A stretch of 55,655 bases of DNA from assembly GCA_039024555.1 (NCBI GenBank), contig JBCCQQ010000044.1:1-55655 (forward strand), given 5' to 3'. The position numbers were made by a program, and so were the translations under genes. A model generated the notes under the pieces. It was not told the origin of the DNA. It saw nothing but the letters and a program-made list of their open reading frames with translations, and did no database searches. The DNA comes from Cyanobacteria bacterium P01_D01_bin.156. GTDB lineage: Bacteria > Cyanobacteriota > Cyanobacteriia > Phormidesmidales > Phormidesmidaceae. Of the stretch, positions 1 to 55,655 are shown piece after piece; within the stretch, counting starts at the first letter, position 1, and every line of letters begins with the position of its first letter.

Positions 1-143
1 GGACCTATGAGAAGGGCATTAAGGTACCGCCTGACGAGTTAGAACCGTACCAACAACAGTGGCAACGATCTGAGACATTACCCAAATGGGATATCAAAAT
101 TGTTCCAATCTGATGGGTATCTTATTTTTTAGCGAACCCCTTA
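1..143 (+). mobile_element. 3' end of ISAzo13-family transposase (ORF 3..113, partial) plus probable right terminal repeat
   Basis: Frame from nt 3 reads TYEKGIKVPPDELEPYQQQWQRSETLPKWDIKIVPI*, resembling the YEKGIKV...LPKWDI C-terminus of ISAzo13/Rhodopirellula-type transposases; followed by CTTATTTTTTAGCGAACCCCTTA, a likely IS end. Confidence 0.7.
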
Positions 144-197
144 GTGTTGAATGCGGAGATTAAATTAGGGGCAAGGGTTTTCCTGAACCTGTTCGCT

Positions 198-284
198 AGA
201 TGCTGATCCTTGGGATGATTTTTTCTGAAAGGGTCTGGCATAGACGAGTGTTGTCACATCGGTCCATCTCATAAATCAGTAACG
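198..284 (-). repeat. 87-bp dispersed hairpin element, copy 1 (inverted)
   Basis: Reverse complement CGTTACTGATTTATGAGATGGACCGATGTG...ATCATCCCAAGGATCAGCATCT matches the copies at 17631, 18569, 37328 and 37946. Confidence 0.75.
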
Positions 285-317
285 ACACCCAATCGTCCTT
301 GAGGGTGAAAATGGCAG

Positions 318-2543
318 CTAGCTATCAGCTGTATTAAAGAGTTCTAACAGCTGTGCTTCAGTCAGCTGAGGAGTATTGTATTTCTCTGCTTTTTTTAGCT
401 TGCTGCCTGGATTTTTACCCACCACAATGTAATCAGTCTTACCACTGGGCATTTTGTTAATGCGTCCCCCAGCATTGGTAATTTGCTGGGTGACTTGCTC
501 ATAGGTCAGAGTCTTGAGATTGCCGGTGATTACAAAACTCTTTCCAGTGATGCCGGTAACGGCTAGTTCTGGAGTATCGTTCGTGGGTGATGTTGCTACA
601 GCGGGTATATCAGCAGGGGGAGTCGATGGAGAAGCTGCTTGATTTTGCAGTGTGGTAATTACATTCTGGCTGATATTTAGAGCTTCCTTTAAAGCTGCCT
701 GATCTTGCCGTGCTGTTTTGAGCTGTGCTGCTTGACCATTAATAGTTTCTTGGGCGGACTGGAGTTGCTGGGCAAGCTGCATGTTCGTTGCCATGAGCTC
801 ATCGACCTGCGCCTGGGGTGCTTGTGGTATCTGTTGTTGCTGCACTAATTGACTCTTCAGGGTGGCTATTTCCTTTCTTGCAGCCTCTTGAGCGGTCGCC
901 ACAGTCTGCTGGGTTTTAGCTAATTCTGTTTCTAGGGTAGTAAGCTGTGTTTGAGCCTGGGCGAGCTGAGTTTGTTTTGTTGCTATCTCACCGCTTAGGT
1001 GGGTGCACTGCTGCTGTAGCTTATCTGCACGGGCCTGTTCTTGCTGGATGGCTTGCTGGCTATCTGCCTGGAGAGTTTGGGCCAGAGTCTCTTGCTTTTC
1101 CAACTGTTTTCTAAGCTGAGCAACGGTAGCTTCTGACTCAGAAGCAGAGGTTTGAAACGTGCTCTGAGCTTGTTCTAATGCTTGCCTGAGTTCAGCAATT
1201 ACCGTTTCTGAGTCGGCAATACTTATCTGGGCTGTGTGCTGTGTCTCTTCTAGCTGCTGTTGGAGTTGGGCAATGGTTGCATTGGCTGCAGAGGCTTCTT
1301 TCTGAGCCGTATTTTGTGTCTGAAATAGCTGTTGCTGTAGCTGGGCAATAGCTGTTTCTGTTTCTGACGCATCAGTTTGGGCAAGCATTTGCGCCTGCTC
1401 TAGCTGCTGCTGAAGTTGGGCGATCATCGCTTCTGACTCAGAGGCCCTTGCTTGGGCCATACGCTGTGTTTGTTTTAACTCTTGCTGCAGCTGGTCAATC
1501 GTATTTGCCCCTGCCATTACTTCTGCCTGAGTCGCTTGCCGTTGTTCGTCTAACTGTTGCTGCAGCTGGGTGATGGTGGTTTTAGCTTCGGTAACCTCTG
1601 CTTGGGCAGTCTGTTGTGTTTGATCGAGTTGGTGTTGAAGTTGCTTGATGGTGGCGGCGCTATCTGATGTGGCCGTCTGGGCCGAAAGTTGCACTGTTTC
1701 TAGCTGCTGCTGAAGCTGTGTGACGGTAGCTTTAGAGGCAGCTACCGTAGCTTGAGTTTTTTCTAGCTGTTGTTGGAGCTGGGCGACCTCTGCTTCAGAT
1801 CTATCAGATCTAGAGATTTGAGTCTGTGCATGGGTTGTTGTCTCGTCTAACTGTTGCTGCAGCTGAGCAATAGCGGTCTGAGCCTGCTTACTCTCGGTTT
1901 TAGCTGTCTCTAAGGATTGTTCTAGCTGCTGTTTGACCTTTTCTAGAGTTTGAACGGTTTGGGCTAAATCGCTTTTTTCAGTTGTTGCGGTCTGTAGCTG
2001 TTGCTGAATAGAAACATTTTGATTGCGAAGCTGCTCCAGTTTTAGATCGAACTGGGTCTGACGAGTGTGCATCGTTTGTTGCAATTTTCCCAGTTGTTGC
2101 TCGGCTATGGTCAAACCCGTTAGCTGCTTTTGTGCTGATTGGAGGGAGCTATCTAGTGCTTGGGTGCGAGTGCGTTCCTGTTCTAAGCTCTGTTCTAGGG
2201 TTTGTTTCTCCTGGGTCAATCCGGCAATTTGAGCGGTTAGTTGACTAGCCTGCTGTTTAGCGGTATTGGCAATGCGATCGCATTCAGTTTTTAAGTCACT
2301 TACCTGCTGCTCTAGACCCATGACCGCATCTTTTGCCAGGGCCATTGCCTCAGTCAGTGTTTGATTTTGCGTTTTCGCTTGGGTTACCTGACCGGTCAAC
2401 TTAGCGTTAGCCGATTCCAGGTTTGATAGCTCAACCGCCTGCTGGGCCTTTTGTTTGCCTTGGCGGCTTCCCATGACCACACCGACCAAAGCAGCTGCGC
2501 CTACAGCTGTGCCTGCCAACTCTGAAATCAGGGTGTAGTCCAT
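318..2543 (-). CDS. Long coiled-coil protein with N-terminal hydrophobic helix and C-terminal BRCT domain
   Basis: 741 aa; N-terminal AGTAVGAAALVGVVMG; Q/E/A-rich heptads with ~25-aa repeats (SEATIAQLQQQLEQTQ); C-terminal GKSFVITG...GG...KTDYIVVGKNPGSKLKKA like the LigA/RFC BRCT domain. Confidence 0.8.
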   Translation of the reverse strand: MDYTLISELAGTAVGAAALVGVVMGSRQGKQKAQQAVELSNLESANAKLTGQVTQAKTQNQTLTEAMALAKDAVMGLEQQVSDLKTECDRIANTAKQQASQLTAQIAGLTQEKQTLEQSLEQERTRTQALDSSLQSAQKQLTGLTIAEQQLGKLQQTMHTRQTQFDLKLEQLRNQNVSIQQQLQTATTEKSDLAQTVQTLEKVKQQLEQSLETAKTESKQAQTAIAQLQQQLDETTTHAQTQISRSDRSEAEVAQLQQQLEKTQATVAASKATVTQLQQQLETVQLSAQTATSDSAATIKQLQHQLDQTQQTAQAEVTEAKTTITQLQQQLDEQRQATQAEVMAGANTIDQLQQELKQTQRMAQARASESEAMIAQLQQQLEQAQMLAQTDASETETAIAQLQQQLFQTQNTAQKEASAANATIAQLQQQLEETQHTAQISIADSETVIAELRQALEQAQSTFQTSASESEATVAQLRKQLEKQETLAQTLQADSQQAIQQEQARADKLQQQCTHLSGEIATKQTQLAQAQTQLTTLETELAKTQQTVATAQEAARKEIATLKSQLVQQQQIPQAPQAQVDELMATNMQLAQQLQSAQETINGQAAQLKTARQDQAALKEALNISQNVITTLQNQAASPSTPPADIPAVATSPTNDTPELAVTGITGKSFVITGNLKTLTYEQVTQQITNAGGRINKMPSGKTDYIVVGKNPGSKLKKAEKYNTPQLTEAQLLELFNTADS

Positions 2544-2739
2544 GGTCCGCTATTTTTTGACTCACATCGATCGGTAGTTTCCCATATTAGATAGCAATGG
2601 TCAGAATTACCGCTGTTGGTCAGAATGTTTTAGGCATTCCTTCGACGAATAGAGCAGCAGATTGCTTAAATTTCCTGGGATTCTATCCGCAGTGTACAAA
2701 GCACCAGGCACAATGGACTTAGTCCAAATTCGTCCAACC

Positions 2740-3438
2740 ATGACTTCTCCACCATCCGCTGGCTCCAACTGGCTGCTGACCCTTTACAGGTCTTCCATTG
2801 GAAAGAAATTTATCACTGGCATCAGCGGTTTGGCCTTAGTCACCTTTGTCATCATCCATATGGTAGGCAACCTGATTTTGCTGGTTAGCCCCGATGGCTA
2901 TAACCAATATGGCTACGTTTTAGAACAGCTAGGACCAGGGCTATGGTTGATTGAGCTAATATTGCTGGGGTTTGTTGTGCTGCACATGGCCATAGGAATA
3001 CAAATTTTTCTAGGTCGCTTGCGGGCTCGTCCCACAGCATATGCTGCCTACTCTTCTGCTGGAAAGCCTAGCTATCAGACCCTGAGTTCTAGAACGATGA
3101 TTGTTACGGGGGGCATTCTTGGAACTTTTCTGATTTGGCACCTGCTCACCTTTAAGTTTGGAATTCGCTACACCGTTCCTGGTACAGAGGTGCGTGATCT
3201 GGCGCGACTCATCTTGGAAAAATTCCATCAGCCTTTTTATGTATTTACCTATGCTGGAGTCATGGTGCTATTGGCCAGTCACCTGCGCCATGGAATTTGG
3301 AGTGCATTGCAATCCCTCGGAGCTTTGAATGCGAATATTCGCCCCGCTGTCTATGCAACCAGCATTATTCTTGCCATTGGTATTGCTTTAGGATTTGTTG
3401 TATTGCCCCTGGGGATCTATTTTGGCTTTGTGACATAA
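2740..3438 (+). CDS. sdhC: Succinate dehydrogenase cytochrome b (b558-type) subunit; start may be 2713
   Basis: SSIGKKFITGISG, HMVGNL, HLRHGIWSALQSLG; five hydrophobic helices with His ligands; directly upstream of sdhA. Confidence 0.9.
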   Translation: MTSPPSAGSNWLLTLYRSSIGKKFITGISGLALVTFVIIHMVGNLILLVSPDGYNQYGYVLEQLGPGLWLIELILLGFVVLHMAIGIQIFLGRLRARPTAYAAYSSAGKPSYQTLSSRTMIVTGGILGTFLIWHLLTFKFGIRYTVPGTEVRDLARLILEKFHQPFYVFTYAGVMVLLASHLRHGIWSALQSLGALNANIRPAVYATSIILAIGIALGFVVLPLGIYFGFVT

Positions 3439-3492
3439 CAACTCAGCAAGGCGTATCAACCAACCTGAACAGATATAGCATTACACCTGAAC

Positions 3493-5400
3493 ATGCCCTT
3501 AGATCCTCGCATTCCCCACGGTGCCCTTAAAGACAAATGGAACAACTTTAAAGACCACTGTAAACTGGTTAGCCCCAGCAATAAACATCAGCGCACGGTA
3601 ATTGTTGTCGGTACGGGCTTGGCCGGTGCTTCAGCCGCGGCTACTTTAGCCGAACTAGGCTATCGGGTAAAAAGTTTTTGCATTCAAGACTCTCCCCGGC
3701 GTGCCCACAGCATTGCCGCCCAGGGAGGAATCAATGCCACAAAAAACTATCCCAACGATGGTGATAGCATCTGGCGACTGTTCTACGACACCATTAAAGG
3801 AGGAGACTATCGCTCCCGCGAGGCCAATGTGTACCGGTTAGCCCAAATTAGTAACCACATTATTGACCACTGTGTGGCTCAGGGGGTGCCGTTTGCTCGG
3901 GACTATGGGGGACTTTTGGCCAATCGTTCCTTTGGCGGCGCTCAGGTATCGCGAACATTTTACGCCCGCGGACAAACAGGCCAGCAACTGTTGCTGGGGG
4001 CCTACAGCGCCATGATGAAAATGGCCGACCAGATTGAAATTTTTACCCGACGAGAAATGTTGGATCTGGTGGTGATTGACGGCCATGCTCGGGGCATTAT
4101 CACCCGCCATTTGCACACTGGCAAACTGGAAAGACATGCGGCAGATGCAGTCTTACTGTGTAGCGGTGGCTATGGCAATGTGTTTTACCTATCCACCAAT
4201 GGTCGCAATTCTAATGTGACGGCGGCATGGCGCTGTTATAAGCGGGGAGCCTATTTTGCCAACCCTTGCTATACCCAAATTCATCCCACCTGTATTCCTG
4301 TTTCGGGAGACTACCAGTCTAAGCTGACGCTGATGAGTGAGAGTTTACGTAACGATGGCCGGGTGTGGGTTCCAAAAGCTGCTGACGACCATCGCTCTCC
4401 AAAAGATATTCCAGAGACCGAGAGAGATTATTACTTAGAAAAACGCTATCCTGCCTTTGGTAATTTAGTGCCTCGGGATGTGGCATCTCGTAATGCTAAA
4501 CGCATTACGGATGAAGGCAGGGGCGTAGGTTCCACGGGTCTAGCGGTGTATCTGGACTTTCAGGATGCCATCCAAGAGCAGGGGAGAGATGCGATCGCAA
4601 CCCGCTATGGCAACCTATTCCAAATGTATCAGCGGATTACGGATGAAAATCCCTACGAGGTTCCCATGCGCATTTATCCTGCAGTCCATTACACCATGGG
4701 TGGACTGTGGGTGGACTACCATTTGATGAGTTCCATTCCAGGACTCTTTGTTCTGGGTGAGGCGAACTTTTCAGACCATGGGGCTAACCGTTTGGGGGCC
4801 AGTGCCCTGATGCAGGGGTTGGCGGATGGTTATTTTGTTATTCCCTATACCCTGGGGGATTATTTAGCCCGCAACCCGTTACCCAAAGTAGATACAGAGC
4901 ATGATGCCTTTGCAGAAGCGGAGGCATCGGTGACGACTAAGACTCAAAAGCTGCTGAGTATCCAAGGAGAGAAAACCGTCATGGAGTTCCACCGCGAGCT
5001 GGGGCAGCTTGTGTGGGACCACGTGGGCATGAGTCGAGATCGCAGCAGCCTCAAAGCTGTCATTGACCAAATTCAAACACTGCGGGCAGAGTTCTGGCAA
5101 AATCTGAGGCTCACTGGCACAGCCAACAACCTCAATAAAAACCTAGAATATGCGGGTCGTCTAGCAGACTTTCTAGAGCTTGGAGAGCTGATGGCTCGCG
5201 ATGCGCTTAATCGCGAGGAGTCCTGTGGCTGCCATTTCCGAGAAGAGTATCAGACTAGTGATGGGGAAGCCCAACGTAATGATGAAGACTATGCCTATGT
5301 AGCGGCCTGGGCTTATACAGGAGACGAACAGCCCCCAACGGTGCATAAAGAGCAGCTTGTTTTTGATAATGTTGAATTAACTCAACGTAGTTACAAATAG
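3493..5400 (+). CDS. sdhA: Succinate dehydrogenase/fumarate reductase flavoprotein subunit
   Basis: GTGLAG FAD motif, [45 protein letters not shown]. Confidence 0.95.
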
Positions 5401-5405
5401 GCTCC

Positions 5406-6302
5406 ATGGGGTTACTTCTCATTTGTCTAGCGGCCATTACATGGGGCACCACAGGGACAACATCTGCCCTGATTGCTCAACAGGTTACCGTTTCTCCACT
5501 GATTGTTGGTCTCTGGCGCATACTTTTCTCCTTGCCGATCTTTTGGTTATGGCATAGCTATAATTCTCGTCGCCCAGGCCAGAGTGTTATTAATCTTTTG
5601 TTGCCAAAGGGAAATCGTTTAGTATTGCTGGCCATGGGGCTGTGCATGGCTGGATATCAGGTGTTTTACTTTGCGGCTGTTCCCTATGCTGGTGTAGCGA
5701 TGACGGCCCTAGTGGCCATCTGTTCCTCACCTATTATTATTGCCGTGCTTGCGGTGGCTTTTCTGGGGGAGGCGTTAACTCGCAATCTGGCCATTGCCCT
5801 GGGTCTGGGTGTGACCGGCACCATTTTGCTCATTGCTCAACCGGAAGCACTGCAGGTTCAGGGGGGACAATTTTTACTGGGGATTGCCTTGGCCTTTGGG
5901 GCCGCGTTTTCCTATGCAGGGTACGCTATTTTGGCAAAGTCAATCGTGGGTCGGATGGAGGCTATTGCGATCGCAACCTATAGTTTCACGATTGCGGCCC
6001 TAATGCTGAGCCCCACTCTTGCGCTACATCCCAGCTTTGATATTTGGCTACAAGCACTGCCGTTTTTGCTTTACCTTGGTATTATTACGACTGGTTTAGG
6101 CTACGGCATCTACATGTTAGGCATTCGCTCCACACCGGCCACTATCGCCGGTATTGGTGTTTTGCTAGAGCCCCTGACTGCTTCATTGCTCGGTATTTTT
6201 GTCTTTCGAGAAACCCTTGGTTGGTCTGGCCTCGGTGGAGCTGTTCTGTTAATGATTGGCCTTCTGTATACCCAGAAAAAAAGCAGGCATTCTGTTGAGT
6301 GA
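5406..6302 (+). CDS. DMT/EamA family transporter
   Basis: 298 aa, about 10 TM helices in two EamA repeats (WGTTG, LLEPLTA). Confidence 0.85.
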   Translation: MGLLLICLAAITWGTTGTTSALIAQQVTVSPLIVGLWRILFSLPIFWLWHSYNSRRPGQSVINLLLPKGNRLVLLAMGLCMAGYQVFYFAAVPYAGVAMTALVAICSSPIIIAVLAVAFLGEALTRNLAIALGLGVTGTILLIAQPEALQVQGGQFLLGIALAFGAAFSYAGYAILAKSIVGRMEAIAIATYSFTIAALMLSPTLALHPSFDIWLQALPFLLYLGIITTGLGYGIYMLGIRSTPATIAGIGVLLEPLTASLLGIFVFRETLGWSGLGGAVLLMIGLLYTQKKSRHSVE

Positions 6303-6349
6303 CAGAATGCCTTAGTAAGACATGTAATCATGGTTTTCTCTCACCAGAA

Positions 6350-7018
6350 TTAGTAAACCTTGATCGATTCAATCACTATCTGAAACGGACCTGGCGTGAA
6401 GTGTGGGTTTAGCTGGCGATCATATTCGAACTTACTCAACATAATTTGCAGTGAATAAATACGTCCTGCATCGATAGGACTTCGCTGCACTACCCGAGCC
6501 CGTTGTACTGCCTTCATGTCAGCAAAAGGAATGCGCACCGTTACCCAGCCACCTTCTGCTGTATCAAAAGAATAGGCATAGGCAACAGTATCCCAACCGG
6601 CACCATCGCGCAAAAAGAATTTATAGCGTTGTCCATCGCCCTTTACCCGCAGCTCGATACCGCTGTAGGCACTCAAATCTAAGGGTGGTTCAAAATTACG
6701 GGTACGTACGGAAGCAAACCCACCAGAATTAGCGGTGGAGACATAGCCGGTAAAGGCTAGCCCTTCTAGCCCAAGCTGGGTGCCGCTCTGGCTTACACCC
6801 CCCATGACTACATCGTCTAGGGCACCCCACAGATCCCGCATTTGCTCCGTTGGTTGGCGGAAGTCAAAAACGATATTGGCCTGTAGCTGGGGGGCAGGAG
6901 GGGGCGGTGAACCAAAAAACATATTCTGCAGTGAGCTAACAATGGGGATGGCATTAAAGTAGTTGAGGGTGTCAAAAAAGCGACCGAAATCCCACGATTG
7001 ACGGGTTTGCTCTGGCAT
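6350..7018 (-). CDS. CIA30 family protein
   Basis: WGALDDVVMGGVSQS, NSGGFASVR, LRVKGDGQRYK, LSKFEYD. Confidence 0.9.
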   Translation of the reverse strand: MPEQTRQSWDFGRFFDTLNYFNAIPIVSSLQNMFFGSPPPPAPQLQANIVFDFRQPTEQMRDLWGALDDVVMGGVSQSGTQLGLEGLAFTGYVSTANSGGFASVRTRNFEPPLDLSAYSGIELRVKGDGQRYKFFLRDGAGWDTVAYAYSFDTAEGGWVTVRIPFADMKAVQRARVVQRSPIDAGRIYSLQIMLSKFEYDRQLNPHFTPGPFQIVIESIKVY

Positions 7019-7135
7019 GGCCTCAACCTAAGTGGATGGACAGTAAACGGCTGGGAATGCTCAACCTCACAATGCCTGATTCAGACATTTAAGATAGGGC
7101 ACAGCAGTTTATTTATTGTAAAGCAGCTAGATAGC

Positions 7136-7224
7136 ATCTAACAGCAGGCCCAGCCTAGACAACCTTGGCAGAGATTTTGCATCGATATTTGACTATACAG
7201 GCTGGCTCCAGCAACAGGTTTACT
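7136..7224 (-). other. Degenerate attC-like site
   Basis: Minus strand AGTAAAC-5nt-GCTGGAGC...GCTGGGC-5nt-GTTAGAT, same box spacing as 10789-10873; central part (TTTTGCATCGATATTTGACTATA) resembles the other two attC sites. Confidence 0.45.
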
Positions 7225-7369
7225 CCCCGTCGCTAATCGAGAAGAGTTCTACTGATCTAGCTCATGATCATTTCATTCTATAAATCAGTCGTCTCAATCT
7301 ATCCATTAGCCATCCTGGGCATCCTAAACCTAACCCAATGTCCTTTGTCATCAGGCTATAACATCGTTA

Positions 7370-7612
7370 ATGATTCTCTTTCTGTTTCTCTTTCTGAGTC
7401 TTTGGTGTGCCCTTGTGAGTACGGGGGCTTTAAAGTTAATGGTCCGAGATATTCAGGTCGGTTTTATCCGCAGTAAACACGGCTACCGTCTCTATCGAGC
7501 CCAGGCACCCAGGAGATTTTGGCTTGGAACTATGGTGGGTATTGTGGGTGTTATCTTTTTCTATGGATTATCTGCGTTATTAATGGTCCAAGCGTTTTCT
7601 ATAGGCTCATAG
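7370..7612 (+). CDS. Small membrane protein, hypothetical
   Basis: 80 aa with two hydrophobic helices flanking YRAQAPRRFW. Confidence 0.5.
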   Translation: MILFLFLFLSLWCALVSTGALKLMVRDIQVGFIRSKHGYRLYRAQAPRRFWLGTMVGIVGVIFFYGLSALLMVQAFSIGS

Positions 7613-7840
7613 GTCCTAAACTACTTGTGTAGATTTTGGCTTAGCGATCGCACCGCCCACCGCTAAACTTTTGCGCTCACGTTGACCACGGCAAGCTAAA
7701 GCCCGTACTGGAGTCGAAACCCCTGCTAATTAAAGGTTTGCTACTAAAACGATCTTTTTCCTAGGGGATTCTGGAAACATACCAACATCCTTTGAAGTAC
7801 TCCACATCACAGTTATTCAGTCTTTTTCAGGAGTCCGGTT

Positions 7841-8371
7841 ATGCGATCCATTCTTAGCGGTCTAGGTTTAATGGGTGTATTGCTAGGATTGGCGATGCCC
7901 GTATCAGCTGAGGTGCTGTTACAGGCGGGTGCCACGGAAGCTAAATTAGTGACTTCTGAGGCGCATCGTTCTTTTCGGCATCGGCTAACGGCGGAAGCTG
8001 GGCAAACGGTGGCGATTAAGCTGAAGTTAGCGAATAATAATCCAGGTATTGTTAGCCAGGTGGCAGTTTATGCAGAAGGTAAAGCTACACCGTTGGCTGT
8101 GAACAACCAGATAAACTATCGCACGATTGATGCTAATCAAAAGTCTCAAATTAGCCATCTAATTGTGCTGACATTGCCTGCGGATCGGGGTAGTGGTCGG
8201 GTGACCTACGAGATCGAGCCGCTATTTGATTATGATAATTCTCCTCAGTTTACTGTGGACTCAGTAGCGGAATCTACAGTTGACTATATGCCTTCTACAG
8301 TGCGCTATCAGATGACTGTGGAAACGGCAACAGTTTCTCAACAGTTGTTGTTGGAGGCTCAGGTAAATTAG
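7841..8371 (+). CDS. Secreted hypothetical protein
   Basis: AGGAG RBS; signal peptide ending AMPVSA; beta-rich body. Confidence 0.6.
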   Translation: MRSILSGLGLMGVLLGLAMPVSAEVLLQAGATEAKLVTSEAHRSFRHRLTAEAGQTVAIKLKLANNNPGIVSQVAVYAEGKATPLAVNNQINYRTIDANQKSQISHLIVLTLPADRGSGRVTYEIEPLFDYDNSPQFTVDSVAESTVDYMPSTVRYQMTVETATVSQQLLLEAQVN

Positions 8372-8529
8372 TGGCATAAAGAGGGTATTTCTCATGTGGT
8401 GAATGCTTCTCTCACATGAGTGTTGATTGGGATTTGTTGCACTGTAATTTACCCATTCACGCATCAACGGTGTGATGAAACATTTTTGAAACTTGAAATA
8501 TCTCGATGAGGTTGATATTTTCCCGTATG

Positions 8530-8611
8530 CGTTAATGGGGAGCTGGGCGGCGGTCAATATTTCTGCATCAAGTCGGACTGTAATCCCGTCCGCTCCTGCG
8601 TAGAGTTAGAC
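8530..8611 (-). other. attC site of the ATPase/DUF4435 cassette (R' core mutated)
   Basis: GTCTAAC-tctac-GCAGGAGC-GGAC...GCCCAGC-tcccc-ATTAACG; the gene stop TAA lies inside R''; close paralog of 10789-10873. Confidence 0.75.
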
Positions 8612-9499
8612 GGCAGTATCAGGGGGATTTCCCGTGCCCACATCAGGACTACGATGGTCTTCGAAGACGACAGAATCAATACTTACCTTATAGTAATCAT
8701 AGTGTGGATGTGTAGGGTCAAACATACTTTCAAAAGCGAGAAACAAGCTGTTAAAAAACATTTCCTTCGAAATTGATACGCTAGTTCTCAATTCTTCCGT
8801 TTTTACTTTTATCAGACGAAAAGCAGCTGACATCAGGAAATGTCCGAGAATCACATCCAAGATCTTTAGTCCCTGTAATCCCAAATTAGTGTAGATTTTT
8901 GCCTGCTGTTCTTTGCTAATTTCTATTGGTAAGTTGTCAAGATAGCTGTTAATTTTTTGTTCGCATAGCTCACATGAGTTTTTAGATTTCATAAATCGAT
9001 CACTATTACTAGGGATAACCGCATGCCCTAGTTTCTCTTCATCATTAATAATGGCGTATAAAATCAGAGGAGATACTTTCTTCTCTAGTTCATAAAGCCA
9101 TTCCTGCGATAGATTTTCTGGGATGTCACGGTCTTGAACTCTACAAACCGTACGTAATAATTTGTTTATAACTGAGTTAGTAATTATAGTATTCTCGATG
9201 GAGTAGCCAAAGGTCGAAATTATATTTGTATGATGATATTGTCGGGATATGAGTTTATCAAAATCTGAGTCTATAGCTATAAGATAATTTGCCTGCCCAG
9301 AAATTACTTCGTCAATATACTTCTTGATTTCTTCCTTACCGCCAACCTCTTCAATTCTGACGGAAAAACGACTTAGCTTTTGGAAGACAAACTCCCAAAA
9401 TAGAATATCGTCATCACCTTCAACATAGAGCATTTTTTCAACTCTATGGAATAGATTGAGAACATTTCTAGCTTCACCAGAGTATATAAGATTAGACAT
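8606..9499 (-). CDS. DUF4435/TOPRIM nuclease, AriB-like (PARIS-like system)
   Basis: Start MSNLIYSGEARNVL overlaps the ATPase stop by 8 nt; TOPRIM motifs YVEGDDD, IAIDSDFD, GYSIEN. Confidence 0.8.
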   Translation of the reverse strand: MSNLIYSGEARNVLNLFHRVEKMLYVEGDDDILFWEFVFQKLSRFSVRIEEVGGKEEIKKYIDEVISGQANYLIAIDSDFDKLISRQYHHTNIISTFGYSIENTIITNSVINKLLRTVCRVQDRDIPENLSQEWLYELEKKVSPLILYAIINDEEKLGHAVIPSNSDRFMKSKNSCELCEQKINSYLDNLPIEISKEQQAKIYTNLGLQGLKILDVILGHFLMSAAFRLIKVKTEELRTSVSISKEMFFNSLFLAFESMFDPTHPHYDYYKVSIDSVVFEDHRSPDVGTGNPPDTAV

Positions 9500-10757
9500 G
9501 GACGAGTTCCTCCATGTCAAAGATGAAATCACGATATTTAGAAGCAACCTCAGGAGAGTGTGTTGCTACTATCACCTGAGCATTAGGATTTATCTGTCGG
9601 GCAGCTGGTATGATCTCTCTTTGCCATGCAACATGCAAAGATAATTCTGGCTCATCTGCTAGAAAAATATGTGGATGTTGATTTTGAAGAAGTGCTTCAA
9701 CCAACAAAATAATTAATTGCTTTTCACCAGAAGAAAGGCGGGTATGATCTATCTGCCCCGAATCGTTCGAAATAACTAACTTTCCTGAAGTAAACTTGAA
9801 TTCTTTGTCAAAAACGAATTCCTCTATTATCTTGAGGAACAACTCCAACTGAGAGTAAATTTCTTGAGTTTTCTCTTTCGCCTCTAATGATAAATCTATT
9901 ATTCGACGTGTTTTTCGGAGTGCTTCTAGTGGCTTTATGTCAATTGCTTGATAACTGCTTTTTTGTGGCAGACTTTCATCCTTTCCTATTTTTTGGATAA
10001 CATTATCGATTGAGTTAACGTGAAAGTTTATTTTTTCGTCAATGCCTTCATTAAAAGAGTTGAGTTGTTTATATGCAGAAATCAGTTTTTCCCTTTCTTC
10101 GTCTCTGTCGAAGTCAGATGGATTCGCACTATCAGTTGCATCTTCTTCCCCATATAAAATCGAGGCTAAAACGTCTGCTTGCAACCGCTCTGAGATTCCA
10201 CTTGCCTGTTGCGCTAATTCTAACTGAAATTGGGTAAGTCCTTGTAAAGCTTGACTTAGGCGATAATCAACAGGAGAAATAATTCTTGATCCGTACCGAT
10301 CTTTTACTTCATATTCATCATCATTACGAAGCCGATAGACTGATAGAGAGGCAACTGATACCAAAGCTCCTAGCTGGTTGCGAATTTCAAGAGATTCTTC
10401 TAGGAGTTTACGTCGGAGTGAATAGGGGATTCTCTTATCTTCTGTGCTTCTCAAGCGAAACCGTTTTTTCTGCCCAGATATTTCATATTCTGCTACAGGA
10501 TAAGGATCATCTTCTATTTTCTGTACTCGAATTGTACGCTTATCTTGTTCCTTGGATAACAGAATAGTTACGGACTCAAAGTCATTTTCTGCTAATTCAG
10601 TGACGTCCGCTGTTAATACAGCATGCAAGATATTCATGAATGTTGTCTTGCCTGTGCCGTTTCTTCCTATGATGATGTTGACATCAGAATTAAAGCTGCA
10701 TTGAGCATTAAATTGCTGCCAAAATCCATCAATTTCTACACTTTCAATTTTGTACAA
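9492..10757 (-). CDS. ABC/AAA_21-type ATPase, AriA-like (PARIS-like system)
   Basis: TTG start after GGAGG; Walker A GRNGTGKTT, signature LSSGEKQ, Walker B/D-loop FLADEPELSLH, H-loop ATHSP. Confidence 0.85.
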   Translation of the reverse strand: MYKIESVEIDGFWQQFNAQCSFNSDVNIIIGRNGTGKTTFMNILHAVLTADVTELAENDFESVTILLSKEQDKRTIRVQKIEDDPYPVAEYEISGQKKRFRLRSTEDKRIPYSLRRKLLEESLEIRNQLGALVSVASLSVYRLRNDDEYEVKDRYGSRIISPVDYRLSQALQGLTQFQLELAQQASGISERLQADVLASILYGEEDATDSANPSDFDRDEEREKLISAYKQLNSFNEGIDEKINFHVNSIDNVIQKIGKDESLPQKSSYQAIDIKPLEALRKTRRIIDLSLEAKEKTQEIYSQLELFLKIIEEFVFDKEFKFTSGKLVISNDSGQIDHTRLSSGEKQLIILLVEALLQNQHPHIFLADEPELSLHVAWQREIIPAARQINPNAQVIVATHSPEVASKYRDFIFDMEELVHV

Positions 10758-10788
10758 GTTAACCCTCCCTTTTTCTTTTAGCTTAACG

Positions 10789-10873
10789 GTCTAACGTGGC
10801 GCTGAGCGGTGGCCAGTAGCTTTATATCGATACCTGGATTGTAAATTCCGTCCGCTCCTGCATTATGTTAGCT
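10789..10873 (-). other. attC integron cassette recombination site (85 bp)
   Basis: AGCTAAC-ataat-GCAGGAGC-GGAC...GCTCAGC-gccac-GTTAGAC: R''/L''(8 nt)/L'(7 nt)/R' with 5-nt spacers; the DUF4238 stop codon lies in R''. Confidence 0.85.
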
Positions 10874-12085
10874 AGAGTTTGCTGAGAACCAATATGATCT
10901 CATAATTGATGGCTCATCAGGATAAAGACTGACGCTATACAAACGTAAATGCCGCGTACCTCCAATCTCGATACCATCTTTATAGTAATGAACGACTTCA
11001 ATGACCTCATCTTGAGCAATATCATGTAAGGTATCTAAATCTTTTGTCCAAAACTGGATTTCTGGTTGAAGCGGATGATTATCAAGGCGCTTATACTTAT
11101 CAATATTTAGATGGTATCTAGACTTTTCTGTATAGACTAGAAATCGAATTCCTTCTATTGATCCAGATTTACTAGTATTCCTAATAAATTGAATCGCAAA
11201 ATCTTGGTCTTCTCCGTAAGGCTTTGGCTTGTGAGAAATCAGTATAGATTCAGCATTGAGATTTGTCAGTATATTCATACTGAAAGGAAAGCTCGGATCT
11301 TTATTTTCTACCCAAACACATCTCGTGTTATTTGGTAGGCGAATAAGTGGTGAAGATATGACAGCGATCGTAGGCGTAAGAGGGCAGTAACATAAGAAAT
11401 TCTTCTCATTAGTAAGAGTTTTTTCATATGTCCAAACTTTTGGGATACCAAACTTGTGTAACTCATCTATATGGAAGAATTGATAAGTTACTGGATTGTC
11501 TGACGAGAAAAAAGTCACTTTGCTACTGTTGACAATGAAGATAAGTCCGGCATGAAGTATTAATGAGGATATTATTCCAGCCGAATAAATCATTTGCTTT
11601 TTAGCTGCTTCGTGAGAACCTCGCCAAAATTGATCTGAAACGGTTTGATTTTGATTATTGAATTGATCGATATGCCGATACACATCTTCCACTTCATCGA
11701 CAAAACCTTGAATATTATCGAGGTTCGACGGAATGCGATGAAATAGTGTATCCATAAATAAAGCGATGTAAGCTAAATCTTCCTCTGTCAAAGAAATTTT
11801 TTTCGATATTTTTTGAAGAATTGAGGGATACTTTCTTTCAATTTTTGATAAAAACTCTTCAATCAGTGGGAGTTTATTTATATCTTCATCAAGATTATAA
11901 AAGTAGGATTTCCATAGAATATTACTTGGAGCTTTTCGTTTTGGCTTTGATGTAAGCGACTTTTCAATAACCCATACAGACGCTTCGAAAGGAATATGTT
12001 CTGGTATTTCATCCGGTCGAACAGGATCTATAAAAGCTTTTAAGTAAATCCTAGGTACTATATGTTGCTTTTTCTTTTGAACCAT
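10868..12085 (-). CDS. DUF4238 domain protein
   Basis: N-terminal KQHIVPRIYLKAF, IEEFLSKIE, FFSSDNPV, CPLTP; AT-rich. Confidence 0.8.
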   Translation of the reverse strand: MVQKKKQHIVPRIYLKAFIDPVRPDEIPEHIPFEASVWVIEKSLTSKPKRKAPSNILWKSYFYNLDEDINKLPLIEEFLSKIERKYPSILQKISKKISLTEEDLAYIALFMDTLFHRIPSNLDNIQGFVDEVEDVYRHIDQFNNQNQTVSDQFWRGSHEAAKKQMIYSAGIISSLILHAGLIFIVNSSKVTFFSSDNPVTYQFFHIDELHKFGIPKVWTYEKTLTNEKNFLCYCPLTPTIAVISSPLIRLPNNTRCVWVENKDPSFPFSMNILTNLNAESILISHKPKPYGEDQDFAIQFIRNTSKSGSIEGIRFLVYTEKSRYHLNIDKYKRLDNHPLQPEIQFWTKDLDTLHDIAQDEVIEVVHYYKDGIEIGGTRHLRLYSVSLYPDEPSIMRSYWFSANSS

Positions 12086-12164
12086 ATGAGCAAATAACTC
12101 GAAAAGTAAAGAATAAATCCTTTACGTGTTTGTTCAGCCATCTTCCTCACCGGGAAATAAAGCT

Positions 12165-12183
12165 AGCTAACTATTTATTAGAG
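12165..12183 (-). other. attI-like simple site
   Basis: CTCTAAT-AAATA-GTTAGCT, same geometry as attI1 CCCTAAA-ACAAA-GTTAGGC; GTTAGCTAG is a 9-nt exact complement of the downstream attC R'' region. Confidence 0.7.
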
Positions 12184-12322
12184 GGAAACTTTCTGCCTAA
12201 TTCCCCTATACGGGTGATTATATAGAAATTCTTCCACCTAATACCCCCAAATAGATGGTTAGGTGGAAATCTGTCAGCCTAAACACCTTATATGGATGAT
12301 TAGGTGGATAAGTTCAGTCTAA
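12178..12322. repeat. Four imperfect 23-24 bp palindromes at 40-41 bp period next to attI
   Basis: TTAGAGGGAAACTTTCTGCCTAA (12178), TTATATAGAAATTCTTCCACCTAA (12218), TTAGGTGGAAATCTGTCAGCCTAA (12259), TTAGGTGGATAAGTTCAGTCTAA (12300). Confidence 0.8.
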
Positions 12323-12328
12323 GCAAGG

Positions 12329-12360
12329 CCATAACTGAAGCTAGGACACTTCAGTTATGG
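12329..12360. terminator. Hairpin, possible terminator of the fic gene
   Basis: CCATAACTGAAG-8nt-CTTCAGTTATGG perfect 12-bp stem downstream of fic. Confidence 0.5.
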
Positions 12361-12434
12361 ACCAATATCTACTGAGGATTGGCACACCATTCTGTGAAAT
12401 TAATCCGTTGCCTCTGTTCTGAAAAATCATATGC

Positions 12435-13553
12435 TCAACGAGAGATCTCCTCATTAGTCGCCAGACGATAGCTTGTACTTCTCCCACCACCAGAATTTCG
12501 AATAAAAACACCTCGTGCTACAAAATCCTGAATATCCCGTAACGCCGTATCTGTAGAACACTTAGCCAATTTGGCATATTTCGAAGTCGTCATATGCCCC
12601 TTAAAATTTTCCAGCATACGATTCAAAATCAATTGCTGTCGTTCATTCACCGGTTGCCGGTTTGCATAATTCCACAGCTCTGTCTTGTAAAGTACATGGG
12701 CTAAAGTTTCATTCGCACTTGCCAACGCCCGTCCTAAACAATCCAAAAACCAATCCAGCCAGCCTGTCACATCAACCGTACCTCGCTGTTGTCGCTCCAG
12801 CTGTGTGTAGTACTCCTTTCGTTCCAGCTCGATCTGGGCAGACATGCTGTAAAAACGCTCAGCTAAATTATCCGCCCGTGCTAATGCCATATCAGCAATC
12901 GCCCGAGCAATACGACCATTGCCATCTTCAAATGGATGAATTGTCACAAACCACAAATGGGCTAGCCCCGCTTTCAAGATTGGATCTATGGCTTGTTCTT
13001 CCTTAAACCAGGCTAAAAATATCGACATTTCCGCCTCTACCCTGGCTGCAATGGGAGCCTCAAAATGAATTGTTTCACGGCTAATCGGTCCTGAAATAAT
13101 CTGCATCGCACCAGCCGATTCTGGTCGCCAACCCCCAACAGTAATCTCGTGCATGCCACTCCAGCCCGTCGGAAACAATGCCGCATGCCAGCCAAATAGC
13201 CGTTCCCTTGTTAGGGGAACATCATAATTTTGAGTAGCATCTAACATCACCTCAACAATGCCGTCTACATCGCGACTGGTGGGCAGCAAACCACCGATAT
13301 CAATCCCTAGCCGTTGGGCAATTGATGACCGCACCACATCAGGATTTAGCACAGCCCCTTCAATAGCTGAAGACTTGACCACTTCATTGGTTAAAACCTT
13401 CAGGCTGGTTTCCTGCTGTAAATCAAACCCTAAGTTTGTCATTCGGCCTAGCAGCCAGCCTTGCCGATAGCGAATGTCTGCCAGCTTTGCTGATAATAGC
13501 GAGCTATCCCAATTAAATGTGGGCCAATCTGGGTGTTCGTAAATCCAGGTCAT
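12435..13553 (-). CDS. Fic family protein (DUF4172 + Fic + C-terminal wHTH)
   Basis: MTWIYEHPDWPTFNWD, SSAIEG, canonical HPFEDGNGRIAR, C-terminal YAKLAKCSTDTALRDI...GGGRSTSY. Confidence 0.92.
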   Translation of the reverse strand: MTWIYEHPDWPTFNWDSSLLSAKLADIRYRQGWLLGRMTNLGFDLQQETSLKVLTNEVVKSSAIEGAVLNPDVVRSSIAQRLGIDIGGLLPTSRDVDGIVEVMLDATQNYDVPLTRERLFGWHAALFPTGWSGMHEITVGGWRPESAGAMQIISGPISRETIHFEAPIAARVEAEMSIFLAWFKEEQAIDPILKAGLAHLWFVTIHPFEDGNGRIARAIADMALARADNLAERFYSMSAQIELERKEYYTQLERQQRGTVDVTGWLDWFLDCLGRALASANETLAHVLYKTELWNYANRQPVNERQQLILNRMLENFKGHMTTSKYAKLAKCSTDTALRDIQDFVARGVFIRNSGGGRSTSYRLATNEEISR

Positions 13554-13762
13554 TAGTACATCGATATTAAGGCATATTCTTTGCTAGGACAGGGGATTAG
13601 GTGTTTTCTTGGAAGAATCACCTGTTTAAGAGCTTCCTTCGATTTCCAACTCTATGGAGATAGAATTCAAAGCCCCCAGAATTCAAGGTTTGGAGTCCTC
13701 GATAACTGATAAACTCTCTGCTGAAAACGTCCCTGTTTCAAACAACAGTATAGGTTGCTCGG

Positions 13763-13808
13763 CTTATTCACCGCATTTTTTGCGGTGAATAAGAAATTAT
13801 TTACCGCA
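13763..13808. promoter_or_regulatory. Perfect inverted repeat plus extra half-site between the divergent fic and phzF-like genes
   Basis: CTTATTCACCGCA-TTTTT-TGCGGTGAATAAG then TTATTTACCGCA. Confidence 0.45.
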
Positions 13809-13907
13809 AAAAGTAAGAAAAGTCTGATTTTTGGTCGTTGCTGATTTCTTAGTAATGCTTCTATCCATGGCACAATTCTCAGCAGATGGCCATAGTGGTA
13901 AATTCCA

Positions 13908-14741
13908 ATGACTCCGTCGAAGCTTGCAACCTCCAATAGTCCTGTCCGACAGTCTGTGATTCAGGTGGATGCCTTTACCGACAGACCTTTTGCAGGTAAC
14001 CCAGCAGCGGTCTGTGTCAGTGAGGCTCCACTGGACGAGGCACTGATGCAAAAGATTGCTTCGGAAATGAACGTATCAGAGACGGCATTTCTGTATCCCC
14101 TCGGGGAAGAGGGGAATTACAGCCTGCGGTGGTTTACCCCTGCCGCTGAAATTGCTCTCTGTGGTCATGCCACCCTGGCCAGTGCACACGTTCTCTGGAG
14201 CGAAGGTCATCTATCGTCTAGTATTACCGCCCGCTTTCAAACGAAAAGCGGTGAACTGCGGGTTACGCCAAAAGATAATCTGCTCCAGATGGATTTTCCT
14301 GTCCAACCGGTCTACGATGCGCCGATTTCGCCAGCCTTAGTGGCTGCCATGAACCATGCGGATATTGTCCACGGGGCACGCAATGATGTGAACTATTTAG
14401 TGGAACTGCGATCGCACCAAGCCCTTGCCAATCTCACCCCTGACCTCGATAAGATTGCTACACTGCCCTACCAAGGCGTTATTGTCACCAGTCGGGGAGA
14501 GGCCCCCTACGACTTTATCTCCCGCTACTTTGTTCCATCCATGGGTATTGCAGAAGATCCGGTAACCGGGTCTTCCCATTGTTCTCTTGCTCCCTATTGG
14601 CAAGCCAAATTAGGCAAGGATAAAATGCTTGCCTATCAGGCATCTGCTCGCGGTGGAGAACTTCATGTAGAATGCACCCCCGACAGAATTTTAATCAGCG
14701 GTCAGGCTGTTACTGTCATGCGGGGAGAACTGCTGTTTTAG
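13908..14741 (+). CDS. PhzF family (DAP-epimerase fold) protein
   Basis: QVDAFTDRPFAGNPAAV, SETAF, LRWFTP..E..LCGHATLA, EDPVTGS. Confidence 0.92.
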   Translation: MTPSKLATSNSPVRQSVIQVDAFTDRPFAGNPAAVCVSEAPLDEALMQKIASEMNVSETAFLYPLGEEGNYSLRWFTPAAEIALCGHATLASAHVLWSEGHLSSSITARFQTKSGELRVTPKDNLLQMDFPVQPVYDAPISPALVAAMNHADIVHGARNDVNYLVELRSHQALANLTPDLDKIATLPYQGVIVTSRGEAPYDFISRYFVPSMGIAEDPVTGSSHCSLAPYWQAKLGKDKMLAYQASARGGELHVECTPDRILISGQAVTVMRGELLF

Positions 14742-14747
14742 AGAACA

Positions 14748-16085
14748 CTAGTCACACTGTAAGAACACTGGACTAGATCCCAGCGTTACACCTCGTCGTT
14801 GAGGCTTAACGGGTTTCTTGTTCATCAGCTTTAAGGGGGTTGTTGTCAGAATAGTACTCAACACCAGCTTTAACTCCATCTGGGCCAATGCCGAGCCAAC
14901 ACAGCGTCTGACACCATTACCAAAGGGAATAAACTCATAGGGAGAGTAGTCGTTCTCTAAAAAGCGATCTGGGTCAAACTCATCAGGATTTTTGTAAATA
15001 TCTGGATGATGGTGAATCAGATAAATGCAACCCATTAGTAGGGTGCCAGCTTCAATCTCGTGTCCCATGAGCTCCAAGGGCTGCTCAGCTCGGCGAGGGA
15101 ATGTGAGCATCGCCACCGGATAGATCCGCAGGGTTTCATTACATACGGCGTTTAGGTAGGGTAACCGGGTAATGGCCAGCAAATCGTCGCGATCGCAGCT
15201 GTTGAGTTCCTCCATCAAACGATGGTAAATATCCGGGCGTGAATAGATCCAATGCAGTGCCCAGGTGAGGGCAGTGGCGGTGGTTTCATGGCCAGCGACT
15301 AGTAAGGTCATCAGCTCATCCCGCAGGGATACATCGTCTAATCCCTGGCCTTGTTCGTCTCGGGCCGCCAGCAGTAGCGACAGCACATCGCTGCGGTCGG
15401 TTGTGTCTTGGTTCCGGCGTTCGTGAATTTCGTCGTAAATTAAGCGATCGCAGGTGGCAGATACCTGTTGTAGCTTGTACCCAGGGCTCCACTTACCCAT
15501 ATCTTTGGCCAACATCGGAAAGAAAATGATCAGTGAGGCAATGGGACTTGCCACCATGTCTAATCGTTGTGCCAAGGAGTGCTGCAGCTGCTCATAGCGT
15601 TCTCCTTTGTCCAGACCAAAGACAGCCCGCAAAATCACCCGCATGGTGATGGTTTGCATGGCACTTCGGGCAACAAATGGTTGACCCGGCTGCCAGGTAC
15701 TAATTACCTCTTGGGTAATGTCACGAATCAATTGGCTGTAAACCTTAAGCCGTTCACCATGAAACGGTGGCATGACGAGCTTACGATGGCGACGATGGTT
15801 CGCACCGCTCAGCAAAATCAGAGAGCGACTGCCCAGTAATGGCTCAACAATACGATTGGCTTCTCCCGGAGCCGTAATTTCGGTTGTCGCGTCATGGGTC
15901 AAAATGTATTGCAGCGCTTCAGGGTGGTTGACAAATACAAGAGAAGTCTCACCTGTGGGCGAAATCGGAGCACCAAAGAAATCTCCATAGCGCTTTTGAT
16001 TCGTCTCCATGTATCCCAGCGGGTTGAGTGCCCATTGGATAGTCTGGATTCCCTGGGGCGTTGTTGGACTTTGAATGGTCTGCAT
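14748..16085 (-). CDS. Cytochrome P450 (CYP110-like)
   Basis: AGHETT, ETLR, FDPDRF, FGNGVRRCVG heme motif. Confidence 0.93.
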   Translation of the reverse strand: MQTIQSPTTPQGIQTIQWALNPLGYMETNQKRYGDFFGAPISPTGETSLVFVNHPEALQYILTHDATTEITAPGEANRIVEPLLGSRSLILLSGANHRRHRKLVMPPFHGERLKVYSQLIRDITQEVISTWQPGQPFVARSAMQTITMRVILRAVFGLDKGERYEQLQHSLAQRLDMVASPIASLIIFFPMLAKDMGKWSPGYKLQQVSATCDRLIYDEIHERRNQDTTDRSDVLSLLLAARDEQGQGLDDVSLRDELMTLLVAGHETTATALTWALHWIYSRPDIYHRLMEELNSCDRDDLLAITRLPYLNAVCNETLRIYPVAMLTFPRRAEQPLELMGHEIEAGTLLMGCIYLIHHHPDIYKNPDEFDPDRFLENDYSPYEFIPFGNGVRRCVGSALAQMELKLVLSTILTTTPLKLMNKKPVKPQRRGVTLGSSPVFLQCD

Positions 16086-16147
16086 AATTTTGAACCCCTA
16101 GCACGCCGGTCTTTTTATATTCTAACGGGTTCAAATAGGGCAGCTGA

Positions 16148-17581
16148 CTAAACTGGCAGACTAATCGTAAACTGGGTTCCCTGATTTTCTTGGGACTGAC
16201 AGGTGAGCTGACCCTTGTGGCTTTGCACAATAATTTGATGACAAACAGATAATCCCAAACCTGTACCCTGGCCCACTGGTTTAGTGGTAAAAAAGGGATC
16301 AAAAATACGCGGTTGAATATCTTTGGGAATTCCTATGCCGTTGTCTAGGATCTGTACTTCAATTCCATGGTCGTAGATATCTGTAATCACCTGAATAGTC
16401 GGTGTTTCTGTATTTGTTACAGCATCGATAGCATTGGCAAGCAAATGACTAAATACCTGGTTTAGTTGTCTGGCCTGACATTCCACCAGTGGTAACTGGC
16501 CGTATTGTTTAATTACCCTAATGGCAGACCGATGCTTCTGTGCCCGCAGTTGCGGTTGTAATAGTTCTAAAGCACTATCAATGCTCTGGTGAATATCAAT
16601 TTGCTTAAAGCTTGCCTCATCGAGCCGAGAAAAAGTCTTTAAAGAACCAACAATATTGCGAATACGGGTGGTTCCTTCTCGCATAGAATCCAGCAGCCTG
16701 GGAGTATCCACTGCTAAAAAGTCTAAATCAATGGAGTCTATCAAATCAGCAAGTTCGGTTGGAGGCACAGGAACAATCGCCTGAAACTGTTTTACCAAGC
16801 TAAATAAATCCTGAAAAGCGCTCTCTGCATGGTCCAGATTGCCGTGGATAAAACTAACTGGATTATTGATTTCATGGGCGATGCCTGCCACCGTTTTTCC
16901 CAAGCTAGCCATTTTTTCTCCATGGATTAATTGGGCCTGGGTTTGCTGTAATTCTTTGAGCGTGTTTTCTAGAAGTTGTGCTTGATGTTGGGTCTCTTCA
17001 TGGGACATGCGCAGCTCTTGTTCAACCTGCTTGCGATCGCTAATATCTCGAAAGACCGCCACACCTCCAACAATCTGATGGTCAGAATACAACGGGCGAG
17101 CATTGACGCTTAGCCATTGAACAATATTTGTAGAACGTTTGATTAACCTCATTTCTACAGCATCTAGGGGCGCGCCATGAATTGCTTTCAATAAGGGAAG
17201 CTGTGATTTTGCCGTATAGGTTTCTCCGTCAAGGGTAGAAATTTGATAGATCTGCTCTAGGTTTTGAAAGTGATTACGAGTCTGACAAGACTGAAATATT
17301 TTCTGGGCAGCTGGATTACTAAAAAGATGTTGGCCGTTAACGTCAACAACAACGACAGCATCTCCCATACTGTCTAAAATCGCTTCCAGGGTTTCTAGAG
17401 TTTCCTGGGCATGGGATAGTTGTTCAGCACGTTCCTGTAGTGAATGTAAAGCACTCTGCAGGCGCTGTTCTTGTTCAGTTGCTGTCTGCTCATACACCTG
17501 TAGTAGCTCTTCTAAGGTGGCTACCTGAGCTTTTAGGCGTGATACCTCTGTTTCACGAGAGGTCATAACTTGGACGTTCAT
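16148..17581 (-). CDS. Cytoplasmic PAS-domain sensor histidine kinase
   Basis: PAS (ILDSMGDAVVVVD...VFRDISDRK), H-box AHEINNP, N-box NAIDA, DNGIG, FDPFFTTK, GTGLGL. Confidence 0.93.
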   Translation of the reverse strand: MNVQVMTSRETEVSRLKAQVATLEELLQVYEQTATEQEQRLQSALHSLQERAEQLSHAQETLETLEAILDSMGDAVVVVDVNGQHLFSNPAAQKIFQSCQTRNHFQNLEQIYQISTLDGETYTAKSQLPLLKAIHGAPLDAVEMRLIKRSTNIVQWLSVNARPLYSDHQIVGGVAVFRDISDRKQVEQELRMSHEETQHQAQLLENTLKELQQTQAQLIHGEKMASLGKTVAGIAHEINNPVSFIHGNLDHAESAFQDLFSLVKQFQAIVPVPPTELADLIDSIDLDFLAVDTPRLLDSMREGTTRIRNIVGSLKTFSRLDEASFKQIDIHQSIDSALELLQPQLRAQKHRSAIRVIKQYGQLPLVECQARQLNQVFSHLLANAIDAVTNTETPTIQVITDIYDHGIEVQILDNGIGIPKDIQPRIFDPFFTTKPVGQGTGLGLSVCHQIIVQSHKGQLTCQSQENQGTQFTISLPV

Positions 17582-17630
17582 GGGAGTCTAGTTGCGATTC
17601 AATCTCATGCTATGGGACCAAAAACTCTGC

Positions 17631-17717
17631 CGTTGCTGATTTAGGGGATGAAACAATCTGTAGAACTTACCAGTTGTCTGAATTTGGTAGATAAAATCTT
17701 CCCGAGGATCAGCAACG
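17631..17717 (+). repeat. 87-bp dispersed hairpin element, copy 2
   Basis: CGTTGCTGATTTAGGGGATGAA...TCTTCCCGAGGATCAGCAACG; 10-bp perfect terminal IR. Confidence 0.85.
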
Positions 17718-17725
17718 CCAAAAAT

Positions 17726-18466
17726 TTAAACCATAGCAGTACAAAATATCTGGCTATTACTAAACGGAAGAATAGACATTTTGATATTCAACGGTAGGGT
17801 TTTGAATAAACGAGCAGTCGTTTCGGGAATAGCAACTTTAGTGAATAGAATAATTGTAAACAGATCGCCGGATGCCAACATGCCGCCAATGCCAAGCACA
17901 GAGCGAATACCAAAGGGGACAACAAAGTTTGTCTGCCCTGGAATATACTTACTCCCAAGGGCTTCAGGAATATGAAACACGTTGTAGGTTTTACGCTCTA
18001 ATTCCATCAGTAATTTAGGATCAGGGGCAACGACGCTATTGATTTCCAAACCTAAGCTGCGAATTAATTGGGCAATCATCGGGATACCTTGAACGCCCTG
18101 AGCGCTTGTTAAGGGTATGGCTTGATGGCCCTGGGAAGCGTGGCGATCGTTCCAATCGGGGAGTTCACCAACTGTTGCTAGTAGGGTTAAGCATTTTACA
18201 GAATCAGACAGCGCTTGTGCGGTGCTCAGGGAGCCGCTGGCATGGGTTTGCAACGTTGGAGACAAGTCTCCGTAGGAATGGGTCTTGAAAAAACGAGCCA
18301 AGGCGCAGGCTGGTTTTCCTGTTTGAGGATCGATTAGATTGTTATACAAGTAGTGAATACACCGATTTGAGACAGTTTCAATACTGTCTGCTCCTTCTCC
18401 AAAACTGCGCAGGGTAGCTCCAATATCGGTGGCATCTTGCAGACTAAATCGTACTAAGTCATACAT
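17726..18466 (-). CDS. Hypothetical protein upstream of the histidine kinase
   Basis: 246-aa ATG ORF with globular composition (ACALARFFKTH, SQGHQAIPL, YNVFHIPEALGSKYIP); no function recognised. Confidence 0.75.
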   Translation of the reverse strand: MYDLVRFSLQDATDIGATLRSFGEGADSIETVSNRCIHYLYNNLIDPQTGKPACALARFFKTHSYGDLSPTLQTHASGSLSTAQALSDSVKCLTLLATVGELPDWNDRHASQGHQAIPLTSAQGVQGIPMIAQLIRSLGLEINSVVAPDPKLLMELERKTYNVFHIPEALGSKYIPGQTNFVVPFGIRSVLGIGGMLASGDLFTIILFTKVAIPETTARLFKTLPLNIKMSILPFSNSQIFCTAMV

Positions 18467-18568
18467 AATTTAATTTCTCATCCCCAGGTAACCTCTGCCT
18501 GCACTACTCTTGGTGCAGGCAACAAGAGCGTAGTAGTTTCATGAACATTTCAGCAGTGCCCCAATCGC

Positions 18569-18655
18569 TGTTGCTGATTTAGGAGATGAACCGATGTGTT
18601 CATGGTGTAGGCCATCTGAAAAATCAGATGGTAATCATCTCGAGGCTCAGCAACG
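18569..18655 (+). repeat. 87-bp dispersed hairpin element, copy 3
   Basis: TGTTGCTGATTTAGGAGATGAA...TCATCTCGAGGCTCAGCAACG. Confidence 0.8.
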
Positions 18656-18871
18656 ATTCTCGATACTTTACATTGCCCAATATTTCCCTATTTGCATCGG
18701 CTATTTGCAGCAATGCATTGTCTAGCGCAGCTGTAGGTGAGCGTTAGTAATGGCTAAGACTGAATTTATATCCATCCGTTTGGCACCATATTGAGATACA
18801 GCAACGTGTGTGAAACCTGGATACTGTAAAATCATTACCCCATTCGCGCTATCTCCAACGATTTAGAATCT

Positions 18872-19648
18872 ATGACTGCCCTCAGCGTTAACCTCAACAA
18901 AGTTGCTCTGATCCGTAACTCTCGTACTATCGGTATTCCCAGTGTTGTCCAGGCAGGAGAAGCCTGTATTCAAGCAGGTGCCTATGGTCTTACTGTTCAT
19001 CCCCGTCCAGATGAGCGTCATATCTGTCGTTACGATGTTTATGATTTGGCAGAACTGCTGGAAAAACATCCCACCATTGAGTTCAATATTGAGGGAAATC
19101 CTCTGGAACCTGGGTTTATGAAAATTGTGGGGGACGTAAAACCAAATCAGGTGACGCTGGTGCCCGATGACCCCAATCAGTTTACGTCGGACCATGGCTG
19201 GGATATTGCTAAGGATGGTCAGGCCCTAATACCGATTATTAAAGAAATTCAAGCGCTAGGGGCGCGGGTGAGTTTGTTTATGGATCCAGACCCGGATCAG
19301 ATTCGGTTAATTAAGGACCTAGGGGTGATTGACGGACCAACAGAAACTCGCATTGAACTCTACACTGAGCCCTATGCCACCGCAGCGCGTGAAGGGACTC
19401 AAGATGAGCTGGCGACTTTGCATACCACCTATGCGGTGGCGGCAAAGGTGGCTCAGGAGTGTGGTTTGGGTGTGAATGCAGGTCACGATCTAAATTTGGA
19501 TAATCTGCCCCAGTTTTTAAGGATTCCCAATATTTTAGAGGTTTCCATTGGCCATGCCCTGACCGCGGATGCATTGATGATGGGCATGGGTAATGCAGTT
19601 AAGGCGTATGTGGATGTTATCGCCCAGGCCAATCAGCAGTATCAGTAA
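18872..19648 (+). CDS. pdxJ: Pyridoxine 5'-phosphate synthase
   Basis: LSVNLNKVALIRNSR, TVHPRPDERH, VTLVPD, IELYT, NAGHDL, EVSIGHAL. Confidence 0.95.
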   Translation: MTALSVNLNKVALIRNSRTIGIPSVVQAGEACIQAGAYGLTVHPRPDERHICRYDVYDLAELLEKHPTIEFNIEGNPLEPGFMKIVGDVKPNQVTLVPDDPNQFTSDHGWDIAKDGQALIPIIKEIQALGARVSLFMDPDPDQIRLIKDLGVIDGPTETRIELYTEPYATAAREGTQDELATLHTTYAVAAKVAQECGLGVNAGHDLNLDNLPQFLRIPNILEVSIGHALTADALMMGMGNAVKAYVDVIAQANQQYQ

Positions 19649-20046
19649 TGGATAGTGCATCAGTTTCTCGCCACTTTACCGGCACCCCTTGGGAGTCGAA
19701 GGCTGGCTACTGCCGAGCGATGCGGGCGGGTAATCACATTTTTATTTCGGGAACGACTCCGGTGGATCATGAGGGTAATACCGTTGCTCCAGGGGATGGG
19801 TATGCCCAGGCGAAACAATGTTTTCGCATTATTCAAGAGACTCTGCGGACCATGGGAGCGAATTTGTCTAACATTGTGCGCACCCGCATGTATGTTACGG
19901 ATATTAGTCGCTGGCAGGAGTATGGTCAGGCTCACCAGGAGGCCATGGGAGCTTACCCACCCACCTCAACTATGGTGGAGGTTAAGGGGTTAATTCATCC
20001 CGATATGCTGATTGAGATTGAGGTGGATGCGCTGTTGTTTGATTAG
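19648..20046 (+). CDS. RidA/YjgF family protein
   Basis: WESKAGYCRA, ISGTT, VRTRMYV, PTSTMVEV..LI.P.MLIEIEVDA; overlaps the pdxJ stop by 1 nt. Confidence 0.9.
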   Translation: MDSASVSRHFTGTPWESKAGYCRAMRAGNHIFISGTTPVDHEGNTVAPGDGYAQAKQCFRIIQETLRTMGANLSNIVRTRMYVTDISRWQEYGQAHQEAMGAYPPTSTMVEVKGLIHPDMLIEIEVDALLFD

Positions 20047-20196
20047 GGGGCTGACCATATAACCATCAGTTAATTAGGTCCTTAAACCCTGATTCCTATT
20101 GACTTTTCCTTTTTTTATTAGGATTGTCGGACTGAGGGAGCTGTGACCGGTATAGTCTTTTCGAGAGAACGACTCTAAAGAATGTTGGAACACCCT

Positions 20197-21078
20197 ATGC
20201 CAAAACTACTTGTGACGGGAGCCAGTGGCTTTCTGGGTTGGAATTTGTGTCAGATGGCGGCACCGGATTGGGAGGTGTATGGTGTGTATCATGTGCGATC
20301 GCTAACCATTCCTGGCACTACGCTACATCAGGCAGATCTAACTAACCCCCTGGATTTAGCAATGTTGTTCCAAACGATTCAACCCGATGCGGTTGTTCAC
20401 CTGGCGGCTGAATCTAGCCCCAACCGTTGCCAAGAACAGCCAGAGGACTCTCACCGGATGAATGTTGTTGTCTCCCGTGAGTTAGCCCAGCGATGTGCTG
20501 ATGCAGAGATTCCCTTTGCCTTTGCTTCGAGTGATATGGTGTTCGACGGGTTAAATCCGCCCTATCGAGAAGACGCTCCTCCCTCTCCGGTGAATCTGTA
20601 CGGAGAACAAAAAGCACTAGCAGAATCAGAAATTCTGGCCTGTTACCCCAAGGCTGCCGTGTGCCGTATGCCCCTTATGTTTGGCGCAGCACCCCCCACG
20701 GCCCAAAGTTTTCTACAGCCTTTTCTACAAACCCTACGGGATGGACGAGTTCTCAACCTATTTGTGGACGAAGTCCGCACCCCTGTGAGCGGTACGACCG
20801 CGGCTGCAGGTATACTACTGGCCCTAAAAACGGTCCATGGCCTCATACATTTAGGCGGTAAGGAACGTATCTCCCGGTACGATTTTGGCAAACTGATGGG
20901 GGATGTATTTGACCTGCCCACTGCTGGAATTAAACCTAGCTATCAGCGAGATGTAAAAATGTCAGCGCCCCGCCCGCCCGATGTTTCTCTCGATAGTACT
21001 AAAGCATTTGCCATGGGATATGCCCCTGCTTCGGTACGGCAGCAGCTTGAAACGCTAAAGTACGAGCTGACAGCATGA
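20197..21078 (+). CDS. RmlD-like NAD(P)-dependent oxidoreductase (extended SDR)
   Basis: LVTGASGFLG, HLAA, SSDMVFDG, YGEQK, RPPDVSLD. Confidence 0.88.
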   Translation: MPKLLVTGASGFLGWNLCQMAAPDWEVYGVYHVRSLTIPGTTLHQADLTNPLDLAMLFQTIQPDAVVHLAAESSPNRCQEQPEDSHRMNVVVSRELAQRCADAEIPFAFASSDMVFDGLNPPYREDAPPSPVNLYGEQKALAESEILACYPKAAVCRMPLMFGAAPPTAQSFLQPFLQTLRDGRVLNLFVDEVRTPVSGTTAAAGILLALKTVHGLIHLGGKERISRYDFGKLMGDVFDLPTAGIKPSYQRDVKMSAPRPPDVSLDSTKAFAMGYAPASVRQQLETLKYELTA

Positions 21079-21288
21079 GCCTATACCCATGTCCATACCT
21101 CAGAGTATTCACTGAAACAATATGTTTATCTAAAAAAAACTTGTTAGACTTATCACGGGGATATAACAGACTCTTCTTAAAATTATGAACAAGGGAGAGA
21201 AGCTATACCGTTTCTTTACAGAATTCTTTCTGAGCTGTTGTTGATTGGTTGAATGCTGAAAGCATAGAGCCCCATTCTTATCCTTATT

Positions 21289-21963
21289 ATGAAAGCCCCT
21301 GTAGTTTTTAGTTCGTTACTAGCGCTCGCTGGAACAACCATCACTGCCGAGCGAGCTGAGGCGTCCATACCGGATGCAGAGACTATTAATGGCGATCTCA
21401 AGACCGCAATGTGCGACCAAGACTGGTACCAAGCGATCAAACTCTCCAGTCGGTTGATTGTCTCTCCAAATGTGTCTCCGGACTATCAAAAAACGCTAAT
21501 GGAATGGCGTAATCATTTCTATAGCTATGCGAAAGGTAATCAAAAGACAGATGAGATTCCAAGCTGTGGAGAACTGTCTGCCAGGTCTATAGAAACTGTT
21601 CAAAACTTTTCGAGCCCAGCTCCTCAGTTTTCTTCTACCTTTGCGTCTCCTGTTTCGTCTAGTGCGCCTCGCAGCAGCACGGATAGCTTTATTCGTTCCT
21701 CCAGTAGTGGACGCTCTCCCAATAACCTTTGGACCGTTGGGGTGCGGGCTGAAGGTAATCGCATTAGGGGTAAGCTGCTGAATAATGGATGGAACAACTT
21801 TAGAAATGTTACACTCACTTTGCGCTCTCGAAAAGTGGGGCATTCTACAAATGTGCGAACCGTGGCTATTGATACTGTTCGTGCCTGGAGTGAGACAGAA
21901 TTTGTAGCATCTTTTCCTGAGGCACCGGGTAGTTGGTTTATTGAAACCATTGAGGTGAATTAA
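21289..21963 (+). CDS. Secreted hypothetical protein
   Basis: Signal peptide ending AEA; CDQDW helical domain, Ser/Pro linker, C-terminal beta domain. Confidence 0.7.
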   Translation: MKAPVVFSSLLALAGTTITAERAEASIPDAETINGDLKTAMCDQDWYQAIKLSSRLIVSPNVSPDYQKTLMEWRNHFYSYAKGNQKTDEIPSCGELSARSIETVQNFSSPAPQFSSTFASPVSSSAPRSSTDSFIRSSSSGRSPNNLWTVGVRAEGNRIRGKLLNNGWNNFRNVTLTLRSRKVGHSTNVRTVAIDTVRAWSETEFVASFPEAPGSWFIETIEVN

Positions 21964-21967
21964 ATGT

Positions 21968-21999
21968 AGCCAACTGCTGAACGAGTTCAGCAGTTGGCT
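21968..21999. terminator. Hairpin between convergent genes
   Basis: AGCCAACTGCTGAAC-GA-GTTCAGCAGTTGGCT perfect inverted repeat. Confidence 0.65.
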
Positions 22000-22088
22000 G
22001 CGCCCATAGCTGCTGCTACTGATAGCTTGTATCGGTCACTAATGTTGTGAACTTATGGGTGCCAATCTATAGTTTCAAGAGCTGCGCA

Positions 22089-22481
22089 TTAGGCCACGCG
22101 CTCAATCAGAGATTCGATGCGCTCTTTCACTTCATCGCGCACACGGGGAAAAATCTCAGGTTGTTCAGCGGGGTCGTCTAGCTGCCAGTCGTCAAAATAT
22201 TCGCGCTCTAGCCACTCGGGAGGGAGACTGATACCACACCCACACATGGAAATAACAATATCAAAGTCTTCCGGGTTAAATTCACTTAGGGCATTGGAGG
22301 TTTGGTTACTAATATCAATGCCAATGGCGTTCATGGTTGCGATCGCTTCTGGACGCACCTGACTTGCTTCCAATCCGGAGCTAGTTACCTCAAGTTTTCC
22401 GCCGCCTAAGAGCTTTGCAAATCCCTCAGCCATCTGAGAGCGAGATGAATTTTTCTTGCACACAAACATGACGTGCTTCAT
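22089..22481 (-). CDS. arsC: Arsenate reductase, cyanobacterial glutaredoxin-coupled LMW-PTP type
   Basis: CKKNSSRSQMAEG P-loop, MCGCG redox cysteines, DWQLDDP. Confidence 0.92.
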   Translation of the reverse strand: MKHVMFVCKKNSSRSQMAEGFAKLLGGGKLEVTSSGLEASQVRPEAIATMNAIGIDISNQTSNALSEFNPEDFDIVISMCGCGISLPPEWLEREYFDDWQLDDPAEQPEIFPRVRDEVKERIESLIERVA

Positions 22482-22608
22482 AGGATTTGGCGTTTAGATA
22501 GATTAAATACACAACATATATTGCCAGTCTCCCCTGAGAAGAATCTGAGGAAAAGATTAACTTTGAACAGAAACCAAAAAAGGACCATACAGCCATGACG
22601 TTTTTACT

Positions 22609-22698
22609 GTTTGCTGATTTAGAGAATGACGTGATTGGTTAAACTCGCTACAAATCAATGTCGAGCAGATGAAATGCTATCGAGACGCTGCGATAACG
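22609..22698 (+). repeat. Decayed copy of the 87-bp element
   Basis: Left arm TTGCTGATTTAGAGAATGA retained; right arm degenerate, ending ATAACG about 90 nt later. Confidence 0.4.
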
Positions 22699-22729
22699 TC
22701 TATCCTCTGACTAAAGAGGAGCCGCTATC

Positions 22730-22749
22730 ATTTCAAATAGAGTTAAACT
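22730..22749. promoter_or_regulatory. Putative ArsR operator upstream of arsR
   Basis: ATTTCAA-N6-TTAAACT, variant of the site at 23239. Confidence 0.5.
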
Positions 22750-22755
22750 AATGCT

Positions 22756-23067
22756 ATGACAACCACTCAGGCACCTGTACTGTCGCTCTTCCAAGCCTTT
22801 GCAGATCCCTATCGCGTTCAGGTAGTCGAATTATTGCGTGAACAGGAACTCTGTGCCTGTGACATTGCAACCCATCTGGGCATTACGGCATCAAAGCTTT
22901 CTTTTCATCTTAAAACCTTAAAAGAGGCAGGCATTGTTCAAGGCAGACAGGAAGGGCGCTGGATTTACTACCGGTTGAATTTGCAGCAGTTCCTTGTTCT
23001 AGAACAGTATTTTTCAGAATTTCGCCGCAATAGTCCGGTGCTGCCCGCTCGTAACTGTCCGGACTAG
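22756..23067 (+). CDS. arsR: ArsR/SmtB family repressor
   Basis: FQAFADPYR, ELCACD metal-binding motif, SKLSFHLKTL, RQEGRWIYY. Confidence 0.9.
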   Translation: MTTTQAPVLSLFQAFADPYRVQVVELLREQELCACDIATHLGITASKLSFHLKTLKEAGIVQGRQEGRWIYYRLNLQQFLVLEQYFSEFRRNSPVLPARNCPD

Positions 23068-23238
23068 GATTTGTTAAGAAACTACTTCATGGTTTAAGCC
23101 TGAAAAGCTTGTTAAGCCATGATTTAAATGCATAAGGCCATGATTCTAATTTTTAACAAGACCTAATCTTGCCCATTTAAAATAAATTTGAAGTGGTTTT
23201 TAACGTATCCCTTCCAAATGTCGTCTTCGCGACTTGTA

Positions 23239-23258
23239 ATTTCAAGTTGAATTGAAAT
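23239..23258. promoter_or_regulatory. Putative ArsR operator upstream of gap-arsJ
   Basis: Perfect IR ATTTCAA-N6-TTGAAAT, similar to the ATCAA-N6-TTGAT cyanobacterial ArsR box. Confidence 0.6.
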
Positions 23259-23292
23259 AATTGAACTGTTGACATATTCCTCTACGGTTTCC

Positions 23293-24297
23293 ATGGCAAG
23301 AGTTGCGATTAACGGCTTCGGTAGGATTGGGCGCCTAGTCCTCAGGGCGAGCTGGGGCTGGCCAGATCTGGAGTTTGTTCACATCAATGAAATCAAAGGC
23401 GGTAGTGTCGCAGCCGCCCATCTGCTCAAGTTTGATTCGGTTCATGGCCGCTGGCAGCCAGATGTGGAAGCCACTACAGAGGATGAAATTCTGATTGATG
23501 GCAAACCCGTTAGCTTTAGCGAGCACAAAACACCGGGTGAGGTGCCCTGGGACGGCGTAGATATCGTTTTGGAATGTTCTGGCAAATTTCGCACCCCCGA
23601 GCTATTGGAGCCTTACTTTCAGCGTGGGGTAAAGAAGGTGATTGTGGCTGCTCCAGTGAAACATGGGGCACTCAATGTTGTGTATGGCATTAATGACCAT
23701 CTCTACAACCCTGATGAGCATCATCTGCTCACCGCCGCATCCTGCACAACCAACTGTTTGGCCCCAGTGGTTAAGGTGATTCAAGCAGGTCTGGGCATTA
23801 AGCACGGGGTGATTACCACCATCCACGACCAGACCAATACCCAAACCATTGTGGATACCCCCCACAAAGATCTGCGACGGGCACGGGCCACTGGGCTGTC
23901 GCTGATTCCGACCACCACGGGCTCAGCGACAGCCATCAGCATGATCTACCCCGAGCTTAACGGCAAACTCAACGGGGTGGCGGTGCGGGTGCCCCTGTTG
24001 AATGCATCCCTCACGGACTGTGTATTTGAAGTGGAAAAGCCAACTGCAAAAGCAGCCGTAAATCAGCTCTTTAAGACGGCATCCGAGGGGGAACTAGCTG
24101 GCATTTTAGGGTACGAAGAGCGGCCCCTGGTTTCCATTGACTACAAGGATGACCCCCGGTCTTCCATTATTGATGCGCTATCCACCATGGTGGTGGATGA
24201 CACCCAGGTAAAGGTTCTGGCTTGGTACGACAACGAATGGGGATATTCCAATCGGATGGCTGAATTGGCTCGGAAAGTGGCGCAAGGGTTGGGTTAG
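23293..24297 (+). CDS. gap: ArsJ-associated glyceraldehyde-3-phosphate dehydrogenase
   Basis: [25 protein letters not shown]; lies between arsR and arsJ. Confidence 0.92.
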
Positions 24298-24308
24298 CCA
24301 TGTAAAAG

Positions 24309-24470
24309 AATTCGGAATTTAGAAGTCGGAAGTCGGAAAATCTCTAAATTCCACACTAATTTGAATGCTGTACTCCCAATTCCGAAGATTGTCGAATTCG
24401 AAAGTCAGAAAAAGACAACTGCCTAACTCCAATTTTCGAACTCTTAATTCCGAATTCCGAACTCTCAATT
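24309..24470. repeat. Heptamer (STRR-like) tandem repeats in inverted blocks
   Basis: AATTCGG/AATTTAG/AAGTCGG/AAGTCGG followed by opposite-sense AATTCCG AATTCCG AACTCTC. Confidence 0.65.
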
Positions 24471-24527
24471 CAACAAACCTGTTTTTCTTTCTTTAAATCA
24501 CTCTTTAAAAACTGGATAGTCTAACTA

Positions 24528-25775
24528 ATGGACGCTTCTACCACAATTGACAAAGCCGGTATTCGCAACTATGCGATTGTGACCGCCGCCTACTGGGGGT
24601 TCACCATTACCGATGGGGCACTGCGGATGCTGGTGCTGCTTTACTTCCACACCCTAGGCTATACGCCGTTGGAAGTGGCGATGTTGTTTTTGTTCTACGA
24701 AATTTTTGGCATTGTCACCAACCTATTCGGTGGCTGGATTGGTTCGCAGTTTGGTGTAAAGCTAACGCTCTACGGTGGCATTGCTCTACAAATTGTGGCG
24801 TTGCTGTTACTTACCCCGGTAAATGATAGCTGGGCCATGGCCTTGGCGGTTCCCTATGTGATGGTGGCCCAAGCGATTTCGGGTGTTGCTAAAGATCTTA
24901 CTAAGATGAGTTCTAAAAGTGCCATCCGGTTAGTAATTCCTCAGAATGCGCAGTCTTCTTTGTTTAAGTGGGTGGCCATTCTCACCGGGTCAAAGAATGC
25001 TCTCAAGGGGGTGGGCTTTTTCCTGGGTGGGCTGCTGCTAGCCACATTGGGCTATGTCAATGCGCTGGTGATGATGGCTGTGGCACTGCTGGCTGTGCTA
25101 GTTTCAGGGCTGTGGCTACCGTCTGGCATGGGTAAGGTAAAAAACAAAGTAAAATTTAGCCAGCTTTTTTCTAAAACAAAAGAGATTAACATTCTCTCGA
25201 CGGCTCGCTTTTTCTTGTTTGGTGCCCGAGATGTTTGGTTTGTTGTCGGCCTGCCGGTATTTCTCTACAGTAACTTGAACTGGTCTTTTGAGCAGGTGGG
25301 TGGATTTCTGGCTATTTGGGTAATTGGCTATGGTATTGTGCAATCCCTAGCACCGACACTACTGCGTCGGTTTGGTTCAGGTGGACCGCCCCAGGCAAGC
25401 ACTATTCGTTTCTGGACCGGGTTTTTAACGGCGATTCCTGCAACCATTGCCATTGCCCTCCAGCTGGGACGTCCCCCAGGTCAAACGATTATTCTAGGAC
25501 TGATGGTGTTTGGTATTGTCTTTGCCTTTAACTCGTCAGTACATTCTTATCTGGTGTTGGCCTACACCGAAGATGACAAAGTTGCCCTCAATGTTGGGTT
25601 CTATTATATGGCCAACTCTGGCGGGCGATTGGCGGGAACAGTGTTGTCTGGGCTAATATTTCAGATCTATGGTCTGGTGGGCTGCCTTTGGGTATCGGCA
25701 GTGTTTGTGTTGTTGGCAGAGTTAGTTACCCTTAAGCTCCCTAACCCTAAGCCTGTAGGAGACCTGGTTAATTGA
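24528..25775 (+). CDS. arsJ: Organoarsenical efflux MFS transporter ArsJ
   Basis: YWGFTITDGALRMLVLL, AKDLTKMSSKS, LTGSKNALKG, FLFGARDVWFVV, GFYYMANSGGRL. Confidence 0.95.
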   Translation: MDASTTIDKAGIRNYAIVTAAYWGFTITDGALRMLVLLYFHTLGYTPLEVAMLFLFYEIFGIVTNLFGGWIGSQFGVKLTLYGGIALQIVALLLLTPVNDSWAMALAVPYVMVAQAISGVAKDLTKMSSKSAIRLVIPQNAQSSLFKWVAILTGSKNALKGVGFFLGGLLLATLGYVNALVMMAVALLAVLVSGLWLPSGMGKVKNKVKFSQLFSKTKEINILSTARFFLFGARDVWFVVGLPVFLYSNLNWSFEQVGGFLAIWVIGYGIVQSLAPTLLRRFGSGGPPQASTIRFWTGFLTAIPATIAIALQLGRPPGQTIILGLMVFGIVFAFNSSVHSYLVLAYTEDDKVALNVGFYYMANSGGRLAGTVLSGLIFQIYGLVGCLWVSAVFVLLAELVTLKLPNPKPVGDLVN

Positions 25776-25798
25776 GCTAATTTACTTGCACGCCACCA

Positions 25799-26620
25799 CT
25801 AGACAGCAACAATCTTAGACCCATCTTTGAATCGAAATGGTCCCTCAAAGTCTCCAACAAAAACTGTGTGGGAAACTAAAGTGTTGTTAGTCCACAGGTG
25901 CAGCTGATAGGCCGGAGGCTCCATAGCAAACTGGCTGGGAGCATCGGTAGCAAAATCAAGGCTGCTCTGGTGCGCCAAGCTAGGTTGGCTGGTGGCAATA
26001 GTTCCTGCCCACTCACAGTGAATCACCCGATGCAAATGACCACAGCTAATTCGTTTTACTTGGGGATGCTGACTAATCAGGTTAGCGAGTTGGTCAGATC
26101 CCTGGGGTAGCTTCCGATCCATCCAAGGAATGCCAGTGGCAAAAGGGGGGTGGTGCATAAACAACATGGTAGAAGTGTCTGGAGCCGCTAAAAGTTGTTG
26201 CTCTAGCCAACTCAGACGTTCTGGATCGATGCATCCCTGCCCTTTCCCAGGGATAATGCTATCTAGCATCACCATGCGAATGTCATAGTCTTCTACCACA
26301 TAGCTCAGATGAGCTGTCCCTGTTGCTAGATAAGTATGGTCTGAAAATGCCTGCTGTAGATTGTCACGGTTGTCATGGTTACCCGGCATTAAATACACAG
26401 GGCACTGCAGCGGTGCCAACATAGACCTTAACTGCTCATATTCAGCCACAGTTCCACCATGAACAAGGTCCCCGGAGGCAATAATGGCATCTGGAACAGG
26501 GGTTAACTCATTCAGCTGCGCGATCGCATCCACCACCAAGGCATTTGTATCTACAACGTTGTAGGCTAACTGTCCTGGGGCTTGGACATGTAAATCGCTA
26601 ATTTGGGCAATGGTGACCAT
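25799..26620 (-). CDS. Calcineurin-like metallophosphoesterase (CpdA/GpdQ-like)
   Basis: SDLH, SGDLV, PGNHD, MHHPP, CGHLH; last gene of the phnM-phnZ run. Confidence 0.88.
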   Translation of the reverse strand: MVTIAQISDLHVQAPGQLAYNVVDTNALVVDAIAQLNELTPVPDAIIASGDLVHGGTVAEYEQLRSMLAPLQCPVYLMPGNHDNRDNLQQAFSDHTYLATGTAHLSYVVEDYDIRMVMLDSIIPGKGQGCIDPERLSWLEQQLLAAPDTSTMLFMHHPPFATGIPWMDRKLPQGSDQLANLISQHPQVKRISCGHLHRVIHCEWAGTIATSQPSLAHQSSLDFATDAPSQFAMEPPAYQLHLWTNNTLVSHTVFVGDFEGPFRFKDGSKIVAV

Positions 26621-26622
26621 CT

Positions 26623-27168
26623 TTAAACACAAGCCGTTTCTAAAATAGGCTGAAAGTGGTCAAGATCCGGTGTTGTCAAATCCTTGACCTTCGCCAAATC
26701 ATCCCAACGACGTAGCTTAACTGCATCCACCGCACTGGGCTGCTGAATAAACGCTTCCGCTTTTTTAGGAGAAAAAATTCCTCCCTGCAGTTCTAAACTT
26801 TGTTTTGAAGCAGGAGACAGGGAAGCCCAATAGCCATCATCCACTGCACAAAGGTAGCGCTTCGCCGCCACATGGAGCTGAATCGGTAGGGTTACCGACT
26901 TAGGAAACAATGTTTCTAAGGCCGGTACCGCTCGATATTCATGGCGATCATCAATGCCTTGCTCCGCCGGATTATCACCGAGGTGATGGACCAAATGCCC
27001 TAAATCATGTAACAAACAGGCTGCAATCAGGTGTGGAGATTCACCACTTTCTTCAGCCAGCGTGGCACACTGCAAAGCGTGCTCTAACTGACTCACGGCT
27101 TCACCACCGTACTGGGCCTGACCACGATTGCGATAGAGCGTAAGAACTTGGTCTAAGTTAATAGTCAT
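26623..27168 (-). CDS. phnZ: Phosphonate-degradation HD-domain oxygenase, PhnZ-like
   Basis: YGGEAVSQLEHALQ, LLHDLGH, RHE, HVAAKRYL, SLELQGG, WDDLAK. Confidence 0.85.
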   Translation of the reverse strand: MTINLDQVLTLYRNRGQAQYGGEAVSQLEHALQCATLAEESGESPHLIAACLLHDLGHLVHHLGDNPAEQGIDDRHEYRAVPALETLFPKSVTLPIQLHVAAKRYLCAVDDGYWASLSPASKQSLELQGGIFSPKKAEAFIQQPSAVDAVKLRRWDDLAKVKDLTTPDLDHFQPILETACV

Positions 27169-27175
27169 GGGCTTC

Positions 27176-28336
27176 CTAAAGAGATTGCTTGACGGGCTGG
27201 CCGTTGATGTAAACAGCTCGGATGGCGTTGGGTAACGGATAGTCGGGGGTTAACAAGAGAAAATCGGCGTCGTGGCCGGGGGCGATTTTTCCTTTTTGGT
27301 CGCCAATTTTGGCGGCTTCGGCTGGATATTGAGAGACGCATTTCCAGGATTCCTCAAACGACAATAAATTTTTATCGGCTAAGAGAAAAGGTGCATAGAA
27401 GAGAGAGGGGTAATGATAGTCAGAACACAGACAGTCAAGAACCTTTGCCTGAGCGGCTTCAGTCACACTCATGTAGCCCACATGGGAACCGCCCCGTACC
27501 AGATTGGGTGCTCCCATAAGAACAGACGCTCCGTAGGCACGAGACTGTTCCGCTAGACTAATGTCTGCAGGGAACTCTGCGATCGCAACTCCCCGTTCTC
27601 GACTTTTAGCCACATCTGCCTCAGTCTCATCGTCGTGGGAGGCAATGGGCGTATCTAAGGCTTGGCAACGCTGCACTAGCGCTTCTACCTGGACCAACCC
27701 TTTATCTAAATTAGCAAAGGCCGTTTCCACTATAGTACGGATTTCGTCGTCGGAGCGTTTAATGCGTTGGCGTACGCTATGGGCATAGCGTTGGATACCT
27801 CGCTGATCGTCCGGGCTGTCTGGCAAATGATTGTTGAGGGACAGCAGCGTCACCTGACGAGACTCTAACCAATTACATAGCTCGTCATAGTCATCGGTGT
27901 TGGCCTGCTCGTGACGAATGTGGACACGACTGTCTGTTTTCAGACCACTATCAGCTGCGTTAATGCGTTCTACTAACTGACGAGCCATGGCTCGACTGCG
28001 CAACCCTGGCTCAAAAGAGTCGGTAATGGAATAGAAAAATGTGGTGATGCCCGCTGATAGCAGGGCCTGATCGTTTTCCACCAGAGCCATTTCTAACGGC
28101 ATCGACATACCGGGCCGAGGGGCAATTTTTCGCTCAAAGGCATCGCCGTGAATATCCACCAGACCGGGTACTAACTGTAGCCCTGTGCCATCGACAGTGG
28201 TGTAGCCGGGAGCGGCAGCCTGATCAACCGCAACAATTTTACCGTCGTCAATAAATACTGTCCCGTCGTCAATCCAACCATTGGGGGTGAGGACAGTAGC
28301 TCCTTGGATTGCTAGTTTCTGTTTGTCTAAAACCAT
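27176..28336 (-). CDS. Second, divergent PhnM-like amidohydrolase
   Basis: PGLVDIHGD, ASHDD, AEFP, MGAPNLVRGGSH, CSDYHY. Confidence 0.85.
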   Translation of the reverse strand: MVLDKQKLAIQGATVLTPNGWIDDGTVFIDDGKIVAVDQAAAPGYTTVDGTGLQLVPGLVDIHGDAFERKIAPRPGMSMPLEMALVENDQALLSAGITTFFYSITDSFEPGLRSRAMARQLVERINAADSGLKTDSRVHIRHEQANTDDYDELCNWLESRQVTLLSLNNHLPDSPDDQRGIQRYAHSVRQRIKRSDDEIRTIVETAFANLDKGLVQVEALVQRCQALDTPIASHDDETEADVAKSRERGVAIAEFPADISLAEQSRAYGASVLMGAPNLVRGGSHVGYMSVTEAAQAKVLDCLCSDYHYPSLFYAPFLLADKNLLSFEESWKCVSQYPAEAAKIGDQKGKIAPGHDADFLLLTPDYPLPNAIRAVYINGQPVKQSL

Positions 28337-28543
28337 CAAACCCTGACCTTTAGAAGAGTAACGAATTGAAAAACCGTTGCTGATGTCGGAGATAAAACGA
28401 GTCGCAGAATTTTGCAAAGTTCAGAATTTGCAAACTAAAATCCTCTGAAGGAACAGCAACGCCATTGAGAAAAAGGGAGGAAAAGAGGCTTTGGTGAGGA
28501 AGTTCTCTTGTGCCTCCCCGGTGATATCCGAGTGATTTTGAAG

Positions 28544-29680
28544 CTAAGCGATCCGAGCACCCTGACACATCACCGAAGTAATGCGAGGAACAACACCGTC
28601 GTGGTGCAGGGTAATCATGTCGGCCCGTTTACCAACCTCTAAACTGCCACGATCACCCTCCAAACCAATGGCCTTGGCAGGGTTGAGGGTAAATAATCGC
28701 ATGGCTTTGTGGAGAGGCACATTCACCTTTTCCACAATCAGGAACATCGCTTGAACTAAACTTTGGGGCACATAGTCTGAGGAGATAATGTCGGCCAAAT
28801 CACGTTCTACTAAATCCATGGCCGACACATTTCCAGAATGGGACCCACCGAGTACCAAATTAGGAGCCCCCATCAACACCTGTAAACCATGGCTATGGGC
28901 TTCTTTTGCCGCGTCTAATGTGGTAGGGAATTCAGCAATGGCCGCCCCATCTTCAATGGCTTCGCGCACATGTTCTGGGGTGGCATCGTCATGGCTCGCT
29001 AAACAAATGTCTCGCTGTTGGGCCAGTTCCACCAGCTTACGACGATTATCCACGGCATGGAGCTGTTGGGCTTTGATGCGATCGCGAATAAAGCCTTCCA
29101 TCTCGTCTGCCGTCACCCCATGTTTACCCTGGTAGTACTCCTTATATTTATCTATCTTCACAAACTGTCGCTGACCGGGGGTGTGGTCCATAAGAGACAC
29201 CAAGGACAGCAGGGGATGGTCCGCATAGGTTTCTACCAGGTCATACACTTCGTCGTAGCCGAGCTCACACCGCAGGTGGAGACGATGGTCCACGGAAAAA
29301 CGCCCTTCTTTCTGCCCATGGTGAATGGTATCAATCATGGGACCAAACTGGGTCATGCGCAGGGACCCCGGTGTGAGGTCACCGATGGAAATGGCATCGC
29401 ATACGGTGGTAATACCGGCACTGGCGAGATCTCGGTCGTGGTGCACTGCAGCCACTTCCAGGGGCCAGCGTACTTTGGGCCGAGGAGACATGCACCGCTC
29501 TAGATTATCGGTGTGTAATTCAATCAAGCCCGGCAACAGGTAGTCGCCATCTCCATTTTGCCCTTGGCCAACGACTCCAGATTGAATATCTGTGATGACC
29601 CCGCCCTTGACCACTAGGGTTCCAAGGATCTCTTCATCAGGCAGCTGCAGCCGATAGTTGGTGTAAATAGTTTCAGTCAT
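28544..29680 (-). CDS. phnM: Alpha-D-ribose 1-methylphosphonate 5-triphosphate diphosphatase
   Basis: PGLIELHTDNLE, HLRCE, MDHTPGQRQF, ASHDD, MGAPNLVLGGSHSGN, SSDYVP. Confidence 0.95.
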   Translation of the reverse strand: MTETIYTNYRLQLPDEEILGTLVVKGGVITDIQSGVVGQGQNGDGDYLLPGLIELHTDNLERCMSPRPKVRWPLEVAAVHHDRDLASAGITTVCDAISIGDLTPGSLRMTQFGPMIDTIHHGQKEGRFSVDHRLHLRCELGYDEVYDLVETYADHPLLSLVSLMDHTPGQRQFVKIDKYKEYYQGKHGVTADEMEGFIRDRIKAQQLHAVDNRRKLVELAQQRDICLASHDDATPEHVREAIEDGAAIAEFPTTLDAAKEAHSHGLQVLMGAPNLVLGGSHSGNVSAMDLVERDLADIISSDYVPQSLVQAMFLIVEKVNVPLHKAMRLFTLNPAKAIGLEGDRGSLEVGKRADMITLHHDGVVPRITSVMCQGARIA

Positions 29681-29780
29681 GGAGCAGGTAAATGAGATGT
29701 CAAAATATGGGAGAACTCTTTCGCAGCCCACTGCAGCTGGTATTGGACAGCAGCGCCAACCCGTTGGATGACCTATTAAG

Positions 29781-29792
29781 GTATAGACATCT
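29781..29792 (-). promoter_or_regulatory. Putative PhnF/GntR-type operator upstream of phnM
   Basis: AGATGTCTATAC, identical to the site upstream of phnC. Confidence 0.6.
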
Positions 29793-29945
29793 CCACACTA
29801 ATAGATTACCAAGGTTAAATTAACGTTATCTTTAGTTTCTATCTGTTCGAATTAGCTGTGTGGAAAATGTTGTAGCCACGTTAATTTGACGAATTTAGGG
29901 CTTGTAGACGATTGTTAAGAGGTTTATTGTTCCTAGTAAAAGTCC

Positions 29946-30659
29946 CTAGCTAAAGATAAGGCTGCGATCGCAAACCCGTTCTCTCACTTCATCATCATGG
30001 AAAATGCCTACCATGGCACAGCCCCGAGATTTTCGTGCTTCGATCAGCTGCATCACCACTTCTCGGTTTGCGGCATCTAATGCAGAGGTGGGTTCATCCA
30101 AGAGCAAAATCGGATAGTCCACTGAAAAGGCGCGGGCTATATTGACTCGCTGTTTTTCTCCCCCCGAAAATGTGGTGGGGGATAACTCCCACAGACGCTC
30201 TGGCAAATTGAGCTGGGCAAACAACTCTTTAACCTTAGTTTGAGCTACTTCGGAGTCTACTCCCAGATCCATCAGGGGTTCAGCGGCCACCTCCACCGCT
30301 GGGACCCGAGGAATTACCCGCAAAAACTGGCTAACGTAGCCCACAGTGTATTGGCGCACCTCAATTAACTCATGGGGAAGCAGCTGGGTGAGGTCTACCC
30401 ATTCTCCCTGGTGCAGTACCCAAATCGAGCCGCTATCTGTACGATAGTTGGCATAAAGGGAGCGCATAAAGGTGGACTTTCCTGACCCCGACGGTCCCTG
30501 GAGGGCCACACATTCCCCAGGCTGTAGGGTTAGAGACACACCTGCTAACACAGGCAGCTGCACACTCCCCTGATGGTGCAGCACAAAGCTTTTATGGAGA
30601 TTCTCCGCCCGGAGTATTGTCTGGGTTTGGGCCGGGGCTGAGAGTTGCAAAGTTTCCAT
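29946..30659 (-). CDS. phnL: C-P lyase ATP-binding protein PhnL
   Basis: KSFVLHHQG, GPSGSGKST, YVSQFLRVIPR, TFSGGEKQRVNIAR. Confidence 0.95.
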   Translation of the reverse strand: METLQLSAPAQTQTILRAENLHKSFVLHHQGSVQLPVLAGVSLTLQPGECVALQGPSGSGKSTFMRSLYANYRTDSGSIWVLHQGEWVDLTQLLPHELIEVRQYTVGYVSQFLRVIPRVPAVEVAAEPLMDLGVDSEVAQTKVKELFAQLNLPERLWELSPTTFSGGEKQRVNIARAFSVDYPILLLDEPTSALDAANREVVMQLIEARKSRGCAMVGIFHDDEVRERVCDRSLIFS

Positions 30660-30673
30660 AGAATAATTAACGA

Positions 30674-30883
30674 TTAATCTAACTGTGTTGCTAGCTCATA
30701 TTCCTTGAGCAGGGTATCGAAATAGGCCCGATCGCTAGGATATGCCTCGGGATTAGCTGAAAACTCTTCACAACAGTGGGGATTACAAAATCCCACGGTG
30801 TTTCCCCGATACCGTGTGAGAGAATCCTCCCGAACGTATTTCCCTGAACGGGGGCAAAACTTGTTAATTGGTTTATTGACCAT
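30674..30883 (-). CDS. Small YHS/TRASH-like Cys protein
   Basis: 69 aa; CPRSGK...YRGNTVGFCNPHC; fills the phnK-phnL gap co-directionally. Confidence 0.7.
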   Translation of the reverse strand: MVNKPINKFCPRSGKYVREDSLTRYRGNTVGFCNPHCCEEFSANPEAYPSDRAYFDTLLKEYELATQLD

Positions 30884-30920
30884 GACATCAGCCCTTTCAG
30901 TGTGTGAGTAGTCAATATAT

Positions 30921-31691
30921 TTAGGGAACTAATGTGGCATTAACGAGCTGTTGGGTATAGGGATGGTGGGGGTCATCCAATACCTGATCGGTCAGACCGG
31001 CTTCAACCACTTGGCCGTTTTGCATCACCATTAGCCGATGGGCAAGGAGACGCACTACGCCAATATCATGGGTGACCAGAATGACGCTGAGGTTAAGGGT
31101 GCGCACCAGAGACCGCATAAGGTCCAACAGCCTAGCTTGTACCGATACATCCAGGCCACCAGTGGGCTCGTCCATCAGCACAATCCGGGGACGGGTGACC
31201 AGAATGCGGGCCAGCTGTAGTCGCTGCTGCATACCGCCGGAAAATGTTGTTGGAAAGTTGTCGATGCGATCGCGGGGAATTTCTACTTCGCTGAGCCACT
31301 GGAGGGCTTCGGTACGAATATTGCCATAGTGGCGCTCTCCCACGTCTAACAGGCGCTCCCCAATATTCGCCCCGGCAGTCACCGTCATCCGCAGACCATC
31401 CCTGGGATTTTGTCGCACAAACCCCCATTCGGTTTTCATCAGTCTGCGCCGTCGGGGTTCGGCCATGGTGCGCAGATTAATCAGATTGTTGTCTCGGTCG
31501 CAGTAGGTTATTTCACCTTCTTCAAAGGGTACTTGGCCAGCAATGCTATCCAGCAGGGTACTTTTACCGGAGCCAGATTCGCCAATGATGCCCAATACCT
31601 GACCAGGGTAGAGGGTAAAGGAGATGCGATCGCAGGCACGCAGATGGCCATAGTACTTGCTGAGATTGTTAACCGTCAGTAGTGGGTCCAT
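30921..31691 (-). CDS. phnK: C-P lyase ABC protein PhnK
   Basis: GESGSGKST, TEWGFVRQNPRDGLRM, FSGGMQQR, DQVLDDPHHPYTQ. Confidence 0.95.
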   Translation of the reverse strand: MDPLLTVNNLSKYYGHLRACDRISFTLYPGQVLGIIGESGSGKSTLLDSIAGQVPFEEGEITYCDRDNNLINLRTMAEPRRRRLMKTEWGFVRQNPRDGLRMTVTAGANIGERLLDVGERHYGNIRTEALQWLSEVEIPRDRIDNFPTTFSGGMQQRLQLARILVTRPRIVLMDEPTGGLDVSVQARLLDLMRSLVRTLNLSVILVTHDIGVVRLLAHRLMVMQNGQVVEAGLTDQVLDDPHHPYTQQLVNATLVP

Positions 31692-31703
31692 TAAACGCTC
31701 TCC

Positions 31704-32609
31704 TTACTGTCCTAGTTTCTGGGCACGGCCAGACTGTTCTCGCTGGCGCTGTTCGCAGTAGTCCGTATCCGAACAAATCCACATGCGCCCCCCCTGATCG
31801 TCAATCACCACCTCATCCAAATAACTATCCGTGGCACCACAAAACTCACAGGCATGCTCCCAGTTCTCCACTGAAAAGGGATGATCCTCGAAATCTAAGC
31901 TCTTCACCTTTGTATAGGGGGGTATGGCATAAATCCGTTTTTCCCGCCCTGCCCCAAACAGCTGTAGCGCTGGGTTCATATCCATTTTAGGATTGTCAAA
32001 TCTAGGAATCGGGCTAGGGTTCATCAAGTGACGATCGTTGACCATCACCGGATAATCGTAGGCCAAGGAGATCCGCCCAAACTTGGTAATGTCCTCATAG
32101 AGTTTGACGTACATCGGGCCATACTCTTCCAACGCATGCATTTTGTTCGCCTCGGTGCGGGACGGCTCAATAAAATAAAGCGGTTCCGGCATCGGTACCT
32201 GGTACACAAACACCTGCCCTTCTTTAAGCGGGGTTTCAGGAATCCGGTGGCGTGTTTGGATCAGCGTTGCTTCTTGAGTATCTTCCGTAGTGGCGACACC
32301 ACACACTTTTTTGAAGAAGCGTCGAATATTTACGGCATTAGTCGTATCGTCTGCCCCCTGATCGATTACCTTGAGCGTATCCTCTTGACCAATCACAGAG
32401 GCCGTCACCTGAATACCCCCCGTCCCCCAACCATAGGACATGGGCATTTCTCTTGAGCTAAAGGGAATTTGATGCCCCGGAATGGCCACAGCCTTGAGAA
32501 TCGCTCGCCGGATAGAGCGCTTAGTTTGTTCATCCAGGTAGGCAAAGTTGAATCCAGGCTCGGGATTCGAAGGGGGAGATGCAGACGATAAGGACAAAGA
32601 AGAGACCAT
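31704..32609 (-). CDS. phnJ: Alpha-D-ribose 1-methylphosphonate 5-phosphate C-P lyase
   Basis: FAYLDEQTKR, MPMSYGWGTGG, GAGREKRIYA, CEFC...CSDTDYC. Confidence 0.97.
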   Translation of the reverse strand: MVSSLSLSSASPPSNPEPGFNFAYLDEQTKRSIRRAILKAVAIPGHQIPFSSREMPMSYGWGTGGIQVTASVIGQEDTLKVIDQGADDTTNAVNIRRFFKKVCGVATTEDTQEATLIQTRHRIPETPLKEGQVFVYQVPMPEPLYFIEPSRTEANKMHALEEYGPMYVKLYEDITKFGRISLAYDYPVMVNDRHLMNPSPIPRFDNPKMDMNPALQLFGAGREKRIYAIPPYTKVKSLDFEDHPFSVENWEHACEFCGATDSYLDEVVIDDQGGRMWICSDTDYCEQRQREQSGRAQKLGQ

Positions 32610-32710
32610 AATTTACACAAACAGAATAATGACCGTAGGTTGGGCTGAATTTGTGAAACCCAAAAAACTAAAGCTTAGAAACGTCTAACGTAATGTGATT
32701 CATCCCCTAA

Positions 32711-33904
32711 TCATGGGGCTGTTACCTGCTGAGACGGGGAGATATCTTCTGTTGTTGTTTTCAACGTGGTTGGCGTTCTCCCTTTCGAGCGATCATAATC
32801 ACCACGCAACTTACGAATTAGATTTAGTTCAGCCTGAAAATCAATGTAATGGGGCAGTTTCAGGTGCTGTACAAATCCCTGGGCCTCAATATTATCGGAA
32901 TGGTAGAGAACAAACTCTTCGTCTTGGGCTGGGCCATCAATGGATTCACCCAAGTCTTTGGCTTGTAGCGCCCGATCCACCAAAGCCATGGCCATAGCCT
33001 TGCGTTCGTTATAGCCAAATATTAGCCCATACCCCTGGGTAAACTGGGGTGGAATCTCCTTGCTGCCCTTAAACTGGTTGACCATTTGCACTTCAGTAAC
33101 AGTGATATCGGCAATGGCAATTTCAAAACCCAGTTCTTCCGGAAGAATAACAACTTCCACCCCTCCCATGCGAATCTCGCCAGCAAAGGGATGATTTTTA
33201 CCATAGCCTCGCTGGGTGGAGTAAGCCATGGATAACAAAAACCCTTCATCACCACGGGCGAGATTTTGCAAACGCGCATCGCGGTTAGTGGGTGTGGTTA
33301 GGGACTGGCGCGTAATATCAAATGGTTCTGTCGTAGGCTGGCTGGCTACATCAGATTTATGACCAGCTCCATTAGCCTCTCCCCTATCAGGTGGCGGCAT
33401 CACCAATCCTTCCTGTGCCAGCGTATTGGCTACCCGAGGGGTCGCCTCAGACATGTCAACAGCATCGCTGACAGGAGCAGGAAAGTCATTATCTTCAGCG
33501 GCCAACTTAAAATCTAACAACCGGTGAATGTAATCAAATGTAGGTCCTAGCTTTTGTCCCCCAGGAGCATCCTTGAAAATAGCTGAAATCCGCCGCTGAA
33601 TAGCCATGTGACTAGTATCTAATGGCTCACTGTAGTAAAGCCGTGGCAGGGTGGTACGGTAGGCCCGCAACAGAAAAGCAGCCTCTACGAGATCTCCCCA
33701 GGACTGTTTAATGGCCAGGGCAGCCAGGTCCGGATCGTACAGACTGCCTTCGGCCATTACCCGATTAACCGCCAGCTGCATCTGCTGCTTGATTTGGTCT
33801 AGTGATAGTTCTGGTATGTCAGTGCTACCGCGCCGTTTGGCTTTGAGCAATGCCTCAGCATTTTGGATAGCCTGTTCTCCACCTTTAACTGCAACGTAAG
33901 GCAT
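32711..33904 (-). CDS. phnI: C-P lyase subunit PhnI
   Basis: YVAVKGGEQAI, FLLRAYRTTLPR, YSTQRGYG, GFVQHLKLPHYIDFQ. Confidence 0.97.
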   Translation of the reverse strand: MPYVAVKGGEQAIQNAEALLKAKRRGSTDIPELSLDQIKQQMQLAVNRVMAEGSLYDPDLAALAIKQSWGDLVEAAFLLRAYRTTLPRLYYSEPLDTSHMAIQRRISAIFKDAPGGQKLGPTFDYIHRLLDFKLAAEDNDFPAPVSDAVDMSEATPRVANTLAQEGLVMPPPDRGEANGAGHKSDVASQPTTEPFDITRQSLTTPTNRDARLQNLARGDEGFLLSMAYSTQRGYGKNHPFAGEIRMGGVEVVILPEELGFEIAIADITVTEVQMVNQFKGSKEIPPQFTQGYGLIFGYNERKAMAMALVDRALQAKDLGESIDGPAQDEEFVLYHSDNIEAQGFVQHLKLPHYIDFQAELNLIRKLRGDYDRSKGRTPTTLKTTTEDISPSQQVTAP

Positions 33905-33922
33905 GGTTCTCTCCTGCTGGTT

Positions 33923-34369
33923 CTAAGTGAGTTCGACTTGATAGCTGTAGCCATGTTGAGTGAATCCCAAAGATTCATAAAATACATGGGCTGCTTTGCG
34001 CCGGAGATTTGTAGAGATGGTGAGTTTATAACACCCAGCAGCGCGACATTGATCCATAGCAACGGTCATCATCTGGCGGCCAATGCCCTGCCCCTGTAGC
34101 TCGGGTGCCACACCAACCGCCTCAACAATGCCGGATGGACTGCTGTGGTGGACCAAATTATCCATTATTAAGAGGGCAAATGTGCCAACAATTCTCTCCG
34201 CCAAACAGGCCACCCACAGGGTGTACCGGGGATAGGTTTGAATTTTTGAAAACCATTGCTCAATGTCGGTCAGTGCCAAAATAGCACTGTGTTCTAGACC
34301 TGAATGGTTATAGATTTCTAATACTTGAGGCAGATCTTCAACAGTGCCAAGACGAATGGTCAAAGTCAT
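33923..34369 (-). CDS. GNAT acetyltransferase within the phn operon (PhnO-like)
   Basis: VAPELQGQGIG acetyl-CoA motif, GCYKL, AHVFYESLGF; 4-nt overlap with phnH. Confidence 0.85.
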   Translation of the reverse strand: MTLTIRLGTVEDLPQVLEIYNHSGLEHSAILALTDIEQWFSKIQTYPRYTLWVACLAERIVGTFALLIMDNLVHHSSPSGIVEAVGVAPELQGQGIGRQMMTVAMDQCRAAGCYKLTISTNLRRKAAHVFYESLGFTQHGYSYQVELT

Positions 34370-34965
34370 GCAACCTCCCTAGAGTTGATGACTAATTTAG
34401 ATGTGCGCGGTATGCCTATGAGCTGCCCTTGAGCAAAACACCAGCAGTCTAACCCAAGGGGGTAGTCGTGGGTCATGGCTTCCCACTGCTGCCAAAACCT
34501 AGCTCCCACAGGCAGATTGACATCAATGTTTTGCAGTATTCCAGGCCCCTGGAGTTGAACCGTCGCTCCTCCCGTCAACCTAGGTAGCTGCACTAACAAA
34601 GATGTAGAAGCTTCGGGATATTCGGCACTACCCCAGGAAAAGTCTTGTAGGTCAGGAGCATTGACAATGTCCCAGATCAAGGCAAAGTTAGCTGCATCCG
34701 GGTTACTTGTAAACCGACACCCGGTATGAAACCCGAGCCAAGACCGAATATCGTCTGACAGTCCTGGCTGGAGCCACACCAGAGTTTCGAGATCTAGCAG
34801 CGTGAGGCAAGCTGCAGCACAGCTAGACATTAAACCATCAGGCACCGTGGGAGAAACCGTTGTTGTTTGAGGAATGCCGGGACGGGCCAGCGCATCCAAC
34901 AAGGCTCGAAACGTTTGTTGAGCATCGTGAACGGCATCGGTAAATCCGGTTAGTTGGGTCACCAT
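34366..34965 (-). CDS. phnH: C-P lyase subunit PhnH
   Basis: AQQTFRALLDALARPG, LTLLDLET, FHTG, YPEAS, GPGI, YPLGLD, IPRT. Confidence 0.95.
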   Translation of the reverse strand: MVTQLTGFTDAVHDAQQTFRALLDALARPGIPQTTTVSPTVPDGLMSSCAAACLTLLDLETLVWLQPGLSDDIRSWLGFHTGCRFTSNPDAANFALIWDIVNAPDLQDFSWGSAEYPEASTSLLVQLPRLTGGATVQLQGPGILQNIDVNLPVGARFWQQWEAMTHDYPLGLDCWCFAQGQLIGIPRTSKLVINSREVA

Positions 34966-34967
34966 GG

Positions 34968-35420
34968 TCAACTCTCCCCCCGCAGCATGGTAAAGAAATT
35001 AACGCGAGTGGATTCTACCTCAGCTGTCTGGTCCTGATACATTTTCTGAATAGCAGTTTGGAGTGGAGCAATCACTTTTGCCTGGACCTGGTTTTGCCAG
35101 TCGGGATGCTGGAGCAACCCATCACATAGGGCCGCCAGCTCAGCATGGCGCTTTGAGCGACCGGCCACGTAGCCAAATCCGGTCATATCCCCCAACTGAA
35201 TCACACAGCGGGTTAGGGTCATTTCTCCTAGGTTAAAGGGCTGGCCAGTCCCTTCAGCACGACCGCGTACCATGGTTAGCCCCGTTTCAGGCGATCGCAA
35301 AAATCCGTACTCGGGCAGTTGCTCTAAAGTCGCCACACATTGCTCTAAAAGTTCTAGGGGCGCTTTGGCTAGAACCGCCATCCAAGCGGCCCTGACCGCC
35401 TGCTGCGTCGTTGTCACCAT
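34968..35420 (-). CDS. phnG: C-P lyase subunit PhnG
   Basis: RAAWMAVLA, PETGLTMVRGR, FNLGEMTLTRC, TRVNFFTMLRGE. Confidence 0.95.
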   Translation of the reverse strand: MVTTTQQAVRAAWMAVLAKAPLELLEQCVATLEQLPEYGFLRSPETGLTMVRGRAEGTGQPFNLGEMTLTRCVIQLGDMTGFGYVAGRSKRHAELAALCDGLLQHPDWQNQVQAKVIAPLQTAIQKMYQDQTAEVESTRVNFFTMLRGES

Positions 35421-35453
35421 GACTTAACTAGAAATGAACTATCAGTTAAATTT

Positions 35454-35465
35454 GTCTAGACATCT
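35454..35465 (-). promoter_or_regulatory. Putative PhnF/GntR-type operator upstream of phnG
   Basis: AGATGTCTAGAC, overlapping the palindrome TGTCTAGACA, within AATTTGTCTAGACATCTAAACAAATT. Confidence 0.6.
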
Positions 35466-35934
35466 AAACAAATTATTGCAGTCTATTTTGCAGTTATCTG
35501 ACTCTGACAGAAATGCCAAAATAATGAGGTGTTTAGGAATACATAGATACTTATTGACTTTTGTCAATAAGTATCTATGGGTGGGTTTGCGGCACTCCCT
35601 TTCAGTCTCAGTTTTCAGGCAAAATTCGAGCGATCTTAAATCCGTCGTACCCCTTGCTGTCCACTGTCTGAATTGCTGTAGCTGAAAGGTGGGGTGATCC
35701 GCAATCATTTGCAAAAACGGGCGTATACTCCCTTTCTAGGAGAACTACTCGCCCATCAGAAGCCACTGCTCGCCCCAGCCAAGTGGTGCTGTCATCAGCG
35801 AGAGTTCCATAAAGTAATCATCAACTGTGGTCCACACGTCTGGTTCATGTGTGTTCTCTCCTTACCATTGGCCCTAAAAAACGGAACCATGATGCTTACC
35901 ATAGGCGCATAAAAGATAGATTAATGCTTCAACT

Positions 35935-36300
35935 TCAGTCCTCGCGCTCATTCAATAACTTAACAGCGTGAGTCTCACCCCACGTTTTCAGCGCAATCAG
36001 AAGTGGCTCAAGTGTTCTGCCTGCCTCAGTCAGCTCATATTCCACACGTGGAGGGACTTCGGGGTAGACCATCCGGTTAACCAAACCGCTAGATTCAAGT
36101 TCGCGAAGCTGCTTTGTGAGCATTCTTTGAGTAACACAACCGATTTGGCGTTGGAGCTCATTAAAACGCATTCTCCTATCGAGCAAATGATATAAGACAA
36201 TGCCCTTCCACTTACCACCAATCAACTCCAATGTGGCTTCGACAGGACATGCCGGGAGATTGTAAACGACATGCCTTGTCTTCTTTTGCTTGGCTACCAT
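35935..36300 (-). CDS. HxlR family transcriptional regulator
   Basis: [39 protein letters not shown]. Confidence 0.92.
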
Positions 36301-36463
36301 TTTGTGCCTACCGGTCCAAATTGTGCGTTCTTGAAGAAATTACTGAAATCCATATTATCAAGATCGGCGAGCAGCTGAAATACTCTAGCGTCAGGTTTCC
36401 TAACTGCAGGTAAACACCCCGCAGCTAATTTGCAACGCACTACACCCACGAAGGAAAGAAACC

Positions 36464-37309
36464 ATGAACTACGAAGGCTACACCACATTTAGCGCAGAAC
36501 TGAGCGATGCCATTTTGACTGTTACATTCGATTACCCGCCAGTTAACGTTCAGGGGCAGGAAATGCTGGCTGACTTAAATGGTTTGGCAATGAGACTTGA
36601 ACGCGACCGTGAGGTTAAGGTGGTTGTTTTCCAATCAGCCCACCCGGAAATCTGGGTCTGTCACTACGACACGAATCTCCTAAAAGATATGTCAACAGAA
36701 ACCGTCTCCCGCGAAGACGCTAAATTACTTGACTTACAATTTGTTTTAGAGCGCATTAGTAAGTTACCTCAGGCCACCATTGCTAAACTCGAAGGCTTTG
36801 CCCGTGGTGGTGGTCATGAGTTTGCACTTGCCTGTGACATGCGTTTCGCAGCACGAGGTAAATTCAAGTTTATGCAAATGGAGGTGGGCATGGGCATCTT
36901 GCCCTGTGGTGGCGGTGCATCCCGCATGGCACGACAGGTCGGGCTAGGCAGGGCATTAGAAATTATTCTGAGTGCCCGTGACTTTGGTGCTGATGAAGCC
37001 GAAGCATACGGCACAATCAACAAAGCACTCGATCCAGAAGAGATTGGTCCCTATGTCGATGAGTTGGCCCAGCGGATTGCCAAATTTCCAGCGGCATCCA
37101 TCAATGCCTGTAAACAGGCGGTTTATGAATCTATCGATAAGCCCATTGATGAAGCGCTGAAAGCCGAAGCTTACTGGCTCTACCAAGCAACTAACAAGAC
37201 CCCTGCCATCAAGCGTTTTACCATCGCTGACGAGAAAGGTATGGAGCATGACATGGAGAACCAACGCAACTGGAATGATTTAGTGATGCAGGTTCAGGAA
37301 ATCAACTAG
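36464..37309 (+). CDS. Enoyl-CoA hydratase/isomerase family protein
   Basis: ARGGGHEFALACDMRFA, MEVGMGILPCGGG; divergent from hxlR. Confidence 0.9.
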   Translation: MNYEGYTTFSAELSDAILTVTFDYPPVNVQGQEMLADLNGLAMRLERDREVKVVVFQSAHPEIWVCHYDTNLLKDMSTETVSREDAKLLDLQFVLERISKLPQATIAKLEGFARGGGHEFALACDMRFAARGKFKFMQMEVGMGILPCGGGASRMARQVGLGRALEIILSARDFGADEAEAYGTINKALDPEEIGPYVDELAQRIAKFPAASINACKQAVYESIDKPIDEALKAEAYWLYQATNKTPAIKRFTIADEKGMEHDMENQRNWNDLVMQVQEIN

Positions 37310-37327
37310 TGAGTCTTGGGCAAATGC

Positions 37328-37413
37328 CGTTGCTGATTTAAGGTATAAAACTGTTTGTAAGACGTATTATGTCCGATACTCTTCAGATAGAGTCATGCCG
37401 AGGATCAGCGACG
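37328..37413 (+). repeat. 86-bp copy of the dispersed hairpin element
   Basis: CGTTGCTGATTTAAGGTATAAA...TCATGCCGAGGATCAGCGACG. Confidence 0.8.
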
Positions 37414-37568
37414 ACAGGAAAATAAAAAGATTGGCGTCGAGTTTTTCGAGCGGTTTTTTGCGATAGATGTTGCAGAAACTCTCGCATTAATCGACGTTTT
37501 TCTGATTATTTGTTGTTATTGCTAATTGGGACTGAAAAACTGAACAATTAGCTGTTTATCTTTTTGGT

Positions 37569-37782
37569 ATACAACGCTTTCAAGTAATGCAATTCCACCA
37601 TCAGACGCGCCGGTATTGGTGGCCGTTCATCTGAGGGGCTTAATACGTCCAAACTCCTGAAATTAGACCTAATCCATTGATTTAGCCAATTTTGTTAACG
37701 AATGCTGGCAATTGAGCTGATCCGCTTCGGGAGGATTTGATGTTGCATCAGATACCCCTGAATCTGAATTTGGGTGCTTCAT
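37569..37782 (-). pseudogene. Decayed N-terminus of an IS5-family transposase
   Basis: ...QLNCQHSLTKLAKSMD*V*F then, after a frameshift, RPPIPARLMVELHYLKALY, like the IS5 motif GRP.LP.RLMVGLHYLK. Confidence 0.65.
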
Positions 37783-37945
37783 TTTGAATATTTTTGGAGT
37801 AGATGGGCGTCTGTTAATTCCACGGCAATTTATAGAGGCTGGAACCCATGACCTGATGCGATGCTAGATTCCTCAGGGATAACTGAGTACAGTGTAGGAA
37901 CTGAGTCAGCACCCGTGCCAAACTCGTCGGCAGAGTGATTCTTTC

Positions 37946-38032
37946 CGTTGCTGATTGAGGGGATGAAACGGTCTGCAGAACTGACCAGTTACCTGGATAT
38001 GACAGGCAAACCCATCCTGAGGAGCAGCAACG
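37946..38032 (+). repeat. 87-bp copy of the dispersed hairpin element
   Basis: CGTTGCTGATTGAGGGGATGAA...CCATCCTGAGGAGCAGCAACG; core similar to the copy at 17631. Confidence 0.85.
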
Positions 38033-38172
38033 CCTAATTTTTATTTAGAATGAGTCGGTGACAGCAATAGATCTAACGTAATAAATGTGCAAACGCTACC
38101 AAAGATTAGTGCTTGGGAGCGTTACTGCTTGATGTTGTGAAATGCGCTGTAACCGCTGTTACTTTAAGTCGA

Positions 38173-39069
38173 ATGGAAAACACCCTTAAAAATCAGCCTA
38201 CCTCCCCTCGAAGTCTTCTGGGAGACTATTTCCAATTCTTGCGGATGCCGAATCTTATCGAAGTGCCTGCAAGTCTGAACTTTAATTCCATTCGAAATCG
38301 TATTTTTCGACTGTACGCCCCCCATCTGCTGGCAATATTGTTAATCGGAATAGTGATCAGTCAGGTGGTATCGGAGACAGATAATATTCTCTTTGAAGAT
38401 ATCCTATCAGATCTGTCGGTTTCGTTGATTTTCTTTTTAGTGGTGGTAATGGCCCCGATTATAGAGGAGATTATTTTTCGATTGCCGCTCAGACCTAGTG
38501 CACTGAGCCTGTCAATTCCATTTTCGATTGCGATTCTCTATCTCTCAACCTTTTTGAGGATGAATTCAGCCATTCCATCTGTTGTTGGATTTATGCTATT
38601 GGGGTTTAATGTTTATCTTGCAAAAAGACAGCTTAAAGTTTTCCGATTACAACAGATCTATAGGAGATTTTCACGACCGATTTTCTATCTGTCGGCCATT
38701 TTGTTTGGTGTTATCCATATTGGTAACTATGACAGCCGGGTGTGGGCATTGATGCCTCTATTGGTTCTACCCCAATCTGTATTAGGTCTTTTTTGGGGGT
38801 TTGTGCGAGTACGTTACGGGCTCAGCTGGGCGATTTTTGCCCATGCGTTGCATAATGGCTGCGTGATGGCACCATTCCTAATTACGCTAGGCCTGGGGTC
38901 GTCGGAGTTGCGATCGCAAATGGGCCAGGACCTCAGCTTTGAAGCGCTTATCTGGCTCGATAAACTGTTGATTATTGGCCTAGGGCTCTATTTTATTGGT
39001 GGATTCATACTGTGTGTTGTGACGGCTTGGAAAGTAATTCGAGAATGGCAGCATGCTTCAGGAGTGTGA
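38173..39069 (+). CDS. CPBP family intramembrane glutamic endopeptidase
   Basis: EEIIFR, FGVIH, HALHN motifs; multiple TM helices. Confidence 0.88.
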   Translation: MENTLKNQPTSPRSLLGDYFQFLRMPNLIEVPASLNFNSIRNRIFRLYAPHLLAILLIGIVISQVVSETDNILFEDILSDLSVSLIFFLVVVMAPIIEEIIFRLPLRPSALSLSIPFSIAILYLSTFLRMNSAIPSVVGFMLLGFNVYLAKRQLKVFRLQQIYRRFSRPIFYLSAILFGVIHIGNYDSRVWALMPLLVLPQSVLGLFWGFVRVRYGLSWAIFAHALHNGCVMAPFLITLGLGSSELRSQMGQDLSFEALIWLDKLLIIGLGLYFIGGFILCVVTAWKVIREWQHASGV

Positions 39070-39227
39070 TGTATTGATGGGATTCACACAGGGTGCAATT
39101 GCCAGTATGTAGAAGGTTCAAAGAAACATGCGATGGCAATCTGTAGCCAATAAGCTAAAGCGTATTGATGTAGTGGATAAAAATTTCGTATCAATGCTGT
39201 GGGCCTGATTGCTACCCAAGTCCACGG

Positions 39228-39554
39228 CTAACGGCAATAGCCCTTTACTGCATTCATCAAAATAGCTCCACAAAAATCAGTATCCTTAGTTGTCACATCA
39301 TACAAGCGGGCATGGCGTAGATTTGCTCCCTGAAGATTAGCGTTATTAAGATTCACAGATTCCAGCCGTGCCCACCGGAGATCGGCATTACTCAAATCTG
39401 CACCTGACAAATCAGCCTCTCGAATCCGTACTCCTTTTAATCGACAGCCAGGACAATGTTTGGTGACTCGTAGCGTCATCACCCTCAGCGGTGTTTCAGC
39501 CTGAAGTAGGAGCAGCACTACGAATGTCATGGTCAATATTTGTATGCACTTCAT
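39228..39554 (-). CDS. Pentapeptide repeat protein, probably secreted
   Basis: Hydrophobic N-terminus, CPGC, ADLSGADLSNADL...ANLQGANL. Confidence 0.8.
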   Translation of the reverse strand: MKCIQILTMTFVVLLLLQAETPLRVMTLRVTKHCPGCRLKGVRIREADLSGADLSNADLRWARLESVNLNNANLQGANLRHARLYDVTTKDTDFCGAILMNAVKGYCR

Positions 39555-40288
39555 GACTTTTGCCAGAATCGAAAACAATTGGAGTGTACGGAGATTATTT
39601 TGTACGCCAGAGGTACAAGGCCAACACTGTTCAAATAGCCAAGGTTGTAACTCATATAACAAATAAACTTAGCGAGCTAATAGGGCGACTTCTTTGCGCC
39701 AATACCAGTAGAGTTTATGGGGGCAGCGGCTCGATATCCCTCCCTAGAGTAAGCAGTCCGAAACCTCTTTATATAAGCATTTCTGCCGCATTACTCAAAT
39801 GCTCTGCCAGTCAGCCCCTTGGCAGTCAAAAAGTTCGTAATTTAAGCACTATTGCCTAAAAATGCCACAAATAGCGTAATTATCTTTTAAGATTCTTCTT
39901 TACGTTGAAGACTTAAAGGAATATTCATTGAAATTGACATAAAACTTGTTAATTTCCGTTTTAATTGGTCTTTTTCGTTGAATTCGCCTGTTTCCGAAAG
40001 ATCCCAGCGATATTATCCTCTTGACGAATCCAAAAAAATAGGTAAGGGAAGACGCAACGTTGTGGAATCTCGCATTCTTCGGTAAGGTGTCATTGCTATG
40101 CCTTGGCCTCAAGGCTTGGTAATGCAAATTTCAAAGGAGATTAAGGAGATTGTTGATCTAGGTCCTAACATGCCTTTATCTGAACATTTAGCTCTGTTGC
40201 TAACTTTTCTTAGTTATCCATTCAAAGTTTAACTTTGCATGGCCTGGTGTAGCCCCTCTGTATAGTAAGCGACTTAATTGTTCAAAAA

Positions 40289-41521
40289 ATGGATAGTTCC
40301 CGACCCAAAATAGAGATCGAAAATCTCATTAAGATTTATGGTCAGAATCCTCAAAGGGCTCTGCAGCTTTTTCGGGATGGTGGTAACCGAGATAATATTT
40401 TGGAAGCTACTGGCAACGTTTTAGGCGTAGCCAATGTTTCTCTTTCTATTGAGGAAGGAGAATTATTTGTCGTTATGGGGCTCTCTGGGTCAGGCAAGTC
40501 TACCCTTGTTAGATGTCTTAATCGGTTGATTGAGCCTACGAGTGGTCAGATTCTCATCGATGGAGAAGATGTCGTTCGCGTTTCTCAAGAGCGTTTGAGA
40601 GAAATTAGGCGTACTAAAGTCTCGATGGTTTTCCAGCGTTTTGGTCTGTTGCCCCATAAGACAGTTTTAGAGAACGTTGAGTATGGTCTGAAAATGTGTG
40701 GCATTCCTGTTGCACAACGACATGAAAAGGCACGGGCAACTCTAGATGTTGTAGGGCTGAGTCAGTGGGCAAGCTATGCTCCCAGTTCTTTAAGTGGCGG
40801 TATGCAACAGCGTGTAGGGTTGGCGCGAGCACTGGCCACAGATGCTCCCATCCTGCTCATGGATGAAGCCTTTAGTGCATTGGACCCATTAATTCGTAGG
40901 GAAATGCAGGATGAGCTGATGCGACTGCAAGCGGAGCTCAAGCGTACCATCGTGTTTATCAGTCATGATATTCAGGAAGCTTTGAGGATTGGCGATCGGG
41001 TTGCCATTATGAAGGATGGTCATCTGGTCCAGGTGGGTACACCGGAAGAGATTGTGACTAATCCGGTAGATGATTACATCGCCGCATTTACGCAGGATGT
41101 AAACCGGGCCCAGGTACTCAAAACCGGTTCTATTGTTCGGCATACGGTTCCCTTCATTTTAGGCAAAGGCTCTGCTAAAGCAGCCCTAGAACAAATGCAG
41201 GGATATGCGCTTTCTCGAATGCATGTGGTGGATCGTCACGGTAAGCCGGTTGGCATATTAGATAAAAATGAGCTCCAAAAAGCGGTAGATAACGATGTTA
41301 AAGACGTTGAAGCTTTGATGGATACTGATTTCCCGGTGGTGCAAGCGGCTACCAGTTTGGAAGAAATTTTTCACTTAGCTCAGTTTGGTGTGCCGATGGC
41401 GGTTGTTAATCGCCAGGGCAAATTCAAAGGTGTGGTTGAGCAGTCGGATATCTTAGCCAGCATCGGTCGCCTGAACCAAGATAAGTCAGACCTTGCTAGA
41501 AACTTGCCAGCCGCTGTTTAG
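40289..41521 (+). CDS. proV: Glycine betaine/proline ABC transporter ATP-binding subunit
   Basis: MGLSGSGKST, NRLIEPT, LSGGMQQRVGLARA, MDEAFSALDPLIR, C-terminal CBS-like pair. Confidence 0.93.
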   Translation: MDSSRPKIEIENLIKIYGQNPQRALQLFRDGGNRDNILEATGNVLGVANVSLSIEEGELFVVMGLSGSGKSTLVRCLNRLIEPTSGQILIDGEDVVRVSQERLREIRRTKVSMVFQRFGLLPHKTVLENVEYGLKMCGIPVAQRHEKARATLDVVGLSQWASYAPSSLSGGMQQRVGLARALATDAPILLMDEAFSALDPLIRREMQDELMRLQAELKRTIVFISHDIQEALRIGDRVAIMKDGHLVQVGTPEEIVTNPVDDYIAAFTQDVNRAQVLKTGSIVRHTVPFILGKGSAKAALEQMQGYALSRMHVVDRHGKPVGILDKNELQKAVDNDVKDVEALMDTDFPVVQAATSLEEIFHLAQFGVPMAVVNRQGKFKGVVEQSDILASIGRLNQDKSDLARNLPAAV

Positions 41522-41535
41522 TTAGTCGATTAATT

Positions 41536-42486
41536 ATGATTTCAGACTTTTTTAACTGGTTGTTTCTCAATCAGTCTACGCAGATAGTGCCTTTAGGGGA
41601 CTGGATTTCTGCTGCTGTTGATTGGGTGGTGGGTAACTTTCGTTGGGTATTCCAGCTGGTTCGAGTGCCCATTAGTTATGTGCTGAATGCGATTGAGGCA
41701 TTTTTGCAGTGGTTGCCACCTGTTGTTCTGATCGCAGTAGTTGTTTTGTTCGCCTGGCAATTTGCCAATCGCAAAATCGCCATTTTGAGTTTGTTCGCCA
41801 TGGTGGCGATTGGCTTAATTGGGGCCTGGACAGAGACGATGACAACCCTTTCTTTGGTGATCGTTGCAGTACTGTTGTGTGTTTCCATTGGCCTGCCTTT
41901 GGGCATCGTGTCAGCTCGTAACAGCCGGGCGGAGGCGATTATTCGTCCTATATTGGATGCCATGCAAACACTACCCGCTTTTGTGTATTTAGTGCCTGTG
42001 GTGATGCTGTTTGGTACCGGTAAGGTGCCAGGTGTTATCGTTACCTTTATCTTTGCTGTTCCTCCTCTAATCCGACTGACTAATATTGGTATTCGCCAAG
42101 TCTCCGAGGAAACTGTGGAAGCGGCTTTAGCCTTTGGGTCTACACCTAAGCAGATGTTGTGGGAAGTGCAGCTGCCTCTGGCTATGCCGACGATTCTTGC
42201 TGGGGTGAATCAGGCGATTATGTTGGCGCTCTCCATGGTGGTGATTGCTTCACTGATTGCCGTTGAAGGTCTAGGGCAAATGGTGAATCGGGGCATTGGC
42301 CGATTGGATGTCGGCTTGGCTGCAGTGGGTGGTATTGGTATTGTTTTAATGGCGATTGTTTTAGACCGGATTACTCAAAATGTGGGTAAGCCATCTGCGA
42401 ATAATTTAAGTTGGCGTGACCAAGGTCCCTTTGGGGCTCTCCGTAAGCTAACTGCCCGCCGTCAGCCTAAGGTATCAGTTTCTTAG
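41536..42486 (+). CDS. proW: Glycine betaine/proline ABC transporter permease
   Basis: LDAMQTLPAFVYLVP, IRLTNIGIRQV, EAALAFG, AGVNQAIMLALSMVV. Confidence 0.93.
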   Translation: MISDFFNWLFLNQSTQIVPLGDWISAAVDWVVGNFRWVFQLVRVPISYVLNAIEAFLQWLPPVVLIAVVVLFAWQFANRKIAILSLFAMVAIGLIGAWTETMTTLSLVIVAVLLCVSIGLPLGIVSARNSRAEAIIRPILDAMQTLPAFVYLVPVVMLFGTGKVPGVIVTFIFAVPPLIRLTNIGIRQVSEETVEAALAFGSTPKQMLWEVQLPLAMPTILAGVNQAIMLALSMVVIASLIAVEGLGQMVNRGIGRLDVGLAAVGGIGIVLMAIVLDRITQNVGKPSANNLSWRDQGPFGALRKLTARRQPKVSVS

Positions 42487-42560
42487 GAGATGGATTTTCA
42501 TCAAAGTTGTTCCACCCCTTCAGTTGTTTTATTGCGTGTAATTTGAGAATGAGAGATATA

Positions 42561-43616
42561 ATGCTTAACTTAAAACAATCTACTGCAAGTCATGTGCGTC
42601 CTTTAGTTGCTGGTCTTGCGATCGCACTTACCCTATCTGCCTGTGCGTCTGGCCAACAAACCGCTGACAAGGCAACAGATGGATCTGCTCTTCCAGGTGA
42701 GGGTGTGAGCGTTACTCCTAGCTATAGCCTGATTGAAGAACTCTTTCAAACCGAGGTGGTCAATATTGGTCTAGAGCAGTTAGGCTATACCATCAACAAA
42801 CCCAAAGAACTTGAATATGCCACCATGCATGTAGACTTGGGAAATGGAGGCATCGACTATACAGCCGCCCACTGGGAGAAACTACACCAAGGCTTTTTTG
42901 AAAACAGCGGTGGCGATGAGAAACTAGAGCGTACAGGCGTTTATATTCCCAATGTGCTCCAAGGATACAAGATTGATAAAGCAACAGCAGACGAGTACGG
43001 CATTACAACCTTAGATCAGCTGCAAGATCCCGAAATTGCTGCTCTATTTGACTCTGACGGTGATGGCAAGGCCAACTTGACTGGCTGCAACCCTGGTTGG
43101 GGGTGTGAGCTAGTGATTGAGCATCATCTAGAGGAATACGGTCTGCGGGATACGGTACAGCATGACCAAGGCCAGTACTTTGCTTTACTAGCGGATACCA
43201 TCACCCGCTATGAGCAGGATGATCCCATTCTTATGTACACTTGGACTCCCCTATGGGTCCATGGTGTCCTCAAGGAAGGAGAAGATGTAACCTGGCTCGA
43301 GGTGCCCTACACCTCTTTACCAGAAGAGCAGGGAGAAGTCTCTGAAGCGGATACCTCTGCTGAGGGTAAGAACCTTGGTTTTGGTGTCGATCAGCAGGTG
43401 ATTGTTGCTAACCAGACATTTATCGATGAGAATCCAGCAGCAGCCAAGTTCTTTACGCTAGCTAAACTGCCCCTCAATGATGTAAGTGCACAGAATCAGT
43501 TGATGGAAGATGGCGAAAATAGCCCAGAGGCAATTCGTGGTCATGCCGAAGCTTGGGTTGCTGAGAACCAAGCTGAGTTTGATGGCTGGGTTGAAGCTTC
43601 TCTTGCTGCGAAGTAA
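42561..43616 (+). CDS. proX: Glycine betaine/proline ABC transporter substrate-binding lipoprotein
   Basis: Lipobox LSAC, EELFQT, DGKANLTGCNPGWGCE, YTWTPLW. Confidence 0.92.
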   Translation: MLNLKQSTASHVRPLVAGLAIALTLSACASGQQTADKATDGSALPGEGVSVTPSYSLIEELFQTEVVNIGLEQLGYTINKPKELEYATMHVDLGNGGIDYTAAHWEKLHQGFFENSGGDEKLERTGVYIPNVLQGYKIDKATADEYGITTLDQLQDPEIAALFDSDGDGKANLTGCNPGWGCELVIEHHLEEYGLRDTVQHDQGQYFALLADTITRYEQDDPILMYTWTPLWVHGVLKEGEDVTWLEVPYTSLPEEQGEVSEADTSAEGKNLGFGVDQQVIVANQTFIDENPAAAKFFTLAKLPLNDVSAQNQLMEDGENSPEAIRGHAEAWVAENQAEFDGWVEASLAAK

Positions 43617-43665
43617 GAAAGCAAGCCTCCAGATGCTGTAGAGACATCTAATCTAATCATGAAGC

Positions 43666-43697
43666 CAGCCTGCGGAAAACATTCTGCAGGCTGCTTT
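43666..43697. terminator. Hairpin/terminator between proX and the convergent gene
   Basis: CAGCCTGCGGAA-AACA-TTCTGCAGGCTG followed by CTTT. Confidence 0.55.
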
Positions 43698-43730
43698 GTA
43701 TATTTGAATATGTGAGAGAGCTAAAATTCC

Positions 43731-45200
43731 TTAAACTATATGTTCATCTGAACAAACAACTCGAAATCCGATATAGCGACTTCGTGCAGTTGCCCCATAC
43801 ATTGCACGTGCAGCAGCTCGACAATCTTTAGGATGAGAAATCCAAGATCCTCCACGTGCAGTACGTTTGGTAACATCACCGTCACGAATCCATGGACTTC
43901 CATCTGTAGGCGCTCCTTTATAGTCAAAGTGTCCATAATCTAAGCACCATTCCCAAAGATTGCCATGCATGTCGTATAGGCCAAAAGCATTGGGTGGGAA
44001 GAGTCCTACAGATGAAGTCTTTTTTCGATATATCTCTTTAGGTCCTTTCCCATATGTAAAGCCACCATTGTAATTTGCTAAGGCTGGTGTAATTGTTGAG
44101 CCTACAGAAAAAGCCGTATCTGTATTACTGCGGCAAGCATATTCCCATTCAGACTCACTAGGTAAGCGATATAAACGTCCTGTTTTTTTAGTGAGACGAT
44201 TACAGAATTCTATTGCTTCATGCCAAGAAACTCCCTCAACTGGTCGCTCATCTCCCTTAAAGTGTGATGGCTCAGGATTGAGCGCTGTATTTACTTTTGG
44301 CAACTTAGCGATAGTTTTCCACTGGCGTTGAGTTACCAAGTATTTACCCATCCAAAATGACTTGGCAATATCCACTTGATGCTGAGGATCTTCCTTTTTC
44401 CGATGCCCTTCTTCATGTTTGGAAGTTCCCATTAAAAAATGGCCTTTAGGTAGATATGTTAGCCCTAGTTTCACACTACTGCCGAGCTTCTCAGTAAAGA
44501 TTGGTACCCGCTTTTGATAGCGAGTTGTAATCATTCCAGATGAGTTAACAGCGACAAATTCTATGTCGCGTTCTTTAGAGTGCGCACCTAAATGAGGAAT
44601 AAAAGATGGAATTACTACGTTTGGCTTCTTCGATTTATTGAGAGATAGAGAGATGCCACTTAATGCTAGTATCCCTGTTCCTACGAATGTTGTTTTAGTG
44701 AGCTTTTTTATAAATTCACGCCGACTCTCGAACAGTATCTCCTTGAGAACACCAATTAGTTTCTCCATATCGTTGTTAAAGTCAGGATCTGGACGAATCC
44801 AGATACCATTGATAACTGATAAGCCTTGGAGAGATTTTGGTAACTCTGCTGCTTTAGGTATTGAAACAGCACTATCGAGTAGCAAAGGTATTATTGTGAT
44901 ATCACGCTTGTCTTTAATAGCAAATTCAAGCTCTTTTCTAACCCAATCCTTTGGATTATCTAACCGACGATTGCCATCAGCATCTTCTGCATTAAGCCAT
45001 TCCTTTCCAATAAGTGCTAGTAAAACCGTGCTCTCTGATATAGCGTCCTTTATTGCTTTCGGAAAAACATCACCGTGCCGAATACTGTCAACATCTTTAA
45101 AGATACGTTTTTTCCCAAATACAGGTAGTAGGCGATCATAAATACGCCCACACTCATTCTTAGAGTCTTCTCTACGATATGAAATAAAGATCTTTGACAT
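43731..45200 (-). CDS. TIR_2 domain + TM + FGE/SUMF1 domain protein
   Basis: IFISYRRED, FKDVDSI..G, DWVRKELE; TM near aa 170-190; FLMG, VTQRQW, RLPSESEWEYACR, NAFGLYDMHGNLWEW, RGGSW, IGFRV. Confidence 0.9.
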   Translation of the reverse strand: MSKIFISYRREDSKNECGRIYDRLLPVFGKKRIFKDVDSIRHGDVFPKAIKDAISESTVLLALIGKEWLNAEDADGNRRLDNPKDWVRKELEFAIKDKRDITIIPLLLDSAVSIPKAAELPKSLQGLSVINGIWIRPDPDFNNDMEKLIGVLKEILFESRREFIKKLTKTTFVGTGILALSGISLSLNKSKKPNVVIPSFIPHLGAHSKERDIEFVAVNSSGMITTRYQKRVPIFTEKLGSSVKLGLTYLPKGHFLMGTSKHEEGHRKKEDPQHQVDIAKSFWMGKYLVTQRQWKTIAKLPKVNTALNPEPSHFKGDERPVEGVSWHEAIEFCNRLTKKTGRLYRLPSESEWEYACRSNTDTAFSVGSTITPALANYNGGFTYGKGPKEIYRKKTSSVGLFPPNAFGLYDMHGNLWEWCLDYGHFDYKGAPTDGSPWIRDGDVTKRTARGGSWISHPKDCRAAARAMYGATARSRYIGFRVVCSDEHIV

Positions 45201-45417
45201 GTTTCAAAGATAGGTATTACAGAGCAAGCATAATCAATGCAAGATTAAGCATCTGCCTCAATTTATAAGCTGAATAATTGCTAGAGCATTAAAATTAATA
45301 ATCTCTAAATCCTTACATAGGACTAGTTGGAAGTTGCTATCCAGCTTACAGACTCTATTAAGTGAGCGGTCTCAACTGAGATCGCTCCTTCGGCAGATGA
45401 CATAAAGTTTGCACTAC

Positions 45418-45455
45418 TTGACAGCTTCTTTGCTTGTGATTACATTGTGATTACA
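45418..45455 (+). promoter_or_regulatory. Sigma70-type promoter with overlapping operator repeats for mazEF
   Basis: TTGACA(45418)-17 nt-TACATT(45441); TGTGATTACA twice (45435, 45446). Confidence 0.75.
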
Positions 45456-45479
45456 CTTCGTGTTCGCAAGTATTTAGCT

Positions 45480-45740
45480 ATGGGCACAGTTATAAGAACT
45501 CGGATCGTTAAAATTGGTAATTCCCAAGGAATACGTATTCCCAAGCTTCTTTTGGAGCAAAGCGGTCTTCATGAAGAAGTTGAGATTGAAGTACAGGGTG
45601 ATTGTCTGACTATTCGCACGGCACAACATTGGCGTACCGGATGGGATAAAGCATTTGCTGCAATGGCTGAAAATCAAGATGATGTGCTTCTGGATGACTT
45701 CAACACTACCGATTGGGATCAATCTGAATGGGAATGGTAG
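45480..45740 (+). CDS. mazE: AbrB/MazE family antitoxin
   Basis: IVKIGNSQGIRIPK, RTGWDKAF, acidic DWDQSEWEW tail. Confidence 0.9.
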   Translation: MGTVIRTRIVKIGNSQGIRIPKLLLEQSGLHEEVEIEVQGDCLTIRTAQHWRTGWDKAFAAMAENQDDVLLDDFNTTDWDQSEWEW

Positions 45741-46057
45741 TTAAGCGTTTCGATGTTTTTCTGGTCAATCTAGATCCCACCGTTGGTAGTGAAATTCAGA
45801 AAACACGACCTTGTGTTGTTATTTCACCGAATGAGATGAACCGTTATATTGCTACGGTTATCATTGCTCCGATGACTACAAGAGGTAAGCAATACCCCAC
45901 TCGCATTGTCTGTCAATTTCAGGGCAAGAATGGGCAAATTGTTTTGGATCAAATCCGTACAGTAGATAAAAATCGATTGGTCAAAAAGCTTGGTCGAATT
46001 AGTCAAGATGAGCAGAAAATGCTTCTTGCTACCTTAGCTGAGATGTTTGCTGAATAA
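45728..46057 (+). CDS. mazF: PemK/MazF family endoribonuclease toxin
   Basis: VNLDPTVGSEIQKTRPCVVIS, APMT, DQIRTVDK; overlaps the antitoxin. Confidence 0.92.
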   Translation: MGMVVKRFDVFLVNLDPTVGSEIQKTRPCVVISPNEMNRYIATVIIAPMTTRGKQYPTRIVCQFQGKNGQIVLDQIRTVDKNRLVKKLGRISQDEQKMLLATLAEMFAE

Positions 46058-46059
46058 AT

Positions 46060-46148
46060 TCCTAACAAGGGTTTGAAACGGAACAGAGATATAAGATTTA
46101 GATGCTTATACAAAAGCATATTGCCGTCTGCTGAAGCCTGAGTTAGCA
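46060..46148 (+). other. attC-like site downstream of mazEF
   Basis: TCCTAAC-aaggg-TTTGAAAC-GGAAC...GCTGAAG-cctga-GTTAGCA; 89 bp with canonical box spacing, starting just after the mazF stop; stem imperfect. Confidence 0.6.
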
Positions 46149-46162
46149 ACTAAATATCATTT

Positions 46163-47377
46163 ATGACTCAAAAGTCAGATACTACTCATATCCTGCAGAG
46201 CTCACTGGTGCTTCCATGTGGTGCAACCCTAAAAAATCGACTGGCAAAATCTTCCATGTCGGACTCTCTTGCGGACGGTGAAGGAAATCCTACCAAGGCG
46301 CAGATTCGACTGTACGAGAGATGGGCGGAAGGTGGCGCGGCCTTGTCCTTCATTGGTGAAGTCCAAGGAGACCCTCGCTTTCCTGAGAAACCAGGCAATC
46401 TGGTACTAGGGGCACATTCAAATCAAAGCTTACTGCAGTCGCTCACAAAAAGAGCCTTAATTAATGGTGCACACCTATGGCCGCAGCTCGGTCATGCCGG
46501 AGCTCTTTCCCACTTGCCGATCAGTCAACCTAAAGGGCCGTCCCCTCTTGATGTTGAGGGCCTTCAATGTGCAGGCATGTCTCTTGATGAGATTCACGAA
46601 CTACCGGCAATGTATGCGAGGACCGCATTACATGCAAAGACCGTAGGCTTTAGCGGTGTGCATATTCATGCAGGACATGGATTTTTGCTCAGTCAGTTTC
46701 TGTCTCCTTTGTTTAACCATCGCAGCGATGGCTACGGCGGCTCAATCGCAGCACGATGTCGCATCGTAACTGAGATTATTAGCGCCATAAGACATGCTGT
46801 GGGTCCGCTGTTTCCCATCGGGATCAGAATCAATTCTACCGACCAACTGGAAGGCGGATTGAACGAGAGTGACGCTTTGGAAATAGTACGCATTCTCGAT
46901 CAAACCACCATTGACCTAATTGACATCAGCGGGGGAACCTATTTTCCTGGAGCCAAGGCCAGCTCCGAAGGTACACGTCGAGGACCCTACTTTCTTGACT
47001 TTGCCCGGCTTGCAAGAGAAGTCACCAAGGTACCCCTGATGCTAACGGGGGGAATCAAACGCAGAGATCAGGCAATTGATGCAGTCGCTAGCGGGACAGT
47101 CGACTTGGTGGGTTTAGGACGAGCCATGGTGCTTAATCCCTGTCTCGCGGATGTCTGGTTAAGCGGGGATGGCGAAAATGAGCCTGAGTTTCCAAGATTC
47201 GACGTGACACCACCCGGTGGGATAACGGCTTGGTACACCATGCGCCTAACGGCCTTAGGCGAGGACCGTGAGAGTGTGTTTAAGCTAGATCTGCCTGCAG
47301 CAATTCGAGAATATGAAGAACGTGATGTACAGCGTTGCATTCAGTGGAAAAACAAGTTTGGCTCTTTAGTTAGGTAA
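46163..47377 (+). CDS. NADH:flavin oxidoreductase (Old Yellow Enzyme family)
   Basis: NRLAKSSM, QLGHAG, IHAGHGFLLSQFLSP..N.R.D.YGG, ISGG. Confidence 0.9.
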   Translation: MTQKSDTTHILQSSLVLPCGATLKNRLAKSSMSDSLADGEGNPTKAQIRLYERWAEGGAALSFIGEVQGDPRFPEKPGNLVLGAHSNQSLLQSLTKRALINGAHLWPQLGHAGALSHLPISQPKGPSPLDVEGLQCAGMSLDEIHELPAMYARTALHAKTVGFSGVHIHAGHGFLLSQFLSPLFNHRSDGYGGSIAARCRIVTEIISAIRHAVGPLFPIGIRINSTDQLEGGLNESDALEIVRILDQTTIDLIDISGGTYFPGAKASSEGTRRGPYFLDFARLAREVTKVPLMLTGGIKRRDQAIDAVASGTVDLVGLGRAMVLNPCLADVWLSGDGENEPEFPRFDVTPPGGITAWYTMRLTALGEDRESVFKLDLPAAIREYEERDVQRCIQWKNKFGSLVR

Positions 47378-47432
47378 CATCATGCTTCACTGAGAGGTGT
47401 GTTGTTTGTATATAGAAGAGATGCTATCGAGT

Positions 47433-48488
47433 ATGAAAAAACTATCAGCAACCATGTTTGGTGTTTGCTTAACGGGACATGGTGATTTTGAAAATCTTCA
47501 GCTCCGTGAGGATATTTCCACACCACAGATTGGTCCTAGGGATGTTCTAATTCAGGTGAGTGCAGCCGCTGTCAACAATACCGATGTTAATACTCGTGTT
47601 GGCTGGTATTCCAAAAACGATGGAGCGAGTGAAGACGCAAGTTGGGGGGGGACTGCCATTCAATTTCCCCTTATCCAAGGGGCCGATGTTTGCGGGCGCA
47701 TTGTTGCGGTTGGTGAAGAGGTTAGTCAAGAGCGTATTGGTGCTCGTGTTTTAGTTGAACCTTGCCTGTGGGAAGTGAAGGGAAAAGAACTAGAGCAACC
47801 TTGGTATTTTGGGTCTGACTGTGATGGTGGCTTTGCGGAATATACGACTGTTGCTTCACGCTATGCCCACAAAATTGAGAGTCGCTATAGCGATGTCGAT
47901 CTGGCATCGTTTCCTTGTTCATACTCAACAGCTGAAAATCTTTTGACCAGGGCTAATGTAGGGAAATGCGATCGCATTTTAGTCACGGGTGCCTCGGGAG
48001 GAGTGGGTTCCGCTGTTGTTCAATTAGCAAATGTCAGGGGGGCGGAGATTATTGCCGTTACCAGTGCATCGAAAGCTCAAGCGATTTTAGAGTTAGGGGC
48101 AACGGCGATTATTCCAAGGGGAGAGAGTGTTCTCAAGAAACTAGGCAAAAATTCTGTTGATGTAGTAATAGATTTGGTGGCCGGAGACCAGTGGCCAGAG
48201 TTCTTAGAGATCCTGCGTCCAAAAGGACGCTATGCTGCTTCAGGAGCCATCGGTGGACCTTTGGTTGAGCTGGATGTTCGTACACTATATCTAAAGGACT
48301 TGAGCCTGTTTGGCTGTACGGTTCTTGAACCAGAAGTCTTTTCAAATCTAGTTAAGCATATTGAAAATGAGAGCATTCGTCCTCTTGTTGCCCAGGTATT
48401 TCCCCTAGAGCGGATTGTGGATGCTCAAAAAGCATTTCTTGCTAAAAAGCATATTGGGAAAATTGTGCTTCAGGTCGCTGAATTTTAA
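47433..48488 (+). CDS. MDR family alcohol dehydrogenase/quinone oxidoreductase
   Basis: AAVNNTD, IQGADVCG, DGGFAEY, LVTGASGGVG, GKIVL; start could be 47421. Confidence 0.9.
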   Translation: MKKLSATMFGVCLTGHGDFENLQLREDISTPQIGPRDVLIQVSAAAVNNTDVNTRVGWYSKNDGASEDASWGGTAIQFPLIQGADVCGRIVAVGEEVSQERIGARVLVEPCLWEVKGKELEQPWYFGSDCDGGFAEYTTVASRYAHKIESRYSDVDLASFPCSYSTAENLLTRANVGKCDRILVTGASGGVGSAVVQLANVRGAEIIAVTSASKAQAILELGATAIIPRGESVLKKLGKNSVDVVIDLVAGDQWPEFLEILRPKGRYAASGAIGGPLVELDVRTLYLKDLSLFGCTVLEPEVFSNLVKHIENESIRPLVAQVFPLERIVDAQKAFLAKKHIGKIVLQVAEF

Positions 48489-48578
48489 ATTCTAGACGTT
48501 ATTCCTCGTCATAAAAATCTGATCTTAAAGACATCATTGATGAGTTCTGTTGTTGCAGAAAAACTCTGTATTTCTCAT

Positions 48579-48630
48579 CTCAAGAGAGGGTCTCAAGAGA
48601 GGGGCTCAAGAGAGGGGCTCTTGAGAGGGG
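48579..48630. repeat. Four tandem 13-bp repeats
   Basis: CTCAAGAGAGGGT CTCAAGAGAGGGG CTCAAGAGAGGGG CTCTTGAGAGGGG. Confidence 0.9.
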
Positions 48631-48921
48631 TAAAAATAGAACGGACATTGGAACATCAGACGGCCAAGGTGGGAGAGTTGTCTGGGCAAAAAACGGATTA
48701 GCCTAAGACAAAGCCACAAGGGGCTCTAGCCAAAGTTGATATCAAGACTCCAGAAAATGCCCTTGGTTAGAGTCTTGATGTATTCAGAAATCTTCGAATT
48801 ACTTTCCAAGGCTGGCAGCAGAAAACTGACAACAAAAGCATTGAAAATGTCTAATCTATGCTGACTGAAAAATGCTTGAAAATGCTGCTAAAGCATTCTC
48901 ACAATCCGTATATTCATCGTG

Positions 48922-48973
48922 GTTAACCTTTTCTTATTCAGAAGTTAATCAACCTTGGTTTTTCTCTTAAGCC
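48922..48973 (+). promoter_or_regulatory. Putative SphR/Pho box upstream of phnC
   Basis: GTTAACCT(48922), CTTATTCA(48933), GTTAATCA(48944), CTTAAGCC(48966): all in 11-bp phase, resembling YTTAAYYW repeats. Confidence 0.65.
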
Positions 48974-49011
48974 GCTGTCGATAAAAATGTTGGTTGAGAG
49001 CTGTTCGTTAC

Positions 49012-49023
49012 AGATGTCTATAC
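49012..49023 (+). promoter_or_regulatory. Putative PhnF/GntR-type operator upstream of phnC
   Basis: AGATGTCTATAC, shared with the phnM and phnG upstream regions. Confidence 0.6.
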
Positions 49024-49112
49024 ATGTGTGATGAGGTGCTGGATCAGTAATGTTGAAAACCTTTCCTTTGAAGCGTAGGGTTTCTTATAGACCTAGAGCA
49101 ATTTAATAGATC

Positions 49113-49943
49113 ATGAGATCAGTTGTGAAACCCAATTCAAATATGACACATCCGTTTGCGGTGCAAGTTGGAGACCTGTCTAAGAGCTTCAAAGGACAGC
49201 CTGCGCTGCAAAATGTTTCTCTCCGTGTTGAAGAGGGTGAGATGTTGGCTCTGGTGGGCGCATCGGGGTCCGGCAAGTCTACACTGTTGCGCAATCTAAA
49301 CGGTCTGCAGCAGGCTGATTCAGGCTGGGTTGAAGTATTTGGAAACACGCTGCAGGTGGATGGCAAGCTCCATTCCAAGGCACGGAAGATTCGCAGTCAG
49401 GTGGGCTTTATTTTTCAGCAGTTTAACCTGGTGAATCGGTTGACTGCTCTAGAAAATGTGATGGTGGGTAATCTTTCTCAGCTATCTACCTGGCGTTCGC
49501 TAACACGTCGATTTTCTCGTCAGGAAAAATTGCAGGCCCTAGCAGCTTTAGAGCGTGTTGGTATTTTAGAACAGGCGCATAAGCGTGCCTCTAAGTTATC
49601 CGGCGGGCAACAGCAGCGCGTGGCCATTGCCCGCTGCCTAATGCAAGGGGCAAAAATCATTCTGGCGGATGAGCCCATTGCATCCCTTGATCCCGATTCT
49701 GCTCGCAAGGTGATGGAGTTATTGACCGGTCTAAATGAGGAACAGGGAATTACGGTAATCACCTCACTTCATCAGGTTCAGGTGGTACAGCGTTACTTCA
49801 AACGGTCTGTTGCTTTGCGTCAAGGAACAGTTTGTTTTGATGGATATACGGCTGATTTAGATGCGGATCGTCTCAGCAGCATCTATGGTTCAGCGGTTGA
49901 AGAGCTGGTAACGAGCGGTCATAGCGAGGTATTTGCAAGCTAG
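49113..49943 (+). CDS. phnC: Phosphonate ABC transporter ATP-binding protein
   Basis: GASGSGKST, FQQFNLVNRL, LSGGQQQRVAIAR, ADEPIASLDP, SLHQV; start could be 49143. Confidence 0.93.
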   Translation: MRSVVKPNSNMTHPFAVQVGDLSKSFKGQPALQNVSLRVEEGEMLALVGASGSGKSTLLRNLNGLQQADSGWVEVFGNTLQVDGKLHSKARKIRSQVGFIFQQFNLVNRLTALENVMVGNLSQLSTWRSLTRRFSRQEKLQALAALERVGILEQAHKRASKLSGGQQQRVAIARCLMQGAKIILADEPIASLDPDSARKVMELLTGLNEEQGITVITSLHQVQVVQRYFKRSVALRQGTVCFDGYTADLDADRLSSIYGSAVEELVTSGHSEVFAS

Positions 49944-50010
49944 AAACCGCGCATTGCTAGAAAACTCCCACATGGTTACAAAACACGGATAGGTTCAAAG
50001 GAACAAAACT

Positions 50011-51078
50011 ATGGTTACTTTCTCCTTGCGTCGATTCGCATCTTTGCTGGCTGCGTCTGCCATGACAGCTAGCACTCTGGCTGCTTGTAGCGGTGCTAGT
50101 GATGTTGTTGATACAGCAACTGATGCCGCAACAGATGCGGCTGATGCAATCGCTGAAGGTGGCACCTGTGCCGCTGACATCAAAGAAATTGAATTTGGTA
50201 TTCTTTCCACCGAGTCTGCTGACAACCTAAAGCCTAAGTGGGATCCCCTTTTGGCCGACATGACTGAGGCTGTGGGGCGTCCTGTTAAAGGCTTTTATGC
50301 CACTGACTACGCTGGCGTAATCGAAGGTATGGGCGCTGGCAAGGTCCAGGTTGCTTGGTACGGCGGTAAGTCCTACATCGAAGCGGCTGAGCGTTCCAAC
50401 GCTGAAGCATTTGTACAGACTGTATCTCTAGATGGTTCTAAGGGGTATTTCTCCCACCTAATTACTAATAAAGAGAACCCCATCGTTAGCGAAATTGATC
50501 TAGAAGCTGGCGACGGTGACAAGTATGTTGTTGAGAATGCTGGTGACCTCACATTTGCATTCAACGACCCCAACTCCACCTCTGGTTTCTTGGTTCCCAC
50601 TTACTACGTATTTGCTCAGCAGGGTGCTAATGCTGACAAAATCTTTAGTGAGCTAGTATTCGCCGGTAGCCACGAAGCAACTGCACTGGCTGTTTCTGAG
50701 AACCAGGTGGATGTTGCCACTAATAACAACGAGAACCTTGATCGCTTGAAAGAAACTGCTCCCGATGCCCTTGAGAAGATTCAGATTATTTGGACTTCTC
50801 CTGTAATTCCTAGCGATCCTTTGGCGTATCGCAAGGACCTACCCGACTGCTTGAAGGATTCCATCAAGGGCTTCTTTGTTAACTATGACAATAAGGAAGT
50901 AATGGATGGTCTACAGTGGTCTGGCCTAGATCCTGCAAAGGATGAAGATTGGAACACTATCCGCGAGCTGCAAATTGCTAAGGACCTGCTCGAAGTGCAA
51001 AACGATGAGAACCTAAGCGATGCTGATAAGCAGACTAAGCTAGATGAGCTTAACAAGAAGCTTGACGCTCTTAAGTAA
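50011..51078 (+). CDS. phnD: Phosphonate ABC transporter substrate-binding lipoprotein
   Basis: Lipobox LAAC, FGILSTES, ATDYAGVIEG, DPNSTSGFLVP, GSHE, IWTSPVIPSDP. Confidence 0.95.
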   Translation: MVTFSLRRFASLLAASAMTASTLAACSGASDVVDTATDAATDAADAIAEGGTCAADIKEIEFGILSTESADNLKPKWDPLLADMTEAVGRPVKGFYATDYAGVIEGMGAGKVQVAWYGGKSYIEAAERSNAEAFVQTVSLDGSKGYFSHLITNKENPIVSEIDLEAGDGDKYVVENAGDLTFAFNDPNSTSGFLVPTYYVFAQQGANADKIFSELVFAGSHEATALAVSENQVDVATNNNENLDRLKETAPDALEKIQIIWTSPVIPSDPLAYRKDLPDCLKDSIKGFFVNYDNKEVMDGLQWSGLDPAKDEDWNTIRELQIAKDLLEVQNDENLSDADKQTKLDELNKKLDALK

Positions 51079-51111
51079 GCATTAGGCTTTTGCGCTTACT
51101 CACCATATACG

Positions 51112-51138
51112 GCACGGGCGTATCGTCCGTGCTTTTTT
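51112..51138 (+). terminator. Intrinsic terminator-like hairpin between phnD and phnE
   Basis: GCACGGGCG-TAT-CGTCCGTGC-TTTTTT. Confidence 0.7.
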
Positions 51139-51281
51139 GATAAACATAGTGTTGTATGCTCAGGCGATCGTTAGGTCCCTGCAGTTGCAATGCTAGTGAG
51201 TCCTCCAGTTCGGAAACACTCTGTTTCTAAAATAGGAGGCAAAGACCTATCCCCACATGAGATTTAATCTTTCCAGCAACT

Positions 51282-52127
51282 ATGACTAAATCGGTATCCA
51301 ATTCGGTGGCGACTGCCCAACAGAATGGTGTTTATTCTCCTGAGGTGATGGAAACTCTAGCCCAGGAGAATAAGCTGGTAACTCCTCTGCGTATTTTTGG
51401 AGTGCTGGTTGCGATCGCAGTCCTCATCTATACAGCTCAAAAGAGTGACCTCAGCTTTATCGAGCTGTTCCAAGGCAGTGGCAATATGGTTGAATACATC
51501 AGCCGCTACTTTCCCCCCGATTTCACCGATTGGAAATTTTACCTCTCCGATATCTTAGAAACCATTGGTATGGGTGTCTGGGGCACCTTGATGGCAGCGA
51601 TTTTAGCTGTTCCCCTGGCTGTAATGGCCGCTGATAATATTGCTCCAAATTGGCTAGTATTCATTGTGCGTCGTTTTCTCGATGCTATGCGAGCCATTAA
51701 CGAAGTCGTTTTTGCCTTAATCTTTGTAGTTGCTGTTGGTCTGGGTCCCTTTGCCGGTGTTCTGGCCCTATTTGTTCACACTGCAGGCACCCTAGGTAAA
51801 TTATTTTCCGAAGCCATCGAAGCCATTGATCCAGGTCCGGTAGAAGGTATCCGTGCCACTGGTGCATCCAAGCTGCAGGAGATTATTTTTGGTGTGATTC
51901 CCCAGGTAATGCCTCTGTGGACGTCATTTACCCTCTATCGTTTTGAAGCCAACGTGCGGTCCGCATCTGTACTCGGCATTGTCGGTGCTGGAGGTATTGG
52001 TGTATCCCTTTACCAGAGTTTCCGTGCGTTTAAATACGGCAAAGTCTCTGCAATTTTGATTATTCTGATCTTGGCTGTAAGCATTATTGACACCGTTTCC
52101 GCTAAGATTCGCCAGCGATTAGTCTAA
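51282..52127 (+). CDS. phnE: Phosphonate ABC transporter permease
   Basis: RAINEVVFALIFV..VGLGPFAG, KLFSEAIE, LYRFEANVRSA, GAGGIG. Confidence 0.95.
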   Translation: MTKSVSNSVATAQQNGVYSPEVMETLAQENKLVTPLRIFGVLVAIAVLIYTAQKSDLSFIELFQGSGNMVEYISRYFPPDFTDWKFYLSDILETIGMGVWGTLMAAILAVPLAVMAADNIAPNWLVFIVRRFLDAMRAINEVVFALIFVVAVGLGPFAGVLALFVHTAGTLGKLFSEAIEAIDPGPVEGIRATGASKLQEIIFGVIPQVMPLWTSFTLYRFEANVRSASVLGIVGAGGIGVSLYQSFRAFKYGKVSAILIILILAVSIIDTVSAKIRQRLV

Positions 52128-52184
52128 CGTTCGTGGAGTCTTCCCGGTGTTTAGAAAAAATCCATCCAAAACCTGAGGTACTCC

Positions 52185-52546
52185 ATGGGGCTAGATGCAT
52201 TCCTTTATTTAACGTTGGGACTAGGCGTAGGTACCCTCAGCGGCCTTATTGGTATAGGCGGTGGTGTACTCATTACCCCGGCTCTGATGTATCTTTTTGG
52301 ATTTTCACAACACAATGCCCAGGGCACGACATTAGCGCTTTTGGTTCCTCCCATTGGTTTGCTCGGTGCCTGGACCTATTTTGAACACGGCTATGTGGAC
52401 GTACGAGTGCGGTTCTTATTTGTCTCGGCTTTGTTTTTGGTGGCCTTGTAGGTGCAAAGTTTGCCATTGATCTGCCGGAGGCGCTACTACGAAAGATGTT
52501 TGGCGTATCGCTTATTGTACTTGGCCTCCGTACATTCATTCGTTAG
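52185..52546 (+). pseudogene. TSUP (TauE/SafE) family protein with a 1-bp frameshift
   Basis: GLIGIGGG, QHNAQGTTLA; after ~52409 the protein continues in the -1 frame as AVLICLGFVFGGLVGAKFAIDLPEALLRKMFG...TFIR*. Confidence 0.8.
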
Positions 52547-52572
52547 GGGAGTTGCGGATGGGTGGGCATAGT

Positions 52573-53007
52573 GTGTACCTTATTCGCGAGATGGTCATTG
52601 CGGATCATCCTGCTATGGTGAAGCTCCTAGAATCAACTCCAGGAGTAACCTTAAGAGCTGCCGATGGCTACTATGAAACGGAACGATATTTAGCTCGTAA
52701 CCCAGGGCTCAGTTTTGTTGCTGTTGTAGATGAATCCATTATTGGCATGGTTATGGCTGGCCATGATGGTCGTCGTGGCTATCTACAACATTTGCTCGTT
52801 ATTCCGACATACCGGTCCCAGGGCATTGGTACAGATTTGGTGAATCAATGCCTGCAGGCATTAGCCCAACAGGGTATTCATAAAACTCACCTGTTTGTAT
52901 TTCAGGAGAATACATCTGCCCAACGCTTTTGGCAGCAATATGGCTGTCAGTTGCGGGATGACGTCATCATGTATTCCTACAACCGTTCCAATAATCCTCA
53001 AATTTAG
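52573..53007 (+). CDS. GNAT acetyltransferase (YpeA-like); start uncertain
   Basis: YLARNPGLSFVA, AGHDGRRGYLQHL, YRSQGIG, AQRFW. Confidence 0.88.
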   Translation: MYLIREMVIADHPAMVKLLESTPGVTLRAADGYYETERYLARNPGLSFVAVVDESIIGMVMAGHDGRRGYLQHLLVIPTYRSQGIGTDLVNQCLQALAQQGIHKTHLFVFQENTSAQRFWQQYGCQLRDDVIMYSYNRSNNPQI

Positions 53008-53390
53008 ATTTAGAGTATCTCTGTGCCACCCTGGATATTGAAAATCTGATGGTGTCGATGTTTCCTGATAGTAAACCAGTGATCAAAAACACAAAGATTT
53101 ATTGTTACGATCACTCTGACCCGTTGGAAATCGACTGCAATTCAACTGTTTAATTTGTTAGAACTAACGCCATCAGACATCTTTCCCCACGCATCATGCT
53201 CATTCTGCTCCCCATCACACCATCAGGGCTTCATTTATTGACACGGTTATTATCAGTGCATCTCATCTTGTTGTTCCATAGGCAATCAAAACAAACAACT
53301 TCTCAATCAGTAACAGTATTAGCCTAACTTAACTCTCGTACCTGGTAATAAAGCACGACCCACCTTGGACTAAAAGTTCCAAGGCTCATT

Positions 53391-53590
53391 CCCAATGCGT
53401 TTGTTACCTGCGATCTGCGAGATTGCTCTGACCGCTATATCAAGAGATGTCCCAAACTAGTTGTTGAGGTTCTTTCACCCGGCATGAAAGCGTTTGATTT
53501 AGGAAAAAAATTGAGGACTATCAATTGATTGATTCTCTGGAAGAGTATGTTTGGATTTCTCAAGAGACTCAGTGGATAGAATTTTGTCGT
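53391..53590 (+). pseudogene. Uma2 (DUF820) endonuclease fragment
   Basis: PNAFVTCDLRD...PKLVVEVLSPG.KAFDLGKK, frameshift in a poly-A run, then EDYQLIDSLEEYVWISQE. Confidence 0.8.
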
Positions 53591-53881
53591 GGCGCATTGG
53601 CGGAGAGTAATAATGCTCTTTTAAGGTTAAGCCACGGTTATCTTTTTGACGTATCACCTTTTACTTTCGCATTCAACTTTGCCCTAAGACATCATAAAAC
53701 AAACGGCTATGCGAGGAGGATTCGGCTGTATATGGTGCTCAGTTCAAGTACGAGGAATCCTAGGATATGGATATGGTGAAGATAGAGGCTTGTTAATAGG
53801 TAGCAGTAATATTTGATAATTAAAGGGCTTGCGAACTTGCGACAGTATCTGTAAGTACTGCCCACACTAACTGGTTGCTAG

Positions 53882-55420
53882 TTATGGCTCTAACAAAATA
53901 GTCTCGCTATATATCCATCCTTGTTTTCCGTCTTGGCTTTGAACTCGGTACCATTGCGAATCATTGCTAACAGCTAGTATGGCTACGCGGCTTCCTTGGC
54001 CTAATTCACCCACTTTCTGGTTTCCATTAGGCTCTGTCCATAAATTAGCAAATGGGCTAATGCTTGTTTCAGCAATCTGTACAGTTCCATACTTTTCTTG
54101 CTCATGCAAGATTTCGTTTGTTGGATTCACAACTACTGGGAGAGGTCGTTGAGGTTGTTGGCTACAAAAACCTGACAAGATCATTATTACAAACCCAGCA
54201 ATGGCAATAGGTATCCATTGGATATTATCCAAATCTATTACATTGGAAGTATCTGTATAGATGTTTCCATTCTCAAAAAACTGTTGATCCTGATTCTCCT
54301 TTGATTGTTGAATAGCTCTCTCTTGAAATTGTAGCAATGAGTCCCGAAAAGGTTTGATCCATTGATTTAGTATTGAGGAACATGAAGGATTATCTAAAAA
54401 GTCGAATGTTCTGGGAGCATGATATGGATCTAGACTTAGAAGATATAAATCCGCAAAATACAGGACAATAACTTCATGAATGAGGATCATTAACTCTTTT
54501 ACAGTTTTGATACTGTCTTCTTCGCTGTAGCCTATATTCTCGAGAGCTAACTTAATAGATTGCCAATTCCATGCAGGCAAAGTAACTTGATAACGTCCAC
54601 TAGGGTTATCTGCAGGTTCGAAAGGCTTTGGGGATGTTATGCAGATGAAAATATTTTCATCTGTGATTTCGCTTTGAAGGATTAAAGTAGGAATAGGAGA
54701 CAATTGGTCTCTCATATCCATAGCAGTTAACTTCTCAATAGGTTGATCAAAGATTTTGAGATATCTAATAGGATAAACGATACTGTTGCCCGATGAGTCT
54801 CTAGTGTCAAAGGAATTAGCTAGCTCTTCTAACCTATTGTCAACTTCTGTACTGAGACTGCCAAAACGTTCAATATAGCATGATAATTTAATAGGAGAGA
54901 ATAGTACCCACAAGCAATCAGGATCTCTCTGTAGATATGTACGAGTCTTTGCTGGGCTGAGAATGAGGGGTGAGCGTTGAAGATCCCAATTTAATTCGAA
55001 CTCTTGAAGTTTGAACTGAACTAATTCATCATGGCATTCTTTAATAAGTTGAAGTTTTTGCGTAAAATATGCTTTTTTATATTCTAAATCTTGCTCTTGT
55101 ATTTCGAGAGCTCTCTGTTGTAATTCATAAGTTTGACCTGCTTGAATTATATCATGTTTGAGTCTATGCCTTTCTATATCTAATTGCTCTTGCTGTATAT
55201 GATAGGTTCTTTCTATAGCAACTAAATTGGGAGACTCTTGTGTCGTTTTTGGGAAAATATTACTGAATAACCTTTTTATACCTTGGGAGATTGTTTGAAA
55301 ACTATCATGAAAGTTGTTAATGATAGTCTTGTTATTATTTCCCTGACTAAGACTCTGGATGCTCTCTCCATTGACACTATAATTAGATCCAGACCTGACG
55401 GGGTTACACAACTGCTGCAA
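53882..55420 (-). CDS. AT-rich hypothetical protein: coiled coil, late TM helix, C-terminal SH3b-like domain
   Basis: 512 aa; TM WIPIAIAGFVIMILSGF; ANLWTEPNG..VGELGQGSRV...WYRVQ..DGKQGWI; start uncertain. Confidence 0.75.
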   Translation of the reverse strand: MQQLCNPVRSGSNYSVNGESIQSLSQGNNNKTIINNFHDSFQTISQGIKRLFSNIFPKTTQESPNLVAIERTYHIQQEQLDIERHRLKHDIIQAGQTYELQQRALEIQEQDLEYKKAYFTQKLQLIKECHDELVQFKLQEFELNWDLQRSPLILSPAKTRTYLQRDPDCLWVLFSPIKLSCYIERFGSLSTEVDNRLEELANSFDTRDSSGNSIVYPIRYLKIFDQPIEKLTAMDMRDQLSPIPTLILQSEITDENIFICITSPKPFEPADNPSGRYQVTLPAWNWQSIKLALENIGYSEEDSIKTVKELMILIHEVIVLYFADLYLLSLDPYHAPRTFDFLDNPSCSSILNQWIKPFRDSLLQFQERAIQQSKENQDQQFFENGNIYTDTSNVIDLDNIQWIPIAIAGFVIMILSGFCSQQPQRPLPVVVNPTNEILHEQEKYGTVQIAETSISPFANLWTEPNGNQKVGELGQGSRVAILAVSNDSQWYRVQSQDGKQGWIYSETILLEP

Positions 55421-55655
55421 GCCCTATAAATTCAGTGGTTAAGAATGGGTAGATAAAAAAAGATAGGCTAGTTTTACGAACACGACCTATCACGCCCTAT
55501 GATACCGTCAATCTACCAAAGCTATCTAGGGTTTGCTGTTAAAGTCAGGCACCCAGATTTTGCAAGGGTTTCAATCTATTGCGACGTGCTTAAGTGCACG
55601 GGAAACTAGCTAAAATGCTCACAACCCTTGCACCTACTTCGGGAAATGTACCGAC

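Follow-up and report, generated by a model that had tools for sequence, protein, structure and literature searches.

CALINs, as treated in Cury et al. 2016 (PMC4889954), are defined without attI, a site that cannot be searched for in most integrons. A preprint on attG puts about 95% of CALINs at a distance from any intI pseudogene and proposes that such arrays are inserted at genomic sites (10.1101/2022.09.11.507474). An attI is generally recognised by its cognate integrase (PMC4792948), and recombination needs first-base identity between the partner sites (PMC2811028). The PARIS and DUF4238 families are antiviral in E. coli, where a DUF4238 protein gives protection against T7 (PMC9122126). 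Among the openly available main texts searched, none describes multi-copy solo attI in cyanobacteria or a layout in which many sites share an integrase.

Judged by sequence comparison, the locus analysed here is an authentic attI module followed by two attC cassettes inserted by IntI, without a local intI. The window, meaning the whole 55.6-kb stretch of DNA that was analysed, lies on contig C44 of the genome under study (G000; 99% complete, 149 contigs). Gnnn denotes genomes, Lnnn loci, and X2-X4 the runs whose contigs were compared; the IntI clade and attI module type at this site are called P-type, with other types named B and C.

Results

The original prediction placed a site of attI geometry on the minus strand at 12165-12183, and this site proved to be the core at the end of a family-conserved module. 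The core, CTCTAAT-AAATA-GTTAGCT (12183-12165), consists of an L box, a 5-bp spacer and G|TT, with crossover between 12171 and 12170. Across the 157-bp P-type module (12169..12325, minus strand; HMM 138 bits), R-like and L-like boxes alternate with a 40-41-bp period, forming three 41-bp inverted-box units with R-like boxes (TTAG) at 12322, 12282, 12241 and 12200 and L-like boxes (TAAT/TAAC) at 12302, 12261 and 12220. The module's homologue in complete integrons (L038, L039, L040, L073, L153) is the intI-attI interval, and a 157-bp alignment with one complete integron's attI interval, at 77% identity, ends precisely at G|TT. Conservation across the module family stops at the same point, where 25 of 30 loci have GTT. 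Homology to an intI-adjacent site and the L-5bp-GTT core thus both mark it as an attI. The alternative identity of a MITE or REP was dropped because the module is found adjoining intI. Among 34 solo modules the box columns are conserved at 0.90 versus 0.77 for the spacers, in related rows whose conservation may predate intI loss; the repeated boxes may be accessory IntI binding sites that confer clade specificity. Our promoter scan for Pc called 0 sigma-70-type sites in 12080-12450, the module region holds a single TATAAT (12222-12217), and neither the promoter/terminator scan nor an Rfam search of the window returned anything.

Two homologous attC sites of 82-85 bp with 7-5-8...7-5-7 spacing had also been predicted, and both were located and confirmed with a covariance model built in this analysis from 17 attC of intI-linked arrays in other genomes. 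On the minus strand, attC1 (10873-10789; 85 bp, intact) scores 70.8 bits (E 4e-17) and its bottom strand folds to the R/L stem; attC2 (8611-8530; 82 bp) scores 50.9 bits (E 1e-11). At E<=1 the model gave 3 matches in the window, these two and one at E 0.91, so that both attC are the only significant ones, with some circularity in that the 17 sites were located by an HMM seeded partly on G000 sites. Searches by generic geometry gave either too few matches, being overly strict (5), or too much noise (461), and HMM and covariance-model searches took their place. The family attC stem is 97.6% paired with 37 double changes, a result equalled by 0 of 500 shuffles, with the structure taken from the same alignment; folding energy alone was no better than in shuffles (z -1.1 to +0.4).

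The details of cassette insertion were largely as foreseen. The stop codon of each cassette's terminal gene lies within R'' (TAA at 10870-10868 and 8608-8606), and the upstream core is exactly complementary to R'' along 9 nt in cassette 1 and 7 nt in cassette 2. The expected G|TT boundaries are present at the attI core and the cassette ends; the exception is R' of attC2, which reads A|TT here and GTT in the homologous cassettes of X4 and L145. Given the first-base rule, attC2 is predicted to recombine poorly. A 176-bp tail beyond attC2 has no homologue in G000 or among the compared loci. Contig C44 has no TIGR02249 or PF00589 match, and hence no intI adjoins the attI as in a complete integron; CALINs are recognised by at least two attC, of which there are two significant matches here. 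We class the locus as a variant of CALIN with an authentic attI.

Cassette 1 (12170-10795, minus strand; 1376 bp) carries a DUF4238 gene (10868..12085, minus strand; 405 aa; PF14022 99 bits), by analogy a putative single-gene anti-phage system. This gene has no PADLOC match, and its predicted structure is poor (pLDDT 58), with no fold match at E<=0.001. Searching a collection of genome contigs for relatives gave 0 by single query and 9 loci by alignment, one of them close (60%) and free of attC or attI matches. Cassette 2 (10794-8536, minus strand; 2259 bp) is a two-gene PARIS cassette. Its AriA-like ABC ATPase (9492..10757, minus strand; 421 aa; PADLOC AriA E 5e-42) has Walker A, signature, Walker B and H-loop motifs, and scores 70 bits for AAA_15 and 70.1 bits for AAA_21, above the published PARIS thresholds of >=32 and >=27 bits, either of which suffices alongside an adjacent DUF4435 of >=27 bits (PMC9122126). 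The adjacent AriB-like DUF4435 protein (8606..9499, minus strand; 297 aa; PADLOC AriB E 2e-25) reaches 95.5 bits for PF14491 and has no PDB sequence match; the start of ariB overlaps the stop of ariA. A relative of AriA in L146 (71%) is not inside a cassette. By analogy with the E. coli systems, the cargo would have an anti-phage role in its cyanobacterial host, in the case of PARIS by abortive infection triggered when a phage protein is sensed. A landing pad for anti-phage genes is a fair description of this locus; in the relatives' solo arrays the cargo is mixed, with PADLOC matches for only 10 of 48 ORFs.

The cargo is AT-rich, as had been noted (36-38% GC in the cassettes vs 46% in the window). 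The reported lack of HIP1 sites is correct (0 in 3635 bp) and is weak evidence, as 20% of 6158 genome segments of equal size likewise have 0. On other contigs the PARIS cassette recurs with the same G|TT ends: it is found alone with identical ends in X2-X4 and at 91.6% identity over 10795-8540 in L145, and it is known from three upstream contexts, each switching at G|TT. In X2 and L145 it is the first cassette behind a P-type attI. The X2 contig joins 10790 to 12167, omitting exactly the 1376 bp of cassette 1, and this exact absence is the one piece of evidence for cassette 1 as a mobile unit. No contig contains a circle junction, which contigs would not be expected to reveal. Cassette 2 thus appears to be the older insertion and cassette 1 the later.

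Upstream of the module lies a non-cassette Fic-family gene (DUF4172, Fic and HTH by Pfam; 12435..13553, minus strand; 47% GC; PADLOC SoFic E 8e-41), which scores under the NCBIfam SoFic cut-off and could give read-through transcription of the cassettes. Between the two, local alignment picks out about 26 nt (12355..12379, minus strand) that align to 4/4 complete integrons of the same genus (shuffle p 0.003-0.02) and 0/4 from other genera, possibly what is left of a complete integron on its intI-promoter side. A hairpin with perfect 12-bp arms at 12329..12360, the sole such hairpin in the genome, has no terminator call.

Searching the genome for intI and further attI copies, as had been suggested, recovered both. 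IntI genes occur outside the window, of which only one is intact, on C49, and G000 carries at least 11 attI modules in four families. Of its 14 attC-bearing loci, 8 are headed by full modules and 1 by a decayed module. The C49 integrase is full length and exceeds the TIGR02249 cut-off, and it belongs to another clade, 60-61% identical to the P clade with which this attI type is paired; its own attI family has solo copies at C16 and C5. Elsewhere, P-type modules lie divergently upstream of intact intI of one clade (89-98% mutually identical), and each other IntI clade pairs with its own repeat-box module. The assembly contains no P-clade intI (best matches 61-70%; 99% complete, 149 contigs), and the site is therefore probably orphaned at present.

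Solo modules are common among P-type loci. With at least 1.3 kb upstream available at 64 of 74 loci (10 were too short), intI is intact at 6, present as a large broken piece at 6, reduced to a stub at 11 and gone at 41, and the deletions differ in their end points. Solo modules also occur in the single-contig genomes G219, G025 and G090 and are therefore not assembly gaps. Full modules vary in where homology starts, from about -145 to -168. Mini-attI in L145, L122 and L127 begin at the TT of the proximal accessory box and comprise no more than the final ~30 bp; B-type attI fragments occur inside P arrays, and module-bearing units are duplicated in G033.

Relatives also show how such sites change. 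In G002, a 185-bp cassette is present in 6 copies of 100% identity, each at the G|TT of one of that genome's 4 P modules and none elsewhere. These modules belong to one complete integron and three integrase-less sites that are 0.9 Mb off or on another scaffold; the solo modules are 71-79% identical to that of the complete integron. The cassette heads all 4 and is not at the full B module compared. Identical cassettes at several modules were seen in G002 only; comparison of arrays from G000, G009, G015, G017, G032, G264 and G203 yielded none. An element at five C-type sites of G033 is a group II intron and was discarded as evidence of IntI activity. Three intI-less orthologous sites (G005, G000:C104 and G031) are alike over 1.2 kb upstream (81-87%), with similarity dropping to background beyond G|TT, and G005 and G031 have differing first defence cassettes (HEC-01; SoFic-like) ahead of the same older cassette. 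These sequence patterns make it likely that lone sites of the P-type family in relatives continue to take up cassettes through an integrase whose gene lies elsewhere.

G003 and G012 likewise have an intI-less module behind Fic, the G012 copy with a GTG core and no attC. Because the spacers of the Fic-linked modules give no significant alignment (p 0.12 and 0.73) and the module tree gives no resolution, their orthology is unproven. At four-fold sites, the PARIS cassette diverges from L145 by 0.12-0.16, and Fic/phzF from G003 and G012 by 0.84-1.24.

Discussion

We propose, with a probability of roughly 0.6, that this attI module lost its intI and was later filled in trans by a P-clade integrase. 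The adjacent intI would have been removed by deletion; PARIS would then have entered, followed by DUF4238, with the timing read from the cassette comparisons, and the site would since have been orphaned with the disappearance of the P-clade integrase. The predicted solo attI loaded in trans is thereby borne out in its main parts: an authentic attI, no local intI, IntI elsewhere in the genome, and trans loading read from sequence in relatives. Its stricter form, in which the resident C49 integrase services the site now, we consider improbable. That enzyme looks complete and cross-type attI chimeras exist, yet it is distant from the P clade and has solo attI copies of its own, C49 and P sites have no cassette in common, and the new cassette of G002 entered 4/4 P modules and not the full B module.

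The strongest competitor, though still unlikely, is a frozen CALIN relic whose cassettes were both inserted beside intI and which became inert once intI was lost. The missing cognate IntI, the lost G in R' of attC2, the unproven link to G003 and G012 and the commonness of intI decay (PMC2426708, and our P-type locus counts) all suit it. Against it, the PARIS cassette is far closer to its copies than the flanks are to G003 and G012, attC1 is intact, as is the attI core, and solo sites of this family in relatives do gain cassettes. More doubtful than such a relic, and about on a par with service by C49 or marginally ahead of it, is arrival of module and cassettes as a block, whether by natural transformation, by transposition or through IntI-mediated recombination at an accessory box further upstream. 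Fragments of attI do travel, as the mini-attI of L145, L122 and L127 and the B-type pieces in P arrays show, G033 has duplicated module-bearing units, and X2 and L145 already have PARIS in place behind a P attI; however, the module here is full length with a possible promoter-side remnant upstream, two other species also have a module behind Fic, and homology starts of full modules scatter instead of falling on one base. Chance insertion at an attG with coincidental attI geometry, of the kind put forward to explain small CALINs and SALINs (10.1101/2022.09.11.507474), is very hard to reconcile with 157 bp of attI-interval homology ending at G|TT: an attG is unrelated to attI, and the target here is a full attI module.

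Beyond loss of intI and later filling in trans at this site, we lean, a little less firmly, towards a distributed integron in which a dozen or more clade-coded attI modules, spread over the genome, outlive intI and would be refilled in one sweep by any cognate IntI in the cell. Live insertion sites would then include many small CALINs and SALINs, which selfish cassettes without ORFs and group II introns would exploit. Neither CALINs nor intI decay nor cassettes with defence genes are new. What the locus adds bears on where small integrase-less arrays come from: attI is recognisable here, falls into clade-specific families and heads most small arrays in the genome, and the same cassette at four unlinked sites of a relative is natural-genome evidence for IntI loading solo attI in trans. 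The clades also offer concrete IntI/attI pairs for work on specificity and extended attI architecture, and systems of anti-phage families are seen to move as cassettes in cyanobacteria.

Several known systems resemble this one in part. Unlike the CALIN as defined, the array is headed by a full attI, and relatives' sites receive as well as donate cassettes. It shares with SALINs and attG insertions (10.1101/2022.09.11.507474) a small isolated array with no recognisable intI pseudogene near, and differs in its target, a conserved attI module. PARIS and DUF4238 systems (Rousset et al. 2022, PMC9122126) are matched by the ATPase and DUF4435 pair over thresholds and the lone DUF4238 gene, which here are integron cassettes of putative activity in a cyanobacterium. 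The delta-attI cassettes of class 1 and 2 integrons (PMC12901181), truncated attI moved by IntI, also across classes, are like the mini-attI in L145, L122, L127, L040 and L073; they occupy the place of attC within arrays, whereas the full-length module in the window stands at the head of an array of its own. The class 1 attI1 (PMC4792948) has the same L-R core, G|TT crossover, extra upstream boxes and cognate IntI-attI pairing, but spans ~65 bp with two direct repeats, against ~157 bp, three 41-bp units and alternating inverted boxes here; similar repeat modules mark other cyanobacterial IntI clades.

Attachment sites and cassette boundaries

All the elements of the original prediction were found in the sequence where it had placed them: the attI core (12183-12165, minus strand), both attC sites (85 and 82 bp), the cassette-terminal stop codons, both contained in R'', and the complementarity of each cassette's first bases to its own R'' (9 nt in cassette 1, 12170-10795; 7 nt in cassette 2, 10794-8536; both minus strand). 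The covariance-model search proposed with it recovered both attC sites (E 4e-17 and 1e-11) and no further match below E 0.9 in the window. The 17 attC sites underlying this model come from arrays with a linked intI in genomes other than G000, the window's own genome, and the test is not fully independent, because the HMM that located the 17 sites was seeded partly on G000. Although attC2 is present, its R' reads ATT, against GTT in homologous cassettes; since partner sites must agree in their first base to recombine, as reported in PMC2811028, attC2 is predicted to be a poor recombiner. The cargo does lack HIP1 sites, but this is weak evidence, as 20% of equal-sized windows lack them too.

Comparison with other assemblies indicates that the window's cassettes are genuine mobile units. 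Contigs from three sequencing runs (X2, X3 and X4), which belong to two studies and do not include the run that may be the window's source, span only 8539-10796 and then diverge at both ends. In one X2 contig, 10790 is joined to 12167, which leaves out cassette 1 precisely (1376 bp), so that in this contig the PARIS cassette (cassette 2) lies directly behind an attI of the window's type; the letters between the joined ends are not known, and the short side measures 34 bases. In X3 and X4, another attC-like sequence precedes it. A further copy, 91.6% identical over 10795-8540, lies behind a 36-bp attI piece in record L145. Cassette and mini-attI (L145:925-3218) adjoin a resolvase-like gene there, and the record is labelled Cyclobacteriaceae; this copy reflects either cross-phylum transfer or mis-binning.

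Repeat-box attI modules

The attI extends beyond the core first described, forming a module (12325-12169, minus strand) in which R-like and L-like boxes alternate with a 40-41-bp period and the core lies at the end. Modules of this P type sit upstream of, and divergent to, intact intI genes of one clade (P), and other IntI clades each have their own repeat-box modules (P, B, C and F are names coined here). Because the boxes vary in step with IntI clade, we infer that they are candidate accessory IntI sites. Conservation of the module family ends at G|TT, with GTT at the crossover in 25 of 30 loci picked without requiring it. Module matches occur in 20 of the 22 genomes of the genus and, with at most three candidates scored per genome, in at least 44 of 251 genomes and 28 of 124 genera of a class-wide sample. 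Among named records, the exact core pattern recurs at 38 loci, spread over genera including Nodosilinea, Phormidesmis, Halomicronema, Almyronema and Sphaerothrix.

Between the upstream Fic gene and the module lies a perfect hairpin with 12-bp arms (12329-12360), whose ends resemble R''/R' boxes. A TATAAT hexamer (12222-12217, minus strand), which could act as a -10 element, replaces the module's third L-like box. Two P-type arrays (L040 and L073) contain a G|TT-bounded, 31-37-bp B-type attI piece just after attI or the first cassette, which suggests cross-clade recombination at an accessory box.

G000 carries at least 11 modules with intact G|TT from four families, plus decayed ones: P on contigs C44 (the window), C104 and C106; B on C49, C16 and C5; C on C102 and C21; and F on C20 (two) and C34. 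Scoring 150 of 1474 candidates gave at least 20 attC matches on 14 contigs. Full modules head 8 of the 14 attC-bearing loci, one has a decayed module, one a bare attI-like core and one is weak; the other three are short contigs or contig ends, with no head assigned. Integrase genes do exist elsewhere in G000, as the original prediction proposed to check, with only that on C49 intact: a repeated IS-like sequence interrupts the C92 gene near its 5' end, and the C102 gene is split. None of G000's IntI genes belongs to the P clade, to which they show 61-70% identity.

Loss of intI

After removal of 12 duplicate loci, 74 P loci were examined, 64 of them with at least 1.3 kb upstream; intI is intact at 6 of these, in large broken pieces at 6, a stub at 11 and missing from 41. 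The gene is thus gone from most P modules, and intI decay is reported as common (PMC2426708). The deletions end at differing points, and solo modules (those without adjoining intI) also occur in single-contig genomes, such as G090, where intI gave no match at E<=1e-12. In the window, 26 nt that may be left over from the intI promoter side gave p 0.003-0.02 against all four same-genus integrons and were unmatched in four other integrons. A conserved ORF of ~99 aa, placed either beyond the 3' end of intI or on the upstream side of solo modules, recurs with differing outer flanks in L039, L042, L057, L060, L061 and L190, and may mark a mobile unit.

Loading in trans in relatives and the proposed history of the window array

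Within a relative, G002, sequence comparison shows that loading in trans is real. Six copies of an ORF-less, 185-bp cassette, 100% identical, are present there, and every one adjoins the G|TT in a P module. The modules concerned are that of a complete integron, a solo one 0.9 Mb from it and a pair of solo ones on another scaffold; two of these sites hold tandem copies. The solo modules share 73-79% identity with that of the complete integron, and the full B module examined lacks the cassette. Since two of the solo sites have flanks in common (84%), these two did not arise independently. The cassette, which behaves like a selfish one, carries a long attC (L073, L087, L088, L089); relatives of 86-93% identity (L096, L055) stand first at P modules in two other genomes. 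At an orthologous intI-less site in G005, G000 (C104) and G031, 1.2 kb upstream is common and similarity falls to background past G|TT; G005 and G031 differ in their first cassettes, with the same older cassette behind. Among the arrays compared in G000, G009, G015, G017, G032, G264 and G203, no identical cassette was common to several arrays, which counts against the generality of in-trans loading.

A common element in G033 was rejected as evidence of IntI action, being a group II intron (RF00029). It directly follows the attI R box at five C-type sites (L072, L189-L192), in tandem in L190, is apparently ORF-less in the copies viewed and also occurs in L200 and L139.

We favour, with a probability of about 0.6, filling of the window array in trans by a P-clade IntI that is now absent. 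G003 and G012 also have an intI-less module behind Fic, in each case a decayed one; if the three are orthologous, an integrase acted at the window locus after intI was lost. Fic and phzF differ from those of G003 and G012 by 0.84-1.24 at four-fold sites, and the PARIS cassette from that of L145 by 0.12-0.16. Our estimate goes no higher because the orthology is only tentative and no attC was found at the G012 module, and the remainder falls to rival accounts. That the array is a frozen relic is unlikely, and that it arrived as a block is more doubtful again. Servicing by the C49 integrase, the sole intact one in G000, is improbable to a like or slightly greater degree: loading by an integrase elsewhere, as originally predicted, gains support from G002, but the C49 enzyme is not of the P clade. 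Insertion at a chance genomic target (attG) is effectively ruled out, since the window target is a module homologous to intI-adjoining attI sites, with clade-linked boxes and conservation ending at G|TT.

G002, G005 and G009 have nothing in the interval from the 7841-8371 gene to phzF, whose content varies among other relatives, and this neighbourhood is an insertion hotspot. The 7841-8371 gene itself is convergent; at 176 aa its product is shorter than in relatives (184-289 aa), and the gene may have lost its 3' end beside the array. A complete C-type integron (L026, G003:C52) lies near its orthologue, and TIR-like genes lie upstream of phzF, without attC, in L034 (G015:C15).

Cassette cargo

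By gene content, cassette 2 satisfies the published definition of PARIS and is a putative system, while the product of cassette 1 is a DUF4238 protein, putatively anti-phage by family; one family member blocks T7 in E. coli (PMC9122126). A role as an anti-phage landing pad, as originally predicted, fits the families of these two cassettes but is qualified by the solo P arrays of relatives: in 20 such arrays, 10 of 48 ORFs had PADLOC matches at E<=1e-5 (AbiTii, ApeA, HEC-01, SoFic-like and others). G000's other arrays gave 2 of 30 at the same threshold; the survey took in 78 of 84 array ORFs. Among the remaining ORFs are genes for GNAT, glyoxalase, PIN and oxidoreductase proteins. Judged by such matches, defence cargo is common in these arrays, not exclusive; work cited in PMC12614218 describes integrons as defence stores. 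In the complete integron on C49, the first cassette (L184:343-1477) is an mCpol and CARF-TM pair, and the second has a Tse2-like ADP-ribosyltransferase domain.

Comparison with known systems

By itself the window locus is ordinary, matching the definition of a CALIN, an attC cluster without integrase, as worded in PMC4889954. PMC4889954, PMC9668308 and 10.1101/2025.06.18.660453 each raise the possibility that CALIN cassettes are mobilised in trans, and truncated mobile attI pieces are reported in PMC12901181; no relevant passages were found in PMC8876359 and PMC7923331. The literature searched, subscription papers and supplements aside, gave no account of solo attI modules present in multiple copies, nor of the 40-41-bp repeat-box attI architecture. 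It is the context of the module family that renders integrase action on unlinked attI sites, long assumed, visible and testable. Whereas the class 1 attI1 is described as having two accessory direct repeats within ~65 bp (PMC4792948), the window module has alternating boxes throughout 12325-12169.
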